Source: Candidatus Poribacteria bacterium (lineage in GTDB: Bacteria; Poribacteria; WGA-4E; WGA-3G). Taken from it: a stretch of 64,000 nt of DNA. This document shows positions 1 through 64,000 of the stretch, in pieces (within the stretch, counting starts at the first letter, position 1; each line of letters opens with the position of its first letter). Position numbers and translations under genes: made by a program. Location: the NCBI GenBank assembly GCA_965242965.1, contig OZ251518.1, forward strand, positions 5,504,001-5,568,000, given 5' to 3'. Below the pieces are notes generated by a model. It worked only from the letters and a program-made list of their open reading frames with translations. It ran no database searches and had not been told where the DNA came from.

Positions 1-53
1 GAATTGAAGGTTTGTCCGGTTCGATTAGAACCGATATAAACGGAGGTCCTGCG

Positions 54-362
54 ATGAATTGGAAATCACGTTGGACAGAACAGAGTGCGGATGTCAACGC
101 GCTCAAAAAGCAGTTGCAATCCGAAGGTTTCGATGCTTATCAGTGGACGGGCCGCCCCGGCGGTGCCTACCTCAACTATATCCATGCGCAAGACGAAGTC
201 GTCTGTGTGTTATCGGGGACTGCTGACGTTGAGGTGGCCGATGCGCACGGCACTGCCGAACCCGGCGACCGGATTGATGTCCCCGCGAATACCTACCACT
301 CCCTCACCGTCACGAGCGATGAGCCGCTGGTAGTTTTGACGGGGATGCGCCATTCGTTGTAA
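54..362 (+). CDS. cupin domain protein
   Basis: Cupin motifs HAQDEVVCVLSG and PGDRIDVPANTYH. ATG at 54 follows a GGAGG RBS. Confidence 0.8.
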   Translation: MNWKSRWTEQSADVNALKKQLQSEGFDAYQWTGRPGGAYLNYIHAQDEVVCVLSGTADVEVADAHGTAEPGDRIDVPANTYHSLTVTSDEPLVVLTGMRHSL

Positions 363-494
363 AGACGGCTGTCTATAGCCGCCAACTAATCACCATCGCG
401 AGGGACAGGTTTTCCCGCGCGCTACTACAATCATTCAGAATCCTCTCGGGGGAATCTGATGGAAAAGGACAGTTTCAGGATATGAGGCAAACGT

Positions 495-531
495 AATCTT
501 GCTAATCTTGCATAATCCTGGAAATCCTGCT
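495..531. repeat. 9-bp-period AATCYTG repeat
   Basis: aatcttgct aatcttgca taatcctgg aaatcctg. Same family at 3318, 35867, 41369-41717, ~59200 and ~59530. Confidence 0.8.
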
Positions 532-541
532 TGGAGAATTT

Positions 542-2032
542 ATGAACATTACCGTCAAAACCGGCGATTTTCGGCAAGAGGAGACAGGTGTCGTCGTCAT
601 CGGCATCCTCGAAAATCCGGATTTTTATAGTGGATACCTCCACCTTGCCGACGAGGCATTAGGCGGACGTATCCGTGAACTGATAGAGCTTGGCGACTTC
701 AAAGGCAAACTGAAAGACACCAGTCTGCTCTATACCCGCGGCGCGATGAAAACCCCGCGCGTCCTCTTGGTAGGGCTCGGTGCATATCACGAATTGACTG
801 TGGAGAAGGTGCGACAGGGGGCCGGCCACGCAGCGAAACACTTGCGGGACATAGGGTTGAAAACCGCAACGTTCCTCATCCCTGACGAAGTGCCAGAGCT
901 GGGGGCGATGGTGCAGGCGGCCGCCGAGGCGATTTTGCTTTCGCTTTACCAATTCAAGCAGCACAAAACCGTGCAGGAAGATGACGATGAGAAGGGACTT
1001 GAATCCATCACCTTCCTCGCCGAGAGTGCACCGAGCCAGCCTGTGGTGGAACGCGCTGTTCACCGCGGTCAAACCATCGCCGGCGGCACGATGCTCGCCC
1101 GCGATTTGAGCAATCAACCGGCGAACCATCTCACCCCGACGCAACTCGCCGAAACAGCAGAGACTGTCGCCGCTGATAACGGACTATGTTGCGAAGTGTT
1201 TGATAAAGCGACGTTGGAAGCGAAAGGTTTCCGCACACTCCTCGCCGTTGCACAGGGCAGCGTTGAGGAGCCACGGTTTATCATCTTGGAGTATACCCCC
1301 GAAGGCGAAGGACAAGATACCGTCGTCCTCGTCGGGAAAGGCATCACCTTTGATACCGGGGGGATTTCACTCAAGCCTGGGAAAGGCATGCACGAGATGA
1401 AGCACGACATGTCCGGGGCGGCCGCGGTCCTCGGCGCGATGCAGGTAATTGGACAGTTGAAACCTGACTTGCACGTCATCGGTCTCGTCGCCGCGACCGA
1501 GAATATGCCGAGTGGCACGGCGATTAAACCGGGCGATGTTGTCACCGCCTACGGTGGGAAGACGATCGAGATTCTCAACACCGATGCGGAGGGACGGCTT
1601 GTGTTGGCGGATGCACTCGGCTGGACAGCGCAGTATAACCCGCAAGGCGTAGTCGATCTGGCGACACTCACCGGTGCCGTGATTACGTGTCTTGGGCATG
1701 TCGCCGCCGGTGCGATGACCACGGATCCGGCGTTAATGGACAAAGTCAAGGCGGCCGCCGAGAAGACGCACGAGCGCGTTTGGGAATTGCCGCTCTGGGA
1801 CGATTACGATGAGGGAATCAAGAGCAAGGTTGCCGATGTGCAGAATATCGGCGATGGCACCGCTGGCACGATTGCGGGCGGCGCGTTCTTGAAGAAGTTC
1901 GTCGAAGATTACCCGTGGGTGCATCTTGACATCGCCGGCACGGCTTGGGGGATGAAGGGTTCTACCTATATTCCGGAGGGTGCTTCGGGTTATGGGGTGC
2001 GGTTGTTGGTGCAGTTGGTTGAGGATTGGTAG
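542..2032 (+). CDS. pepA: leucyl aminopeptidase (M17)
   Basis: VGKGITFDTGG, MKHDMSG and NTDAEGRLVLAD motifs. Confidence 0.97.
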   Translation: MNITVKTGDFRQEETGVVVIGILENPDFYSGYLHLADEALGGRIRELIELGDFKGKLKDTSLLYTRGAMKTPRVLLVGLGAYHELTVEKVRQGAGHAAKHLRDIGLKTATFLIPDEVPELGAMVQAAAEAILLSLYQFKQHKTVQEDDDEKGLESITFLAESAPSQPVVERAVHRGQTIAGGTMLARDLSNQPANHLTPTQLAETAETVAADNGLCCEVFDKATLEAKGFRTLLAVAQGSVEEPRFIILEYTPEGEGQDTVVLVGKGITFDTGGISLKPGKGMHEMKHDMSGAAAVLGAMQVIGQLKPDLHVIGLVAATENMPSGTAIKPGDVVTAYGGKTIEILNTDAEGRLVLADALGWTAQYNPQGVVDLATLTGAVITCLGHVAAGAMTTDPALMDKVKAAAEKTHERVWELPLWDDYDEGIKSKVADVQNIGDGTAGTIAGGAFLKKFVEDYPWVHLDIAGTAWGMKGSTYIPEGASGYGVRLLVQLVEDW

Positions 2033-2047
2033 ATTTCTCTGCGGAAA

Positions 2048-2073
2048 TGGAGGGGTTTCCCGAAACCCCTCCA
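2048..2073. terminator. perfect hairpin between convergent genes
   Basis: TGGAGGGGTTTC-CC-GAAACCCCTCCA. The arms resemble the MITE TIR. Confidence 0.6.
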
Positions 2074-2086
2074 CCGTTCCACATCG

Positions 2087-3055
2087 CTATTTCTTCTTCA
2101 GTTCTCCCCATGTTGTCGTTAACTGGGACGCTTGAGGTTCAACTGGAAAAGAAGATGGATGCCACCAGTCCGGGTCCTCATTATTTGTTGAATCCGAACT
2201 AGAGGTGAGTCGCTGCCAATTGTTAGTCCCTCGCGTTATTTTGTAGATATGCTCGGTCTCGGTAACAAACATATCAAACACTGTCACAAGGAGTTCGCCA
2301 CCGTACGGAGCAACAGCAGGACTGTATACGAAATGATCTTCCCACCAATTCAGGACTGTCGCTTCTCCACCCCAACGGGGCACAGAATAAATCCCATCGT
2401 AGGTAGTCCATAGCCATGAAAAAACGATGTAGTTACTTTGTGGCCCCCATGCAGGATCCGAGATCGTAGCATCAGCAGTGCCACGGACAATTCTCCTTTT
2501 GATGCCCGTTTGGACGTTAATAACGTAAAGAGAAGCTCCCGTGTAAACGTTAAATCTGGAACCTCCGCTAATAAACGCTATATGTGTTCCATCTGGGGAC
2601 CAGGCGGGATTTGCTCCGGTAACGAGAAACTCCGAAGCACCCGTGAATCGGTTGTAGATGTAGATATCCTCCTCGTTCCACGAGTAAGCGATTCTTCGTC
2701 CATCTGGTGCCCACGTCGGCGATGTCCTATGGCCTGAATTCCGTCTCACTCTCCGTTGGTTGCTCCCGTTGGCATTCATAATATACACATCGGGTTGCCC
2801 ACCGCGTTCGGAGACAAAGAGAATCTCTGTTCCATCGGGAGACCATGTCGGATCGTAATCGTCCGCGAGATCCGTGGTTAAGATGGTTAGCCCATCTCCG
2901 TTCGGTCCCATAGAACAAATGTCTAAATCGCCAAGGTTGCAGGTATACACGATTTTGCCGCTTTCCCAGATGCTGGCGAAAACGGGTGAGCAAATGCTTG
3001 CATACCCTAATGCCAAGGCGATGACACAAAACGCGAGATACCGCGTAACTTTCAT
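2087..3055 (-). CDS. secreted TolB-like/PD40 beta-propeller protein
   Basis: Signal peptide, repeated PTWSPDG/PAWSPDG motifs, C-terminal VEPQASQLTTTWGELKKK. Confidence 0.85.
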   Translation of the reverse strand: MKVTRYLAFCVIALALGYASICSPVFASIWESGKIVYTCNLGDLDICSMGPNGDGLTILTTDLADDYDPTWSPDGTEILFVSERGGQPDVYIMNANGSNQRRVRRNSGHRTSPTWAPDGRRIAYSWNEEDIYIYNRFTGASEFLVTGANPAWSPDGTHIAFISGGSRFNVYTGASLYVINVQTGIKRRIVRGTADATISDPAWGPQSNYIVFSWLWTTYDGIYSVPRWGGEATVLNWWEDHFVYSPAVAPYGGELLVTVFDMFVTETEHIYKITRGTNNWQRLTSSSDSTNNEDPDWWHPSSFPVEPQASQLTTTWGELKKK

Positions 3056-3159
3056 AAAAATTCCTCCTATTGATTCATTAATACGCTAACCAAATTGTGT
3101 TAACAATAGACATGACACGACGCGTGGAATTAGCATTCCTCGCGTAAGAAAAAAGATTT

Positions 3160-3300
3160 TCGGGCTCAGGCGAGCCCGAACTACAGTGGTGAATCGGTTG
3201 CCGCGCAAGGGACAGGCCCTCGCGCCGGTAACTTTCTGGTAGGCGCGGTTTCAAACCGCGCCTACCCGCTTCGTCCAGTGGCAACCCCAGGTCTGCTACA
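3160..3300. repeat. REP-like hairpin cluster
   Basis: GGTAGGCGCGGTTTCAAACCGCGCCTACC and GGGACAGGCCCTCGCG units. Confidence 0.75.
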
Positions 3301-3315
3301 GGAAACCCAAGTGTA

Positions 3316-4176
3316 CTAATCTTGTAAATCCTGGAAATCTTGTAAATCCTGCTTGACGAACGCAACGAGATGCACTACAAGTTGCTCTGTATCGGGAAAT
3401 TCGGCGAACGTTCTGTCGCGGAGTGCGTCCTCCAACTCCGTAACATAGCGGTTCTCTTCCTGAAGCCCGATATCCTGCCGCCACTGTTTCAAGGCGGTGC
3501 GTTCGCCGGTGCGGAGATATTGCAAGAGCGCATTGATGACTTGTTTGTGGACATCCACGGCGCGAATGTGTTCGTTCGCATCGCCCGTGAACGTGATGTA
3601 GAAGTTGCCATCAAGGTTGCACCACTCCGTGATACCGGCGCGGGCGAAAATCGTCAGTTTGTTTCGGGTAATTCCGAGCGAGTGTTCCCACGGTTCTAAC
3701 TCCGAAAGTAGGTATTGAACCGTTTGCGGCTCACTCAGAATTTGAGACTGGGAGAGCTCTCCTACTGCACAAGTGCCGTTGAGAGGTGCTGTCCTTCCGA
3801 GATGGTAACGAAAATACCTGAATTTAAACCCGGTTATCGTCGTGTTGAGCAGCGCGTTGGCGTAGAGCGTTTTCGCCGGTTTCCCTATCGGCTCAAAGTG
3901 CTTAAGAAAGATTTTCTCGATCTGCGTCAGGAGAGCAAGCGGTTCACCTTCGCCTGCAGATTCTTCGAGAGCTTCAATGACACTGGGGACAACGCCAAAG
4001 AGTTCCGCAAATTCCGCTCGGGACCACCCGATGGCTTGGCGTAAATCGTAAACGTGTTGCGCGATTCCGCCGTTGATTTCCGCTGTGTCTAGCAAGACAA
4101 GCATCTCGGGATCCTCATTAAAATAGAGTTTGTCCATAATCTCAATAGCATCCGTAATCTTCCTATTTTCAGCCAT
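3316..4176 (-). CDS. HigA/XRE-type HTH antitoxin-like protein with C-terminal extension
   Basis: ITDAIEIMDKLY...IAQHVYDLRQAIGWSRAEFAELFG helix-turn-helix. GGAGG RBS precedes the ATG at 4176. The last residues QDLQDFQDLQD* are encoded by the AATCYTG repeat. Confidence 0.7.
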   Translation of the reverse strand: MAENRKITDAIEIMDKLYFNEDPEMLVLLDTAEINGGIAQHVYDLRQAIGWSRAEFAELFGVVPSVIEALEESAGEGEPLALLTQIEKIFLKHFEPIGKPAKTLYANALLNTTITGFKFRYFRYHLGRTAPLNGTCAVGELSQSQILSEPQTVQYLLSELEPWEHSLGITRNKLTIFARAGITEWCNLDGNFYITFTGDANEHIRAVDVHKQVINALLQYLRTGERTALKQWRQDIGLQEENRYVTELEDALRDRTFAEFPDTEQLVVHLVAFVKQDLQDFQDLQD

Positions 4177-4727
4177 TGTCAACCTCCAGAATATGTAGCA
4201 TCGGATTTTGCTCAAACTGCCGTTTGCGTTTTAGCGCGAGTTATTTGAGGGTGTTTCATAAATTGCTCAACGTCGCGGTGACAGGCCCCGCGCTGCGGTG
4301 CGGCTGTGTCTCCCTACAAAGTAGGGAGGAAGACAGGCGTGAAAAAAACGCCGCCCCTTCCCGTAGGGCGAGGGCCTGTCCCTCGCCATGCGTTTGGAAA
4401 CCGTGGCATCTACCCCCAAGCCCCCGGGGGTTTCCAAAGGGTGAATGCCTGCAGTCCTCATCACCCCGGTAGTGCAGGATCGCCAGATCCTGACCCGTTT
4501 TACCGGGGTGGAAGGCGATCCCGCACTACAGCGGTGGGCCCGATGCCTTCCGGTATTCGCCCGCTCTCCAAGGCGGGATACATTGCGTAATGCGTATACC
4601 CCCCCTAAAGGGAGTTATACGCAACCGAAACGGCGTTAGGAAACACCCTCAGTTATTTCACGTTGGGGGACAGCCGCGGTTTTCTTGGCAATACCGTGTG
4701 TGAGAACAGCGGTTTCACCGTGCTAGA
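4170..4727 (-). pseudogene. 3' fragments of a RelE/HigB (Gp49-like) toxin, split by a MITE
   Basis: HGETAVLTHGIAKKTAAVPQREI (~4721-4653) and LALKRKRQFEQNPMLHILEVDNG* (~4240-4170), the latter overlapping the antitoxin start. Contains an in-frame stop and a frameshift. Confidence 0.7.
4247..4650. mobile_element. MITE copy 1 (TIR GAGGGTGTTTC...GAAACACCCTC)
   Basis: 8-bp target duplication AGTTATTT at 4239-4246 and 4651-4658. Interior is built from REP hairpins. Confidence 0.9.
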
Positions 4728-4782
4728 AAGCGAGGAAAAACTGTAAAGACCCCGGTTAAAAACCGCGCCTAACGCCTTCGTT

Positions 4783-5019
4783 TTACGTAAGTCCCATGTG
4801 TCTACGACTTCGAGGTGAAAGCTCCCAAACACCATAAGGGGAATCTTCGCGCAAGAAACCTTCCCTTACCAACTTCTCGCGCATATTATCGCAGTAAATC
4901 TTCCAATTTCTCTGCCCATAATCTTCCATCATGCGTTCTGCCGCTTTTAGAACCACCGGGGTGTTTAAAACCTCGGGTCTCGTAACTCTGCCATTATAGG
5001 CAGGCGTTTTGGGATTATT
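4783..5019 (-). pseudogene. Mrr N-terminal-like winged-helix domain, out of frame with the upstream GmrSD gene
   Basis: NWKIYCDNMREKLVREGFLREDSPYGVWELSPRSR resembles Mrr_N. The frame opens 1 nt off the GmrSD stop. Confidence 0.55.
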
Positions 5020-6721
5020 TCACTTCAAGCGACCGGTAAACCTGCTTGATTTTGGCCGCCATCAGTTCGGCGCGTTTGGAGAGGAATTCCTCATAGGGCA
5101 TGCTGCCCGCACCACTCGGTATACAGTGCTGTTCCATGTGTTCAACACCTTCAAGTGGATTGAGTTTATATGCATCGTCAATATAGGTATGGAACGGCGT
5201 ATCCCGAATTGCGAGGTTGTCGGATTGCGTCGTTATAGCCATATTGGGAATCGCGCTCCGTAACTTTTCGTCAATACCTTCTTCGCGCAGTGTTTTCTGA
5301 GGGTAGATGTGGTGCCATTGCAGGGTGTCGCGATTCTGTGGCAAGGCTACCACGGAATCAGTGCTGAAGAGTGCGGTATCTTCAGATAGGGCTTGCACAG
5401 CTTGCCAGACTTGCCATTCACGATTCCGGCGCAGTGCCTTCTTTTTGATGAGCCGCGCCGGCAGCTCCACTTTGAAGAAGTCGTCAGTGGTAAAGGCTGC
5501 CATCCCATCAATGTAGTCGTGTGGGTTTTCTGCCGTGCTGAAGCCGCGAACCGCCTCGCGGACTTCAGGTCTACCTCGCAAGGTACCTTGGAGGTTTTTC
5601 GCGAGTAACCACCGGTAAATCAACGTCTTAATGCTCTCAATGTCCATTCGGCGTTCAAGACAGCAGTGGAGGTATAACCAGTAGGCTACGCTCGCTTGTT
5701 GATCCGCTATGAACATGCGCATGGGATGCATCAGTTCATTGAATTCGGTGAAGTGTGCCTCGGACACAATTGCCTTGATTGCGGCGCGGAGGGCGGTAGT
5801 TGGCTCTTCGGCATCTCTGCTCGTTGGCGACATTTTCCCGATGATACTGTCAAGATTGGCCGTACCGAAGACGCGCCAGATAAGTACTGAGCCGACATCT
5901 GCTTTGTCGGGATGGTAGGCATAGTAACTCCAGTTTTTGTAATCGTGCATCCACTCCAACGTGGTGTAGAGCGGATGCCTCTCGCCTATCTCACAGCGGC
6001 GGCGGGCTTCGGCGGGGTTTTGGAGTCCTAGACAGAAACGAACGATAGTCTCCGCGACTTCGGGGTGATGCGTTTGCAATTCGGCGAGGCAGATTTGTAT
6101 CGCCTCAACCCGTGTCGGACTTTCGTTGACTTGCCGAAACACCTCATAGACATGTGGATACGGCATGTTTTCCCAGATTTGGAAGACACCAATTTTGTTG
6201 GATCTGATGTCTACCAACTTGTCAATGTTTTCTTCAGCACTTTCGCTTTCCTCGTCGGAGAGCCAATTTTGATCGCAGTAGGCTTTCCGAATTTTCCGTT
6301 TTTCTCCGTTGAACAACGGGGAAATGTCGGGAATCCATGCTTCGAGTTTCATATGCTTTTTCCGCGAGAGTGCGAACTCACCGGTTAGCGGGTTGAAGGC
6401 AATACCGATGCGCTTTTGCTCGTAGTCCTCTGTCAGCACTGTGTTGCCGAGTAAGGCGGTGTTCATCGCGGCGAGCCGCTGCTGTCCATCAATGACGAGC
6501 CAGTTTTCGCCGGTAGACTGGTTTCCGTTGCGCAACAGAATACCGTCTTGTTTCCAGATACAGAGCGTGCCAAGCGGGATACCTTGGTACGCGCTTTCCA
6601 CGAGCCGTAAGATCTGCTTGTCTTTCCACACAAACGGACGTTGGAGCGCGGGAATTTCGTACCTCTCGCTGCGGAGAGCTTCTATGACATCCGCTAAGTT
6701 TTGGGTTTCAAGATTATACAT
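5015..6721 (-). CDS. GmrSD-type (DUF262 + HNH) modification-dependent restriction endonuclease
   Basis: IPALQRPFVW and VIDGQQRL (DUF262). C-terminal WHHIYP...NMAITTQSDN (HNH). AAGGAG RBS precedes the ATG at 6721. Confidence 0.85.
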   Translation of the reverse strand: MYNLETQNLADVIEALRSERYEIPALQRPFVWKDKQILRLVESAYQGIPLGTLCIWKQDGILLRNGNQSTGENWLVIDGQQRLAAMNTALLGNTVLTEDYEQKRIGIAFNPLTGEFALSRKKHMKLEAWIPDISPLFNGEKRKIRKAYCDQNWLSDEESESAEENIDKLVDIRSNKIGVFQIWENMPYPHVYEVFRQVNESPTRVEAIQICLAELQTHHPEVAETIVRFCLGLQNPAEARRRCEIGERHPLYTTLEWMHDYKNWSYYAYHPDKADVGSVLIWRVFGTANLDSIIGKMSPTSRDAEEPTTALRAAIKAIVSEAHFTEFNELMHPMRMFIADQQASVAYWLYLHCCLERRMDIESIKTLIYRWLLAKNLQGTLRGRPEVREAVRGFSTAENPHDYIDGMAAFTTDDFFKVELPARLIKKKALRRNREWQVWQAVQALSEDTALFSTDSVVALPQNRDTLQWHHIYPQKTLREEGIDEKLRSAIPNMAITTQSDNLAIRDTPFHTYIDDAYKLNPLEGVEHMEQHCIPSGAGSMPYEEFLSKRAELMAAKIKQVYRSLEVK

Positions 6722-7058
6722 GTTATCTCCTTCATACCCCAAGTTGCCGCCTAAAAAGAGTCAGTGTCCCAGGGGTTTGGCATAAACGTTCATGAGACTT
6801 CTGATAGAGTTTTACTAAAAATTGAAGATCAGGCCAATTTCGGTTTCAGAATCACCAAATAAAGGGAGACGCATCCGTGCTCCCTATTTGGGTGGATGCG
6901 CTTCCTGTAACGGAGAATGACGTTCAGAAGCGGCGGCTGTCCCGCGGCGGCGGGAAGCAGCCTTCTCAACGTTTCCTTGTGCGCAGCACTAGCGAAAACG
7001 GTTCGTCCCGGCGGGACCAAGTTTCTCGCAAAGCGCACCGAGGCCAATCTCGTAAATC

Positions 7059-7226
7059 TCAAGATTCGTCATCTTTAAGATTTCGGTATGTCCAACCTGA
7101 CTCTTCCAGCTGCCTTATCGCCTTGCGGCATTCTGCTTTGGAAATTTTCGGCAGCGAGTTCAGCCACCGTTGCATTGGGACCTGGCCGCTCGGTTCTCGA
7201 TAGTAAACAATTCGTGTCTGTGCCAT
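7059..7226 (-). pseudogene. 5' fragment of a RelE/HigB (Gp49-like) toxin
   Basis: MAQTRIVYYREPSGQVPMQRWLNSLPKISKAECRKAIRQLEESG followed by a premature stop. Confidence 0.7.
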
Positions 7227-7313
7227 AGAGACAATTTACCATATCTCGCAATTTTTGGCAATTCGCTTAAAAACCGGAAGAGACTGCACAAGCCTCTTCC
7301 GGGGAATCGCAGC

Positions 7314-8873
7314 TCATCGCTCTGTCCGAAGTTGAATCAACTTATTGACAGCATGGATGTATGCCTTGGCACTCGCTTCGATAATGTCCGTGCTCGCGCC
7401 AGTGCCGGTGATGATATGTCCATTGTCCTGCACCTTCAGCGAAACCTCGCCGATGGCATCCTCGCCTTCTGTCACCGAACGGATTTGATAGTCGATCAGG
7501 TTCAGTTGGATGTCAACAATCTGTCCGATCGCTTTGAAGGCGGCATCAACCGGTCCGTCGCCGGTAGAGGCGTTCTCAACAACGCCGTCCTCTGTCTTAA
7601 CACCCACAGTAGTCGTAGGCGAGATTTTGGTGCCGCTCACGACCTGGATGTAATCCAATTCAAACACTGAAGGCACGGCGCGGATTTCGTCGCTCATAAT
7701 CGCCTCGAGGTCTGCGTCGTGGACAGCCTTTTTCTTGTCTGCCACCTGCAAGAAGCGTTCATAGACTTTGTCCAGCTGCGCCGGTGGCACCTCATACCCG
7801 AGTTCACTGAGACGATGCTTGAGCGCGTTGCGTCCGGAGCGCGGACTCAGAATCAACTGGCTCTCCTTCCAGCCTATCTCCTTCGGATCGATGATTTCAA
7901 AGGTGACGCGCGACTTAATGATACCGTCCTGATGGATGCCGGAGCTGTGCGCGAATGCATTCGCCCCGACAATCGCCTTGTTTGGTTGCACTGCGATGCC
8001 CATCGTGCGGCTCACGCGCCGACTAATCGGCACGATTTCTTTCGCGTTAATGTCGGTATAGTAGCCTTTGAAATAATCGCGGCGGGTGCGGATTGCCATG
8101 ACAACTTCTTCCAAGGAGGTATTCCCCGCGCGCTCGCCGAGGCCGTTGATAGTGCACTCCACCTGCCGCGCTCCCTGCTCAATAGCCTCAAGACTATTCG
8201 CAACAGCGAGCCCTAAATCGTTGTGGCAGTGAACGCTGATAATCGCATCGTCAATATTCGGGACATGCTTCCTGATGCCCGCGATAAGTTCCCCGAATTC
8301 AGCCGGCACCGTCCAGCCGACGGTTTCCGGAATATTGATAACCGTCGCGCCCGCCGCAATAGTGGCTTCTACGACCTTATAGAGGAACGCCGGTTCGGTG
8401 CGTCCGGCATCCATCGGCGAGAATTCGACGGTGGCATCGGGGTGCCCGGCGCACAAACTCTTCGCGTAAGCGACAGCGTCAACAGCCATCCGCAGTGTAT
8501 CTTCCGGTGTAGTCCGCGTAATGCGTCCCATGTGGATAGGCGAGGTGCCAACGAAGGTATGGATGCGGGCGCGCGGCGCGTCCTGAATCGCTCGCCACGC
8601 CGCCGTGATGTCCTTTTCCACGACGCGGGCGAGCCCGCAAATCTCGGGTCCCGTCACTTCATTGGCGATGCGTTGCACTGCCTCAAAATCGCCTGGCGAG
8701 GAGATAGGAAAGCCTGCCTCGATGACATCGACGTTCAGTTTGGCGAGGTGTTTTGCAATCTCCAGTTTTTCTTCGATTCCCAGTGCGGCACCGGGCGTTT
8801 GCTCGGCATCGCGCAGTGTGGTATCAAAAATGTAAATCTTTTCTTGTGGTTGGTTCTCTTCAAAATTATCCAC
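7314..8873 (-). CDS. leuA: 2-isopropylmalate synthase
   Basis: IFDTTLRD, HCHNDLG, GERAGN and HQDG motifs plus the regulatory domain. GTG start at 8873 after AGAGGA. The upstream ORF extension is REP-derived. Confidence 0.95.
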   Translation of the reverse strand: MDNFEENQPQEKIYIFDTTLRDAEQTPGAALGIEEKLEIAKHLAKLNVDVIEAGFPISSPGDFEAVQRIANEVTGPEICGLARVVEKDITAAWRAIQDAPRARIHTFVGTSPIHMGRITRTTPEDTLRMAVDAVAYAKSLCAGHPDATVEFSPMDAGRTEPAFLYKVVEATIAAGATVINIPETVGWTVPAEFGELIAGIRKHVPNIDDAIISVHCHNDLGLAVANSLEAIEQGARQVECTINGLGERAGNTSLEEVVMAIRTRRDYFKGYYTDINAKEIVPISRRVSRTMGIAVQPNKAIVGANAFAHSSGIHQDGIIKSRVTFEIIDPKEIGWKESQLILSPRSGRNALKHRLSELGYEVPPAQLDKVYERFLQVADKKKAVHDADLEAIMSDEIRAVPSVFELDYIQVVSGTKISPTTTVGVKTEDGVVENASTGDGPVDAAFKAIGQIVDIQLNLIDYQIRSVTEGEDAIGEVSLKVQDNGHIITGTGASTDIIEASAKAYIHAVNKLIQLRTER

Positions 8874-8911
8874 GAGTTTTTCCTCTTTGTTGTTCGCGAT
8901 GCGGCGGTATT

Positions 8912-9152
8912 CCGGTAGGCGAGACCTCCCGGTCTCGATGCACACCCGGACCTGAACTACAGGCGGCGCGCACTTGAGCCCTGTAGTTCGGGATCGCCTG
9001 ATCCCGAACGGGTCAAGCCGGTCTGGCAGCATCGAGACCCGGAGGTCTCGCCTACTGGGGATGCATCGAGACTAGGAAGTCTCTCCTACTGGGAGACATC
9101 GAGACCCGGAGGTCTCTCCTACCGGGAAGACATTGCTATATGAAATACCCTC
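8912..9152. repeat. REP cluster with a single MITE end
   Basis: GTAGGCGAGACCTCCCGGTCTCGATG and inverted copies. TATGAAATACCCTC at ~9139-9152. Confidence 0.8.
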
Positions 9153-9154
9153 AC

Positions 9155-10171
9155 TTATATCTCCCTGCCGACAGCGATGGCAATCGGTTTCAGTTCCTGC
9201 ATGAGTTGCGTGAACTGGGCTGGGAACAACGACTGCGCGCCATCGCCTGTCATGGAATGGTCCGGATCGTGATGCACTTCTAGCAACAGTCCATCAGCAC
9301 CGGAGGCGACAGAGGCTTTCGTCATATCACTGACGAGGCTCCGGATGCCGGTACCGTGGCTCGGGTCAACGATAATAGGCAGGTGGCTCAATTCATGAAC
9401 AACCGGCACAGCGTTGAGATCGAGCGTGTTGCGGGTGTGCGTCTCAAAGGTGCGGATGCCGCGCTCACACAGAATCACATCCGGGTTCCCTTCGGCGAGG
9501 ATATATTCTGCGGCGAGCAGCCACTCCTCAATCGTTGAAGCCAATCCGCGCTTGAGGATAACAGGCTTCTGCGCTCTGCCTACCTCACGCAGCAAGTAGA
9601 AATTCGTCATATTCCGGGTCCCCAGTTGGAACACGTCTGTCCATTCCCCGACGAGCTCCACTTCGTGCGGTGTCATCACTTCGGTGACGATACTCAACCC
9701 AGTTTCCTCTTTAGCGGCATTGAGCATCTGCAGCGCGCTTTTGCCGTAGCCTTGGAAACTATAGGGGCCAGTGCGCGGTTTGAATGCGCCGCCGCGGATA
9801 AAAGACGCACCCGCGTCCTTCACCAATCTCGCGATGGTGACAATCTGTTCGGTGCTCTCCACGGCACACGGGCCGGCGATGACAGGGAGCTGTCTCCCAC
9901 CAAACTTCGTGCCGTTGACAGCGATGATAGTGGGTTCCTCCCGAAACTGGCGGCTCGCCAATTTAAACGGAGCGGTGATGGGCATCGTCCGTTCAACACC
10001 GGACATTGACTCGATTGGAATGTCGCCGAGTCGCGATTTATCGCCGATGACACCGATGACGGTGTGCTGTTCGCCGGTTGAGATTTGCGCTTTCAACCCC
10101 GCTGCCTCGATGCGTTTGACAACTGCGCCGATTTGTTCCTCTGTTGCATCTGTCGTGGTAACGATTACCAT
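9155..10171 (-). CDS. aroF: 3-deoxy-7-phosphoheptulonate (DAHP) synthase, type I-beta with N-terminal regulatory domain
   Basis: [27 protein letters not shown] and DPSHGTG motifs. Start MVIVTT at 10171. Confidence 0.95.
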
Positions 10172-10234
10172 GATTTCCAATTTCCCTTTTTCGTCTTTCG
10201 CAATGCGTGGCTCCGCGCCACGCGTCCTTCCGTT

Positions 10235-10274
10235 AAAAAAAATACCCAACATCGAACGGATTTCGACGTTGGGT
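10235..10274 (-). terminator. attenuator terminator upstream of aroF
   Basis: ACCCAACGTCGAA-ATCCG-TTCGATGTTGGGT, then A and T8, on the minus strand. Confidence 0.8.
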
Positions 10275-10311
10275 GGTAGGATATGGGATCGGTTAAAACA
10301 AAACATCGTTG

Positions 10312-10473
10312 CTAACGAACCTGACACCACCCGCGGTCGAGGCAGAAATAGAGATACACCCCGAACGTCCGGAGCGTCAAGGCGTAAGTATAGCTGCACC
10401 GTAAAGAGACAGACGCGCGCTGTCCCCGGGCTGCCTGTGCAGTTAAAGTGGTGGTGTTTTCAAACGTTTGCAT
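10312..10473 (-). CDS. putative aromatic-amino-acid leader peptide (53 aa)
   Basis: MQTFENTTTLTAQAARGQRASVSLRCSYTYALTLRTFGVYLYFCLDRGWCQVR*. Lies between the promoter and the terminator. Confidence 0.7.
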   Translation of the reverse strand: MQTFENTTTLTAQAARGQRASVSLRCSYTYALTLRTFGVYLYFCLDRGWCQVR

Positions 10474-10573
10474 CGTTCAAATCCCAATTCTTGCGGTTAT
10501 CCAGCAATACCGCTGTTCTTTTGCATATTTAGACGTTCACAGCGGCAAAGCGTTTAAAAAAATCTGATAATAT

Positions 10574-10602
10574 ATAATACCACAATTTCAGGCAAAAGTC
10601 AA
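10574..10602 (-). promoter_or_regulatory. sigma70-type promoter for the aroF leader
   Basis: TTGACT-N17-TATTAT on the minus strand. Confidence 0.65.
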
Positions 10603-10629
10603 ATTCTTTTTTTCCAGAGCGATTTAATC

Positions 10630-10919
10630 GAGAGTGTTTCAGAACTCCGTTTCGGTATTTATCCTCCCCTAGGGGATGGGCAAATACCGATAGAAAAGCG
10701 AGGGGAGGGTGCCGCGCATCGGGCCCACCTCTGTAGTTCGGGAGCGCCCGCTCCCGAACGGGTCAGGATCAGGCGATCCTGACCTACAGGCGTGATGCGG
10801 TCTGCCAGCCAAACGCATGGCGAGGGACAGGCCCTCGCCCTACGGTAACCCGGGCCGTTTTTTTCATCGTAGCGCGGGGGCCTGTCCCCGCGACGTTGAG
10901 CGATTTATGAAACACCCTC
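10630..10919. mobile_element. MITE copy 2
   Basis: GAGAGTGTTTC...GAAACACCCTC with target duplication ATTTAATC (10622-10629 and 10920-10927). Confidence 0.9.
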
Positions 10920-10968
10920 ATTTAATCGAGACCGGGAGGTCTCTCCTACCCGGGAGCGCAGACGACGC

Positions 10969-12411
10969 TCAATAAACGATTTTTCCATCAATTTGAGACA
11001 TATCCCCTAAATCGTGCCCACACAAATTCAGGACAGTAGGGAAAACATCGACGGATCGGATGCATGTCTCGGCAATCGGAACGTTCATCGCGAGGGGGAT
11101 GTGCAGATGCTCAGCGAGCAAGGCACCGTGTGTCGCGTGATGCGCCGGGATTTCATAACGGGCGCGTAAGTCATAGCCGCTCTCCGCACTTAAAACCAGG
11201 TCTCCGGCGCGGGCACTCTGAAAAATCTGCCACAACTGAACGATAGCATCCGGATAAGCGGTATCGTAAGTCTGGCGTAGGAGCTCGCGCGAAGATTTGT
11301 TATCGTAACAAACGCCGTATCCGAGCGGGTCCTTCTGCTCAAACCGGTAGGAAAACCGGTCCGCTTGGCAAGTTATCTTCCCCTTCCCACATCGGTTTTG
11401 AACGACGATGCTTCCGTCTCTGCCTTGCCCGGCGACGAGAGCCAATCCCTCCAACTCCAAGAGTGCTTCAACGACACCGATTTGCTGTAGGTGTTCAAAA
11501 GGCGTGCGTTCTCCCCAGCCAGCACCCTCGTTTTTGAAGTAGAGATGCGTCATTCCGTTGCCGGATACCATGCTCGCGCTTGTGGCACCGCGTCGCCATA
11601 GACGTGGATAATGCAGGCATCGCCAGCCTCCATCGTCAAGTTGTTTCACGACATCAATGTGGGTGTGCGTGTTCGTCATACCGTGGTCGCTTGAAATGAG
11701 GATGAGCGTTTCATCAAACGCATGCGTCTTTTGCAACGTATCAACGAGTTGCCCAACGGCGGCATCTATTTCTCGATATGTCTCAATCACCCGCGGCGAT
11801 TGCGTATGCGAGAGGTGCGAGAAAGTATCCACTGCCGGGAAGAGACACATCACAAACCGGTCCCCGGCTTCTACGGCTGCGTGGAGGTGGCGGCGCGCAA
11901 TCTGATTGACGAACCGCCATTTGTGCGAAAAATGGGCATAGGTATAAGCGAACGGCTTCACCCATCGCGTCAGGTTTTTGGCAGGCGGGCACCCACGCGC
12001 GAGCGGATTGTAAATGTTGCTGACCGGGGAGAAGAAGTTGAACAGTGTCGGACTCCCCGGAAGATCAGCCTCGAAATCCAACGCGTCAAGTCCCATGTAA
12101 CTGCAAACACCCGGGCGTTTGAACCGATGCGGGTTCTGAAATTCGGTTTTAGACAGCCAGCGGATGCCGGGTATGTTCGCCGTTCCCGGAAACAGCCCCA
12201 TAAAGAACGGTGTGAAGGCGGGACCGGTTGTCGAGGGAAAGACAGAAACCGCTTTTTTGAGGCACCCGCGCGCAATCACGTATTTCTTGATGTTCGGCAG
12301 TGTCCCGTTTTCTACCAATTCCTTGAAAATTGTATAAGGCGCGCCATCGATCAAGATAAAGATGAACCGTTTGAAAGGCGTTTTGGTTGATTCCATAAAG
12401 TCCCGCTTCAT
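10969..12411 (-). CDS. alkaline phosphatase superfamily nucleotide pyrophosphatase/phosphodiesterase
   Basis: ILIDGA, VFPSTTGP, DTFSH, SSDHG and THG motifs. Confidence 0.85.
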   Translation of the reverse strand: MKRDFMESTKTPFKRFIFILIDGAPYTIFKELVENGTLPNIKKYVIARGCLKKAVSVFPSTTGPAFTPFFMGLFPGTANIPGIRWLSKTEFQNPHRFKRPGVCSYMGLDALDFEADLPGSPTLFNFFSPVSNIYNPLARGCPPAKNLTRWVKPFAYTYAHFSHKWRFVNQIARRHLHAAVEAGDRFVMCLFPAVDTFSHLSHTQSPRVIETYREIDAAVGQLVDTLQKTHAFDETLILISSDHGMTNTHTHIDVVKQLDDGGWRCLHYPRLWRRGATSASMVSGNGMTHLYFKNEGAGWGERTPFEHLQQIGVVEALLELEGLALVAGQGRDGSIVVQNRCGKGKITCQADRFSYRFEQKDPLGYGVCYDNKSSRELLRQTYDTAYPDAIVQLWQIFQSARAGDLVLSAESGYDLRARYEIPAHHATHGALLAEHLHIPLAMNVPIAETCIRSVDVFPTVLNLCGHDLGDMSQIDGKIVY

Positions 12412-13679
12412 TCAAACACGACGCGATGGTAACGTTTTTTGCCGGCACGGAGACGCAGCGCGTTGTCCTCAAGTAGCGTTGCATCGACAACGGTGTCAAT
12501 GGCGCGATACTGCTTTTCGTTGATGTATGCACCACCTTGCTGGATGAGCCGTCGCGCTTCACTCCGCGAACTCGCCAGACCGGCTCCATGGAATAACTCC
12601 ATGATAGGGATACCGGCGTGAATGCGTTCAGCCGGGAGAGTGGAGGTTGGCATTGCCTCCAGTTCTTCGCCTCCGCCTCCGAATGCGGCGCGCGATGCCG
12701 CCCGCGCTTTATTCGCCGCCGTTTTCCCGTGCGCGAGTGTCGTCGCTTCGTATGCGAGGACCGCCTTTGCCTCCCGAATCGCCTCGTGCTCCAAACCGCC
12801 GAGCCGCCGCACTTCGTCCATCGGCAGAAAGGTGAAACAGGCTAAGAACCGCTCCACATCCCTGTCATCGGTGTTAATCCAGTATTGATAAAATTCGTAA
12901 GGCGATGTTTTGTTTGCATCGAGCCAGACTGCGCCGCCCGCGGTTTTTCCCATTTTCGCGCCGCCCGCTGTCGTGAGCAAAGGGAAGGTGAGCGCGTGCA
13001 CCCGTTCGCCTTCAAGCCGACGGACCAGGGCTACCCCGGCGAGGATGTTGCTCCACTGGTCATCGCCGCCGATTTGGAGGACGCATCCGTACCGCTGATA
13101 GAGACACAAGAAGTCGTAAGCTTGGAGCAGTTGATAGTTGAATTCTAGGAACGAGAGTCCCTCTTCGCGTTCCAGGCGTTGGCGATACGCTTCGGCACGG
13201 ATCATTTCGTTGACCCGGAAGTGCCTGCCGATATCGCGCAGAAAGTCAAGATAGTTCAACGGCAGCAACCACTCCGCATTATCCAGAAACAGTCCGTCAG
13301 AGCTATCTGTGTCAGGGTTGTCCGTGTCATGTGTTGGCGCGTCAAGTTTGACATACCGCTGGAGTTGTCCCAAGATGCTTGCGCCGTTCGCCGCGATTTG
13401 TTCGCGCGGCAGCAACTGACGCATCTCTGTCTTATCGCTCGGGTCGCCTATCATCGTCGTCCCGCCGCCGATGATAGCGATAGGTTGATGTCCGGCGCGT
13501 TGCAGGTGCGCCATCGCCATTATCGGCACGAGGCTCCCTACATGCAGGCTATCAGCTGTCGGATCGAAGCCGACGTAGTAGGTTATCTGTTTTTCGGCAA
13601 GCAGTTGCGCGATGTTTTCTTCATGCGTGCATTGCTGGACGAATCCCCGTTCCTTGAGGGTATTAAAAACATTATCCAC
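12408..13679 (-). CDS. tyrS: tyrosine--tRNA ligase
   Basis: YVGFDPTADSLHVG, QIGGDDQW, KMGKT motifs and a C-terminal S4 domain. Confidence 0.97.
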   Translation of the reverse strand: MDNVFNTLKERGFVQQCTHEENIAQLLAEKQITYYVGFDPTADSLHVGSLVPIMAMAHLQRAGHQPIAIIGGGTTMIGDPSDKTEMRQLLPREQIAANGASILGQLQRYVKLDAPTHDTDNPDTDSSDGLFLDNAEWLLPLNYLDFLRDIGRHFRVNEMIRAEAYRQRLEREEGLSFLEFNYQLLQAYDFLCLYQRYGCVLQIGGDDQWSNILAGVALVRRLEGERVHALTFPLLTTAGGAKMGKTAGGAVWLDANKTSPYEFYQYWINTDDRDVERFLACFTFLPMDEVRRLGGLEHEAIREAKAVLAYEATTLAHGKTAANKARAASRAAFGGGGEELEAMPTSTLPAERIHAGIPIMELFHGAGLASSRSEARRLIQQGGAYINEKQYRAIDTVVDATLLEDNALRLRAGKKRYHRVVFE

Positions 13680-13822
13680 TTTTGGTTCCTTTTTTCTAAC
13701 GATGGTATTTTTTTCGGGGTGCTCTCCCTCTGGTAGGAGAGACCTCCTGGTCTCGATGCCTCCTAGTAGGAGAGACTTCCTGGTCTCGATGCCTTCCGGT
13801 AGAATGTTCTCCCTATTTTAGT

Positions 13823-14124
13823 GTAGGGGTTTCATAAATCGCTCAACGTCGCGGTGACATGCCCCGCGCTACGGTGAAAAAAACACCACCCTCCACGTAG
13901 GGCGAGGGCCTGTCCCTCGCCATCGTTCATGCACCAGACCCCCTCCCCTCTGTAGGTCAAGAGCGCCTGCTCTTGACCCGTTCGGGAGCGGGCGCTCCCG
14001 AACTACAGATGGGTGCGCAAATCGTTCGCGCACCCCAACGATCGCGGGGGACAGGCCCCCGCGCTACGGAAAATCAAGACCAGAAGTCTCTCCTATCGAA
14101 TGCATCAAAATATAAAACACCCTC
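13823..14124. mobile_element. MITE copy 3, in the tyrS 5' UTR
   Basis: Degenerate TIRs. Target duplication ATTTTAGT (13815-13822 and 14125-14132). Confidence 0.85.
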
Positions 14125-14129
14125 ATTTT

Positions 14130-14159
14130 AGTATATCATAAACGGAATGGGTTTGTCAA
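14130..14159 (-). promoter_or_regulatory. sigma70-type promoter for tyrS
   Basis: TTGACA-N18-TATACT on the minus strand. Confidence 0.65.
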
Positions 14160-14187
14160 ATTATTGTTTGAAGCAGGATTTCTAGGC

Positions 14188-14217
14188 TTGACAATTGCTA
14201 GACGCTTGTGATAAAAT
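14188..14217 (+). promoter_or_regulatory. sigma70-type promoter
   Basis: TTGACA-N18-TAAAAT. Confidence 0.55.
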
Positions 14218-14248
14218 TAAAAAAACTTCAAAGATAGGGGGAAACAAC

Positions 14249-14626
14249 ATGGCTGAAGAAAACGGAAACAACACGATTGCGACTGAAACAGCACCGCCGA
14301 TGCAGGCAGAGAGTTGCATAATTATCAACGCCGCACAGGTGCAGTCTATGGATATTGGACAGCAGTTTACGCGGGTCAAAACCGATAACGGGTGGCGCAT
14401 TCAGTTGAAGGCACAGGCACGCGTGACTGTCAACTTCATCACAAGCATGCGGAAATTTGAGACGACACTCCTGCAGGACGATACCATTGAACGTGATGGC
14501 GATGACATCGTCCTGCTGCGCAACCAACCGGCGGACGCGTATCGCACGCAACGCGGGACTTCGTCGCTAGCGAGAGCTCCCGAGAAGCCCCTCATCTCGG
14601 ATCCGCCGATTGAACGGACGATTTAG
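14249..14626 (+). CDS. hypothetical protein
   Basis: ORF with a GGGGGA RBS downstream of a promoter. No family recognised. Confidence 0.65.
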   Translation: MAEENGNNTIATETAPPMQAESCIIINAAQVQSMDIGQQFTRVKTDNGWRIQLKAQARVTVNFITSMRKFETTLLQDDTIERDGDDIVLLRNQPADAYRTQRGTSSLARAPEKPLISDPPIERTI

Positions 14627-14709
14627 CCGCAGCAAAACCGACTGCGACAGAGGTTCACGTGGTATTAGAACGCATCTATCGGCTCCTCTCTAGTTTGAAA
14701 GGCGGAACG

Positions 14710-15180
14710 ATGATTCCGACAGAAGTGGTGCTGAGCCCAGAAAGTTACGCATGCATTGCCTCGGCACTTTCTGAAACCCGCCAGTCCGACAGCATCACCG
14801 AATCGCAAGTGGCACTGCATCTCGGCTTGGATGTTACTGTTCGCGAGAGAAATACGGACGCTCTCATCGTAAAGGAGCTGGTCCCGAACCCGTGCCCGGT
14901 CTGCCACCGTCAGTTGACATTCCTCCGGGAGGCGATTGCGCGTTTTGAGGACGATGGCAGGAGCCTCATCCGTTGCCAGATGGGGCATCGTTATCGGGGA
15001 CAACTGCGAGTCTTCCAGATTAGCATTAGGGAAGGGGTGCGCGAGACAGAAAAGTCGGTGAAAATTTGCCCAGAGTGTGGCAGCGAGAGTATCCAATATC
15101 TGGGCCCGACAGAGATGCTGTGCCTTGATTGTGATTGGGATAGCGGGTTGGAAGCGCGGTTTCAGCCGCGTGCGCGGTAG
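14710..15180 (+). CDS. hypothetical protein with two zinc-ribbon-like motifs
   Basis: CPVCH...CQMGH and CPECG...CLDC. Start could be 14659. Confidence 0.65.
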   Translation: MIPTEVVLSPESYACIASALSETRQSDSITESQVALHLGLDVTVRERNTDALIVKELVPNPCPVCHRQLTFLREAIARFEDDGRSLIRCQMGHRYRGQLRVFQISIREGVRETEKSVKICPECGSESIQYLGPTEMLCLDCDWDSGLEARFQPRAR

Positions 15181-15216
15181 GCGCGTTTTCAAAACGCGCC
15201 TATCCGCGTCCTTCAT

Positions 15217-16851
15217 CTAATGGAAATGCCCCGCGTGCGGGTCGGCGGCTTCGCCAAGTTCCGGCGGTTCCTCAATATCGGTAATCAAGCTCTCTGTCGT
15301 TAACAGCAAGCCTGCGATACTTGAGGCATTCTGTAACGCGGAGCGGACGACTTTGGTTGGATCGACGATACCGCCTTCAATCATGTCGCCGTATTCGCAT
15401 GTCGCGGCGTTGAACCCGAAATTGCCTTCGCCTTCTTGGACGGCTGCAACGACAACGGGGCCTTCTTCGCCTGCATTTTCGGCGATGGCACGGACAGGGG
15501 AAAGCAAAGTGCTTCGGACAATGTTAAGTCCTGTCCCCTGGTCTGCCTCTAATTCCAATGCGTCCAGTGCTGCGGCTGCGCGCAAGAGCGCGACACCGCC
15601 GCCGGGGACTATGCCTTCCTCAATCGCGGCACGCGTTGCGGCGAGTGCATCCTCAAACCGCGCCTTCTTCTCTTTCATCTCCACTTCCGTTGCTGCACCG
15701 ACGTTGACTACGGCGACACCACCGGCGAGTTTGGCGAGGCGTTCCTCCAACTTCTCTCTATCGTATTCGGAGGTAGTCTCCTCGATTTGCGTGCGGATCT
15801 GCGCGACTCTGCCGTCAACGTTCTCTTTCGCGCCGTTGCCGCCGACGATCGTCGTGTTGTCCTTGTCAATCACAACGCGCCGCGCTGTGCCTAACATGCC
15901 GACGACGATGTTCTCCAAACGAATGCCGGTTTCCTCGGAGATGACCTGGCCGCCAGTCAGCACGGCGATGTCTTCCAGCATCTCCTTGCGCCTGTCCCCG
16001 AAGCCGGGTGCCTTCACCGCCGCCGCCAGCATCGTGCCGCGGAGCCTGTTTACCACCAAAGTGGACAAGGCTTCGCCTTCCACATCCTCAGCGATAATCA
16101 GCAGGGGCCGCCCGAGCTGCATCACCTTTTCCAGAATCGGGACAAGCGTCTGCACCGCGCTGATTTTCTCGGTGTTAATCAGAATGTAGGGGTTCTCAAG
16201 TTCCACCACTTGTTCCTGCAGGTCTGTCACAAAGTTAGGTGACAGGAAGCCGCGGTCAAACTGCATCCCTTCAACGACATCCACGACGGTTTCCGAGGTT
16301 TTCCCTTCCTCAATGGTGATAGCACCGTCATTGCCGACTTTATCAAGTGCTTCGGCGACGATTGTGCCGATGTCGCTGTCGTTGGCCGGGTCATTCGCGG
16401 CGATGGATGCCACCTGTAGGATTTCTTCGTGCGTGTTCACGGCGCGGCTTTGCGCGGTGATGGCATCCACGGCGGCGACGACAGCCTTGTCAATGCCGAT
16501 TTTCAGCTGCATCGGATCTGCACCGGCGGTGACGTTCTTAAGGCCCTCGTGCAGGATTTCCTGTCCCAACAGCGTGGCGGTAGTCGTCCCATCACCGGCA
16601 ATATCGTTTGTTTTGGTTGCGATGGATTCCAACAACTGGGCACCCATGTTTTCATAAGGGTCTTCCAGTTCAATTTCTTTTGCTACGGTGACACCATCGC
16701 ATGTGACAAGCGGCGCGCCGAACGACTTCTGAATGACGACGTTCCTGCCGCGCGGGCCAAGCGTGACCTTCACGGCGTTGGCGAGGGTATCCGCGCCTCG
16801 CTTAAGCGCAACTCTCGCCTCTTCGTCAAAGATAATTTGCTTTGCAGGCAT
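15217..16851 (-). CDS. groEL: chaperonin GroEL (His-containing tail)
   Basis: [25 protein letters not shown] and [10 protein letters not shown] motifs. Confidence 0.98.
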
Positions 16852-16911
16852 TGCGTTCCTCCTCTATCGGTTTGAAACGGGTTTGCATTTGAATGCTATA
16901 GAATATGTTTA

Positions 16912-16940
16912 ATTATACCACGTCTTGTGATTAAAGTCAA
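16912..16940 (-). promoter_or_regulatory. sigma70-type promoter for groEL
   Basis: TTGACT-N17-TATAAT on the minus strand. Confidence 0.7.
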
Positions 16941-16946
16941 ATTTTC

Positions 16947-17302
16947 GCGCGGAGAAATAGAATGATTGAGTTTTTCGTTTTCCACGGCATGCGTTTTGCT
17001 GTCAGACCGCGTCACTCCTGTAGGTCAGGATCGTCTGAAGCTCTGGCATCTTTGCCAAGTGATCCTGACCTGTTCGGGAGCAGGTGCTCCCGAACTACAG
17101 AGGTGGGCCCGATGCCTTTCGGTATTCGCCCTCCCTCCACGGCCGAATAAATACCGAAACGGAGTTATGAAATACCCTCATTTAGTTTTCTGTTTTCCTC
17201 GGCATGGCGAGGGACAGGCCCTCGCCCTACGGTAAGCGGAGAAATAGAACGATTTAGTTTTCCATTTTCCATGGCATGGCGAGGGACAGGCCCTCGCCCT
17301 AC
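16947..17302. repeat. REP cluster with duplicated gene-end sequence and one MITE end
   Basis: GGCGAGGGACAGGCCCTCGCCCTACGG twice. GCGGAGAAATAGAA.GAT twice, echoing the 3' end of the adjacent gene. Confidence 0.8.
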
Positions 17303-19020
17303 GGTGCGCGGAGAAACGGAACAATATCCTCTCCTTCGGTGGCGATATAACGTTGATTTGCCCGTAAATGGGTGGCAGTATCAACTTGCCCACTCGGCCA
17401 GCGGATTTCTATCAGTTCTACAGATTCAGCGTTTTTTAGTCCAAAATGGACGCGCAGATCACTGAAGGAAAGATAACTGCCGCTACTCTGCACCTCGGCG
17501 TATTGTGTCAATTCCCCGGCGACTACCTTGATGCGCGCGCCAATTGCGGAACGGTTGCTTTGCGTGCCGACAGCTTGAATCTGTATCCAATTGTTCCGAT
17601 TGCCGCCCTCGTTTCTGAGCAGGTCTGCTGTCTGATTCCAGTTCGTTATGAGGATGTCAATATCGCCATCGTTATCATAATCGCCGAAGGCGGAGGCACG
17701 GCTTATTTTCTGCAACGCGAACCCTGCACCCATCTGTGCGGTGACATCCGCGAACTGTCCATTCCCTAAATTTTGGAAGAGCAGATTCTGCTGCGGCGCG
17801 GTAGTAGACCGGTCGACTTCGGCGATATTGTCCATCGTATGTCCGTTTGCAACGAAAATGTCCTTGTAACCGTCGTTATCGTAATCCAAAAAGCCGATGC
17901 CCCAGCCGAGGTAGCGATGCGTATGTTCCGCGATGCCCGCCGGAATCGTGGTGTCAATGAAAAAGTTGTCGCCTTCGTTGTGATAGAGGGTGTTAGTTTC
18001 GTTCTGGAAGTTGCTCACCGTTGCGTCAAGTCGTCCATCGTTATCGTAGTCGGCAAACGCGACACCCATCCCCGCCTCCTCTTTTCCCGTGTCGCTGCAG
18101 CTGACCCCGGCAAGCAGTCCGATTTCCTCAAAAGTGCCATCGCCTCGGTTTTGGAAGAGGTAGTTGAAACCCTGGTCATTCGCGACGTAGATGTCGGCAT
18201 CGCTGTCGTTGTCAATGTCGCCGATGGTAACTCCGAGCCCGTGCGCGGCGGGCACGTTTGCAAAGCCGCTCTGTTCGGTGAAGTCGGTGAAGGTGGCATC
18301 GCCGTTGTTATGATAAAGGCTGTCCGTTTGCGGCGGATAACTGTGAGGCCCGCAGTAAACTGGGATGCCCTGCCGGTCGCACGGTTTGTCTGTGAGCGGG
18401 GAGTAATCGGCGTAATTGGTAATGTAGAGCTCAAGAAACCCATCGTTGTCCAGATCAGCGAATGCGCAGCTAGTGCCCCACTTCGGGTCGGCGACGTTCG
18501 CAGCCTGCGCGACATCGGTGAAGGTGGCATCGCCGTTGTTGCGGTAAAGGACGTTCGTGCCGAAATTTGTCACATAGAGATCGGTGTCGCCATCGTTATC
18601 GTAATCCCCGGTCGTCGCGCCGACACCGTATCCAGCGTCGCCTACGCCAGCCGAAGAGGTAACATCGGTAAACATCCCGTTGCCGTTGTTGCGATAGAGA
18701 ACGTTCGTCGGCATTTCCCCGTTTGTTTCAGCTATTTGCGGGCGCGCGTTGATGAGGTAAATGTCAAGAAAACCGTCGTTATCGTAATCAAAAAAGCCGC
18801 CGCCTGAGCCGTATTGTTCGTTGAAAAGTCGTTTGCCGCTTTCTCCATCGGTGTGCAGGAAACGAACTCCTGATACTTCGGCGACTTCCACGAAGGTAAC
18901 AGCGTTTTCCGCTGTGGCAAATGAGGTTGAAAGCATCGCGATGCAGATAAAATAGAGCGTTACCGATAGGCGCGTTTTGTAAGCGCGCGCGGGGTTTGTT
19001 GGGGGCCGAGAGTCCATCAC
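17299..19020 (-). CDS. CRTAC1 family protein (FG-GAP repeats + ASPIC/UnbV)
   Basis: Many DYDNDG repeats, C-terminal SAIGARI...VHFGL...IRWPSG, and a signal peptide. Confidence 0.92.
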   Translation of the reverse strand: MMDSRPPTNPARAYKTRLSVTLYFICIAMLSTSFATAENAVTFVEVAEVSGVRFLHTDGESGKRLFNEQYGSGGGFFDYDNDGFLDIYLINARPQIAETNGEMPTNVLYRNNGNGMFTDVTSSAGVGDAGYGVGATTGDYDNDGDTDLYVTNFGTNVLYRNNGDATFTDVAQAANVADPKWGTSCAFADLDNDGFLELYITNYADYSPLTDKPCDRQGIPVYCGPHSYPPQTDSLYHNNGDATFTDFTEQSGFANVPAAHGLGVTIGDIDNDSDADIYVANDQGFNYLFQNRGDGTFEEIGLLAGVSCSDTGKEEAGMGVAFADYDNDGRLDATVSNFQNETNTLYHNEGDNFFIDTTIPAGIAEHTHRYLGWGIGFLDYDNDGYKDIFVANGHTMDNIAEVDRSTTAPQQNLLFQNLGNGQFADVTAQMGAGFALQKISRASAFGDYDNDGDIDILITNWNQTADLLRNEGGNRNNWIQIQAVGTQSNRSAIGARIKVVAGELTQYAEVQSSGSYLSFSDLRVHFGLKNAESVELIEIRWPSGQVDTATHLRANQRYIATEGEDIVPFLRAP

Positions 19021-20534
19021 TGCTTTTTTGCCTCCTGAATTTCTTTCAAGCGCGCTCGGTAGGCACTGTTATTCGGTGCTAAAGCGATGGCGCGTAGAAT
19101 GGCTTTCTCCGCTGCCGCATACGCGCCCTGGCGATAATAGACATAGGCGAGCGTCTCCAGACGTGCCGCGTTCTCCCCTAATGCGACGGCACGTTCCGAC
19201 AAAGCTCTCGCGCGCGGCAATTCTTCACCTCGCTTCGCATAAAGCCACGCGAGGTTGTTATAGGCATCCGCCGCGTTTTCATCTGCCGCAATCGCGCGCT
19301 CAAACGCGTTCACTGCTTCCTCAACATTTTCTGTTTTGAGATGCAACACGCCAAGCCGCACCCACGCCTGCGCGTCGTTTGGATGGTGCCGCGTTAAGTC
19401 GCGATATATCTGAACGGCATCGGCGTGCTTGCCTTGCTGCGCGTAACTCTCGGCGAGTCCATAGTAAGCAGGCGTTAAATCGGCATCCTTCTGAATCGCC
19501 GTTTGCAAATAGGACACGGCATCGGTGAATTTGCGCTGGCGCGCATGGAGCCAACCGAGGTGGAGATAAGCTTCAGCGTTACTATCGTCCAACTGAAGGA
19601 CGCGTTGAAACGCCGAAATCGCGTCTGAAAACTGTCCGTTTTGCATGTAAAGTCCACCCAGATTGTGATAAAGCGGCAGGGATTCGGGATGCAAAGCCGC
19701 TGCGATTTGGTAGGTGTGAATTGCCGCCTCGTTATTGCCGACTTCAAGGTGCGCTTCTGCCAACTGCATGCGCGGTTCCAACGCCGTAGGATGTTCGTGC
19801 AATACCCTGCGGTACCGATGCGTCTGTTCCTGATACGTTTTCATTCGCTGGAAAGAAGCCAGTTGGGTTTTCGCCGCTTCAACTCGCTTGAGTTTTCGGT
19901 AGGCGATGGCGAGATTGTAGTGAGTCTCGACGTGATAGGGCGCGAATTCAATTGCTTTCTGGTAGAACTGCACCGCCTCCTCCAACCGATTTTCCATAAA
20001 GGCGACACGTCCGGCACCGTGGTATCCCTCGGCGAGGGATATGTCTAGCGCGATTGCCTTCTGATACGCCTGCTGCGCCGCCGCCAATTTTCCGCGTTGG
20101 ACGTAAATATCGCCTAATCGTAAAAAAGGTTCGGCTGCCGTCGGCAAAAGCATAACAGCGTTTTGCGCGTGCTTTTCGGCATCGGCAAACTTGCCTTGGG
20201 CGTGGTAAATGCGGGCCAGACAGACATGCGCAACGCCGTGCGTCTCTGGCGATGCAAGAAGTCCTAATGCGTGACGATACGCGTCCGCTGCATCGTTCGT
20301 TTTGTCTTGTAGCCGATACACCGCCCCGAGTTCGCAGTATGCCTCGGCGTGGCGCGGGTTCAGTTGCAAGACGTTTTGGAACGCAGTCACCGCCTCGGCG
20401 TAAAGTCCGAGTTCCATGGCGCGCATCCCACGCGCATAGTGTTCAGATACCTGCGCCTGCGCGATACCGCAATAGGCAATAATGAAGAAGATGCCGGCAT
20501 ACCAACACATCTGTTTATATCTCAGCGTTCTCAT
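19017..20534 (-). CDS. secreted tetratricopeptide repeat protein
   Basis: Signal peptide followed by serial TPR motifs. Confidence 0.9.
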   Translation of the reverse strand: MRTLRYKQMCWYAGIFFIIAYCGIAQAQVSEHYARGMRAMELGLYAEAVTAFQNVLQLNPRHAEAYCELGAVYRLQDKTNDAADAYRHALGLLASPETHGVAHVCLARIYHAQGKFADAEKHAQNAVMLLPTAAEPFLRLGDIYVQRGKLAAAQQAYQKAIALDISLAEGYHGAGRVAFMENRLEEAVQFYQKAIEFAPYHVETHYNLAIAYRKLKRVEAAKTQLASFQRMKTYQEQTHRYRRVLHEHPTALEPRMQLAEAHLEVGNNEAAIHTYQIAAALHPESLPLYHNLGGLYMQNGQFSDAISAFQRVLQLDDSNAEAYLHLGWLHARQRKFTDAVSYLQTAIQKDADLTPAYYGLAESYAQQGKHADAVQIYRDLTRHHPNDAQAWVRLGVLHLKTENVEEAVNAFERAIAADENAADAYNNLAWLYAKRGEELPRARALSERAVALGENAARLETLAYVYYRQGAYAAAEKAILRAIALAPNNSAYRARLKEIQEAKKQ

Positions 20535-21663
20535 AAACCACTTTACCGTCGAAAATTGTCACCAGCACCTCAATTTTGCACGCTGCCGCGTCCCACCGCA
20601 AAAAGAGCAGGTTTGCCGATTCGGATGAATGCAGATTTTCCACACCGAGCAGACGCGCAGGCTGTTTCGTGGCGAGAGCAAATGCCTCCGAAAGCGAAAT
20701 GCCGGCAAAACGGACGCTATTTTCGACACCGCGCATCAATTCAATCGCAGAACCGGCGAGATACTCCGTGCCTACCAAGCGAACCTTGGCTTCATCGGTT
20801 AACTCCACCTTTTTCCCTGCGAATTGATAAACACCCGGTGTCATCCCTGCCAACGCCACGGCATCGCTAATGAGGATACACCGCGCCAGCGTCTTCGCGC
20901 GCATCATCGATTTGACAACGGCAGGCGGCAGATGATGTCCATCGACAATGAGACTTGCCCAGAGTTCATCAGCGGCGAGTTGCTCCCAGATGTAGTTCGG
21001 ATGTCGGCGGATAACGGCGTGCGCACCGTTGCCGAGGTGGGTGGATAACCGCGCGCCTGCCTTGACAGCGGCGTGAATATCGGATGCCGAGGCATTCGTG
21101 TGCCCTAAAGCGACGACGATGTCGTGCTTGACGAGTTTCTCAATAAACGGAATCGCACCCTTACGTTCCGGGGCGAGGGTTACCAACCTGATTTTTCCCT
21201 CGGCGATGTCCTGCCAACGTTGGAATTCGTCCCAATCCGGGTCGCGGGCATGTTCCCGCGGATGCGCGCCGCGCGGCCCGTCTTCCGATGAAATGTAGGG
21301 CCCCTCAAGATGCACGCCGATAACGGAACGGGCAACTTGCGCGTTATTCTCGCACGCCTTGACAATCGCGCGTAGCGAACCCGCAATGCGCTCAAACGAA
21401 CCTGTCACCACTGTCGGACAGAAGAAGCCGGTGCCGACATGCCACAGCGCGCGAACTATCGCAGAAACATCCGATGGCGTAACGCCAGCAACATTCAGAT
21501 CGAACCCCATAAAGCCGTTGACCTGGGTGTCGACGAGGGATGGAGCAATCAGGAGCGTGCTATCGGCGGACGCGGCTTCGCGAATAGATTGCACGCTCCC
21601 GTTGTCGTCAATGGCAATTTCTAGCGGTGTGTTGTCAAAAACGTAGTGTCCGCTGAGTATCAT
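20515..21663 (-). CDS. nagA: N-acetylglucosamine-6-phosphate deacetylase family amidohydrolase
   Basis: DTQVNG, GVHLEGPY, VTLAPE, THLGNG, DGHH and LAGS motifs. A TTGACA-17-TATCAT promoter at 21725-21697 places the start at 21663. Confidence 0.85.
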   Translation of the reverse strand: MILSGHYVFDNTPLEIAIDDNGSVQSIREAASADSTLLIAPSLVDTQVNGFMGFDLNVAGVTPSDVSAIVRALWHVGTGFFCPTVVTGSFERIAGSLRAIVKACENNAQVARSVIGVHLEGPYISSEDGPRGAHPREHARDPDWDEFQRWQDIAEGKIRLVTLAPERKGAIPFIEKLVKHDIVVALGHTNASASDIHAAVKAGARLSTHLGNGAHAVIRRHPNYIWEQLAADELWASLIVDGHHLPPAVVKSMMRAKTLARCILISDAVALAGMTPGVYQFAGKKVELTDEAKVRLVGTEYLAGSAIELMRGVENSVRFAGISLSEAFALATKQPARLLGVENLHSSESANLLFLRWDAAACKIEVLVTIFDGKVVYENAEI

Positions 21664-21764
21664 CGGCGTTTGTCCTGCATTCAGAATTTGGGGTTTATGA
21701 TACCGCAATTTGCGTTTATTGTCAAGCGCATTTTCCGCGCTAGAGGCGATTCAGTATTTTCCGC

Positions 21765-21793
21765 TTGACACGTTATACTAAAATCGCTAAAAT
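21765..21793 (+). promoter_or_regulatory. sigma70-type promoter for the PhyH gene
   Basis: TTGACA-N17-TAAAAT. Confidence 0.7.
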
Positions 21794-21797
21794 AGCT

Positions 21798-22243
21798 GAG
21801 GGTGTTTCATATCTCCGTTTCGGTGTTTATCCCGCCTTGGAGGGATGGCGAATACCGGGAAGGCATTGGCCCGACCTCTGTAGTTCGGGAGCGCCCGCTC
21901 CCGAACGGGTCAGGATCAGGCGATCCTGACCTACAGGGGTGATGCGGTCTGCCAGCCAAACGCATGGCGAGGGAAACCCGCTCGGATGCGCGGATGGCAT
22001 CCGAGGGCCCTCGCCCTACGTGAAGGGGTGGCGTTTTTTTACCGTAGCGCGAGGGCCTGTCCCTCGCGATCGCAACATGGAGGGGAAATCCGCTCGGATG
22101 CGCGTGTGGCATCCGAGGGCCCCCGCGCTACGGGAACATCGAAACCCGAGGTCTCTCCTACGGTATTGCATCGAGACCGGGAGGTCTCGCCTACCGGAGG
22201 AACACGAAACCATTTTGACAACAATGGGTTATGAAACATCCTA
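21798..22243. mobile_element. MITE copy 4
   Basis: GAGGGTGTTTCAT...ATGAAACATCCTA. Flanks AAAATAGCT / AAAATAACT (9 bp, 1 mismatch). Confidence 0.8.
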
Positions 22244-22281
22244 AAAATAACTTCCAACGACAAAGAGGAGGCACGAAAACA

Positions 22282-23136
22282 ATGACTACCACTCCAATCC
22301 TCCAGGGCGAACCGTTCAGCATGGAGAAGACGGCGCAGATTGCCCAACAATTTTTCCGCGATGGATTCGTTCATATTCCCGGTGTATTAACAGACGCGGA
22401 AGTCACCGCGCTCCGCGAGAAAACCGATGAACTCTTTGCAGATCCAGAATTGGCGGAGAGAACCAATCCAACCCTCGCCGATGTGAGATACATCCAGATG
22501 GGCGCGCATTCCGAATCGGGAGAGCAACAGCCGTTCATCTTGCGAAATACGATTGAATTGGACGCGCTTTTTCGCGATATGCTCCTCCGAGAACCGATAC
22601 TCAGTCTCGCAGAGGCGATTGTCGGCGAAGATTGTAAGTTTTGCGGACAGAATGTCCTGCGTAACTTGCCAGGGCTGTCTATTGATAGGTGGCATGTCGA
22701 CGGTTCTGTCCATTTCCCCGTTACCGATGAGATGCCGCACCACGACCCGAGGCTTCGGATGCCGGTGATGTGGTTCACCGTGCAGATGGCACTGTCGGAC
22801 ATTGATTCACTTGAGCACGGTCCGACGCAGTATGTGCCGGGTAGCCACTATTCAGGCAGGCATCCTAACGATGCCGAGAACCCTGAATTTGAGGGAAACA
22901 CGCCTGTCTCGGTTTTCTGCAAGGCAGGCGACATTTATCTGCAGGACCCGCAGTGTTGGCACCGCGGCGCGCCGAACCTTTCAAAGCGAACGCGCTATAT
23001 TTTGCAATCGCAATACGCCGCCTACTGGGCATATTGGCGGTTTAGCCTCTGCAATAGTGTGCCGGTACCGAAAGACGCTCTTCAGAATTCCAGCGAACGG
23101 TTGTTGCGTTTATTGGGAAATCCTCTTCACGCCTGA
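22282..23136 (+). CDS. phytanoyl-CoA dioxygenase (PhyH) family protein
   Basis: WHVD, GPTQYVPGSH, AGD and WHRG motifs. GAGGAGG RBS. Confidence 0.9.
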   Translation: MTTTPILQGEPFSMEKTAQIAQQFFRDGFVHIPGVLTDAEVTALREKTDELFADPELAERTNPTLADVRYIQMGAHSESGEQQPFILRNTIELDALFRDMLLREPILSLAEAIVGEDCKFCGQNVLRNLPGLSIDRWHVDGSVHFPVTDEMPHHDPRLRMPVMWFTVQMALSDIDSLEHGPTQYVPGSHYSGRHPNDAENPEFEGNTPVSVFCKAGDIYLQDPQCWHRGAPNLSKRTRYILQSQYAAYWAYWRFSLCNSVPVPKDALQNSSERLLRLLGNPLHA

Positions 23137-23257
23137 TGCCGGTAGGCGCGGTTTCAAAAAATTGGTTTTAAACCTATTCGGAAAAAATGGTCTTTTTTCT
23201 TGGCATTCCGCTTGGAATATGGTATACTAACGTTACAGAACATTTTCGGAGGATACC

Positions 23258-24094
23258 ATGGCTGAAGAAAAAAGGAACGAAGTGGTTCCCGTCACAGCCG
23301 AATACGAAGTCGTCGATCAGGTGGATGACCAGGCGATTATCGAGTTGATGACAGGGCAAACCATTCAGGATTACGTCTACTCCTTCAAACAGGGTGGGCG
23401 CACGGTTGAAGGCTTGACGTTAGCAGGCATTAACGAGGCCGCCAATCGGCGCGGCGGCATCCAAGTGGAAGATGTCACGTATGAAGAGCGCGACAATTCC
23501 TGGATTGCTGTCGCCAAAGCGACAGATACCATCACGGGTTCATCCCGTTACGGTGCGTATGAGCAAGCGAAAATGATGGGAGGGCGCGCTGACCCGTTCG
23601 CCTTCACCAAAGCGATTCACAAAGCGCAGCGGAACGCTATCAAACAGTTGATTCCGGTGCCGGTGATTCGCGAGGTGCTGAACTTCTACCTGCATCGGCA
23701 AACGCAGGGTGGGGCTGCCGCACAGCAGCCGCGGGCGCGACAGGGCGGCGGGAATATCGCTACGGCGCAGAAAGCCGCATTCGCAATTGCGAGCCAGCTC
23801 GCTACGCCGCTCGAAAAGAAGGGCATCTCCAAGGCGGATCTTTGGAACTACATCAAGCGCAGATACGGCGTGGAGTCCCGCAACGACATGTCCGAGATGC
23901 AGTGGACAGAGCTCGCCGCGGAACTCAAAGCGGCGGAAACTGCGCCGAAGCTGCTGGAGGATTTGTGCTCTCGTATTAAGCAGTTAACCACGGCGAGTCA
24001 GCAGAGTGAGGTGCCAACGCCTGAAGAACCGCCGGCTGAGGAGGCTGCCGCGCCGAAAACCGAGGCATCCGCATCTCAGAGCGCGCCTTTTTAA
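23258..24094 (+). CDS. hypothetical protein, possibly a Rad52/ERF-like single-strand annealing protein
   Basis: GGAGG RBS. AFTKAIHKAQRNAIKQL helix and C-terminal YGVESRNDMSE segment resemble phage SSAPs (weak). Confidence 0.6.
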   Translation: MAEEKRNEVVPVTAEYEVVDQVDDQAIIELMTGQTIQDYVYSFKQGGRTVEGLTLAGINEAANRRGGIQVEDVTYEERDNSWIAVAKATDTITGSSRYGAYEQAKMMGGRADPFAFTKAIHKAQRNAIKQLIPVPVIREVLNFYLHRQTQGGAAAQQPRARQGGGNIATAQKAAFAIASQLATPLEKKGISKADLWNYIKRRYGVESRNDMSEMQWTELAAELKAAETAPKLLEDLCSRIKQLTTASQQSEVPTPEEPPAEEAAAPKTEASASQSAPF

Positions 24095-24096
24095 GT

Positions 24097-24427
24097 CCCG
24101 TGGCGCGGGGGCCTGTCCCCCGCGATCGTCCGACGAGAAGACGGGCCCCCGTTACCGTAGCGCGGGGGCCTGTCCCCCGCGATCGTTGCATGGCGAGGGA
24201 CAGGCCCTCGCCCTACGGTGCAAGGAACCGTTCTTAGTCCCGTAGCGCGGGGGCCTGTCCCCCGCGATCGTCCGACGAGAAGACAGTGCCCCCGGTCCCG
24301 TAGCGCGGGGGCCTGTCCCCCGCGATCTCTCGCGTGCATGAACGATGGCGAGGGACAGGCCCTCGCCCTACGAAAAAACGGCCGGGTCCCGTTCGTTGCA
24401 TGGCGAGGGACAGGCCCTCGCCCTACG
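24097..24427. repeat. REP array
   Basis: Four CGTRGCGCGGGGGCCTGTCCCCCGCG units and three inverted GGCGAGGGACAGGCCCTCGCCCTACG units. Confidence 0.9.
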
Positions 24428-24458
24428 AAAAAACGACACTGTCAAGGAAAATTCAAAA

Positions 24459-27400
24459 ATGCCGCAAAAAAAAGAGAACGTCATCACAAGTGCAGTAGTC
24501 GATGTGCTAGAGAATTTATTACCTCGCCAAGCAGGATGGGAAGTCGAAGAACAAGAAAGCGTCCTTGACGGAAACGCGAAGACCCCGGATATCGTCGTGA
24601 AACGACTCCGACACGAAACAGTCGGCATCGATGCAAAATGGCAGGTCGGCGATGGCGAGAAGGAACTCCAATCTGTCCGCGATAAATACTGGGGACAGCC
24701 GCTAATCTCCGAATTCCGCGGCAACAGTGCCGAGTTGAATACGGTGATGGTTATCCGGTATCCTGAATGCTTCCGCGGTCTGAAAAGATGGGAGTTACAG
24801 GAGATTCTTCCTAACGCCGGTGACATTGAGTATGTCCTAGTAGGCCAGTCAAAGGGGGTTGATTACCGTTTCCCGCGTTTGGGATTCGCAACCGGCAATC
24901 TCACGGATGTGGCAAACGCTATCCGAGTCGGCGCGGTGCCGAGTGAGCGCATCAAAGCCGCGGCAAAACAGATGAAAGCAGACGTTGAGGGTGCCGCGCG
25001 CGACTTGCACAACGCAGTATCTCAAAAATCCGTGATAGGCGAGGAACTGAAGGAGATTTTGGACCAGGTCGAATATAGTGAACAGGCTTCGCAGGTAGCA
25101 TGCTTGATAATTGTGGACGCATTCGTGTTCCAAAACTCTCTAGCCGGGGAACTGAGTCTGAAATCGGTTCGGCCGCCTGCCTATTACCAAGTGAACGGCA
25201 TCGACCTGAAATCGGTAGTGGCAGATTGGGATGCGATACTGAACGTCAACTACCACCCGATTTTCCAAGGCGCGCGGGATATGCTGTCCCGAGCGTTTAC
25301 CTACGACGCGGCGATGGCGAAAAAGGTGCTAGAGGAATTGTGCGATATTGCCTGCACGCTAATCGAGTCACACCTCCCACAAATCCACGAATTAGCGGGT
25401 GAGGTATTCCAAGAGCTGCTAGTGGACAGGAAGAACGTCAAGGCGAACTACACGTTGTCAGAGAGCGCGGCGTTCATCTCGGCACTGGCATGTCCGAGTC
25501 TGCCTGAGGAATTGACGCTGGAAACGCTGCCGAAAGTGGCGGATTACGCCTGCGGGACAGGAGCCTTGCTGAACGGCGTTTACAAACGCATCCAGCAGCT
25601 CTGGGAAGAGCGGAAAGGCGAAACAAGCGTCTGCATCCATCAGCACATGCTTGAGAATAATCTGGCGGGCTGCGACATCTTCACACACTGCACCCACTTA
25701 ACGTTCGCGGCGATGGCGAGCGCGCATCCCCAAGTGACACTCGGCGCAACCCGGGTCATCACCGCTCCCCACGGTAAAGTCAGCGAGACTGAATTCAAGA
25801 CAGGTTCGTTGGAGTTGCTAGATAACCAAATGCTATTTGACGCGTTGGATGCGTTTGACAAGCAAGCGAGCGGGGCTGAAGAAGCGACAGCAGAACTCAA
25901 GCGCGAATTCCCCGATGGCGAGATGGATATTGTCATCATGAACCCCCCGTTCCTGACGAACAGCGCGGACAATAATGCGAAGAATCAGAAGCTAGTCTTC
26001 GGTTCTCAGTATCGGAGTAAGGCAGAGCAGGAACTGATGCTGGAGGAACTAGGCAAGAAGAAATCGCGGGTTGGACATGGAAAAGTCCCATACTCCTATT
26101 TCGTGGAACTTGCTGATTTGAAGTTGCGCGACGGCGGACGGATGGCGATGATTCTGCCAGCATCGGTTTTCACAGTTCCTTCGTTTAAGAAGGTGCGCGA
26201 GATGTGGGCGAGGGAATATCACAACGTGCTCGTTGTGACTATGGCGCATAATAACGCGTTTTCTGCCGATACGACTATCGCAGAGTGCATGGTTATCGCA
26301 GACAAAGGCGTTGACAAGAATACAGGCAGGGCGAAATTCGTATCCCTCAGTGAGCGTCCAGGCAACCTACTTGCATCGCAAGTTTTGGCAACCGAGATAG
26401 GACGCAAGGAAGTCACGCGGCGATTGGAAGATGATGCGCTTGGCGGTGAACCCTTCAAAATTGGCGGCGCAAGTGTGGCTAGTGCGTTAGATTGTCCCAT
26501 TGATGCGGACGAATGGGGTGTATCCTGTCTGAAGGCAATGTCGTTGGGACAGATTGCCTATCAACTAAGTCATGGAAACTTGCGGTTCCCCGGTTTAATT
26601 GACGCACTGGAGCTCCCAGTATGTCCGTTGGGCGAAATCGGGAAAGTAGGGGCCAGCGAACCTGACATCAAGCAGAAGGGTAAGCGTGGTGCGTTTGAGA
26701 TGCACGAACGTGAGTCTGCCGTGCAAGAAGGGTATGATGCCATCTACAAATCGAAGAACATCACGTCGCAGCGGGCGATGCAAACCGTGCCAGACTACAA
26801 GGCGCAGATCAAACCTTTTAACGTAGAAAAGGCGCACAGGATTTTGCGTGAGCATAATAGCCGAACGCATTATCAGATGTATTTGGTTTACTCCGCTAAT
26901 TCGATGTTCTCGCATTGGACTGAAAGTCCATCGATCGGTGTTAATTTAATTACCAACGTTCGTTTGTCGGAATCGAAGTATGAAGCCGCATGGACACTCT
27001 GGACAAACTCAACACTGGGATTACTCTGTCACTGGGCGAGGGCTGGCAAACAGCAACCGGGACGCGGGATACTCAAATTAACGGGTTTGAAATCAGTGCC
27101 GACGCTGGATGTCCGTGAACTCTCGGATGTGCAATTAGCCGCGGCGGAGCATGTGTTCGCCGAATTGAAAACTGCACGGATGCTTCCCTACAACGAATGC
27201 CTCTGGGATGCGTGGCGACATATCCTTGATGCGCGGTTGCTTTCAGAGGTGCTTGGTATTGATGCGCCTGCTGTCCACGAGGCGATGCAGACGCTTCGTG
27301 AGATGTTGTCCGCTGAGCCGAGCATCACGGGTGACAAACAGAGCGTTTGCGACTTGGCGGCGGAGCGAGAAGAATACGGTTACGCCGATGACAGCGCGAT

Positions 27401-27500
27401 ATTGGCGACGCAGCAGCTTCAGTTGCGGATGCGAGGTATCCCGTTACCTGATGCATCCGCTGAATTTGAAAAGGCGCGGGCGGAAGCAAAGAAATCTTGA
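24459..27500 (+). CDS. Type IIG-like fused restriction endonuclease / N6-adenine methyltransferase
   Basis: N-terminal PD...DAK nuclease motif, VADYACGTGALL (motif I) and DIVIMNPPF (motif IV). The extension to 24345 is REP-derived. Confidence 0.85.
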   Translation: MPQKKENVITSAVVDVLENLLPRQAGWEVEEQESVLDGNAKTPDIVVKRLRHETVGIDAKWQVGDGEKELQSVRDKYWGQPLISEFRGNSAELNTVMVIRYPECFRGLKRWELQEILPNAGDIEYVLVGQSKGVDYRFPRLGFATGNLTDVANAIRVGAVPSERIKAAAKQMKADVEGAARDLHNAVSQKSVIGEELKEILDQVEYSEQASQVACLIIVDAFVFQNSLAGELSLKSVRPPAYYQVNGIDLKSVVADWDAILNVNYHPIFQGARDMLSRAFTYDAAMAKKVLEELCDIACTLIESHLPQIHELAGEVFQELLVDRKNVKANYTLSESAAFISALACPSLPEELTLETLPKVADYACGTGALLNGVYKRIQQLWEERKGETSVCIHQHMLENNLAGCDIFTHCTHLTFAAMASAHPQVTLGATRVITAPHGKVSETEFKTGSLELLDNQMLFDALDAFDKQASGAEEATAELKREFPDGEMDIVIMNPPFLTNSADNNAKNQKLVFGSQYRSKAEQELMLEELGKKKSRVGHGKVPYSYFVELADLKLRDGGRMAMILPASVFTVPSFKKVREMWAREYHNVLVVTMAHNNAFSADTTIAECMVIADKGVDKNTGRAKFVSLSERPGNLLASQVLATEIGRKEVTRRLEDDALGGEPFKIGGASVASALDCPIDADEWGVSCLKAMSLGQIAYQLSHGNLRFPGLIDALELPVCPLGEIGKVGASEPDIKQKGKRGAFEMHERESAVQEGYDAIYKSKNITSQRAMQTVPDYKAQIKPFNVEKAHRILREHNSRTHYQMYLVYSANSMFSHWTESPSIGVNLITNVRLSESKYEAAWTLWTNSTLGLLCHWARAGKQQPGRGILKLTGLKSVPTLDVRELSDVQLAAAEHVFAELKTARMLPYNECLWDAWRHILDARLLSEVLGIDAPAVHEAMQTLREMLSAEPSITGDKQSVCDLAAEREEYGYADDSAILATQQLQLRMRGIPLPDASAEFEKARAEAKKS

Positions 27501-27517
27501 ATCCAAATCTTGATGTG

Positions 27518-27780
27518 CCCGTAGTGCGGGGGCCTGTCCCCCGCGATCGTCCAACGAGAAGACGGTGCTCCCGGTCCCGTAGCGCGGGGGCCTGTCCCCC
27601 GCGATCGTTGAATTGCGCGGACGCTGGCGAGGGAAACCCGCTCGCATGCGCGTGTGGCATGCGAGGGCCCAAGCCCTACGATGAAGGAGGGGCTTTCTGC
27701 CGCCGCGGCCTCGGTAGGCGAGCCGCCCTATTGCATCGAGACCAGGAGGTCTCTCCTACGGGGATTTATGAAACCCCCTC
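27518..27780. repeat. REP array with one MITE end
   Basis: ~90-bp near-identical match to 24239-24327. TATGAAACCCCCTC at the right end. Confidence 0.85.
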
Positions 27781-27799
27781 ACTATTGGGGATACCGGCG

Positions 27800-28078
27800 T
27801 TAGGTTTTGTTGTTTCGGTGGTAGTCCAGCAAGGTTTGTAATACATCGTCAAACGTTGGCGCGCGAAGGGCGGTGTAATGTAACTGCTCCAAGAGTTGCA
27901 AATCGGTGAGCGCCTCAAATGTAGGTTTGAAGAGAGCCACATCCGAATCGTCAAAGCGTGCATCCAATACCGCGAGGAGGTTATCAATGCCGAGTTGGAT
28001 GCCTTCTTTGCGTGCCTTTTGGCGTGCTTCCTCCAAGGGCTTCTCCATGAGGTCTTGTAAAAGCGATGCATGTTTCAT
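27800..28078 (-). CDS. stand-alone copy 2 of the Rpn C-terminal module (92 aa)
   Basis: GGAGGAAGAC-ATG start. MKHASLLQDLMEKPLEEARQ...ALRAPTFDDV is paralogous to the C-terminus of 28607-29572. Confidence 0.8.
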   Translation of the reverse strand: MKHASLLQDLMEKPLEEARQKARKEGIQLGIDNLLAVLDARFDDSDVALFKPTFEALTDLQLLEQLHYTALRAPTFDDVLQTLLDYHRNNKT

Positions 28079-28197
28079 GTCTTCCTCCGAAAGCATGGTG
28101 CGGGCTGTCTCCGAGTCATGGGCGCGATGGCGGCAAGAACGGTTCCGTTTCTCGGCGTTCGTCCCACGCGGCTTGGGATGCGCCGCGTGGGTTGGTG

Positions 28198-28488
28198 TTA
28201 GGCTCCGTTGTTTCGGTAGTCCTTCAAGGTTTGCATCACATCGTCAAACGTTGGCGCGCGCAGGGCGGTGTAATGTAAATGCTCCAAGAGTTGCAAATCG
28301 GTGAGGGCCTCAAATGTAGGTTTGAAGAGAGCCACATCCGAATCGTCAAAGCGGGCGTCCAATACAGCAATGAGATCAGTAATGGCACTTTTTTGTTTCC
28401 CGAGTTCGATGCCCTCTTGAAATGCCTCTTCGCGTGCTTCTTGCAAGGGCTTCTCCATGAGGTGTTCGAGAATAGATGCATGTTTCAT
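28198..28488 (-). CDS. stand-alone copy 1 of the Rpn C-terminal module (96 aa)
   Basis: GGAGGAAGAC-ATG start. MKHASILEHLMEKPLQEARE...ALRAPTFDDVMQTLKDYRNNGA. Confidence 0.8.
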   Translation of the reverse strand: MKHASILEHLMEKPLQEAREEAFQEGIELGKQKSAITDLIAVLDARFDDSDVALFKPTFEALTDLQLLEHLHYTALRAPTFDDVMQTLKDYRNNGA

Positions 28489-28606
28489 GTCTTCCTCCGA
28501 AAGAATGGTGTGGGCTATCTCCCGGTCATGGGCGCGATGGAGGCCGGAACGGGTGCGTTCTTGGCGTTCGTCCCACGCGGCTTGGGATGTGCCGCGTGGG
28601 TTGGCG

Positions 28607-28885
28607 TTAGGTTCCGTTGTTTCGGTAATCCTTCAAGGTTTGCATCACATCGTCAAACGTTGGCACGCGAAGGGCGGTGCGAAACAGCAGCCTAAGGAGT
28701 TGTGCATCGGTGATGGCCTCAAAGATAGGTTTGTAGAGATCTACATCCGAATCGTCAAAGCGGGTGTCTAATACCTCGATGAGGATCTCAATGCTGTTTT
28801 CTCGCGCGCCGAGTTCTCTTCCCTCTTGGCGTGCCTCTTGCAAGGGCTGCTGCATGAGGTGTTGGAAAATAGATGATTGTCTCAT
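28607..28885 (-). CDS. predicted nested small protein (RpnS-like, 92 aa) translated from an internal start
   Basis: Internal TCGGAGGAAGAC-ATG (S-E-E-D-M), the same start context as both stand-alone copies. Confidence 0.65.
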   Translation of the reverse strand: MRQSSIFQHLMQQPLQEARQEGRELGARENSIEILIEVLDTRFDDSDVDLYKPIFEAITDAQLLRLLFRTALRVPTFDDVMQTLKDYRNNGT

Positions 28886-29572
28886 GTCTTCCTCCGAAAT
28901 AATGGTGTAGATTGTCTCCGAGTCATGGGCAAGATTGCCAAATATCCCGGTAGCCATCAGTAAGTTGTCGATATTCGCCGTGTCAAGCGGCAATTGCCGC
29001 GTCGTCTCGACGCACTGCCGCAGCCACGTGACACTATCCACTCCCGCCGGTGGTTGCATCAGCGGCAGAAACGGCATCAAACCCGGCGGGCGCGCTTCCA
29101 GAAGCGGTCCTCCCTCAAGTTCATAAAGCCGAACCACTTCGTATTCCGAGATGAACCGTTGTCCGGGAACATCTACATTTTTAAAATAACCCCCCGGGTC
29201 CCTGCGACCGGCGGGTGGATAAAAGTAGATGACATACGACCGGATAGGAAGTTCGTTGTCCTCAGTGCATCTCCCCCGGTAGCCGGCAATTCGGCGTTCA
29301 ATCGAAATTGGGTAACTATCGTGCAGCTGATATTCACGATGGATGAGCGTCGGTTCGCCTTCCAGCGAGATTTTCGTCAGGCTATCCATGCGTCGGACAT
29401 CCATCGCCGGGAGTTCAATATCAATATGCTCTATGATTTCAAAGTCGGCGGTGCCGAGTATCAGGCGCAACATGTCCTTTGGAAATGCACGCGCCGCGTG
29501 CTTTGCGGCAATATCGTACCGGTCCACGGGCAAGTTGTCCCAGTCAAAGGGTGTATAAATGCTGTTTTCCAT
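28607..29572 (-). CDS. Rpn family (recombination-promoting nuclease, PD-(D/E)XK-like) protein
   Basis: YDIAAK, RRMDSL...IHREYQ, YEVVRLYEL, GLMPFLPL and QEGRELG motifs. Confidence 0.8.
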   Translation of the reverse strand: MENSIYTPFDWDNLPVDRYDIAAKHAARAFPKDMLRLILGTADFEIIEHIDIELPAMDVRRMDSLTKISLEGEPTLIHREYQLHDSYPISIERRIAGYRGRCTEDNELPIRSYVIYFYPPAGRRDPGGYFKNVDVPGQRFISEYEVVRLYELEGGPLLEARPPGLMPFLPLMQPPAGVDSVTWLRQCVETTRQLPLDTANIDNLLMATGIFGNLAHDSETIYTIISEEDMRQSSIFQHLMQQPLQEARQEGRELGARENSIEILIEVLDTRFDDSDVDLYKPIFEAITDAQLLRLLFRTALRVPTFDDVMQTLKDYRNNGT

Positions 29573-29851
29573 ACACAATAGGATACCATAGACGCGCCGT
29601 GGTTGTCAAGTTTTTCTGACGAGTTATAGCGATTTCGTTCTTCTATCCTGCCGAAAGTCGGTTTCACTATGCATAATTTTAGCAGATCTGGTATAATTAT
29701 TGCAATGTTTAAAATCTGAAAAATTTTGAATGAATTCGCCTTAAAGGGGTTAAAGTTTTAAAATCCAATTTTCGGTAGGAGGGACATCCTTGTCCCGATA
29801 GTGCTTACATTGCACCTCGGCGGGCACTCCTTCGGAGAAAACCAAATAATA

Positions 29852-30107
29852 GAGGGTGTTTCATAAATTTATCCCTTGAGGGGAGGCGCATCGGGCCCAC
29901 CACTGTAGTTCGGGATCGCCCGATCCCGAACGGGTCAAGATCAGGCGATCTTGACCTACAGACCTGGCGCGCGAGCGATGGCGAGGGAAACCCGCTCGCA
30001 TGCGCGTGTGGCATGCGAGGGCCCAAGCCCTACGTGAAGGAGCGGCGTTTTTTCACCGTAGCGCGGGGCCTGTCATCGCAACGTTGAGCGATTTATGAAA
30101 CACCCTC
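29852..30107. mobile_element. MITE copy 5
   Basis: GAGGGTGTTTCATAAAT...ATTTATGAAACACCCTC. Target duplication AAATAATA (29844-29851 and 30108-30115), directly before the RBS. Confidence 0.92.
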
Positions 30108-30126
30108 AAATAATAGAGGAACAAAT

Positions 30127-32460
30127 ATGTCCGAAGAGCAAAACAAAAAAACAGAACTGCAACGGGGCACGATTGACGAATTGCCCCCATTTATTGATAA
30201 AACACTGAAGCACCTAGAGATTCGGTTTGAGCAGATTCGGTTCGCTGTCCAAAGCGATGTCAGTTCCTCAGGCGTTTTCGGCGAGGAATGGTTTGTAATG
30301 ACAGACGCGGCGGTTTTTACCGTCGCCGGTGATGGCAGTGTGATACACTTCATTCCGTATAAAAATGTGCTCGGCATCCGCGCCGAAGTGATGATAGACG
30401 CAGGGCTGCTGGTGTTAGAATCGCGCGAGGGCACCGTCGATCTGATTCGGTATTCCAACGGTTGCGCGGCGAAGTTCGGCTTCGTTGCACGCTTCATCGG
30501 TGATGAAATTGAGCACCGAGATGGGAAACGCGACGAAGCACCGATATGGGACTATAAAGTCGAAGAACAGGTTTGCGCATCGTGCGGATTGCCGTTGCCT
30601 GACGAATTCTCGCCTTGTCCGGCATGCACCAAAAAACATAAGGTAATGCTGCGGATTGCGTCGTATCTCAAACCGTATCGCACCAAAGCAATCCTTTTCA
30701 TCGCTTTCGTGATTAGCGGCACACTGATTTCGCTGGTGCCGCCTTACTTCTCCCGCATCTTGATAGACGACATTCTGGCGTTGAACGAAGCGGCGGCTGC
30801 GCAAACTCCCTCCGAGACGCAGATCGGCGCGATATTCCGCGCGATTCAACCAGTGACGATGGCACTAGCGATTGCGGTTGGCTGTCTGCTCGTCACGATG
30901 ATAATCCGCGAAATTATCACCGTCTTCCGATTAAGGTTGGGCGCGTGGTTGACATTCCGCGTGGCGGCAAGTATCCGAGCGCATGTCTATCGGCATCTAC
31001 ACAACCTCTCTATTCGGTTCTTTGACAAGCGCAAAACCGGTACGGTTATCTCGCACATCACCGAGGACAGCGAACGGCTTCAGGACTTTATGTTAGAAGG
31101 GTTGTCCTTCCTCGCCGTGGAGTTACTGCTGTTCTTCGGCATCGGCGGCATGCTATTTTGGATGAATTGGAGGCTTGCTTGCTTCATCTTGATTCCCATT
31201 CCTATTATCGTCTTCGGCGCGGGATGGTTTTGGAAAATAGTGCGTAACCTGTGGCACCGCGCCTGGCGACGCAGATCGAAGTTGTTTGATGTCGTGAACG
31301 ATTCTGTCTCCGGTATCCGAGTCGTGCGCGCCTTCGGAAGGCAGCGCGACGAGGTAACTCGGTTTGAGGAATCCAACATTGACGCACGCGATTATGAGAC
31401 ACACGCGGAACTCATCTGGGCGACTTACTATCCGCCGCTGATGTTTGCTGTGTCGCTCGGCACACTCATTGTATGGTATGTTGGCGGACTGGAGGTCCTC
31501 GGCGGCACAATGTCACTCGGCACGCTGATGGCGTTTCAAAGTTACTTAATGATGTTTTATGAGCCGCTGCGCTACATCAGTCCGCTCATCAACTGGGCAT
31601 CCCGTTCCATGACAGCGGCGGAACGCCTCTTTGAGGTAATTGACTCGCAACCGGAACAGATCGACGATGGCACGTTGGAATCAATGCCGAACATTACCGG
31701 TGAGGTGCTGTTTCACAACATGACGTTCGGCTACGAGTCGCATAAACCGGTGTTGAAGGACATCAACCTCCACGTCAAATCTGGGGAAATGATCGGACTC
31801 GTTGGGCATTCGGGTGCAGGGAAATCGACGCTGATTAATCTGATTTGCCGGTTCTATACGCCGGATGCCGGCCGCTTAGAAATCGATGGCGTAGAGATTG
31901 AGAAGATTCAACTTGATGATCTTCGGCGACAAATCGGGGTAGTGCTGCAAGAACCGTATCTGTTCAGCGGCACCATCGCCGAGAACATCGCCTATGCGCA
32001 TCCGGATGCCACGATGGAGGAGATTATCACAGCGGCGAAAGCGGCAAACGCGCACGAATTCATCGTCAAATTCCCCGATGGCTATGATACTGAAGTCGGG
32101 GAACGCGGGGGCAGTCTCTCCGGCGGCGAGCGACAGCGTATCTCGATTGCGCGGGCCATTCTGCACAACCCGCGCATCCTGATTCTTGACGAAGCCACGT
32201 CATCGGTGGATGTTGAAACCGAGAAAAAAATTCAACAGGCAATTGACAGACTTGTGAAAAACCGCACCACCTTCGCGATTGCGCACCGTCTCTCCACCCT
32301 CCGAAATGCCGACAGGCTTTTCGTGATTGAGAAAGGACGCGGCGTGGAGTGCGGCTCTCACGAAGAACTGATGGAACAGAAGGGTATTTACTACAAACTG
32401 GTTGAGACGCAGCGGGAAGCGGCGAATGTGCGCGCAGCGGCGCAGGCAGTAGAAAGGTAG
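30127..32460 (+). CDS. ABC exporter (fused permease/ATPase) with N-terminal extension and zinc-ribbon motif
   Basis: GHSGAGKS, LSGGERQR and ILDEATS motifs, TM domain, CASC...CPAC. Confidence 0.93.
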   Translation: MSEEQNKKTELQRGTIDELPPFIDKTLKHLEIRFEQIRFAVQSDVSSSGVFGEEWFVMTDAAVFTVAGDGSVIHFIPYKNVLGIRAEVMIDAGLLVLESREGTVDLIRYSNGCAAKFGFVARFIGDEIEHRDGKRDEAPIWDYKVEEQVCASCGLPLPDEFSPCPACTKKHKVMLRIASYLKPYRTKAILFIAFVISGTLISLVPPYFSRILIDDILALNEAAAAQTPSETQIGAIFRAIQPVTMALAIAVGCLLVTMIIREIITVFRLRLGAWLTFRVAASIRAHVYRHLHNLSIRFFDKRKTGTVISHITEDSERLQDFMLEGLSFLAVELLLFFGIGGMLFWMNWRLACFILIPIPIIVFGAGWFWKIVRNLWHRAWRRRSKLFDVVNDSVSGIRVVRAFGRQRDEVTRFEESNIDARDYETHAELIWATYYPPLMFAVSLGTLIVWYVGGLEVLGGTMSLGTLMAFQSYLMMFYEPLRYISPLINWASRSMTAAERLFEVIDSQPEQIDDGTLESMPNITGEVLFHNMTFGYESHKPVLKDINLHVKSGEMIGLVGHSGAGKSTLINLICRFYTPDAGRLEIDGVEIEKIQLDDLRRQIGVVLQEPYLFSGTIAENIAYAHPDATMEEIITAAKAANAHEFIVKFPDGYDTEVGERGGSLSGGERQRISIARAILHNPRILILDEATSSVDVETEKKIQQAIDRLVKNRTTFAIAHRLSTLRNADRLFVIEKGRGVECGSHEELMEQKGIYYKLVETQREAANVRAAAQAVER

Positions 32461-32508
32461 AACCTCAAAACGGGCGGATGGAAACGACATCCAGCCTACC
32501 GAATAATT

Positions 32509-33060
32509 ATGGAAAACTCAGACAAAATTGTCCCTGTAGAAACAGCGCAGGAATCGCCTGCCGCCGATGACTTCACACCGCGTTATTTAGACGCGTCGAA
32601 GTTGAGATTGACACGCTCACCGGTAGGCACGCCGCGCCTTGAGATTCAGGGAGAGGTGTGTCACTTACGCGTCATCGTGCGTCGGTTGGTGCCGCTCAGC
32701 AATCCGGAACAGTATATTTCATTCTCCGCCGATGAGGATACCGAGCTCGGCATTCTCGTTGAGCCTACGCAATTGGATTCGGAAAGTCTGCGGATTCTCA
32801 ATGAAGAGTTGCATCGCCGCTACTTCACCCCGGTCATCGAGAAAATTTATCGGGTGAAAGAGCAGTTCGGCATTCATGAGTGGGAGGTGAAGACGGCCCG
32901 CGGGCGCGTGACGTTTTCGGTGCGCGGGTTGAACCAGAACGTCAAACAGGTGCCGCCCGCGCGGCTTTTCGTTACGGATGTTCGCGGCAACCGTTACGAT
33001 ATTCCCGATTATCGGAAGTTGGATGCCCAGAGTTTCCAACACATCCAGCGGCACCTCTAA
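32509..33060 (+). CDS. DUF1854 family protein
   Basis: RRLVPLS...EELHRRYFTP...WEVKTARG...DVRGNRY. Typical partner of this ABC transporter subfamily. Confidence 0.8.
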   Translation: MENSDKIVPVETAQESPAADDFTPRYLDASKLRLTRSPVGTPRLEIQGEVCHLRVIVRRLVPLSNPEQYISFSADEDTELGILVEPTQLDSESLRILNEELHRRYFTPVIEKIYRVKEQFGIHEWEVKTARGRVTFSVRGLNQNVKQVPPARLFVTDVRGNRYDIPDYRKLDAQSFQHIQRHL

Positions 33061-33086
33061 TCCGGAGCCTCTCACGGGCACCGAGC

Positions 33087-33252
33087 GATCGCGGGGGACA
33101 GGCCCCCGCGCTACGGTGAATAGAGCCCTGCCGCGTTACCGTAGGGCGAGGGCCTGTCCCTCGCCATGCTGCGATCGCGGGGGACAGGCCCCCGCGCTAC
33201 GATGAACAGAGCTCTTCCCTGTTATCGTAGGGCGAGGGCCTGTCCCTCGCCG
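33087..33252. repeat. REP array
   Basis: Alternating inverted and direct GTAG hairpins. Confidence 0.85.
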
Positions 33253-33287
33253 TGCCAAACTTTCTGCAGAAACGTAGCCATCAACTT

Positions 33288-34610
33288 ATGAAACAGAAAC
33301 GTTACCGAGCCGTGCTCGCCTCAATCGGAATGCATCTCCTCTTCGCTTTCATCGCCGCCCTGATGTTATCCGGGCAACGGGAGGTAAATGAAGATGCGTT
33401 TGACGTGGAGTTTGTCAACGTTACCCGCGCACGGGCGAATGTGGATATCCGTCCCACACACCGAATGCACCTCTCTCCCACGCCACCTGTAGGAGCACCC
33501 TCCCGGTCTCGGCTTGCGCCTACGGCTATGTCTCACCTGCCGCCGAGTCAAACGCGGGCGCAGTCTCCGAGGCAGGAATTCAGCACGGATGCGCTGAAGC
33601 CTGCCGACGTGTCGATTTCCACTGATAGGACAGAACCCTCGGCTCCCGTTGCCGGGGCGGCTGCCCCGTCGTCTATCGGTGCGACACCACCGGGGAATGC
33701 GCCGCCGATAGAGAAAAGTTCTTCCACGGTCGCGCGCGTCACCGGGAAAACAACCTCAAATCTCACGGCGTTTCTTGATGGCGACTTGCCTTCGCGAAGT
33801 CTGGGGCACGGGTTCGATACTGCCACCTTTCCGGTGAAAGTTCCGGAGGGACAACTCGGTGGGATTCTGGAGGGAAAGGGGAAAGAGCTCCGCGGGTATA
33901 TTCGGCTGATTCGGCTGAAACATTCGCTTTCGGATTGGTGGCAAGATCCGACTGCAATTCCCTCGTTGACGAAGTGGTTGGCAGAGAATACGCCTATCCG
34001 AGCGGATATGACTTTTGAAGGTGGTGCCTTGCGCCTCACCGATGCGAAAATCATGGACGCGCCGCTCATTATCATGACAGGACATGACAAGGACATTACC
34101 GTCGGACGCGGGCTTGCGAAGGATGGTCCCTTAACTACTGGGTTTACGTCAACGGAGCGGGCGGCTCTCCGAAAATACATCCTTGAGAGAGGCGGGATGC
34201 TCTTTTTTGATGACTGCGGGTTTAACGGGTTGTTTGCACATATCGTCGCCGATGAGCTCAACCAGATTTTTCCGGAGTATCCGCTTGAAATCATCCCGCA
34301 CGAGCATGAACTCTATCGTATCCACTATCATTTGCCGAAACCGCCGACAGGCGGCGATGTCTTTTGGGGCAATGAAAACAATGCGCAGCCGACGCAGTTC
34401 CGTTATCAGAAGGGGATAATTATCGGCAAGCGGTTGGCGGTTGTCTATAACCGCAAGGACTATCTGTGTGCGATGGAAACGGCGGAGATTGAGAGTCGCA
34501 CGATGTTGCGTCTCCGTCGTTCGCCGGATGTTTATCGGTTCATGTCAAACCTTCTGATTTACGCGCTGAAATATGGTGGGAATACGGACCGGGCGCGCTA
34601 TTCGCCGTAA
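33288..34610 (+). CDS. membrane-anchored DUF4159 domain protein
   Basis: N-terminal TM segment (SIGMHL), Pro/Ser-rich linker, ERAALRKYI..GGMLFFDDC. Confidence 0.75.
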   Translation: MKQKRYRAVLASIGMHLLFAFIAALMLSGQREVNEDAFDVEFVNVTRARANVDIRPTHRMHLSPTPPVGAPSRSRLAPTAMSHLPPSQTRAQSPRQEFSTDALKPADVSISTDRTEPSAPVAGAAAPSSIGATPPGNAPPIEKSSSTVARVTGKTTSNLTAFLDGDLPSRSLGHGFDTATFPVKVPEGQLGGILEGKGKELRGYIRLIRLKHSLSDWWQDPTAIPSLTKWLAENTPIRADMTFEGGALRLTDAKIMDAPLIIMTGHDKDITVGRGLAKDGPLTTGFTSTERAALRKYILERGGMLFFDDCGFNGLFAHIVADELNQIFPEYPLEIIPHEHELYRIHYHLPKPPTGGDVFWGNENNAQPTQFRYQKGIIIGKRLAVVYNRKDYLCAMETAEIESRTMLRLRRSPDVYRFMSNLLIYALKYGGNTDRARYSP

Positions 34611-34625
34611 AAATCCCCTCCCCTT

Positions 34626-34985
34626 TTATGCCACGTTTTCGACACGTTCGATTTCCGTTTGGATGGCAGATTCCCCCTCAGCGCACGATTCAATTGTGAG
34701 TTTGCATCCGAGTGCCTTGAAGAGGAGCGCGAGGAGATCTAGCGGCGGTGCATTGTTGCTATCCAGCAGACGCGCCAAGACTTCCGGCGGCCGCTGCATT
34801 TGCTGCGCCAATTTTGCCACGCCGCCTTGCGATGCTACAACGGTTTCAACCGCCTCTAAAAAGATGCCGGTATGCCCATAGCGTTGATAGCATTCCAAGG
34901 ATGCCTGTAGGTAACCGAGTGCTTCCTCGCGGTCTTCGGTAAATTCTTTGATGAGGTATTCTTGCCAGTCGCCCATTTGTCTCAT
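34626..34985 (-). CDS. addiction-module antidote (HigA/HI1420-like) protein
   Basis: WQEYLIKE...ALGYLQASLE...FLEAV...QGGVAKLA...LFKALGCKL. Confidence 0.75.
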   Translation of the reverse strand: MRQMGDWQEYLIKEFTEDREEALGYLQASLECYQRYGHTGIFLEAVETVVASQGGVAKLAQQMQRPPEVLARLLDSNNAPPLDLLALLFKALGCKLTIESCAEGESAIQTEIERVENVA

Positions 34986-35062
34986 GAGTGTGTTTCCTTG
35001 TATTCTTGCCAATAGGTTTTTGCGCGTTGAATGTCGCGGTGCTGTCGTGATTTATCTCCACC
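34982..35062 (-). pseudogene. C-terminal remnant of an addiction-module killer (RelE/HigB-like) toxin
   Basis: GGDKSRQHRDIQRAKTYWQEYKETHS* overlaps the antitoxin start as ATGA. The upstream part is replaced by repeats. Confidence 0.75.
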
Positions 35063-35135
35063 GCGTACGGCCGCCGAAACGCCCCCGCATTCACAAAAAA
35101 ACGCACGCATTCACAAACAAAAAACGCACCCCTCA

Positions 35136-35893
35136 CCGTAGGGCGAGGGCCTGTCCCTCGCCATCGTTCATGCACCAGACCTCCTCCCCTTCTGTAGGTC
35201 AAGAGTGCCTGCTCTTGACCCGTTTCGGGAGCGGGTGCTCCCGAACTACAGATTGGGGGGGCGCGAATCGTCCGCGTAATCCAACGATCGCGGGGGACAG
35301 GCCCCCGCGCTACGGTTGTCAAGGCCGTCTCCCTTCATCGTAGGGCGAGGGCCTGTCCCTCGCCATCGTTCCCGCTATCAAAAAACGTCTCTTCAGGTCC
35401 TTTAGGTCCTTAATGTCTATAGCACGCGTTGACGTGAAGAGCTTTAAGGTCCTTTAGGTCCTTAATGTGTTTTGATTGCGTTGCGTGTTTTTTTATTAAG
35501 GACCTAAAGGACCTTGAAAACGTGCTGTCACGTTTTTCTATAGACATGTAGGTCCTAAAGGACCTAAGACGATGCGTAGGAAAAAACGGCATCCGGTATC
35601 GTAGGGCGAGGGCCTGTCCCTCGCCAGCGTTCATGCACCAGACCCCCGTCACCTCTGTAGGTCAGGAGTGCCTGCTCCTGACCATTTGTAATCAGGCGAT
35701 CACAAACTACAGAACTTGACGAACGAGCTCGCGAGGGACAGGCCCCCGCGCTACGATGAAAAAAACGTCTCTTAGGTCCTACGGACCTAATCGGCATTTT
35801 TCACCAACGCGACATATCGGAAATGCCAGCGAAATTCCAAAGAATGTTGAGTGCACAGATGCCTCTAATCTTGTAAATCTTGTAAATCCTGCT
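35136..35893. repeat. composite repeat block (REPs, AGGTCC long palindrome, AATCYTG repeat)
   Basis: Multiple GTAG hairpins, a palindrome at 35395-35565 and AATCTTGTA repeats at 35867-35893. Confidence 0.85.
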
Positions 35894-35923
35894 TCAGACG
35901 AATAGGGGATAGGTTTGGCATGC

Positions 35924-38900
35924 TTATGATTCTTCCTCCACAACAGCAATTTCCTCCGAAGTCAGTTCGTAAAGCGTGTAGACATAATTATCAACCGCTT
36001 TTTCTAAATCCGCGGTATCTCCACCCGGGTCGGCTTTTTTGACAGACAAGATCGCATCAACGAGGTGCTCAATCTGCGCGACGATGGCGCGGTTGTCAGC
36101 AGTAATCGGTGGCACGTGGCTCTGCTCCACATACTGCTTTTTCCACTCAAACGCATAGCCGAGCGGAATCCCTAAATTCGTAAACTCCCAATTGAAGAGA
36201 CGCGAATTCATGCACCCCAAGAGGTACTTGATGTTATCTTCGGAAGAGGTTAGTAAATTCGCGGGCGCGCAAATGAATTCACCGGGCGCAGAATAACAGA
36301 AAGCACTGCTATAAGCGATATTCCCCCAAGCAATTTTCGCCTTCTCAAATTCCGCGTGGTAAGCGCAATTGCGAAGGTTATAGGGTGTGTTTCCCTTATC
36401 TTGACGCTTTTCCAGTTGTGGATAGAATGTCTCAAGATATGCCTTAACTGCACCGTAATCGTTCACGTCGATTGCTGGAACATCGCGGTACCCGTTGTGC
36501 GTATCAATCAGCCAGAGTTTCGCCCACTTCGCGTGATACCGATTAACATCTCTGCCTCGCAAAACGGGTTTAATAATTTCTGCCGACTTGGGCTCCGCCT
36601 TTATCAGGGTTTCCTTCGTATCGTCGTCAATGAGAAAAGCGGTGTTGTAACCGGTGATAATTCCCCGATAGATGGAAATGTCCCAGTCCTTAAGCGGCGT
36701 GCCGACTGCCTCAATTTTCGCTTGAATCTGTCGTTCAATGTCGGACAGGATGACCCATTGTGCGCCGGGCTCTGGCAGCGGGAAATGGACTCCGTTTTCC
36801 GCTGTGTATGCGGCGAGGGAGGTTGCGGTGTGTTTATATTTTTCGGTGACGGTGCAGGCGATGGAGTCCTCGCGAGGGACAGGCCCTCGCGCTACGGGGG
36901 AAGCGCGGGCTCTGCTGCAGAGGAGGATGTTGGTATCTACGGTGGCATCGAAGATGTCGGGCCCGAGGTCCAACAACTTTATCGGGTGGACATGCTCTAC
37001 GAAAAATTGACGCAACGCTTTTCCGTAGCCGGCGCGCATCCATTTGTTGCTGGTGATGTAGCAGAGATGCCCATCGTTGGCGAGCAATTTCACGCCGCGT
37101 TCGTAGAAAAGGCAGTAAATGTCGCCGGTGCGTGCGAAGGTTTCAAAGCCTGCGTCTTGGTAAAGCCTGCCGAGTGCGCCGCCGTTTTTCTGCAATTGGA
37201 CATACGGCGGATTACCAATGACAACATCAAATCCCTCTTGAATGCCGAACATTCGTTCCGGTGCAAACCACTCGGCAACAGCATGCGTATCATAGCGATC
37301 CCACGACGAGATCTTCTCGGCATCCTCGGCGGGCATGCCGACTTCGCGTAATTCCGACGCTAATGCCTCGCGCAACGCTTTGTCTTGCCGTTGACATGCT
37401 AGTTTTTGTGCGCGCGTCACGGCGTGAAAATGCCGTTCGCCGTTGAGAAGTATCTCGCGCTCAAGCTCTTGTGTCCTTGAACTCGTGAACGTCCGCTCGC
37501 CTGACAAGCCAAGCAGTGTATTCGCCGCGAGGAAGCGCGTCTCCAAATTCGGCAACGGCCGAATGCCGAAGTTCGCCGCGTCGGCATCTGGTTCTTGCTC
37601 AATCGCCAACGAGATGAAAAAGCGGAGTTTCGCAATCTGACACGCCACAGGTTGAATGTCCACGCCGTAGAGGCAATTCTGGATGAGATATAACTTCCGA
37701 CCGAAATCGGAATCGCGATAACGTTTGAACGTCTCATCAATTTCTAGGAGTTCTTCGGGGCGCGTTGCGTCATCGGTTGTATCAAAGGCGGCAGCGGCGC
37801 GCTGTTGGGCGCGTTCGCGTTGTAAACTTTCCCAGCGGCGGTTATCGGCATCGAGTCGCCGCAGCACGAGGGTGAGTTTATGCAACAAGCCCATCGGAAA
37901 CGCACCCGAGCCGACGGCAGGATCCAAGAGTTTGAGCCCGGAGATGGCGCGCACGAGGTTCTCTGTCTCGTCGGCATCGAACCATTCGCTGGCATCGTCA
38001 AATGCCTGCGCATAGTCCAGCAGGTAGCGGAGCCGTTCATCCCAGAACGTTGCATCGCCATCGGTTGGCGCGCATTTTTGTTTGAACACGGCGACGAGTG
38101 CCTCGTCTACCATGTAATCGACGATGTCGCGCGGGGTGTAGTAAGAACCGGTGGCTTTGCGCGCCGTCGATTGCGTTTCAGGATTGTAGGCACCAAGGAG
38201 GTTTTCAAACACCTTGCCGAGCAACTCGGGGTCCAACGCAACTTCCTGTTCTACCGGCGTGTTCTCCTCCACGGTGAATTTATAGTGAGAGAAGAGCGGG
38301 AAGAGACCCGAGGTTTCGTCAAAGAATAACTTCGCGGGAACGTGGAGTTTCCGCCGCGCGTTTTCGTCATCGGTGAAACAGTCGATGCGAGAGCCGCCGT
38401 CGCGCGTGCCCTCAAACGTATCCAAGCAGTCAAACAGCCCACCGTTGACAAACGGCACCTGTTTCAGGTATGCCAGAAACGCATCGGGAGTGCGGAGCAA
38501 GTCGGCATAGCGATACTTGTTGGGATTGCGATGCGCTTGGCGGTTACGCGTGCTGAAGGCCCGCGTGTCTATCGGCGTATTGAGCGTCGCGAAGAAGAGA
38601 TTCTGCAGTATCGCCTGATAATAGTCGGATGTCTCCAGCGAAAACTCTTTGAGATGCGTCGCTGCAGCGGCTTTGTCAAAGAGTGCCATCGGCACCAAAT
38701 TCTTCTCTTTCAGGAACCAGATAAAGAGTAGGCGGGTGATGAGACGGATAACCTGAAGTTGCGGCGCATCGTCGGGAAAACGGCATTCGGCGACGGCCCA
38801 CTGATACCATTCATACAACTCGCCGTAGAATTGGCGGTTGAGTGCCTCGGTGTTCAGAACGCCTTCCCACGCTTTGTGCAACGTGTCAAAATTGTGAACG

Positions 38901-39527
38901 CCTTGAGTTTGGACGAGGTTGTCCAGCGAGAGCTCCGCGAGGATGTCGAGATGCGCGCGGTGCGGTGCGCGCAGATTAATATCCTTAATGAGCGTGACTT
39001 TCTCCAGAATCTGCCTTGTGCCCCCCCCCTACAGCCGCAGGCGTTTCTGCCCGCCTATCCCATCGGCGATTGATAATCGCCAGCGTCAGGCAGTGCCCAT
39101 AATGGAACATTACCATGATGGGTTGCGGCATCTGTTTGTTGATAAAGCGCGTGATATTGACGAGTTGTGTGCGCGTGTAGGCATCCCCGGACAACTTGAG
39201 CGCGGCGAAGAGGTAGGACTGCATCAGTGCATCGTCAATCGCGTGACTCGCGAACACCGCTTGTTGCGCGTGCATCTCTTCATCGGTGACTTGGAAGAGG
39301 AGGTGAAAGGTATCCCAGTCGTCACTGCGCAGTTTCTCGGCGGTGCTTTGACGTTGCACGGCGGCGGCTAGCAGTCGGCGTTTGCGTTCGGCATCGATGC
39401 CGGGGTTGCCGACTCTTCGGCTGTGGTAGCCGAGGGTGTTGAGGAGGCGCGTGCCAGCAGCGCGAAGTGGTGATTCGGCGAAGGTAAGGAGCGGCTGTTT
39501 AATTTCTGATTTGAGTGCTTCTAACAT
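35924..39527 (-). CDS. Type IIG (Eco57I/TaqI_C-like) R-M enzyme, frameshifted at a G9 tract (39021-39029)
   Basis: ITRLLFIWFLKEK, VNGGLF, TGSYYTP, LDPAVGSGAF, VIGNPPY and YNLRNCAY motifs. The N-terminal ORF (39527-38985) joins the main frame if G9 becomes G8. Confidence 0.85.
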
Positions 39528-39546
39528 GATGTTAACCTGATAGAAT

Positions 39547-40146
39547 TTATTGCCTGTCTCGCAATTGATGGAGGAGGCGCACGATGTCCCGATAGCATTT
39601 GTCAAACGAAGATGCTTGCCGCGCTTGTTTAAAGTCGAAGCGTGCAGTGAGTGCCGGCTGGTCTAACGTTTCCCTATACTTTTTGTTGCTCTCCATCTGC
39701 CGGGTCAGCCACTCCTTTGCTCCCCGGATTTCCTCAGGGTTATTTGGAGGTTGAAGATTGTTTTTTAACCCTCGTTGTCCGCTGAGTGACTCGGCTGCTG
39801 CAAGAAACCACGCTTCAAACTCGCATTTCGCGAGGACGACAGCGATTGGCAGATTGCTTTGCACTTTTAACGCTTGCTGAAGCAGTTCGGGACCTAGTTT
39901 CGCGGGACAGTCATCGTCGCTGTCAAGAATGATGAATATGCCGCCTTGCCTGCCAACTTTCCGAGATGCCGCGTCAATAGTTTCCTCAAGGTTTTCCACC
40001 TTGACAATCCTATTTCTGTTAACGCGGATCGGGTACGTGATAATAGGCAATTCGGGATAAAGGTCTGCTGCTACCCGCCGAATCAGAACGGGGACAGCTT
40101 CCACATCGCCTTGTCCTTCAACAATGCAACCGATTTTGACTGGCAC
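39547..40146 (-). CDS. DUF4276 family (TOPRIM-like) protein
   Basis: IVEGQGD, LDSDDDCP and EFEAWFLA motifs. Confidence 0.8.
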   Translation of the reverse strand: MPVKIGCIVEGQGDVEAVPVLIRRVAADLYPELPIITYPIRVNRNRIVKVENLEETIDAASRKVGRQGGIFIILDSDDDCPAKLGPELLQQALKVQSNLPIAVVLAKCEFEAWFLAAAESLSGQRGLKNNLQPPNNPEEIRGAKEWLTRQMESNKKYRETLDQPALTARFDFKQARQASSFDKCYRDIVRLLHQLRDRQ

Positions 40147-40162
40147 CTGGGTATTTCCTTAT

Positions 40163-41356
40163 TCATTTGTATTGAAACAAACGGAGTTGTCTGACCTTTT
40201 CGACAGGAAAGACATGTGCTGGGTCCGGTGGCAATTGCATCATGCTCAGGAGTTGCCCTATTGTAAACAGCCGGTCTTTCAAGACAGATCTGGTTACCTC
40301 ATCCACAGGGCCGATTGATGTGATTCCCTCAGAGGCTTCAACCGCGAGGAACGATTCCGCCTTCAAGTCTTTGTTATTAAGGAGTTCCGGACTGTGGCTG
40401 GTGATGAGCACCTGAGTCGTGTTGGCGGCTTGCCGAAGACTATCAAGTAGCACGCCTGTTGCTAGTGGATGCAGCGCGATTTCCGGCTCTTCAATCCCGA
40501 TGAGCGGCACGGGTTTTTGCGCGTCGTGATTTTCCTGAAGCAGGGCCACGAGAGTGCCCAATATGTGGAGTGTTCCATCGGACATATTGTTCGCGAGAAA
40601 CCGCCACGGGTGCTTTGCCCCTGCAGTGTCTTGCCGGAAGGCTAGCGTTTCCTTCGCTCCGATTTTCTTGACTTCTACGCCGCGCACGCCGCGGACAACG
40701 AGTGCCAGATATTCCTCAACGTTTTGTTTCACAGAGAGCGGCAGTTGACGGAGGACACTCGTTAGGTTGCTCCCGTCGTTCTTCAGGATGTCGCCAAGGT
40801 CAGGTGTTTGGAGCTCTCGGATTTTATCTAGGTTGAGATTGTAAAATCCCATCCGAGAAAGAGCATCGTAGACTTTGCGAAATTCGGGGAGGCCAGACGC
40901 GTTGACTAAGTAGAGCCGGTCGGTGGCAGCTGCAGGTGCCACCTGCATGCTCGTTTTGGTTACCGTGCCTTTATCAACTCGGAAGTATTCCTCCTGAACC
41001 CTGCATTCTTCCGTTTGAACCGCATATCCGCCACGTGGCCGGCAACCGATGCGAAAGGCATAATGTCCGGTAATCCCTTCAGGCAAAGTGAATTCTAACC
41101 GAATGCTGAAGTGGTTCGGATGCCCGCGAGAACGACGACGAACATCGTTGATGCCGCCACGAGAACGTAAGGCGTGGTCCAACGATGAATGCAAAGAATC
41201 GGCGACAAAGCGCAGCGCATCCAGAAAGTTGCTCTTGCCCGCGCCGTTGGGACCCACGAGGAACATCAAGGGGCCCAGTCGCACATCGCACGTTGCGATG
41301 CTCTTATAGTTTTTGAGGATAACTCTGGTGATAAAGGTTGAGTCTTTGATGGCCAT
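40163..41356 (-). CDS. AAA_21/ABC-type ATPase
   Basis: LKNYKSI, VGPNGAGKSN, MSDGTL, IEEPE and ITSHSP motifs. The extension to 41485 is repeat-derived. Confidence 0.9.
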   Translation of the reverse strand: MAIKDSTFITRVILKNYKSIATCDVRLGPLMFLVGPNGAGKSNFLDALRFVADSLHSSLDHALRSRGGINDVRRRSRGHPNHFSIRLEFTLPEGITGHYAFRIGCRPRGGYAVQTEECRVQEEYFRVDKGTVTKTSMQVAPAAATDRLYLVNASGLPEFRKVYDALSRMGFYNLNLDKIRELQTPDLGDILKNDGSNLTSVLRQLPLSVKQNVEEYLALVVRGVRGVEVKKIGAKETLAFRQDTAGAKHPWRFLANNMSDGTLHILGTLVALLQENHDAQKPVPLIGIEEPEIALHPLATGVLLDSLRQAANTTQVLITSHSPELLNNKDLKAESFLAVEASEGITSIGPVDEVTRSVLKDRLFTIGQLLSMMQLPPDPAHVFPVEKVRQLRLFQYK

Positions 41357-41368
41357 GGCTGTATTCTT

Positions 41369-41717
41369 GAGCAGGATTTCCAAGATTTCCAAGATTTCGC
41401 AGGATGATGTCTTCCGTAATAGGAGCAGGATTTCCAAGATGCTGCAAGATTTCACAGGATGGAGCAGGATTTCCAAGATTTCCAAGATTTCGCAGGATGC
41501 TGTTTTCCGTTTGATACCAGTCTTTTTTCCTTGGCGGCATTATTCGTAACGCTATTCTGCCGTTGCGGGAAACGTCTCTCGCACCAGACCTATAATCCTG
41601 GAAATCCTGCTCAATCTTGAAAATCCTGCTTCGTAACGCGATTCGGACTTTGCGAAGAACGTATCTCTCACAATGCCTATAATCCTGGAAATCCTGCTCA
41701 ATCTTGAAAATCCTGCT
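41369..41717. repeat. inverted clusters of 9-bp-period AATCYTG repeats
   Basis: CAGGATTTCCAAGATTTCCAAGATT blocks at 41369-41498 and AATCCTGGAAATCCTGCTCAATCTTG twice at 41593-41717. Confidence 0.85.
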
Positions 41718-41727
41718 CGGCGACAGG

Positions 41728-42804
41728 CTATGTCACCGTCCACGTTTCACCGGCGTTCAGCAACGCCTCCAGATCGCCCTCACCCGCGCGCTTTTTTGCG
41801 AACGCTATCTGGTCCGTCATCAGTGCTTCATAGCACGGATGCGTGACGCTGCGGAAAATGCCAATAGGGTGCGGCATATCCGGCGTATCGCTCATCCGCG
41901 ACAGAAAATTCGCCTCGGTAGTGTCTTCCGCATATCTGTCGTGAACGATGAGATCTTCGGTGGTATATTCCCCGTTCGTGATGTCCACGACTTCGGGTTG
42001 GAACCCGTTCAACCGAATCCCTTTATCGCGTTCCCTGCCGAAGACGAGCGGTTCCCCGTGCTCAAGGAAGACGGTGTTTTCAGCCTTCGTATCTTTTTCC
42101 GTGTAGGCAAAAAAGGTTTTGTCGTTGAACACGTTGCAGTTTTGGTAGATTTCGATGAAGGAGGTGCCTTGGTGCTCAAATGCGTGCTTGATTACCGTGC
42201 GCAAATGGTCCGGATCCCGGTCCAACGAGCGCGCCACGAACGTCGCACCTGATGCCAGCGCGAGGCTGATAGGATTGAACGGCGTGTCCAGCGAACCGAG
42301 CGGCGTGGACTTTGTCATCTTTCCCTGCTCCGAGGTAGGCGAGTATTGCCCCTTCGTGAGGCCATAGATGCGGTTGTTAAAGAGCAACACGTTGATGTCA
42401 AAGTTGCGGCGCATCAGATGGATGAAATGGTTGCCACCGATTGAGAGCGCGTCGCCATCACCCGTGACTACCCAGACGGAAAGCTCTGGGTTGGCGATTT
42501 TCACACCCGAGGCGATAGTCGGTGCCCTCCCGTGAATCGTATGAAACCCGTAGGTGTTCATGTAATAAGGAAACCGGCTGGAGCAACCAATTCCGGAAAT
42601 AAAGACGATATTCTCGCGAGGGATGCCCAACTCCGGCATGATGCGCTGCGTCTGCGCGAGAATGGAGTAATCGCCACAGCCAGGGCACCAACGCACATCC
42701 TGGTCGGATTCAAAATCCTTTCTGGCGAGGGTAGGAGCGGCACCGGGAATTCGGGATTCCCGCGCTTTTCTGTCGGTTTTGCTTTGGAGTCTCTTCTTTT
42801 TCAT
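41728..42804 (-). CDS. korB: 2-oxoacid:ferredoxin oxidoreductase beta subunit
   Basis: WCPGCGD, SGIGCS, HGR, GDGD and YGLTKGQ motifs. Confidence 0.93.
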   Translation of the reverse strand: MKKKRLQSKTDRKARESRIPGAAPTLARKDFESDQDVRWCPGCGDYSILAQTQRIMPELGIPRENIVFISGIGCSSRFPYYMNTYGFHTIHGRAPTIASGVKIANPELSVWVVTGDGDALSIGGNHFIHLMRRNFDINVLLFNNRIYGLTKGQYSPTSEQGKMTKSTPLGSLDTPFNPISLALASGATFVARSLDRDPDHLRTVIKHAFEHQGTSFIEIYQNCNVFNDKTFFAYTEKDTKAENTVFLEHGEPLVFGRERDKGIRLNGFQPEVVDITNGEYTTEDLIVHDRYAEDTTEANFLSRMSDTPDMPHPIGIFRSVTHPCYEALMTDQIAFAKKRAGEGDLEALLNAGETWTVT

Positions 42805-42858
42805 CGGTTTGCCTTGTGTCAAGACGAATCTTCTGTCTTCGCCCGATGGGATTATTGG

Positions 42859-44703
42859 CTACAAAAGTTCGTTGATTTTCGCTTCCACCTCGGAGACGTG
42901 GAACGGTTGGCCTTGCACTTTATTGAGGCCTAACGCATTGATAAAATAGGTGCTACGGATGAGTTGACGGAGTTGTCCGGTGTTCAACTCAGGGATTAGA
43001 ACCTTTTTGAACCGCGTGAGAATCTCACCTAAATCGCTCGGAAACGGGTTGAGGTGGCGGATGTGGACATGTGCAACATCGGAAACGCCAGCTGCGAGAC
43101 AATTTTCAACGGCGGTGCGGATAGGCCCGTATGTGCTACCCCAGCCAAGGAGGAGCAGCGCGCCTTCTTCCGCGCCGAATACCTCAGTCGGTGGGATATC
43201 CTGCGTAACGCGCGCGACTTTCTCCGCGCGAAGATGCACCATCTTTTCGTGGTTCTCCGCGTCGTAACTGACATTTCCCGTGACATCCGATTTCTCAAGC
43301 CCGCCAATGCGGTGTTCCAATCCCGGTGTGCCCGGCTTCGCCCACGGACGTGCTAGCGTCTCTGCTTCCCGCAGATACGGTTCAAACGCATCGCCATTGA
43401 GAGAGAACCCATTCGCAAAGTTCGGTTCAATAGGAGGCAGCTCTGCGAGTTTCGGGATTTTCCACGGCTCCGCGCCCATCGCAACGTAAAGGTCAGAGAG
43501 GAAAATGACCGGGGTACGGTATTTCACGGCGATACGGCACGCTTCATAAACGGTATCAAAACAGTCGTAAGGACGCGTCGGCGCGACGATAGGCACAGGT
43601 GACTCGCCGTTGCGCCCATAAAGCATTTGCAACAGATCCGACTGCTCTGTCTTCGTCGGCATGCCGGTGGAAGGACCGGCACGTTGGATGTTGCATATCA
43701 CGAGTGGAAGTTCCGCAATCATCGCGAGGTTAATCGCCTCCGATTTAAGCGCGAGCCCAGGCCCGCTACTGCCGGTGACACCGAGGGCACCGCCGAAGGA
43801 GGCACCAATCGCCACGCCGACCGCGGCGATTTCGTCCTCCATCTGCATCGTCACTACACCGAAATTCCGATACTGCGCAAGCCCGTGGAGAATGTCACTC
43901 GCAGGGGTTATCGGATAACTGCCGTAAACCAGCGGTAATCCGGCTTGACGCGACGCGGCGATGAGCCCGAGGACTGTCGCCATGTTGCCCTCAATGTTCC
44001 GATAGGTGCCGGGCGAGAATTCGGCGGCTTTCACATTGTAAGAGGTAGCAAACTGCTCGGTTGCCTCACAGTAGGTATTCCCTGCCCGGAGCGCGAGGAT
44101 GTTTGGCACGACAAACTCGGGTCTTTTCCTCCCAAGCGTCTTCTTAATCCAATTCATGGCGTAATCCATCGGGCGGTTATAGAGCCACAGAATCATGCCG
44201 AGCGCAAAGAAGTTCCGACACAGGTCGATCTGCCGTGTAGTCAGGTCGGTATCTTCCAATGTTTGCCGAGTGAGGCGTGTCAGTGCAACGGGGAAGACCT
44301 GGTATTTTGTGAGCGAGTCATCTTCCAGCGGGTTCTGCTCATACCCGGCGAGGCGCAGGTTCCGGCGCGCGAAATTATCCGAGTTGACAATCAGGATGCC
44401 GTTCGGGCGCAATTTTTGAAGATGCACCTTGAGGGCGGCAGGGTTCATCGCTACCAACACATCGCAAAGATCACCGGGTGTATGGATTTGTTCGCTTGAG
44501 AAGTGAAGTTGGAACCCGGATACCCCTGCTAATGAACCAGCAGGTGCACGAATCTCCGCGGGGTAATCCGGTAACGTAGCGACATCGTTCCCGACGAGCG
44601 CGGTTGTCTCAGTCATTTGGGCCCCAATTGTCTGCGAACCGTCGCCGGAGTCACCCGCGAACAGGATAGTCGCCTCCTCAATTTCCGTTATTGGCTTGCG
44701 CAT
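42859..44703 (-). CDS. korA: 2-oxoacid:acceptor oxidoreductase alpha subunit (gamma-alpha fusion)
   Basis: FAGDSGDG, YPAEIR, YPITP, EDEIAA and QRAGPSTGMPT motifs. Confidence 0.93.
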   Translation of the reverse strand: MRKPITEIEEATILFAGDSGDGSQTIGAQMTETTALVGNDVATLPDYPAEIRAPAGSLAGVSGFQLHFSSEQIHTPGDLCDVLVAMNPAALKVHLQKLRPNGILIVNSDNFARRNLRLAGYEQNPLEDDSLTKYQVFPVALTRLTRQTLEDTDLTTRQIDLCRNFFALGMILWLYNRPMDYAMNWIKKTLGRKRPEFVVPNILALRAGNTYCEATEQFATSYNVKAAEFSPGTYRNIEGNMATVLGLIAASRQAGLPLVYGSYPITPASDILHGLAQYRNFGVVTMQMEDEIAAVGVAIGASFGGALGVTGSSGPGLALKSEAINLAMIAELPLVICNIQRAGPSTGMPTKTEQSDLLQMLYGRNGESPVPIVAPTRPYDCFDTVYEACRIAVKYRTPVIFLSDLYVAMGAEPWKIPKLAELPPIEPNFANGFSLNGDAFEPYLREAETLARPWAKPGTPGLEHRIGGLEKSDVTGNVSYDAENHEKMVHLRAEKVARVTQDIPPTEVFGAEEGALLLLGWGSTYGPIRTAVENCLAAGVSDVAHVHIRHLNPFPSDLGEILTRFKKVLIPELNTGQLRQLIRSTYFINALGLNKVQGQPFHVSEVEAKINELL

Positions 44704-44731
44704 CACAATCGCTTCCTCTTGATTTTTCACG

Positions 44732-45268
44732 TTATGCCCCCTCCCGTGCTTTCATCGCGTCGCGAATGGGCCTCGGCGGTAACGTTAGCACTTCTTGCGG
44801 AAATTCGTCCACGAGATGTGAGATAACGTCCCGAATCGATACCATGCCGATGGGTTCGTTTTGTTCGTTCACAATCGGGAGGTGCCGGTAGCCGCCGTGC
44901 GCCATATAGAGGATTGCGGTATCCAGCGTATCCTCTGGTTGTGCGGTTTGCGGGGCGGCACTCATGAACTGCTTGATACCGAGGGTATCCAGGTCTCCCA
45001 CCGTTCTATTGAGAATTTTGCGTAGCACATCGCGCTCACTGAAGATGCCGCGGAGCCGGTTTTCGTCGTCAACGACCGGGGCTGCGCCGACATGGTGCTC
45101 TATTAGCAGCTCTATTGCTGTTTGCGCGCTGCTGCTGATGTGAATCATGACGACAGGGCGCATCAGCGAGCGGAGGGGGAGCTGGATTTCATGTGCATTC
45201 CATGCTCGCAACGCCGCGCTAGATTCCATCTGGTCCAATTCTTCGTCAATAGCCAGGTCATACAGCAT
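44732..45268 (-). CDS. CBS domain protein
   Basis: GIFSERD and YRHLPIV motifs. Confidence 0.88.
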   Translation of the reverse strand: MLYDLAIDEELDQMESSAALRAWNAHEIQLPLRSLMRPVVMIHISSSAQTAIELLIEHHVGAAPVVDDENRLRGIFSERDVLRKILNRTVGDLDTLGIKQFMSAAPQTAQPEDTLDTAILYMAHGGYRHLPIVNEQNEPIGMVSIRDVISHLVDEFPQEVLTLPPRPIRDAMKAREGA

Positions 45269-45270
45269 GG

Positions 45271-45708
45271 TTATGCCTCCTTGTCCTGATGCGCTAAGAA
45301 TGTTGCGGCGTGCTGCAAAATGTCGTGTGTTGAGATAACACCGACAGGGTAGGCAGCCCCCTCGTCAGCCCACACGCAGAGCGGCAAGTGCCGGAAGTGA
45401 CCGAGGTGCATCAGGTTCAGGGCGAACGCAATCGGGTCGCTCGCGCGCAACGCCTCCGGTTTCGGTGTCATCACCTCTTCGACCTGGGTATCCCCGGGTG
45501 ACAACCGCCTCCCGCTTACGTGAACGAGCAGGTCGCGCTCGGTAATAATGCCGGCCAGCCGTTGTTCCTCGTCCACGACGAGAACACACCCAAACCCACC
45601 TTCCTGCATCACATTGATAACCTCGGAGACAGGACTGCCAACTTGCACGGTGATAGGTTGATTATAGTTGAGAGTGCTAATCGGTAGAGACAGCGTTCTC
45701 GCGTCCAT
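45271..45708 (-). CDS. CBS domain protein
   Basis: GIITERD, VMTP and FRHLP motifs. Confidence 0.88.
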   Translation of the reverse strand: MDARTLSLPISTLNYNQPITVQVGSPVSEVINVMQEGGFGCVLVVDEEQRLAGIITERDLLVHVSGRRLSPGDTQVEEVMTPKPEALRASDPIAFALNLMHLGHFRHLPLCVWADEGAAYPVGVISTHDILQHAATFLAHQDKEA

Positions 45709-45864
45709 TTCTGGTCTCCTCTAAAAAAACAACGTCTAAAGACGGGAGTTAGTTTCTTAATTATTATAGTATACCACATTTTTGGCGCGTTTGCAAGAAA
45801 AAATTCATTTTTTCGGAGAACGGATGCAAAATGCGCGCGCTTACCCTCGCGGTGGACGCGGTTT

Positions 45865-46815
45865 TCAATCGCGCACCGCGAGAGTCACCGCACGGGATGT
45901 CGGTGAGCCCCAGCCCGGCACGGCAATAGTCCATCGTCCAGCGGGCCCGCCGGCTACCATCAGCATCAGTTCTTCCGCACGATACCGTTGCTGCGTCTTT
46001 TCGGCGATATAGTGCCGCACGTCCGCTTTGCTAAATCCATCGCTATTTATCGTCTTCGCGTGCTCAACGCCGATGACGAGCAATGTTTCGCCGCCGCTAT
46101 TGCCGGGCGCGGACAGGTTAGCACAGATAGTGTCCAGAATGCCAGAGGCCGTGTTGTTCCCGTGGTCATTGATACTTTGGGGCGCGGCACTAGCGAAGAC
46201 AGTTATGGTGCTGTCATCCGCTTGAAAACCGCGTTCAACATGCAGCGGTTGCCATGGGCTTTCTTCCTCTTTTTCGGCGATGCAGCAGGTGTATTTGCCG
46301 GCGTGTCCGAAAGCGGCGCGGTCGAGTTCACCGGGCAGCGCGCCGCCGATGTTGGTGCAGACGAGCCGCACGGCGCGGCCGATTGTCGCGTTCGCGCGCC
46401 AGCCTTGGCCGAAGAGATTAAACCCATCGTTGATGTCTAAATGCTTTCGGATGGGGCCGTTCACAACCAGCATCGGTGCTACGTGTGAAGTCGTTACCTG
46501 CACGCCGTGGAGGTTAAACTCTGCCGCTGTCATCGCCTCCACCGCGGTTAGCACGGCTGGCAGATAGGCAGGCGTGCAACCTGCCATGACAGCGTTAATT
46601 GCGATTTTTTCTACGGTGGCGCGTCCCCATTTCGGTGGGACCGGCGCGATGAGTTCGTCCGGATTGCGGTTGGTGCCGCTGAGCATCCGTTCGACGCGTT
46701 CGGGTGTCGGCGGGACGACAGGGAGTCCATCTGTCCAACCGTGCTGATAGCAAATTTCACCCGGGTCATCGGTTTCGGCAAGTGCTATGTGTGTTGATGA
46801 AAATTGGTGTGCCAT
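45865..46815 (-). CDS. conserved hypothetical protein (WTDGLPVVPPT family)
   Basis: GWTDGLPVVPPTPERV, ATVEKIAINAVMAGC and RANATIGRA motifs. Confidence 0.8.
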   Translation of the reverse strand: MAHQFSSTHIALAETDDPGEICYQHGWTDGLPVVPPTPERVERMLSGTNRNPDELIAPVPPKWGRATVEKIAINAVMAGCTPAYLPAVLTAVEAMTAAEFNLHGVQVTTSHVAPMLVVNGPIRKHLDINDGFNLFGQGWRANATIGRAVRLVCTNIGGALPGELDRAAFGHAGKYTCCIAEKEEESPWQPLHVERGFQADDSTITVFASAAPQSINDHGNNTASGILDTICANLSAPGNSGGETLLVIGVEHAKTINSDGFSKADVRHYIAEKTQQRYRAEELMLMVAGGPAGRWTIAVPGWGSPTSRAVTLAVRD

Positions 46816-46912
46816 GCGCGTTGCCCTCATTCCAATTGATATGTCTGCGAAAATATGTTATCATATTAACACATATTGTTTACGTTGGCAAGATACAATT
46901 TTAGGGACATCT

Positions 46913-47869
46913 ATGGCATCAGTTACATTTCAAGGCGTTCTTTCTGCAAGGCGCGTTATCGCGCAGTTTTTACAACCGACACCCCTGATTCACTACCCCG
47001 AATTATCCGAGCGGCTCGGTTTTCACGCTTATGTGAAACACGAGAACCACCTGCCGACTGGCTGTTTTAAGGTGCGTGGCGGCTTGAATTTCATGCATCA
47101 TTTTAATGGCGAGGTGCGCGGTGTCGTCACGGCAACGCGCGGGAATCACGGGCAATCCATCGCGTATGCGGCGCGAAATTTCGGGGTTAAGGCGACAGTC
47201 GTCGTGCCGCACGGGAACAACCCGGAGAAAAACAGCGCGATGCGCGCTTATGGCGCAGAACTCATCGAACACGGCGTTGATTTTGACGAGGCGCGCGAAT
47301 TATGCGAGACGCTTCAAGCGGAACGGGGACTCTATTACGTCCATCCGTGCCTAGAACCCGCACTCTTCCACGGGGTTGGGACTTATTCACTGGAAATCTT
47401 TGAGCATCTCCCGAATGTTGATACTATCATCGTGCCTATCGGCGGCGGCAGCGGTGCTTGCGGTGCAATCACCGTCGCAAACGCGATAAATCCGGAGGTT
47501 CAAGTAATCGGCGTGCAGGCAGAAAACGCACCCGCTATCTATCTCTCGTGGAAGGAAGGGCGGCCCGTGGAAACCGAGTCTTCTGAAACGATGGCGGACG
47601 GACTTGCGACGCGCGTGCCGTTTGCGCTGCCGTTTTCTATCCTCAAAGATGGTATTGACGACATCGTCTTGCTTAGCGAGGCAGAGCTGCGTGAGGGCAT
47701 CCGTTTGGCGTTGCGATACACGCATAACTTGGCAGAAGGTGCCGGCGCGTCGCCGATTGCGGCCGCCCATAAATTAACCGAGCGGCTCGCAGGAAAACAC
47801 GTTGTCATGGTGATGAGCGGCGGCAATGTAGATACCGAGACGCTCAAATCAGTGCTAGTTGATGCCTAA
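46913..47869 (+). CDS. PLP-dependent threonine/serine dehydratase family protein
   Basis: FKVRG, ATRGNHG, PIGGG and SGGN motifs. Confidence 0.9.
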   Translation: MASVTFQGVLSARRVIAQFLQPTPLIHYPELSERLGFHAYVKHENHLPTGCFKVRGGLNFMHHFNGEVRGVVTATRGNHGQSIAYAARNFGVKATVVVPHGNNPEKNSAMRAYGAELIEHGVDFDEARELCETLQAERGLYYVHPCLEPALFHGVGTYSLEIFEHLPNVDTIIVPIGGGSGACGAITVANAINPEVQVIGVQAENAPAIYLSWKEGRPVETESSETMADGLATRVPFALPFSILKDGIDDIVLLSEAELREGIRLALRYTHNLAEGAGASPIAAAHKLTERLAGKHVVMVMSGGNVDTETLKSVLVDA

Positions 47870-48148
47870 CGTTCCCGTAGCGCGAGGGCCTGTCCCTCGC
47901 GATCGAACCGCTCAGATTGGTGCTAGTTGATACCTAACGTTCCCGTAGGGCGAGGGCCTGTCCCTCGCGAATGTGGATACCGAGACGCTCAAATCGGTGC
48001 TAGTTGATGCCTAAAGTTCCCGTAGGGCGAGGGCCTGTCCCTCGCGATCGAATCGCTCAGATTGGTGCTAGTTGATGCCTAAAGTTCCCGTAGGGAGGGC
48101 CTGTCCCTCGCGATCGAACCGCTCAAATCGGTGCTAGTTGATACCTAA
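47841..48148 (+). repeat. tandem array of gene 3' end + REP (4 full units and 1 partial)
   Basis: CGCTCARATYRGTGCTAGTTGATRCCTAA five times, separated by GTAG hairpins. Confidence 0.9.
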
Positions 48149-48150
48149 TC

Positions 48151-48888
48151 CTACCAATTGTGGATGACGTAGACCGGTGAAGAGCCCGCCTTCAATCGGA
48201 GGCTTGCGCATGCCGCGTCTGCCACAAATTCGTTGCGGAGCGCGTTCGTTAAATCCGGGTCGATCTTCAGCGAAGTCAACTCCCACCGCAGGTTTTGGCT
48301 CTCCACTACGATGACGTTCCGTTCTTCTGCGATGAGAGAGACGCGTTGCACACCGCTGTTCTTTCGGGCTAACTGCAATTCGGAGACGACGTAGTGGATA
48401 GTCTGGCGTGCGTCGCGCATTTCCGCTTGATATTCTTTTCCACCGGTAGACGCGCTTTGGGAGTGATGATAATGTCCAAACCGCATCAATTTCAGATTTC
48501 CCAAAAACTGATCTGTTTCGTATGCTTCGGGCTGCGGCAAGCCGCCGTAAATAATCAGATGCCGACAGCCGTAGTGTTCTAGCGCGTAAAGGATAGCGAG
48601 TTGTCCATCAGTCCAATCTTTGTCGGTTTGTCCTATCCATTTCTGAACAATATGTTTAGCAATCTTCGTCTCTGACTCTGCCACCGAATCCAGATCACCG
48701 ATGAGGACATCCGGACGGTAGAGTGGCTTTTCATTCGCATTCCCGCCGAATTGGTGAAATATGCGCATGCCGCCATCAGCACAGAGGAGTGGAGAGCCTT
48801 GTGCAATGCCAGACTCAATTTCTTGCCGATAAAAATCGAGATGGCGCGCGTCGTAATAGCCGTTGAGAAAGATGAGAGCGGATTTCAT
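48151..48888 (-). CDS. thiN: thiamine diphosphokinase family protein
   Basis: CADGG, IGDLDS and DKDWTDGQLA motifs. Confidence 0.75.
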   Translation of the reverse strand: MKSALIFLNGYYDARHLDFYRQEIESGIAQGSPLLCADGGMRIFHQFGGNANEKPLYRPDVLIGDLDSVAESETKIAKHIVQKWIGQTDKDWTDGQLAILYALEHYGCRHLIIYGGLPQPEAYETDQFLGNLKLMRFGHYHHSQSASTGGKEYQAEMRDARQTIHYVVSELQLARKNSGVQRVSLIAEERNVIVVESQNLRWELTSLKIDPDLTNALRNEFVADAACASLRLKAGSSPVYVIHNW

Positions 48889-49009
48889 ATTTACGTGTTG
48901 GAAACGTAGTTCGTATTGAGTCGAGAACGTTCGCGAGAGACAGGCCCTCGCGCTACGGTAGTGCCAGTAGGAGAGACCTCCCGGTCTCGATTTTGGACAG
49001 GCCCTCGCG

Positions 49010-50176
49010 CTACGGGAGGGTAAGGTTATAGGACAGAATCAACCGCGCGGGATGATAGGAACGTTTGACGCGCTTCAGATTTGCTAATCCAGAATCTCCC
49101 ATCGCGTTCAGCCACCGGTAAGCGTTAGCGAGTTCCCGTGCAAATTCACGATAGATAAATTGCGCGAGCCCCTTGATTGCCAAATCGGCGACTTCAAACA
49201 AGATACAGAACGTGTCGGCATTGAGAGGATACCCGAAAGTCCAGCCGCGGATATGCCCATTTATTTTGACAACTCTGCCGATGAGCCCTAATGCATCGGC
49301 ATGTGCTAACCCGATTCGGTGCGCGCATCGGGAGTCCTCAAGCATGGCGCGGTAAATGGCATCACTGCATTTCGCCACGCGCGATTCTTGCCACGTATCA
49401 TAGAGTGCTAGACATTCGGCGCGGTCAGCCGGGGAATATCGGCTCAGGTTCGCATTCGGATACCGTGCGACAAAAGCGTTGTAGGCGTGCCGCTTGCTCT
49501 TGTAACGATTGCCCTTTAACTGCGCGAGAGCCTGCGTTTCATAGAGGAATTCGGTCTCTTTCACGACAGCCGTATCGGGAGGATATGAAGGTCCTCTGCC
49601 TTCTAGATGTTGGCCTAGCAAAAAGGGCAGCATCTCCTGCGGCACATTTTCTATTCGGGCAATCTGCGGATTCCGATTTGCTTCCAGCATGAATTCATAC
49701 GCTTCGCGAATGACGCTCCGGTAAGAGCAAGCGCATCGCGACTGGGGAGTTGTTCCGGTTTGAGTCGTTTGAGTCACCGTAGGGCGGGGGCCTGTCCCCT
49801 GCCATGCCGTTCGATTAGTTTGCTCCCCCGTAGTGCGGGGGCCTGTCCCCCGCCATGCCGTTTGAGTCGTTTGAGTTACCGTAGTGCGGGGGCCTGTCCC
49901 CCGCCATGCCGTTTCTCCTCTGGTTCGAGACCAGGAGGTCTCTCCTACACATCGAGACCAGGAGGTCTCTCCTACCGGGGCAATCGGCATGAAATAGTCG
50001 TCGCCTTGCTTCGCAAACACGCAGAAATAGTCGTCTAACAAGTCCCAGTAAAAGTCAAAATGAGCTCCCCAAATATAGAGTGGTGCGAAGGCGTAATTGG
50101 ACAGCGAGATGTCCATCCGACGCGCATATTCGTCAAAAAGCGGTTTGTCCTTAAGGGTTAGCGGCCAAAGTTGCAT
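49010..50176 (-). CDS. DUF2156 / GNAT-like domain protein with in-frame REP-derived insertion
   Basis: SNYAFAPLYIW, LKGNRYKSKR, GLAQFI and LKRVKRSYHP motifs. Insert at ~49733-49976. Confidence 0.8.
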   Translation of the reverse strand: MQLWPLTLKDKPLFDEYARRMDISLSNYAFAPLYIWGAHFDFYWDLLDDYFCVFAKQGDDYFMPIAPVGETSWSRCVGETSWSRTRGETAWRGTGPRTTVTQTTQTAWRGTGPRTTGEQTNRTAWQGTGPRPTVTQTTQTGTTPQSRCACSYRSVIREAYEFMLEANRNPQIARIENVPQEMLPFLLGQHLEGRGPSYPPDTAVVKETEFLYETQALAQLKGNRYKSKRHAYNAFVARYPNANLSRYSPADRAECLALYDTWQESRVAKCSDAIYRAMLEDSRCAHRIGLAHADALGLIGRVVKINGHIRGWTFGYPLNADTFCILFEVADLAIKGLAQFIYREFARELANAYRWLNAMGDSGLANLKRVKRSYHPARLILSYNLTLP

Positions 50177-50715
50177 GGCTCTAGTTTATCGAACGAATGC
50201 ACGATTTTTACCGTGTCCTGATAGTCGCCGATAAGGCTCCAATTTTCTGCAATCTGCGCGAGAACTTCTTCAGAATCAACGTAGGCGATGACGTGACGGA
50301 TGTGCCGCTGAAATTCTTCGGTTTCCATCTCCACCTCCGCAAACGGACAGAGGATATCCACGCCAAGCACCACTTGACTTCTATCCTCGTTGAACATCAG
50401 CGCGAACGGATAAAGTTGGCAATCCAACGGACGGATTGGATAGATAGTGCAGTGACTCGTATCCTCATCGAAAAAGGGACAGATGTAACCAGTCAGCGTG
50501 TTTTCCAAACGCGATGCCTCCAAGACAATCTGCGCGCTTTTTCCATCCTCCTGCGGCTGAAACTGCACCCTATCTGCACCTTGCAATATCACGCGTTCGC
50601 GTTCCGCTTCAGTGAAAATGGGGGCGAGGGGGCTGTCTGCCTCTAAAAACCGACAGCACACATCGCACGAGAAGCAGACTTCGTTCGGGATGATCTGGTG
50701 GAGTTGCGTTTTCAT
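50158..50715 (-). CDS. YkgJ family cysteine cluster protein
   Basis: CFSCDVCC, CPFF and CTIYPIRPLDCQLYPF motifs. Confidence 0.85.
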   Translation of the reverse strand: MKTQLHQIIPNEVCFSCDVCCRFLEADSPLAPIFTEAERERVILQGADRVQFQPQEDGKSAQIVLEASRLENTLTGYICPFFDEDTSHCTIYPIRPLDCQLYPFALMFNEDRSQVVLGVDILCPFAEVEMETEEFQRHIRHVIAYVDSEEVLAQIAENWSLIGDYQDTVKIVHSFDKLEPCNFGR

Positions 50716-51065
50716 CGAATTTGCAACGGGTCGAGGCCGAAACGATTCTTGCCGGTCGTGCCTTTGAAGAAGCCCAATTCAACGAAGGACCAAAAGATAC
50801 CGATAATTGGGACTAGGTTAATCAGAATCCACCACGCCGATTTGTCCCGGTCATGCCAGCGTTTGGCAGCCAACGCCAACTGCGCCCAGGCTATCACCAA
50901 CATAGTGAGAACATATTGCGGTCCATCAGAGAAGTCAGAATCAAGGGCTTTGGGGTCTACGATACCAACGATACCGTAGATAGCGACGATTAGCAGTTGC
51001 ATCAGCCAGAATGTTTTTCTGCTGATTCTGCCTTTAAACGAAAAACAGATTTGCACAAAACTCAT
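50712..51065 (-). CDS. DUF805 membrane protein
   Basis: FKGRISR, KRWHDRDKSAWW and NRFG motifs. Confidence 0.9.
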   Translation of the reverse strand: MSFVQICFSFKGRISRKTFWLMQLLIVAIYGIVGIVDPKALDSDFSDGPQYVLTMLVIAWAQLALAAKRWHDRDKSAWWILINLVPIIGIFWSFVELGFFKGTTGKNRFGLDPLQIR

Positions 51066-51107
51066 GCGAGTTTTCCTATAGTGTTAAGGGCGGCCAAGCC
51101 ACTCGGC

Positions 51108-52253
51108 TCAACTACCCAGAAATTTGCGGATAGCCGCAACTACCGTGTATGCATCATCTTCCGTTAAACCGGGATGGAGCGGCAGACTGACAACGCGTTC
51201 AAACGCCGCCTCGGCGTGGGGGAAATCCCCCTCGCGATAGCCATACTGCTCCTGATAAAAGCGGAAAAGGTGCAGCGGGATGTAGTGAACACTACACTCG
51301 ATGTTCGCGGCGCGCATCGCATCAATAAACGCATCGCGCTCACGTGAAAGGAGTTGGATGATGTAGAGATGCCACGCGTGCTCCCTCGGATTCTCCGGAG
51401 AAAACGGAGTTTGGATTTCGGGAAACTTCGCCAATTCTGTCTGATAGATTTGCGCGAAATGGTGACGGCGTTCGTGCTGTTTATCGAGTTTCATCAGTTG
51501 ACACAGCCCCATCGCCGCCTGAATGTCAGTCATGTTATATTTGTAGCCTTCGGTGGTGATGTCGTAACGCCAGATGCTGCGGCGTGATTGGCGCGCCCAT
51601 GCGTCTTTATCAATGCCGTGGAGGCGCATCGTGCGGAGCGGTTCGGCGAGCGCGTCGCTGTTCGTCGTTATCATGCCGCCTTCCGCCGTGGTCAAATTTT
51701 TATTTGCGTAGAAACTGAAGGCAGAAACGTCGCCGAGGGAACCGATGTAACGTTCCTTATATTCGGCGGGGATAGCGTGCGCTGCATCGTCGATTAAGAC
51801 GAGATTGTGTTTGCTGCAGAGGGCTTGCAGCGCGTCCATGTCACACGGCAGTCCAGCGATGTGAACCGGTAAAATCGCCTTCGTGCGCGCGGTTATCGCC
51901 GCTTCGATTTTAGCGATGTCCATGTTCAACGTGTGTTTATCCACATCAACGAAAACCGGCTTCGCGCCGACATACCGAATCGCCTCGGCGGTGGCGGTGA
52001 AAGTGTAAGGCGTGGTAATCACCTCATCGCCGCTGCCGATGTTTGTCGCGACGAGGCTGAGATGCAACGCGGCGGTGCAGGAACTGACGGCGATTGCGTG
52101 TTTAACCCCGATGTATTCGGCGAAGGCGCGTTCAAATTCGCGCACCTTAGCACCCGTGCTAATCCATTGAGATGCGAGCACTTCACTGACTGCCGCTATC
52201 TCGGTTTCGTCAATCCACGGCCGGCTGAAGGGTATAAAACGGTTTTTTGACAT
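51108..52253 (-). CDS. DegT/DnrJ/EryC1/StrS aminotransferase
   Basis: VSSCTAALH, DDAAHA and SFYANKNLTTAEGG motifs. Confidence 0.93.
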   Translation of the reverse strand: MSKNRFIPFSRPWIDETEIAAVSEVLASQWISTGAKVREFERAFAEYIGVKHAIAVSSCTAALHLSLVATNIGSGDEVITTPYTFTATAEAIRYVGAKPVFVDVDKHTLNMDIAKIEAAITARTKAILPVHIAGLPCDMDALQALCSKHNLVLIDDAAHAIPAEYKERYIGSLGDVSAFSFYANKNLTTAEGGMITTNSDALAEPLRTMRLHGIDKDAWARQSRRSIWRYDITTEGYKYNMTDIQAAMGLCQLMKLDKQHERRHHFAQIYQTELAKFPEIQTPFSPENPREHAWHLYIIQLLSRERDAFIDAMRAANIECSVHYIPLHLFRFYQEQYGYREGDFPHAEAAFERVVSLPLHPGLTEDDAYTVVAAIRKFLGS

Positions 52254-52318
52254 TTATGTTTGGCTGGTAAGGGTGGATGTTGTTCATATCCCCCGCGTTT
52301 TTGTCAAGACAGATGTTT

Positions 52319-52774
52319 CTATCTGCCCGATGCCTCCGTTTGCAAATGTTGGATCATCGCTTCCAGCGCGAGGAGGTAGCTGTGCGTGCCGAAACCGCCG
52401 ACTACGCCGAGGGCAACGGCGGAGATATAGGAATGGTGCCGGAATTCTTCGCGCGCGTAAATATTGGAGAGATGGATTTCGATGACAGGCACTGCGACGG
52501 TGGAAATTGCGTCTCGGATAGCGATGCTAGTGTGCGTATACGCCGCCGGGTTGATGAGGATGCCGTCTGTCCAATTGATATGCTCCCCGATGATGGTGAC
52601 GATTTCGCCTTCGTGGTTTGATTGGAAGATTTTCAGCACTACCTCGTGCGGCGAAGCGGCGGCGCGCCTGTCCAGCGCGGCGTTGATGTCTTCAAGCGTT
52701 TGATGCCCATAAATCTCCGGTTGGCGTTTGCCGAGGAGATGCAGATTGGGGCCGTGGATCACGAGAATGTTCAT
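52319..52774 (-). CDS. aroQ: type II 3-dehydroquinate dehydratase
   Basis: HGPNL, QSNHEG, NPAAYTHTS and EIHLSN..REEFRH motifs. Confidence 0.96.
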   Translation of the reverse strand: MNILVIHGPNLHLLGKRQPEIYGHQTLEDINAALDRRAAASPHEVVLKIFQSNHEGEIVTIIGEHINWTDGILINPAAYTHTSIAIRDAISTVAVPVIEIHLSNIYAREEFRHHSYISAVALGVVGGFGTHSYLLALEAMIQHLQTEASGR

Positions 52775-52793
52775 AAGTTCGTATTTCCGATCC

Positions 52794-53372
52794 TTAGAGC
52801 TTTTCAACGAGTTTCGTCAAAAGGTCTTTGATTTCGTCGTATCGTCCACGCAGTTGATGGAATCCGATTTTAAGTTCCTCAAGGATGCCGGCTTGGGTAG
52901 CGATTTCTCGCCGTTGTTCGCCGACTTCTTTCTGGAGTGCCGCGTTTTCCTCATGGAGGGTCGCGTTTTTCTCATGGAGGTCCGCGTTTCCCTCATGGAG
53001 GTCCGCGTTTTCCGCTTGAAGGACGTTGTATCGCCGGTCGGAGGTGCTTTGTAGTTCTCTATACCGGAGGTCTGCTGCCTGTCGATAGGCTTCAAATTCC
53101 TCTGTCTGCGCAGTGTGTGCCGCCTTTAAGGCCTCATGGTCTGCCTTCAGAGCCTCATGGGCTGTCCCCAGGGCCTCATGGTCTGCCTTCAGAGCCTCAT
53201 GGTCTGCCCTCATAGCCTCATGAGCTGCCTTCAGAGCCTCGTAGGCTAATTTTATAGCCTCACGTTCTCCGCTCACGCTTTTGCGGCGACGCAGCCAGGT
53301 TAACAGGGCCAATAGGGCGATGCTAATTATCCCGATATCAACAAGGGTAAAATTCACAAAACTAAATTCCAT
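52794..53372 (-). CDS. membrane-anchored coiled-coil protein with heptad (21-bp) repeats
   Basis: N-terminal TM segment. HEALKAD-type and ENADLHE-type repeats. AGGAG RBS. Confidence 0.7.
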   Translation of the reverse strand: MEFSFVNFTLVDIGIISIALLALLTWLRRRKSVSGEREAIKLAYEALKAAHEAMRADHEALKADHEALGTAHEALKADHEALKAAHTAQTEEFEAYRQAADLRYRELQSTSDRRYNVLQAENADLHEGNADLHEKNATLHEENAALQKEVGEQRREIATQAGILEELKIGFHQLRGRYDEIKDLLTKLVEKL

Positions 53373-53484
53373 GTTCTTCTCCTTTCCGAAAAGGAAAGCC
53401 AAATTTGGTGATGCTTTCCTCAACCTTTTCTTAATTATACACTTAATCACATTTCGTTGTCAACTTTTTTCTTAAATAAAAAAA

Positions 53485-53513
53485 TTGACAAACCGCGATT
53501 TTTGTGGTATAAT
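53485..53513 (+). promoter_or_regulatory. consensus sigma70 promoter
   Basis: TTGACA-N17-TATAAT. Confidence 0.8.
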
Positions 53514-53531
53514 TGATACTAACATTTATTT

Positions 53532-53928
53532 CAGGGTGTTTCATAACTCCGTTTCGGTAGTTATCCCCCCCTTGGGGAGCGAATCCCGATAGAAAAGCGA
53601 GGGGGAACGCATCGGACTACCTCTGTAGTTCGGGATCGTCCGATCCTGACCTACAGGGGTGAGGCGGTCTGACATCAAGACGCATGGCGAGAGAAACCCG
53701 CTCGCCTGCGCGTGTGGAAACCTATGAGGGCCCTCGCCCTACGGTGCAAAGGTCAGAGGTACCGTAGTGCGGGGGCCTGTCCCCCGCGATCGCAGCATGG
53801 CGAGGGACAGGCCCTCGCCCTACGGTGAAGGTGACCGTTTTTTTCATCGTAGCGCGGGGCCCTCGGATGCCACACGCGCATCCGAGCGGGGTTCCTCCGC
53901 GACGTTGAGCGATTTATGAAACACCCTC
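53532..53928. mobile_element. MITE copy 6
   Basis: CAGGGTGTTTCATAA...TTATGAAACACCCTC flanked by a ~20-bp direct repeat AATT(G)ATACTAACATTTATT. Confidence 0.88.
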
Positions 53929-53995
53929 AATTATACTAACATTTATTCCAAACTCGTTTTTTGGACGAGAGATTATTGCATAACTTTGTGTTTTT

Positions 53996-54014
53996 GAAAA
54001 TGAGACTCAATATC
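53996..54014 (+). promoter_or_regulatory. putative Fur box
   Basis: GAAAATGAGACTCAATATC matches GATAATGATAATCATTATC at 15/19 positions. Confidence 0.6.
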
Positions 54015-55037
54015 ATGATAACATTAAGAATCGCTGTCGCGCTGTGGCTCTGCATCGGTGCGGCGCATGTGGATGCCGCCACGCGGGAATACTGGCTCGC
54101 CGCGGAGAAGGTTGAATGGAACTACGCGCCTAGCGGACAGAATCTCATCCGACCGGCGATGGGGCTCGGCGTGTGGGGGAAGGCACTCGTCTATCAGAAA
54201 TATCGCTACGTTCAGTATACCGATGCCACCTACACCACGCGGGTTGAGCAGCCGGTGTGGATGGGCATTCTCGGCCCGCAGTTGCGCGCCGTGGAAGGCG
54301 ATAGTATCAAGGTGCATTTCCGCAACAACGCCGATAAACCGCTAAGCATCCACGTCCATGGGTTGCAATACGACGAAGCGAACGAAGGCGCAGATATGAA
54401 GGGCATCGGTGCCGCTGTGCCACCGGGCAGCACCTTCACCTACCACTGGGAAGCGAATAGCGATGCCGCACCAGGTCCCGCTGATGCGTCCTCTATTGTC
54501 TGGCTTTATCACTCGCATGTTGATGCCGTAACAGAGGTATACGATGGCTTAATCGGGACGATCGTCGTCACTAAAAAGGGAATGGAACGCTCTGGGGTAG
54601 ATGCGCGCCCAAAAGATGTTGACAAGGCGTTTACGACGCTCTTCTTTATTTTTAACGAAAACGAAAGAGAGATTGTCAAAAGTGGACAACGCGCCGAATA
54701 TGAATCTCCCGAAGAGGAGGAAGAAGGGAATCTCAAACACGCGATTAACGGGTTCATCTTCGGAAACCTTCGTGGATTGGAAGTTGTACAAGGAGAACGG
54801 GTGCGCTGGCATCTCATCGGTTTAGGCACCGAAGTGGACATGCACACGGCGCATTGGCACGGCCAGACTATCCTCAACGCCGGCAGACGCACCGACGTGG
54901 TGGAACTTCTCCCCGGCACCATGATTACCGTCGATATGATTGCCAAAACGCCGGGAAATTGGCTCTATCACTGCCACGTAGCAGACCACATTACCGCGGG
55001 GATGTCAACGCGCTGGAAAGTCGTGCCGAAACCGTAG
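54015..55037 (+). CDS. secreted two-domain multicopper oxidase, ceruloplasmin/hephaestin-like
   Basis: SIHVHG, WLYHSH, HTAHWHG and WLYHCHVADHITAGM motifs, plus a signal peptide. Confidence 0.9.
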   Translation: MITLRIAVALWLCIGAAHVDAATREYWLAAEKVEWNYAPSGQNLIRPAMGLGVWGKALVYQKYRYVQYTDATYTTRVEQPVWMGILGPQLRAVEGDSIKVHFRNNADKPLSIHVHGLQYDEANEGADMKGIGAAVPPGSTFTYHWEANSDAAPGPADASSIVWLYHSHVDAVTEVYDGLIGTIVVTKKGMERSGVDARPKDVDKAFTTLFFIFNENEREIVKSGQRAEYESPEEEEEGNLKHAINGFIFGNLRGLEVVQGERVRWHLIGLGTEVDMHTAHWHGQTILNAGRRTDVVELLPGTMITVDMIAKTPGNWLYHCHVADHITAGMSTRWKVVPKP

Positions 55038-55066
55038 CCGAACTTTTTGGCGATGTCCTTGTCAAA

Positions 55067-55330
55067 ATAGGAGAGCCCTCCTGGGCTCGATTTCTTTCGG
55101 TAGGAGAGCCCTCTGTAGTTTGTGATTGCCTGATCACAAACGGGTCAAGATCGGCGATCCTGACTTATAGGGCCTGTCCCCCGCGAGCGTTGGATGACGC
55201 GAGCACTGGCGAGGGACAGGCCCTCGCCCTACGGTGAGGGGGCGGCGTTTTTTCCCGTAGCGCGGGGGCCTGTCCCCCGCGATCGTTGGATTGCGCGGAC
55301 GATGGCGAGGGACAGCCCTCGCCCTACGAT
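55067..55330. repeat. REP cluster
   Basis: Several GTAG hairpin types. Confidence 0.85.
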
Positions 55331-55392
55331 GAAGGGGGCTTTCTGCCGCCGAAGGCATTGATATATGAAATAAAATAAAAGGAGATACATTC

Positions 55393-56397
55393 ATGTTTAA
55401 ACACGCATTAACCTATGTTTTAACCGCGCTGCTCTTATTTCCTATCATCGGAAATGGAGAGGCAGCAGACGAACTCATCCTCTATTCCGGCCGGAGCAAA
55501 AGCCTCGTTGAACCGATTATCCAGCAGTTTGAGCAGGAAACCGGGGTTACGGTGAAGGTGAGTTACGGCAACACCACGCAACTCGCCGCCGCCCTCATGA
55601 CTGAGGGGGAGAAGAGTCCCGCCGCGCTGTTTTGGGCACAGGATGCCGGCGCGCTCGGTGCTGTCAGCAAAAAAGGACTCTTTGCTAAGTTGCCCGATAC
55701 CGTCCAAGCGAAAGTGCCGGCGAATTTCCGCGATGCCGACGGCTTCTGGGTAGCGACAAGCGGCAGGGCTCGCGTTCTCGCCTATAGCCCGGAACGCATC
55801 ACTACCGAACAACTTCCCGAAAGTGTGTTTGCGTTAACGCAACCGATGTGGGAAGACAAAGTCGGGTGGGCACCGCGCAACGCCTCGTTCCAGGCATTTG
55901 TCACTGCGATGCGGATGCAAGTCGGTGAAGAACGGACAGAAGAATGGCTCCGCGGGATGAAGGCGAACGGCGCGAAAACTTACGCGAAAAACACGCCGAT
56001 TATTGAAGCACTCGCTGCCGGGGAGATCGACCTCGGGCTGCCGAACCACTATTATCTGCTCCGTTTCAAAAAGAGCAATGCCAAGTTCCCGGTCGCGCAA
56101 ACCTTCTTTAAGGCGAATGACCCGGGCAATCTCGTCAACATCGCCGGCATCGGCATGCTAAAAAGTAGCGAAAATCAGGAAACCGCGCTGAAATTCGTGG
56201 CGTTCCTGCTTTCGGCGAAGGCGCAGCAGTTTTTCGTCAGCGAGGTGTTTGAATACCCGGTAACCGAGGGGGTGATCCCGAATGCGAATTTAGTGCCGTT
56301 ATCGGAGCTGCTCAAACTCGTGCCGACGTTCAATCTGAATGAGATGGCAGACCTTGAGGGGACGCTTGCCTTGTTGCGGAAAGTCGGCATTCTATAG
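55393..56397 (+). CDS. Fe3+ ABC transporter substrate-binding protein (FbpA/FutA family)
   Basis: LYSGR, EGEKSPA, GRARV, NHYY (iron-binding Tyr pair) and FEYP motifs. Confidence 0.9.
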   Translation: MFKHALTYVLTALLLFPIIGNGEAADELILYSGRSKSLVEPIIQQFEQETGVTVKVSYGNTTQLAAALMTEGEKSPAALFWAQDAGALGAVSKKGLFAKLPDTVQAKVPANFRDADGFWVATSGRARVLAYSPERITTEQLPESVFALTQPMWEDKVGWAPRNASFQAFVTAMRMQVGEERTEEWLRGMKANGAKTYAKNTPIIEALAAGEIDLGLPNHYYLLRFKKSNAKFPVAQTFFKANDPGNLVNIAGIGMLKSSENQETALKFVAFLLSAKAQQFFVSEVFEYPVTEGVIPNANLVPLSELLKLVPTFNLNEMADLEGTLALLRKVGIL

Positions 56398-56423
56398 TAG
56401 GATAGACGCAAGGATAGGCATCG

Positions 56424-57151
56424 GAGGCGCGGTTTTCAACCGCGCCCTCTTGGTAGGAGAGACCTCCTGGTCTCGATGCAGTTATTTGCGATGGGCGATC
56501 GCAAACTACATAGCCCCCGCGCTACGGAGGAAAAACGCCACCTCACCGTAGGGCGAGGGCCTGTCCCTCGCCATGCCTCGCGTCATCCAACGCTCGCGGG
56601 GGACAGGCCCCCGCGCTACGGGGAAAAAACGTCTCTTAGGTCCGTAGGACCTTAATGTCTATAGCACGCGCGCCTGCGAAGAAGGCTAAGGTCCTTTAGG
56701 TCCTTAATAGCCTTTGAGATGCCACGTGTTTTTTATTAAGGACCTAAAGGACCTTGCCGTGGGACCGGCACGTTTTTCTATAGACATGTAGGTCCTAAAG
56801 GACCTAAAACGCCCCGCTTGACGATGGAGCTCGCGGGGGACAGGCCCCCGCGCTACGGGGGAAAAACGCCCCCCCCTCACCGTAGGGCGAGGGCCTGTCC
56901 CTCGCCATCGTTCATGCACCAGACCTCCTCTCCTTCTGTAGTTCAGGATCGCCTGATCCTGACCCGTTTGTGATCAGGCGATCACAAACTACAGTGGGGA
57001 GACACACATCGTGACGAGGGCGTTCGCGGGGGCCTGTCCCCCGCGCTACGATGAAAAGATGGAGCTCGCGGGGGACAGGCCCCCGCGCTACGGGAACATC
57101 GAGACCGGGAGGTCTCTCCTACGGGTGTGCATCGAGATATGAAACACCCTG
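56424..57151. repeat. composite repeat block between the binding-protein and permease genes
   Basis: REP hairpins, AGGTCC palindrome at 56638-56805 and a MITE-like end TATGAAACACCCTG. Confidence 0.85.
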
Positions 57152-57180
57152 ATATAAATCTTGTATAGGTGAGGTAGGAC

Positions 57181-58779
57181 ATCAAACCGCTAAAATGGGT
57201 TGGTTTTCCTGTCGGAATCCACCGATATTTTTTCATTACCGCAATCGTCGTCGGTATTGGCGGACTGATGCCGCTCGGCCATCTGTTCGCTAAAGCCTTC
57301 TCCGCGGAAGCCGAGATGCTTTCCGGCATCGTCTTCCGCTGGAGAAACGCGCAGTTTTTCTGCAATACCTTGCTGCTAGCCATCGGTGTGCTAACACTTG
57401 ATATCTTGCTAGCAACGCCCGCGGCGTGGTTGACGAGCCGGACGCATCTTCGCGGCAGACGTTTTTGGACGGTACTGTGCGTCTTGCCTCTCGCCATTCC
57501 CGGATACGTGATGGCGTATGCACTGCTAGCACTCGGCGGCAACAACGGCATTGTCACGCAACTTTTCCCGTTCCTCGCGCGCTTCCCGCGCCTCAGCGGC
57601 TATTGGGGCGCGCTCCTCGCGCTCAGTGCCTACACGAGCCCCTACCTCTTTCTAAATCTGCGCAGCGCGCTGTTAGGACTTGACCCGAGTTTGGAGGAAT
57701 CCGCGCGCAGCCTCGGCTATCGGTATCGCGAAGTTTTCTTCCACGTTATCCTCCCACAACTTCGTCCCGCCTTTTATGCAAGCGGATTGCTCATCAGTTT
57801 GCATGTCCTCGGCGACTTCGGCGTTGTGTCGCTGATGCGTTATGAAACCTTCAGTTACGCGCTCTACACCGAATACCTGCTATCGTTTGAGCATATTTCC
57901 GCGGCATGGCTTGCGCTGATGCTCCTCGCTTTCACCGCCAGCCTGCTCTATCTTGAAGCGCGCCTGCTCAAACGGATGACACTGCACCGCGCTGGACGTG
58001 GTGCAGCACGCCACCTATCGCTTGTGCCGCTCGGCGGAAGGGGACGCGCCATCGCCTATTTCTTCCTCATCTGCTTAACCTTCGTCACCGTCGCTGTGCC
58101 TGTCGGAAGCGTTCTCTTCTGGATGGTAAAAGGTGGCGGAGAGATAAACGCAGGTCTCGTCAAAGGACTCATCGGTTCGCTGTCCGTTGCAATTCCGACA
58201 GGGGTTTTCTGCGCGTTTCTCGCGGTGCCGTTCGTTTATGTGAGCGTCCGCTATCCATCGCGCGTCTCCGATGCGTTAGGGCGCGCCGCTTACATCGTCT
58301 ATGCGATTCCGCCGCTGGCATTCGCGCTCTCGCTCATCTTTTTCGTCCTGCACAGCGTGCCGTTTATCTATAAGACGTTGCCGGTGCTTATCTACGCGTG
58401 CACCTTACACTTCTTAGCCGAGGCAATCGGACCGGTGCGGAGTTCGCTTTATCAGGCTTCGCCGCATTTAGAAGAAGCCGCTCGCTCACTCGGATATTCG
58501 CCGATGCAGGCGTTTTTCAGAGCCCTCTTCCCGCTTCTCGTCCGCGGCATGCTCACCGCGGCTGCCCTCGTTTTCCTCGCGACGATGAAGGAATTGCCGT
58601 TAACCTTTCTTTTATCACCGGCGGGTTATGAGACACTAGCATTGAATGTCTGGAGTTATACGACGGAGGCGATGTTTGCGGAGGGGGCCCCTTATGCACT
58701 GGCGATTTTGCTCATATCGGGGGTGTTTGTGTCCCTGGTCATTCGTGAGGGAAGGGGAGTGACGGCTACGGAACCGTAG
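57181..58779 (+). CDS. Fe3+ ABC transporter permease (FbpB family)
   Basis: Two EAA motifs (LEESARSLG, LEEAARSLG), PLAIPGYV and MKELP. The frame is open from an ATC at 57181; the first ATG is at 57268. Confidence 0.88.
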   Translation: MKPLKWVGFPVGIHRYFFITAIVVGIGGLMPLGHLFAKAFSAEAEMLSGIVFRWRNAQFFCNTLLLAIGVLTLDILLATPAAWLTSRTHLRGRRFWTVLCVLPLAIPGYVMAYALLALGGNNGIVTQLFPFLARFPRLSGYWGALLALSAYTSPYLFLNLRSALLGLDPSLEESARSLGYRYREVFFHVILPQLRPAFYASGLLISLHVLGDFGVVSLMRYETFSYALYTEYLLSFEHISAAWLALMLLAFTASLLYLEARLLKRMTLHRAGRGAARHLSLVPLGGRGRAIAYFFLICLTFVTVAVPVGSVLFWMVKGGGEINAGLVKGLIGSLSVAIPTGVFCAFLAVPFVYVSVRYPSRVSDALGRAAYIVYAIPPLAFALSLIFFVLHSVPFIYKTLPVLIYACTLHFLAEAIGPVRSSLYQASPHLEEAARSLGYSPMQAFFRALFPLLVRGMLTAAALVFLATMKELPLTFLLSPAGYETLALNVWSYTTEAMFAEGAPYALAILLISGVFVSLVIREGRGVTATEP

Positions 58780-59640
58780 GGCGGGGGCCTGTCCCCCGCC
58801 GTGCCTGTGTTGCGATGAACGTTCGCGAGGGACAGGCCCTCGCGCTACGGTGTCGAAGCAGGTTCCTTTTAACCGTAGGGCGGGGGCCTGTCCCCCGCCG
58901 TGCCTGGTGTTGCGATGAACGTTCGCGAGGGCCTGTCCCTCGCCATGCAGCTGATGAGAGATTTCTACTTGTTGGCTTTAGGTCCGTAGGACCTTAATGT
59001 CTATAGTTCCTCGCGCAGCGAAGCCTCTTAAGGTCTGTAGGACCTTAATGTGCAGCCGCACCGCGGGGCTAGTATCCTATTAAGGACCTAAAGGACCTTG
59101 AAAAGGGGCCGGCACGTGTTTCTATAGACATGCAGGACCTAAAGGACCTGAAGAGCCGTTTTTTGAAAATCGGTTTCGCCGCTGCGAGGGAGAGCATCCT
59201 GCCAATCCTAGAATCTTGTGAATCCTGATTCAGACAACGAGAGGCATCGCGAGGGCCTGTCCCTCGCCAAGCCACTGATGAGAGCTTTCTGCTGGCTGTC
59301 TTTAGGTCCGTAGGACCTTAATGTCTATAGTTCCTCGCGCAGCGAAGCCTCTTAAGGTCTGTAGGACCTTAATGTGCAGCCGCACCGCGGGGCTAGTATC
59401 CTATTAAGGACCTAAAGGACCTTGAAAAGGGGCCGGCACGTGTTTCTATAGACATGCAGGACCTAAAGGACCTGAAGAGCCGTTTTTTTTCAAAATCGGT
59501 TTCGCCGCTGCGCGGGGGAGCATCCTGCCAATCCTAGAATCTTGTGAATCCTGATTCAGACACCTAGAGGCATCGCGAGGGACAGGCCCCTGCCTGTGAT
59601 CGGGCGATCGCGAGGGACAGGCCCGCGCGCTACGGTGAAG
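58775..59640. repeat. composite repeat block including an ~325-bp tandem duplication
   Basis: 58951-59274 is nearly identical to 59275-59590. Each unit has an AGGTCC palindrome, an AATCYTG repeat and a REP. Confidence 0.88.
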
Positions 59641-59694
59641 ACGACGGTTTTTTTGACAAAAAAACGCGCAAATCTGTTAAAATCACATTTTAAT

Positions 59695-59723
59695 TTGACA
59701 AACGCGCGAAAATGTGGTATACT
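59695..59723 (+). promoter_or_regulatory. near-consensus sigma70 promoter
   Basis: TTGACA-N17-TATACT. Confidence 0.75.
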
Positions 59724-60576
59724 ATATAACAAAGACTTCCATTTTAGTGCGAAAACGAAACAAAGGATGCAAAACGTGAACACGCAACCCGTTTTTCTCA
59801 TTGCAGATACCCACATCTGCCCGAATAACGCCATTGCAGCGACGTGCCAGCCGCCCAGGCTGCGCGCACTGCTCACGTTCGCGCGTCCCGTTGACGAAAC
59901 TGCACTGAAATTGATCAGTTTACCCCCCCCCCTTACGCATACGTTAACCATTGTTACATTCAGTGGGAAGGCGAACTGGGGGAACATCTCTGCCCCGCGC
60001 CTGGGGCAAAACATCCCGGTTCTGAACGCCATCCCGATGAAATATCAACCGCGGTCGCCGCGCGCCGCTCGGCACGCGCACGCGAATCGCCACGCCTCTT
60101 GGAGTCCCAATTCGGACATCCTTCCAAGGGGCTTTTCGCGTTGCACCACCGCTTTTCATCTGTTCTCCTGTGGTAGATGCGCGTTCCAAGCACGCCGCCG
60201 TAGCCAAGGGAATTCGGTATCAGAACCCAACAGCATTGTTCCGAGGAAAATTCTATCCTCATTTTGGGTATTAAGGGGCAGGATAACCGTGGGCGCCCGC
60301 CCACGGTTACCCTGTGATTACCCTGTTTTCTCTCAGAACACTACCCTCTTCCTTCGCGACCCGGGAGAGGCATTCCAACGAACTAGTGAACAAGGCGGCA
60401 GTGCCGCCGCTGTTCTCATAAGCAATTTGAGATATGAAGTTTCCGCCGCCCCCGGGGCAGCGGATCCAAATCTATGAGGCATGACGTAACGACCCCTAGT
60501 CGGCGTGGTTTAAAACCTTGCCGATGGAACATTCTAACGCTTGCGTTAAGTCTCGCCATTTTGAAGGAGATATTTA

Positions 60577-63500
60577 ATGAAAAGGAACGCTACTTTCCCA
60601 CGTTTTCTCGTTTTGCTTTTGCTCATTGCCGGGGTTGCTGTCCTCGCGGAAACCCCGAGTGGCACTGCGAACGCTCAAATTACTATCGTGGACAACAGCA
60701 TTAAAATCTACTACGGTGATACACTCGGAGATATCATCACTGTCTCCGGGAGTAACGTTACCCTTGTCTCTACGGCGACAGAGATAACCGCCGATAATAA
60801 AGCCAACGTCCAACTGAGGGATGGGCAATACATAGTGTTCGCTGTGACGTTTAGCGTGGCACTTGAGAGAGCTGGGCTGATAGTAAGGTTTACGATTGGC
60901 GGTGCGGATCGAGAGACTGACATGGGGCCACTCCGGGAGGGCCACGCGTGGAAAAGACTCTACAATTATGGGCCTACGGAAGGTGCGAACGATTATAGGG
61001 ATAACCAGACTGACGACTCGGAATGGCAGACGCTTTACTTTCCCTATCGGGTGAAGCGAGAAGACGCGGGGGGAACGTCGTTTGCTTTTAAAACGCCTAC
61101 CCGTCCCTTTTGGGATGGCACAACTACCTACTTCGCGTATAATGCCAATGGAGAGGAACACGTTAGCACTGGCAATCCGCGTCCACTGCCCTTGTCCTAT
61201 ACAGGCACCGTTCACTGGCCCGCAAGTATCGATGCCACGTCGCCAACGTTGGCACCGCTATCGGAATCCCCGTTGCAGTATGTTGACGAGAAAGACAATC
61301 CGATAGATGCCGCACCTCGCGGTGCCCCGGGACAGCCATCCCGTTATCACCATATTCGCCAAAAGTTTCTTAACCACCATGGCACGTTTGGTCCAGATTA
61401 CATAGCCGTGACGGAGGGGCTCGTTGAGGATTCCGGCTACTCCACATCGCAGTTAGGGCAGTCCGATATTCGGAAAGCGGCTTATTGGGGAGAGGGCGAC
61501 ACGATCCGGATACAATTCAAGTTTAGTGAAAACGTGAAGGTGGACCTGAACAATAAACCGACGCTGAAGTTGGATGGGGAGGGCACTAAGGGCCGGCTGG
61601 CTACCCTCAAGGATGGCGATGGAACCGGCGATAGCGACACGCTGACGTTTGAATACACGGTGCAAGCCGGCGATGATAACTTCGGCGGCATCCATCTGTG
61701 GAGCGGCTTTGGGCATAACGTCTATCAGATTTTCCCTTGGGAGTCAGGTGGACCTGTTGAGGTTGCCAATCCTTCGTATATAACCGATGTGGCGGGCAAC
61801 AAATTTGATACGAATACGGACCTTGAAACGCCGCTCCGGGCGTATTTCGGCAACAATCCTGGCCTCTCACATTGGAATACTGAAACCGCGGTGGCAAGAG
61901 CAGCGGATACCTATAAAATCACGTTGTTCCTAGTAGACCCGATACCGCCGCGTGTGTTAATCACCGGCTTGATAAAGGGGGATACGCATACGAATGGCAG
62001 GCGCGACGATTATGTCCGTCTTCAGGAGGCTTATGACTTAGCGGATGTTACGGAAAGTGCCACACAGACAGACGCGTTTGAGGTGGAGTTCCGTTTCTTC
62101 AACAGTGAGCCGCCTGGGGCTCCCTCTCCCAACGGCTATAGGGTTAGTGCGATCGCGGAGGAAATCGGCACTAGTTTTGAACCGTCTGATGTTGAGATTA
62201 GCGGCGCGGGTGTCAATCCTGCGGATTGGGATGTAGCAGTAGCGTATATCGGCGTAGATCATCGGAAGACAGAGGATGGGGAAGCTCACAACTCCGCGTC
62301 GTTCCTCGTCTATAAAGCCACGATTACCCCGGCTCTCGGTTTTAGGGGAGATGTGGCTATCAGTTTGCCGGCGGGTGCTACTCAAGATATCGCCGGCAAC
62401 AATAGCCTCGCCTCCAACACGTTGACAGTGCCTGTGGATAACCCGTTGCGCGTGGTGGAAACGCCGGAGATTGTCGCGCCTCCCGCCGGTGCCTATACCG
62501 TCGGCGATAAAATTGAAGTTGAAGTGACGTATGACAGGCAGAATTTGCGCTACGAAGGCGATGACCCACCATATCTGACGCTGTATCTCGGCGAAGAGGT
62601 GCCGGCGAATGCACGGCATGCAACATGGCAACGCGCCGAAGATACAAATTCCACAAAGGTGACGTTTGCATACACGGTAGCGGCAAATGATGTTGCGACA
62701 TCGCTGCGCGTTGCGGAGGAGATTGGGTTAACCGTGCCGAGTGGCACGCGGCTGGTGGACGATGCAGGCAGCCAATTATCGGGCACCGGTGAATCGGCGA
62801 AAGGTTCCGGCGAAGGTCTGAAGAAGCTGCCAACTGAGGCGCAGCCGCTGCCTTTGGAAGATACGTCTGGCCGTGAGGTTTCGCCAGTAGTTTCGGAGAC
62901 ACCGGTGGTGCCGTATATCCCGATTATCGAGGAGTCTGACCCGAAGGCGGCCGCCACAAATGTCCCGCGCAGTCCCGTTGTCTTCAACGAACTCGGCAAC
63001 GGTAGCGGCGATGCTGATGACTGGTTGGAACTCCGCAATGTCACCGGTGATGCAGTCTCGTTAAAAGACTGGGAACTCAGCATCGTGCAAGATGGGAAAA
63101 AGGAAGATACCTCCCTGATTGCTTTTGTAGAAGATGTGAGTGTGCCGGCGAATGGGCTGCTGTTGATAACGAACAGCGATCCGACAGCGAAAGGCAATGT
63201 GCTTGCAGGCGGTGATAACGTCGCGACTGCCGAAGTTGAGACGAAAGGTTCTTCGCATCTCTATCTCGTCAAATCGGAGTTGTCCCTGCCAGATGATGGC
63301 AAATTCCTCTTGATTCTCCGGAACGCCAAGGAGAAACTCGGCTTGAACGAGGCGTTCGTCGATGTCGCCGGTGGCGGCGGCAGTGACACGGATGCGTTTG
63401 TCCGCGAGCAGACAGGCGACTACGATACGCATGTCTGGCCCTTGCAAGTGCTGCAGGCACCCGGTGGTGATACCGAAGATGCCCTCGGCTCTGGCAAAGT

Positions 63501-64000
63501 CTGGCAGCGCGCGAATGCAGGCGTTGTCGGGTATCATAAAGATGCCTGGGCAGAAGCCGCCTTTACAGGAATTGGCTATGATAGGAAGGTTTCCCAGTCT
63601 GCTGCCACTGCCGGCACGCCGGGATATCCGAATGGTGCGGCAAAAGAAACCGTCCCCAAAGGGAATGTCACCTTCAGCGAAATCATGGTGGATTCTGCCG
63701 GCGGCACACTGCCTCAGTGGATAGAGCTCTATAACGCGTCTAAGACAGATGCCGTGAATCTCAACCGCTGGAAGTTGGAGATTCAGAATGTGGATTCTGA
63801 AGATTTAATCGGCCGCCCGATTGTCACATTGACGTTAGGAGAGAAACTGATTCAGCCGAATCAGACGGTGCTCATCGTGGCGGGTCCGGCGCGGGCATCG
63901 TCAGGTTCGTATCTACCGGCGGATAGAGTTTACGATCTGCTCGCATTGCACGAGAAGAATCTGCGCATCAAGCGTGCGCGCGATACCTTCTTGAGTACCG
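60577..64000 (+). CDS. large secreted/surface protein with Ig-like and lamin-tail domains (runs off the window)
   Basis: AAGGAG RBS, signal peptide MKRNATFPRFLVLLLLIAGVAVLA, LTFEYTVQAGD. LTD-like VVFNELGN...DWLELRN and VTFSEIMV...QWIELYN. No stop before 64000. Confidence 0.85.
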   Translation, partial: MKRNATFPRFLVLLLLIAGVAVLAETPSGTANAQITIVDNSIKIYYGDTLGDIITVSGSNVTLVSTATEITADNKANVQLRDGQYIVFAVTFSVALERAGLIVRFTIGGADRETDMGPLREGHAWKRLYNYGPTEGANDYRDNQTDDSEWQTLYFPYRVKREDAGGTSFAFKTPTRPFWDGTTTYFAYNANGEEHVSTGNPRPLPLSYTGTVHWPASIDATSPTLAPLSESPLQYVDEKDNPIDAAPRGAPGQPSRYHHIRQKFLNHHGTFGPDYIAVTEGLVEDSGYSTSQLGQSDIRKAAYWGEGDTIRIQFKFSENVKVDLNNKPTLKLDGEGTKGRLATLKDGDGTGDSDTLTFEYTVQAGDDNFGGIHLWSGFGHNVYQIFPWESGGPVEVANPSYITDVAGNKFDTNTDLETPLRAYFGNNPGLSHWNTETAVARAADTYKITLFLVDPIPPRVLITGLIKGDTHTNGRRDDYVRLQEAYDLADVTESATQTDAFEVEFRFFNSEPPGAPSPNGYRVSAIAEEIGTSFEPSDVEISGAGVNPADWDVAVAYIGVDHRKTEDGEAHNSASFLVYKATITPALGFRGDVAISLPAGATQDIAGNNSLASNTLTVPVDNPLRVVETPEIVAPPAGAYTVGDKIEVEVTYDRQNLRYEGDDPPYLTLYLGEEVPANARHATWQRAEDTNSTKVTFAYTVAANDVATSLRVAEEIGLTVPSGTRLVDDAGSQLSGTGESAKGSGEGLKKLPTEAQPLPLEDTSGREVSPVVSETPVVPYIPIIEESDPKAAATNVPRSPVVFNELGNGSGDADDWLELRNVTGDAVSLKDWELSIVQDGKKEDTSLIAFVEDVSVPANGLLLITNSDPTAKGNVLAGGDNVATAEVETKGSSHLYLVKSELSLPDDGKFLLILRNAKEKLGLNEAFVDVAGGGGSDTDAFVREQTGDYDTHVWPLQVLQAPGGDTEDALGSGKVWQRANAGVVGYHKDAWAEAAFTGIGYDRKVSQSAATAGTPGYPNGAAKETVPKGNVTFSEIMVDSAGGTLPQWIELYNASKTDAVNLNRWKLEIQNVDSEDLIGRPIVTLTLGEKLIQPNQTVLIVAGPARASSGSYLPADRVYDLLALHEKNLRIKRARDTFLST

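Follow-up and report, generated by a model that had tools for sequence, protein, structure and literature searches.

The locus lies on the minus strand of the window (the whole 64,000-nt stretch of DNA that was analysed) and consists of one long gene with two small genes downstream. The long, RpnL-like gene (28607..29572, minus strand) is an open reading frame of 321 aa starting at the ATG at 29572, with a predicted N-terminal PD-(D/E)XK-like nuclease domain and a C-terminal helical module. The nuclease domain would take up residues ~1–212 (28937..29572, minus strand), carries the motif D63 ... E80-x-Q82 ... R94, and is proposed from fold matches, hhalign and a sub-threshold similarity to PF04754 (see below). 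An internal Shine-Dalgarno (SD) sequence, GGAGG (28891..28895, minus strand), stands 5 nt upstream of an in-frame ATG at 28885, which opens a nested RpnS-like ORF of 92 aa (28607..28885, minus strand) corresponding to residues 230–321 of the long form. Further downstream lie two stand-alone RpnS-type genes, unit 2 (28198..28488, minus strand, 96 aa, SD GGAGG at 28494–28498) and unit 3 (27800..28078, minus strand, 92 aa, SD GGAGG at 28084–28088). Unit 3 also has an alternative in-frame ATG at 28096, which would give 98 aa; the protein called in public protein data (P0106) is the 92-aa form.

The two small genes sit in tandem units of ~400 bp, each of which repeats the last ~92 codons of the long gene, its internal start (GGAGG-ATG) and the ~45 nt before that. 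Consecutive ATGs are spaced 397 and 410 nt apart, and in a DNA alignment the three module copies show a mean column identity of 84%, with homology beginning ~45 nt upstream of the ATG. The layout given in an earlier note on this DNA (an internal GGAGG-ATG, two ~400-bp repeat units and intact ORFs of 96 and 92 aa) is confirmed by the ORF list and the DNA alignment. The same note had described conserved ends around a variable middle; the alignment bears this out, and the middle turns out to be a helix of varying length. The residues between EAR and VLD number 18 in the nested copy, 22 in unit 2 and 17 in unit 3, so that the first helix is four residues longer in unit 2 and one shorter in unit 3 than in the nested copy. 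By alignment, the length-variable part of this helix covers residues ~247–266 of the long form (28775..28834, minus strand) and is made of four-residue xGxx-type repeats.

An identical hairpin, CCCACGCGGC-N9-GCCGCGTGGG, with a GC-rich 10-bp stem and a 9-nt loop, follows the stop codons of the long gene (28572..28600) and of unit 2 (28163..28191) by 7 nt in each case, and does not follow that of unit 3; the identical stem reported previously between the units is thus present at both positions. It was absent from all 100 shuffles of the window. A genome-wide REP element is ruled out, as the 5.7-Mb genome holds only two copies of the hairpin, both at this locus. The spacer RNA with the first of them (28572..28600) folds at -40.9 kcal/mol (z -3.1); the hairpin does not qualify as a canonical intrinsic terminator, having no T-run after the stem, and the terminator scan calls none. 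At the syntenic locus of a congener a different 10-bp stem is found at the matching position after each stop. Since a stem of the same length and other sequence is kept at the same place, a structural role is possible. Upstream of the long gene there is, by consensus scan only, a promoter-like TTGACA-18-TATCCT (29580..29609, minus strand), the 3' end of which lies 7 nt before the ATG. No SD sequence precedes the long-form start, and the mRNA may therefore be leaderless. Likewise, at 12 of the 18 paralogs in the genome the start codon nearest the N-domain is without an SD-like motif, and several have a TATAAT-like box 4–9 nt upstream.

The earlier note had called the long gene Rpn and proposed confirmation by an Rpn/PDDEXK HMM. 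At threshold there is no such match: Pfam returned nothing for any of the three proteins even at E<=10, PADLOC matched none of the three, and none exceeds an NCBIfam threshold, the long protein scoring 16.4 bits against TIGR01784, for which the cut-off is 52.1. The best PF04754 score anywhere in the genome is 14.1 bits (cut-off 21). The sub-threshold matches in the genome nevertheless gather on this family, with 5/5 for TIGR01784 on paralogs of the long gene and 3/4 for PF04754 on their N-domains. Searches of the whole genome with PF11103 and PF14261 (the latter in six frames) gave nothing at E<=1, and the three window modules are without a match to DUF4351 (PF14261, cut-off 25 bits). As its scores fall below the PF04754 and TIGR01784 cut-offs, we file the long gene as a distant relative and place it outside these models.

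That relationship is judged from several kinds of evidence, each weak, that agree with one another. In an alignment of 26 homologs, D20, K24, D63, E80, Q82, R94 and Y98 are invariant, and D20, D63, E80, Q82 and R94 among them recall D11, D63, E82, Q84 and R94 of RpnA, residues defined by mutation (excerpts of Kingston 2017, PMC5350276). In local mode, hhalign against four E. coli Rpn proteins gives a colinear alignment over 246 columns (E 0.0014, probability only 17%), which pairs D20, D63, R94 and Y98 with their E. coli counterparts but offsets the E-x-Q motif by two positions. VIA-align matches of the N-domain fold are PD-(D/E)XK nucleases (SdaI, Z 6.7; NucS, 6.4; VC1899, 5.9; Can2, 5.4; XisH, 5.3), at middling Z of 5.3–6.7, a range where a match can be merely a common arrangement. 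The AF2 model of the long form (pLDDT 81.9) shows the module as a long helix (234–272) followed by three short ones, and the model of unit 2 (pLDDT 81.9) likewise consists of a long helix and three short ones. In Foldseek searches of the PDB neither model had a match at E<=0.001, 7TH0 not being among the matches listed, and the family profile found 0 matches among PDB sequences at E<=10.

More distant members supply a further connection. A Pfam scan that took in 53 of 150 listed distant homologs found one, P0282 (family-profile E = 8e-35), above the DUF4351 cut-off (26.1 bits vs 25), which links the window family and DUF4351 transitively; three more DUF4351, two PF04754 and two PDDEXK_2 matches in these 53 lie below cut-off. 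Matches to Yae1_N (7/26 family members and more among the distant homologs) we read as GxxxG-repeat look-alikes and not as homology. ESM-Atlas neighbours at 0.96–0.97 include DUF4351, Transposase_31 and "Rpn family" clusters. Further to that, stand-alone DUF4351 genes and cyanobacterial DUF2887+DUF4351 "Rpn family" proteins also have small helical C-terminal modules, nuclease-fused or as separate genes, although the three modules of the window lack a PF14261 match. The long gene thus appears to be Rpn-like, as previously proposed, though only as a distant relative below model thresholds. Besides the likely counterparts of the mutated RpnA residues, the resemblance to the RpnA and RpnP2 toxin-antitoxin/anti-phage systems (Kingston 2017; Zhong et al. 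2023) extends to the order of an N-terminal nuclease and a variable C-terminal oligomerisation helix, and to restriction-modification-type genes in the neighbourhood; in contrast to those systems, toxicity, nuclease activity and phage protection are putative in the window clade, its sequence similarity to them is marginal and its host is an uncultured sponge symbiont. The family profile collects 5591 representative proteins at E<=0.001, a count that probably takes in annotated Rpn relatives, and the clade is seen in MAGs labelled Poribacteria, Latescibacterota and Gemmatimonadota.

The internal start is conserved family-wide. An SD-like motif precedes the Met at the internal-start column in 17/18 paralogs of this genome and in 74/82 relatives, compared to 7/137 (5%) and 18/491 (4%) of control internal ATGs in the same two sets. 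The amino-acid context at this start differs among homologs (SEEDM, RRLTM, PEGIM, KEEM). The claim of the earlier note that this start defines a nested small protein is supported by this contrast, which at the level of sequence suggests that a separate C-terminal protein is made. In 82 parsed of 89 small proteins, helix lengths fall into the classes 14/18 and 19/23/27/31/35/39/43/47, with one outlier of 30, and in the window family the four-residue repeats begin ~18–19 residues after the Met. RpnS varies by four-residue repeats in its first helix, starting 8–20 residues after Met (extracts of PMC10400941), and the first helix here has the same pattern, with steps of four and a start inside that range.

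The downstream copies are not peculiar to this locus. The genome encodes 18 full-length paralogs of the long gene, of which nine are followed by 1–3 stand-alone tail genes, 13 copies in all, and one further copy is an orphan; all 14 are intact and open, start at the conserved Met and mostly lie behind an SD-like motif. The syntenic locus of the congener has the gene and two stand-alone units likewise. In 7/9 loci, clustering places the stand-alone copies with their own locus. One might still regard the units as functionless products of recent unequal crossover on the way to decay: tandem duplications are common at rpn loci (extracts of PMC10400941), ypaA of E. coli K-12 is annotated as a pseudogene in RefSeq, and relatives of the family include imperfect stand-alone copies (L047, split over two frames, and L030, partial). 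We consider this very improbable. Against it stand the open frames of all 14 modules and a two-unit array kept in another species at a dS of about 0.75–1.5. Further to that, dN/dS of stand-alone tail genes is 0.13–0.45, with 0.39 between units 2 and 3 (Sd 14.5 over 59.8 sites, Nd 22.5 over 213.2) and 0.38, 0.33 and 0.13 in the other pairs with stand-alone copies; gene conversion by the copy on the nuclease gene could, however, have brought in values below 1. Finally, unit 2 is matched by 88 other small-protein clusters of 61–164 aa in public data, which vary by whole four-residue steps and not by frameshifts. The downstream units are intact copies of the nested module, each with its own SD, as the earlier note had it, and the dN/dS values point to constraint.

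We suggest, with a probability of roughly two in three, that we are dealing with a divergent representative of the Rpn (RpnL/RpnS) family of gene-within-gene toxin-antitoxin or defence systems, with two extra stand-alone small genes. In the long form, a PD-(D/E)XK-type nuclease whose active site bears the motif D...E-x-Q would be joined to the helical C-terminal module, and the strong internal SD and ATG would yield this module on its own, as a protein of 92 aa. If it behaves like RpnS of E. coli, the free protein would pair with the C-terminal helix of the nuclease and hold it inactive. The downstream units would have arisen by tandem duplication of the 3' module along with its internal start, and units 2 and 3 are most likely co-transcribed extra RpnS-type genes, equivalents of the E. 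coli RpnSs (ypaA), set apart from the nested copy chiefly by how long their pairing helix is, which changes in four-residue steps; head, helix and tail segments would be exchanged with the nuclease-attached module by homologous recombination. The anatomy, the conserved internal start, the recurrence and synteny of the arrays, the constraint on the small ORFs and the mosaic modules are observed; that the small proteins are translated, that the long form is toxic and becomes neutralised, and any anti-phage role are inferred.

The earlier note had offered the locus as a candidate for an undescribed system. That description does not hold, because the sections of Zhong et al. 2023 (PMC10400941) drawn on here already contain an RpnS encoded on its own downstream of the nuclease gene (ypaA behind rpnE, another copy behind rpnC), four-residue repeats and fusions of the N-domain with a downstream copy, which makes the locus a variant of a known arrangement; multi-copy RpnS arrays in other phyla may also be catalogued there (SI figures, Dataset S1). 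The likeness to rpnE-ypaA of E. coli is close, with a nuclease gene, a small ORF nested in it from an internal start, and an extra copy of that ORF just downstream on the same strand (rpnE L134:21905-22804, ypaA 22817-23002). According to extracts of the same paper, the downstream copy in E. coli derives from its own upstream gene, and the window family clusters likewise. However, rpnE and rpnC have one downstream copy each, whereas there are two in the window and up to three at another locus of the genome, 9/18 paralogs being so equipped; the rpnE-ypaA spacer is 12 nt, compared to ~115 nt with a hairpin at a conserved position here; and, unlike E. coli Rpn, none of the window proteins reaches the threshold of any Rpn, DUF4351 or PADLOC model.

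How the free proteins would pair with the nuclease was approached by complex prediction. For the long form with unit 2 the ipSAE was 0.67 (best of 3 controls, 0.00), a mark reached by 116/157 solved complexes and 2/215 mismatched pairs; runs share at least 88% of contacts, and the partner pLDDT is at least 83. The predicted interface runs helix to helix (long form 236–271, unit 2 4–46), with G251/G26 and G255/G30 in register, and falls on the length-variable helix stretch of the nuclease's own C-terminal module. The model thus predicts that unit 2 pairs with this helix. As the structure of RpnA-S has been solved (7TH0, a three-helix bundle), this pass may reflect likeness and not binding by unit 2; the RpnA-S chain in 7TH0 has 49 aa, compared to 92 aa for the window module. 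In E. coli, specificity follows repeat number and one repeat of mismatch abolishes neutralisation (extracts of PMC10400941). Relative to the nested copy, units 2 and 3 stand at +4 and -1 residues and, by that analogy, may not neutralise the adjacent nuclease at all.

Helix lengths also bear on a proposal that builds on the earlier note, namely that the stand-alone copies neutralise other Rpn-like paralogs among the 18 nucleases instead of the adjacent one, so preventing cross-activation or raising the trigger threshold. Given the role of repeat number in E. coli, it is suggestive that helix lengths often mismatch the nuclease in cis and yet equal that of a paralog elsewhere. In the stand-alone copy that follows 2257955 the Met-to-RF length is 33, compared to 45 in its own nuclease, and 33 is also the length in the nuclease of the sister locus 3184709; unit 2 of the window (45) equals the same-clade paralog 3436693 (45). 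However, with few length classes such matches can arise by chance, and the exact cis length occurs in 5/13 stand-alone copies at 3/9 loci (869102, 1155346 and 4823233, in all three copies at the last). The clustering of copies with their own locus and the complex model, in which unit 2 pairs with the neighbouring nuclease although its helix is at +4, also speak against action in trans, which we hold to be unlikely.

Across strains, head, helix and tail segments of the module are shuffled between the nuclease and the stand-alone genes. Unit 2' of the congener is a mosaic: its head is 100% identical to that of unit 3', and its tail shares 96% identity with the tail on the nuclease, while unit 3' shows 72% identity to that nuclease-attached tail and 81–82% to the tails of the window. 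The syntenic nuclease-attached tails of window and congener are 64% identical, compared to 85% for the N-domains, and the strain variant P0003 differs at 3/229 N-domain residues but at 20/92 module residues. On P0004 a unit-3-type short helix sits on the nuclease; the stand-alone P0115 has the window's nuclease-type helix and tail behind a head of stand-alone type; in the tandem paralogs 3435469 and 3436693, N-domains of identical protein sequence are combined with different modules. The earlier idea of swappable C-terminal tips gains direct comparative support from this, the same segments being nuclease-attached in one strain and stand-alone in another. The crossover, which the earlier note had placed in the AHDSET..SEEDM segment, is seen at the head/helix junction (..PL.EAR..) and not specifically in that segment.

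These mosaics would also be expected if the stand-alone units were mainly a reservoir of alternative C-terminal modules, from which recombination onto the nuclease re-tunes the specificity of RpnL/RpnS pairing, and perhaps the trigger, with antitoxin dosage secondary. The fusions noted in the cited sections of Zhong et al. (PMC10400941) agree with this. However, every unit has its own strong SD, ATG and intact frame, needless for a silent donor, and gene conversion among any tandem paralogs gives mosaicism as an expected by-product, so that mosaicism does not in itself demonstrate selection for exchange. The sole joint at the population level is weak: in X1, X3 and X4 one contig connects 28438 with 28824, with one side of 31 letters. 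It would be a chimeric module, but in metagenome contigs so weak a joint is not counted as evidence (contigs of the four DNA runs are short pieces, none spanning the locus). We regard a reservoir as the main role of the units as possible, though doubtful.

Tandem downstream copies of variable C-terminal regions are a familiar feature of polymorphic toxins (CDI, Rhs), in which orphan toxin-tip/immunity cassettes share a conserved junction for recombination onto the main gene. The parallel is one of analogy only, as the window units have their own strong start, encode a putative antitoxin-like module and not a tip with immunity, and have no secretion context. A combined scheme could be put forward tentatively, in which the stand-alone genes make up an expressed library of cassettes. 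Homologous recombination at the conserved head/helix junction would carry helix-plus-tail variants from the stand-alone genes to the nuclease and back, one event re-specifying toxin and nested antitoxin together, and displaced variants would persist as free proteins, insulating the 18 paralogous nucleases or cross-regulating them. If true, this would amount to a built-in diversification mechanism of a toxin-antitoxin defence family, elaborated in sponge symbionts.

On the preferred reading of a divergent RpnL/RpnS locus with extra small genes, the gene-within-gene principle would extend to a large clade missed by current Pfam, NCBIfam and PADLOC models, and the nucleotide-level conservation of the internal start across MAG groups gives independent comparative support to the E. 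coli model. The arrays and their strain-level shuffling offer natural material on a question from Zhong et al. and from Koonin's commentary, that of what drives repeat-number variation and what role the extra RpnS copies play. The practical gain would be modest, in the form of a better annotation rule and natural pairs of long form and small protein of differing helix length that bear on specificity.

The locus is flanked on each side by one copy of a 36-nt-core repeat element (27644..27679, plus strand, and 29998–30033, in the same orientation), of which the genome has 42 copies, two of them in the window. The depth of metagenome contigs is very high over 27600–27812, a stretch spanning the left copy of this element.

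On the best reading, this is a divergent Rpn-like RpnL/RpnS locus carrying two extra RpnS-type genes, and whatever function we ascribe to it would follow the E. coli model. The long gene runs on the minus strand from an ATG at 29572 to a stop at 28607 (321 aa by ORF reading). Inside it, a Shine-Dalgarno (SD) motif, GGAGG (28891-28895, minus strand), stands 5 nt ahead of an in-frame ATG at 28885 that defines a nested 92-aa C-terminal protein. Two stand-alone module genes follow on the same strand, unit 2 (28198-28488, 96 aa) and unit 3 (27800-28078, 92 aa, or 98 aa from an in-frame ATG further upstream at 28096). GGAGG-N5-ATG is identical in both units and at the nested start, and the three DNA copies align with a mean column identity of 84%, homology setting in ~45 nt upstream of the ATG. 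Hairpins with a perfect 10-bp stem and a 9-nt loop lie 7 nt past the stops of the long gene and unit 2 (28572-28600 and 28163-28191); none arose in 100 shuffles of the sequence, and the 5.7-Mb genome holds no copy beyond these two. ORFs, DNA alignment and hairpin search thus bear out the anatomy described in the earlier note (Rpn-like gene, internal GGAGG-ATG, two tandem units, stems), and the arrangement is real and non-random. In a congener (G002), the spacers (L111:2540-2660 and 2940-3060) hold another 10-bp stem, CCCCGAACGC ... GCGTTCGGGG, with a 26-nt loop after each stop; placement after the stops is conserved between the two genomes, while the stem sequence differs.

Judged by conservation, the internal start is a family feature. 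A Met occupies the same profile column in 17 of the 18 full-length paralogs of the window's genome, all 17 with an SD-like motif 4-17 nt upstream, as against 7 of 137 other in-frame internal ATGs of these genes; other species, represented by MAGs labelled Poribacteria, Latescibacterota and Gemmatimonadota, contribute 82 full-length genes at 80 loci, of which 77 show the Met and 74 the SD, compared with 18 of 491 control ATGs, although in both sets kin are not independent and the number of events is overstated. The five relatives without Met carry Val at that column, behind K-G-G-I or Q-E-G-I, possibly a GTG start with its own SD. The peptide context varies (SEEDM, RRLTM, PEGIM, KEEM, EEVRM), while GGAGG stays, in differing codon phases. 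As for the long form, no SD-like motif stands before the start codon closest to the N-domain in 12 of 18 paralogs, among them the window gene, and in several of these, again including the window gene, a -10-like box lies 4-9 nt ahead of the ATG. Because of this combination, itself a matter of consensus matches, we suggest that long-form mRNAs may be leaderless, with translation favouring the small form. TTGACA/TATAAT-like promoters with the -10 box ending 4-9 nt ahead of the ATG, and with no SD, are present at many long genes (window 29580-29609; paralogs on contig C1 at 120339, 221936, 1913271, 2043074 and 5496174), which sets them apart from the internal start and its strong SD.

The Rpn/PDDEXK HMM match by which the earlier note hoped to confirm the nuclease was not obtained. 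The long protein has no Pfam match even at E<=10, and its score with NCBIfam TIGR01784 (Rpn family) is 16.4 bits, the cut-off being 52.1. A PADLOC search of the locus proteins and a Foldseek search with the long-form model (E<=0.001) returned no match, and the 84 close homologs in the database are without a source name, with a precomputed Pfam family for just one of them (P0045, PF12510). At the same time, D20, K24, D63, E80, Q82, R94 and Y98 are invariant in an alignment of 26 homologs; passages of Kingston 2017 (PMC5350276) name D11, D63, E82, Q84 and R94 as important by mutation in E. coli RpnA. When the family was aligned to four E. coli Rpn proteins with hhalign in local mode, 246 columns were colinear (E 0.0014, probability 17%); in these, D20, D63, R94 and Y98 meet counterparts and the E-x-Q triplet is shifted by two positions. 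Sub-threshold matches in a six-frame whole-genome search fell on the long-gene family in 5 of 5 cases for TIGR01784 and 3 of 4 for PF04754. The family profile reaches 5591 representative proteins at E<=0.001; in a Pfam scan of distant homologs (53 of 150 among the matches listed), one passed the DUF4351 cut-off, and three more DUF4351, two PF04754 and two PDDEXK_2 matches fell below cut-off, all at the expected N- or C-terminal place, the only other families being Yae1_N (8 proteins) and GHMP_kinases_N (1), also below cut-off. In the ESM-Atlas, clusters of DUF4351, Transposase_31 and 'Rpn family' are among the neighbours at 0.96-0.97. The AF2 model (pLDDT 81.9) has an alpha/beta N-domain, which VIA-align matched to PD-(D/E)XK nucleases at middling Z of 5.3-6.7 (SdaI, NucS, VC1899, Can2, XisH, Bax1, SfsA). 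Since these independent signals, each weak, agree in pointing to Rpn kinship despite the failed HMM thresholds, we place the long protein on a distant branch of the Rpn clan, outside present models.

The variable middle of the module is, from its periodicity, the known four-residue repeat helix. In public data, 88 further clusters of 61-164 aa, called as separate genes, are homologous to the unit-2 protein; in the 82 of 89 small proteins that could be parsed, the stretch from head (..PL.EA) to tail (VLD.RF) measures 14/18 or 19/23/27/31/35/39/43/47 residues, with a single outlier of 30, and long forms carry the same xGxx repeats. The main text of Zhong et al. 2023 (PMC10400941) describes the same variation in E. 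coli RpnS, with repeats beginning 8-20 residues past the Met, here at about residue 19. Two paralog loci, C1:2042591-2044348 (minus) and C1:221936-223581 (plus), have other helix repeats (AHAQEQA-like, EAEIRAKV-like) in place of xGxx, and at 2043074 the stop codon is directly followed, in the same frame, by a stand-alone module.

When the long form and the unit-2 protein were predicted as a complex (own alignment each), the ipSAE was 0.67, compared with 0.00 for the best of three controls, which passes a mark that 116 of 157 solved complexes, and 2 of 215 mismatched pairs, attain; contacts agreed between runs at >=88%, with partner pLDDT >=83. The predicted interface joins long helices (236-271 against 4-46) with homologous glycines, G251/G26 and G255/G30, in register, which in the model indicates parallel GxxxG-type packing of the repeat region. 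Because the RpnA-S structure is already solved (7TH0, 49 residues), the pass may stem from likeness rather than from binding by unit 2. Met-to-RF lengths are 41 in the nested copy, 45 in unit 2 and 40 in unit 3, and in E. coli one repeat of mismatch abolishes neutralisation (PMC10400941, main text), so units 2 and 3 may target the adjacent nuclease, may target a paralog or may chiefly serve as exchangeable modules. Matching lengths occur elsewhere: the paralog at 3436693 shares the 45 of unit 2, and the stand-alone copy at 2257955 equals the nuclease at 3184709.

A module profile search found 14 stand-alone copies in the window's genome, 13 of them downstream of 9 of the 18 long genes (1-3 each) and one an orphan; one paralog locus has three at a 292-bp period. 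All 14 are open from the conserved Met, most with an SD-like motif. Because they cluster with their own locus's module at 7 of 9 loci, we conclude that they arose locally and repeatedly, as the main text of Zhong et al. describes for RpnCSs and RpnESs (PMC10400941). More distant species have one downstream copy at 7 of 80 loci (one split over two frames, one partial) and two at none of the 80; within the same taxonomic family, gene-plus-one and gene-plus-two arrays occur in three genomes (G002, G004, G007). As the G002 locus matches the window on either flank (86% and 76% identity) and likewise has the gene plus two units, the two-unit array predates both species. A ~20-kb tandem run in G004 (C1:5265080-5284866; L112, L121, L125, L129) holds at least seven long-form genes, several with 1-2 modules behind each. 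Nei-Gojobori dN/dS is 0.39 for unit 2 versus unit 3 (Sd 14.5/59.8 sites, Nd 22.5/213.2 sites), 0.38 for the corresponding units of the congener, 0.33 and 0.13 for two long/stand-alone pairs and 0.52-0.56 for the nested copy versus the units. These values argue against decay, though gene conversion from the nuclease-attached copy could import constraint.

Several modules are mosaics, which shows that segments move between nuclease-attached and stand-alone positions, with a crossover zone near the head/helix junction. The two units of G002 have heads with 100% DNA identity, and the unit 2' tail is 96% identical to the nuclease-attached tail, whereas that of unit 3' is only 72% identical to it and 81-82% to the window's tails. 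Between window and G002 the syntenic nuclease-attached tails are 64% identical and the N-domains 85%. Strain-level relatives differ from the window protein at 3-5 of 229 N-domain residues, yet at 8 of 92 (P0002) and 20 of 92 (P0003) module residues, and P0004 has a module of another kind, with a unit-3-type short helix attached to the nuclease. In stand-alone P0115, a stand-alone-type head precedes a helix and tail of the window's nuclease type. The main text of Zhong et al. mentions N-domains fused to the downstream copy (PMC10400941).

Already in print for E. coli are the downstream RpnS copy, the four-residue repeats and N-domain/RpnSs fusions (PMC10400941, main text; commentary PMC10400984). 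What appears new is the unannotated clade, which has grown to 18 copies in a sponge symbiont, the two-to-three-copy stand-alone arrays at half of the loci, and clear strain- and species-level module shuffling; a literature search that took in the main text of Zhong et al. turned up nothing published on Poribacteria with Rpn arrays or on multi-copy RpnS arrays.

The left neighbour is a 1051-aa Eco57I-type methylase-like protein (24345-27500, plus strand) with type IIG/PglX-like PADLOC matches. Within 12 kb lie a second Eco57I-type enzyme with a TaqI_C specificity domain (35924-38881, minus strand) and an AAA_21 plus DUF4276 pair (39547-41485); together these suggest a loose defence neighbourhood, the other neighbours being housekeeping genes. 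Adjoining the locus's other side (30127-33060, plus strand) is an ABC transporter, with fused membrane and ATPase domains and an N-terminal extension, followed by a DUF1854 protein. Direct copies of a 36-nt-core repeat (27644-27679 and 29998-30033; 42 copies genome-wide) bracket the locus, and metagenome contigs are deeper by orders of magnitude over 27600-27812 than over the gene. A GC-rich palindromic REP-like core of 17 nt, GGGGGACAGGCCCCCGC, has 1980 genomic copies, paired in many intergenic regions and also found just past unit 3; 20 of them lie in the window between 14046 and 58880 (e.g. 27526, 27584, 24105-24305, 33093 and 33179).
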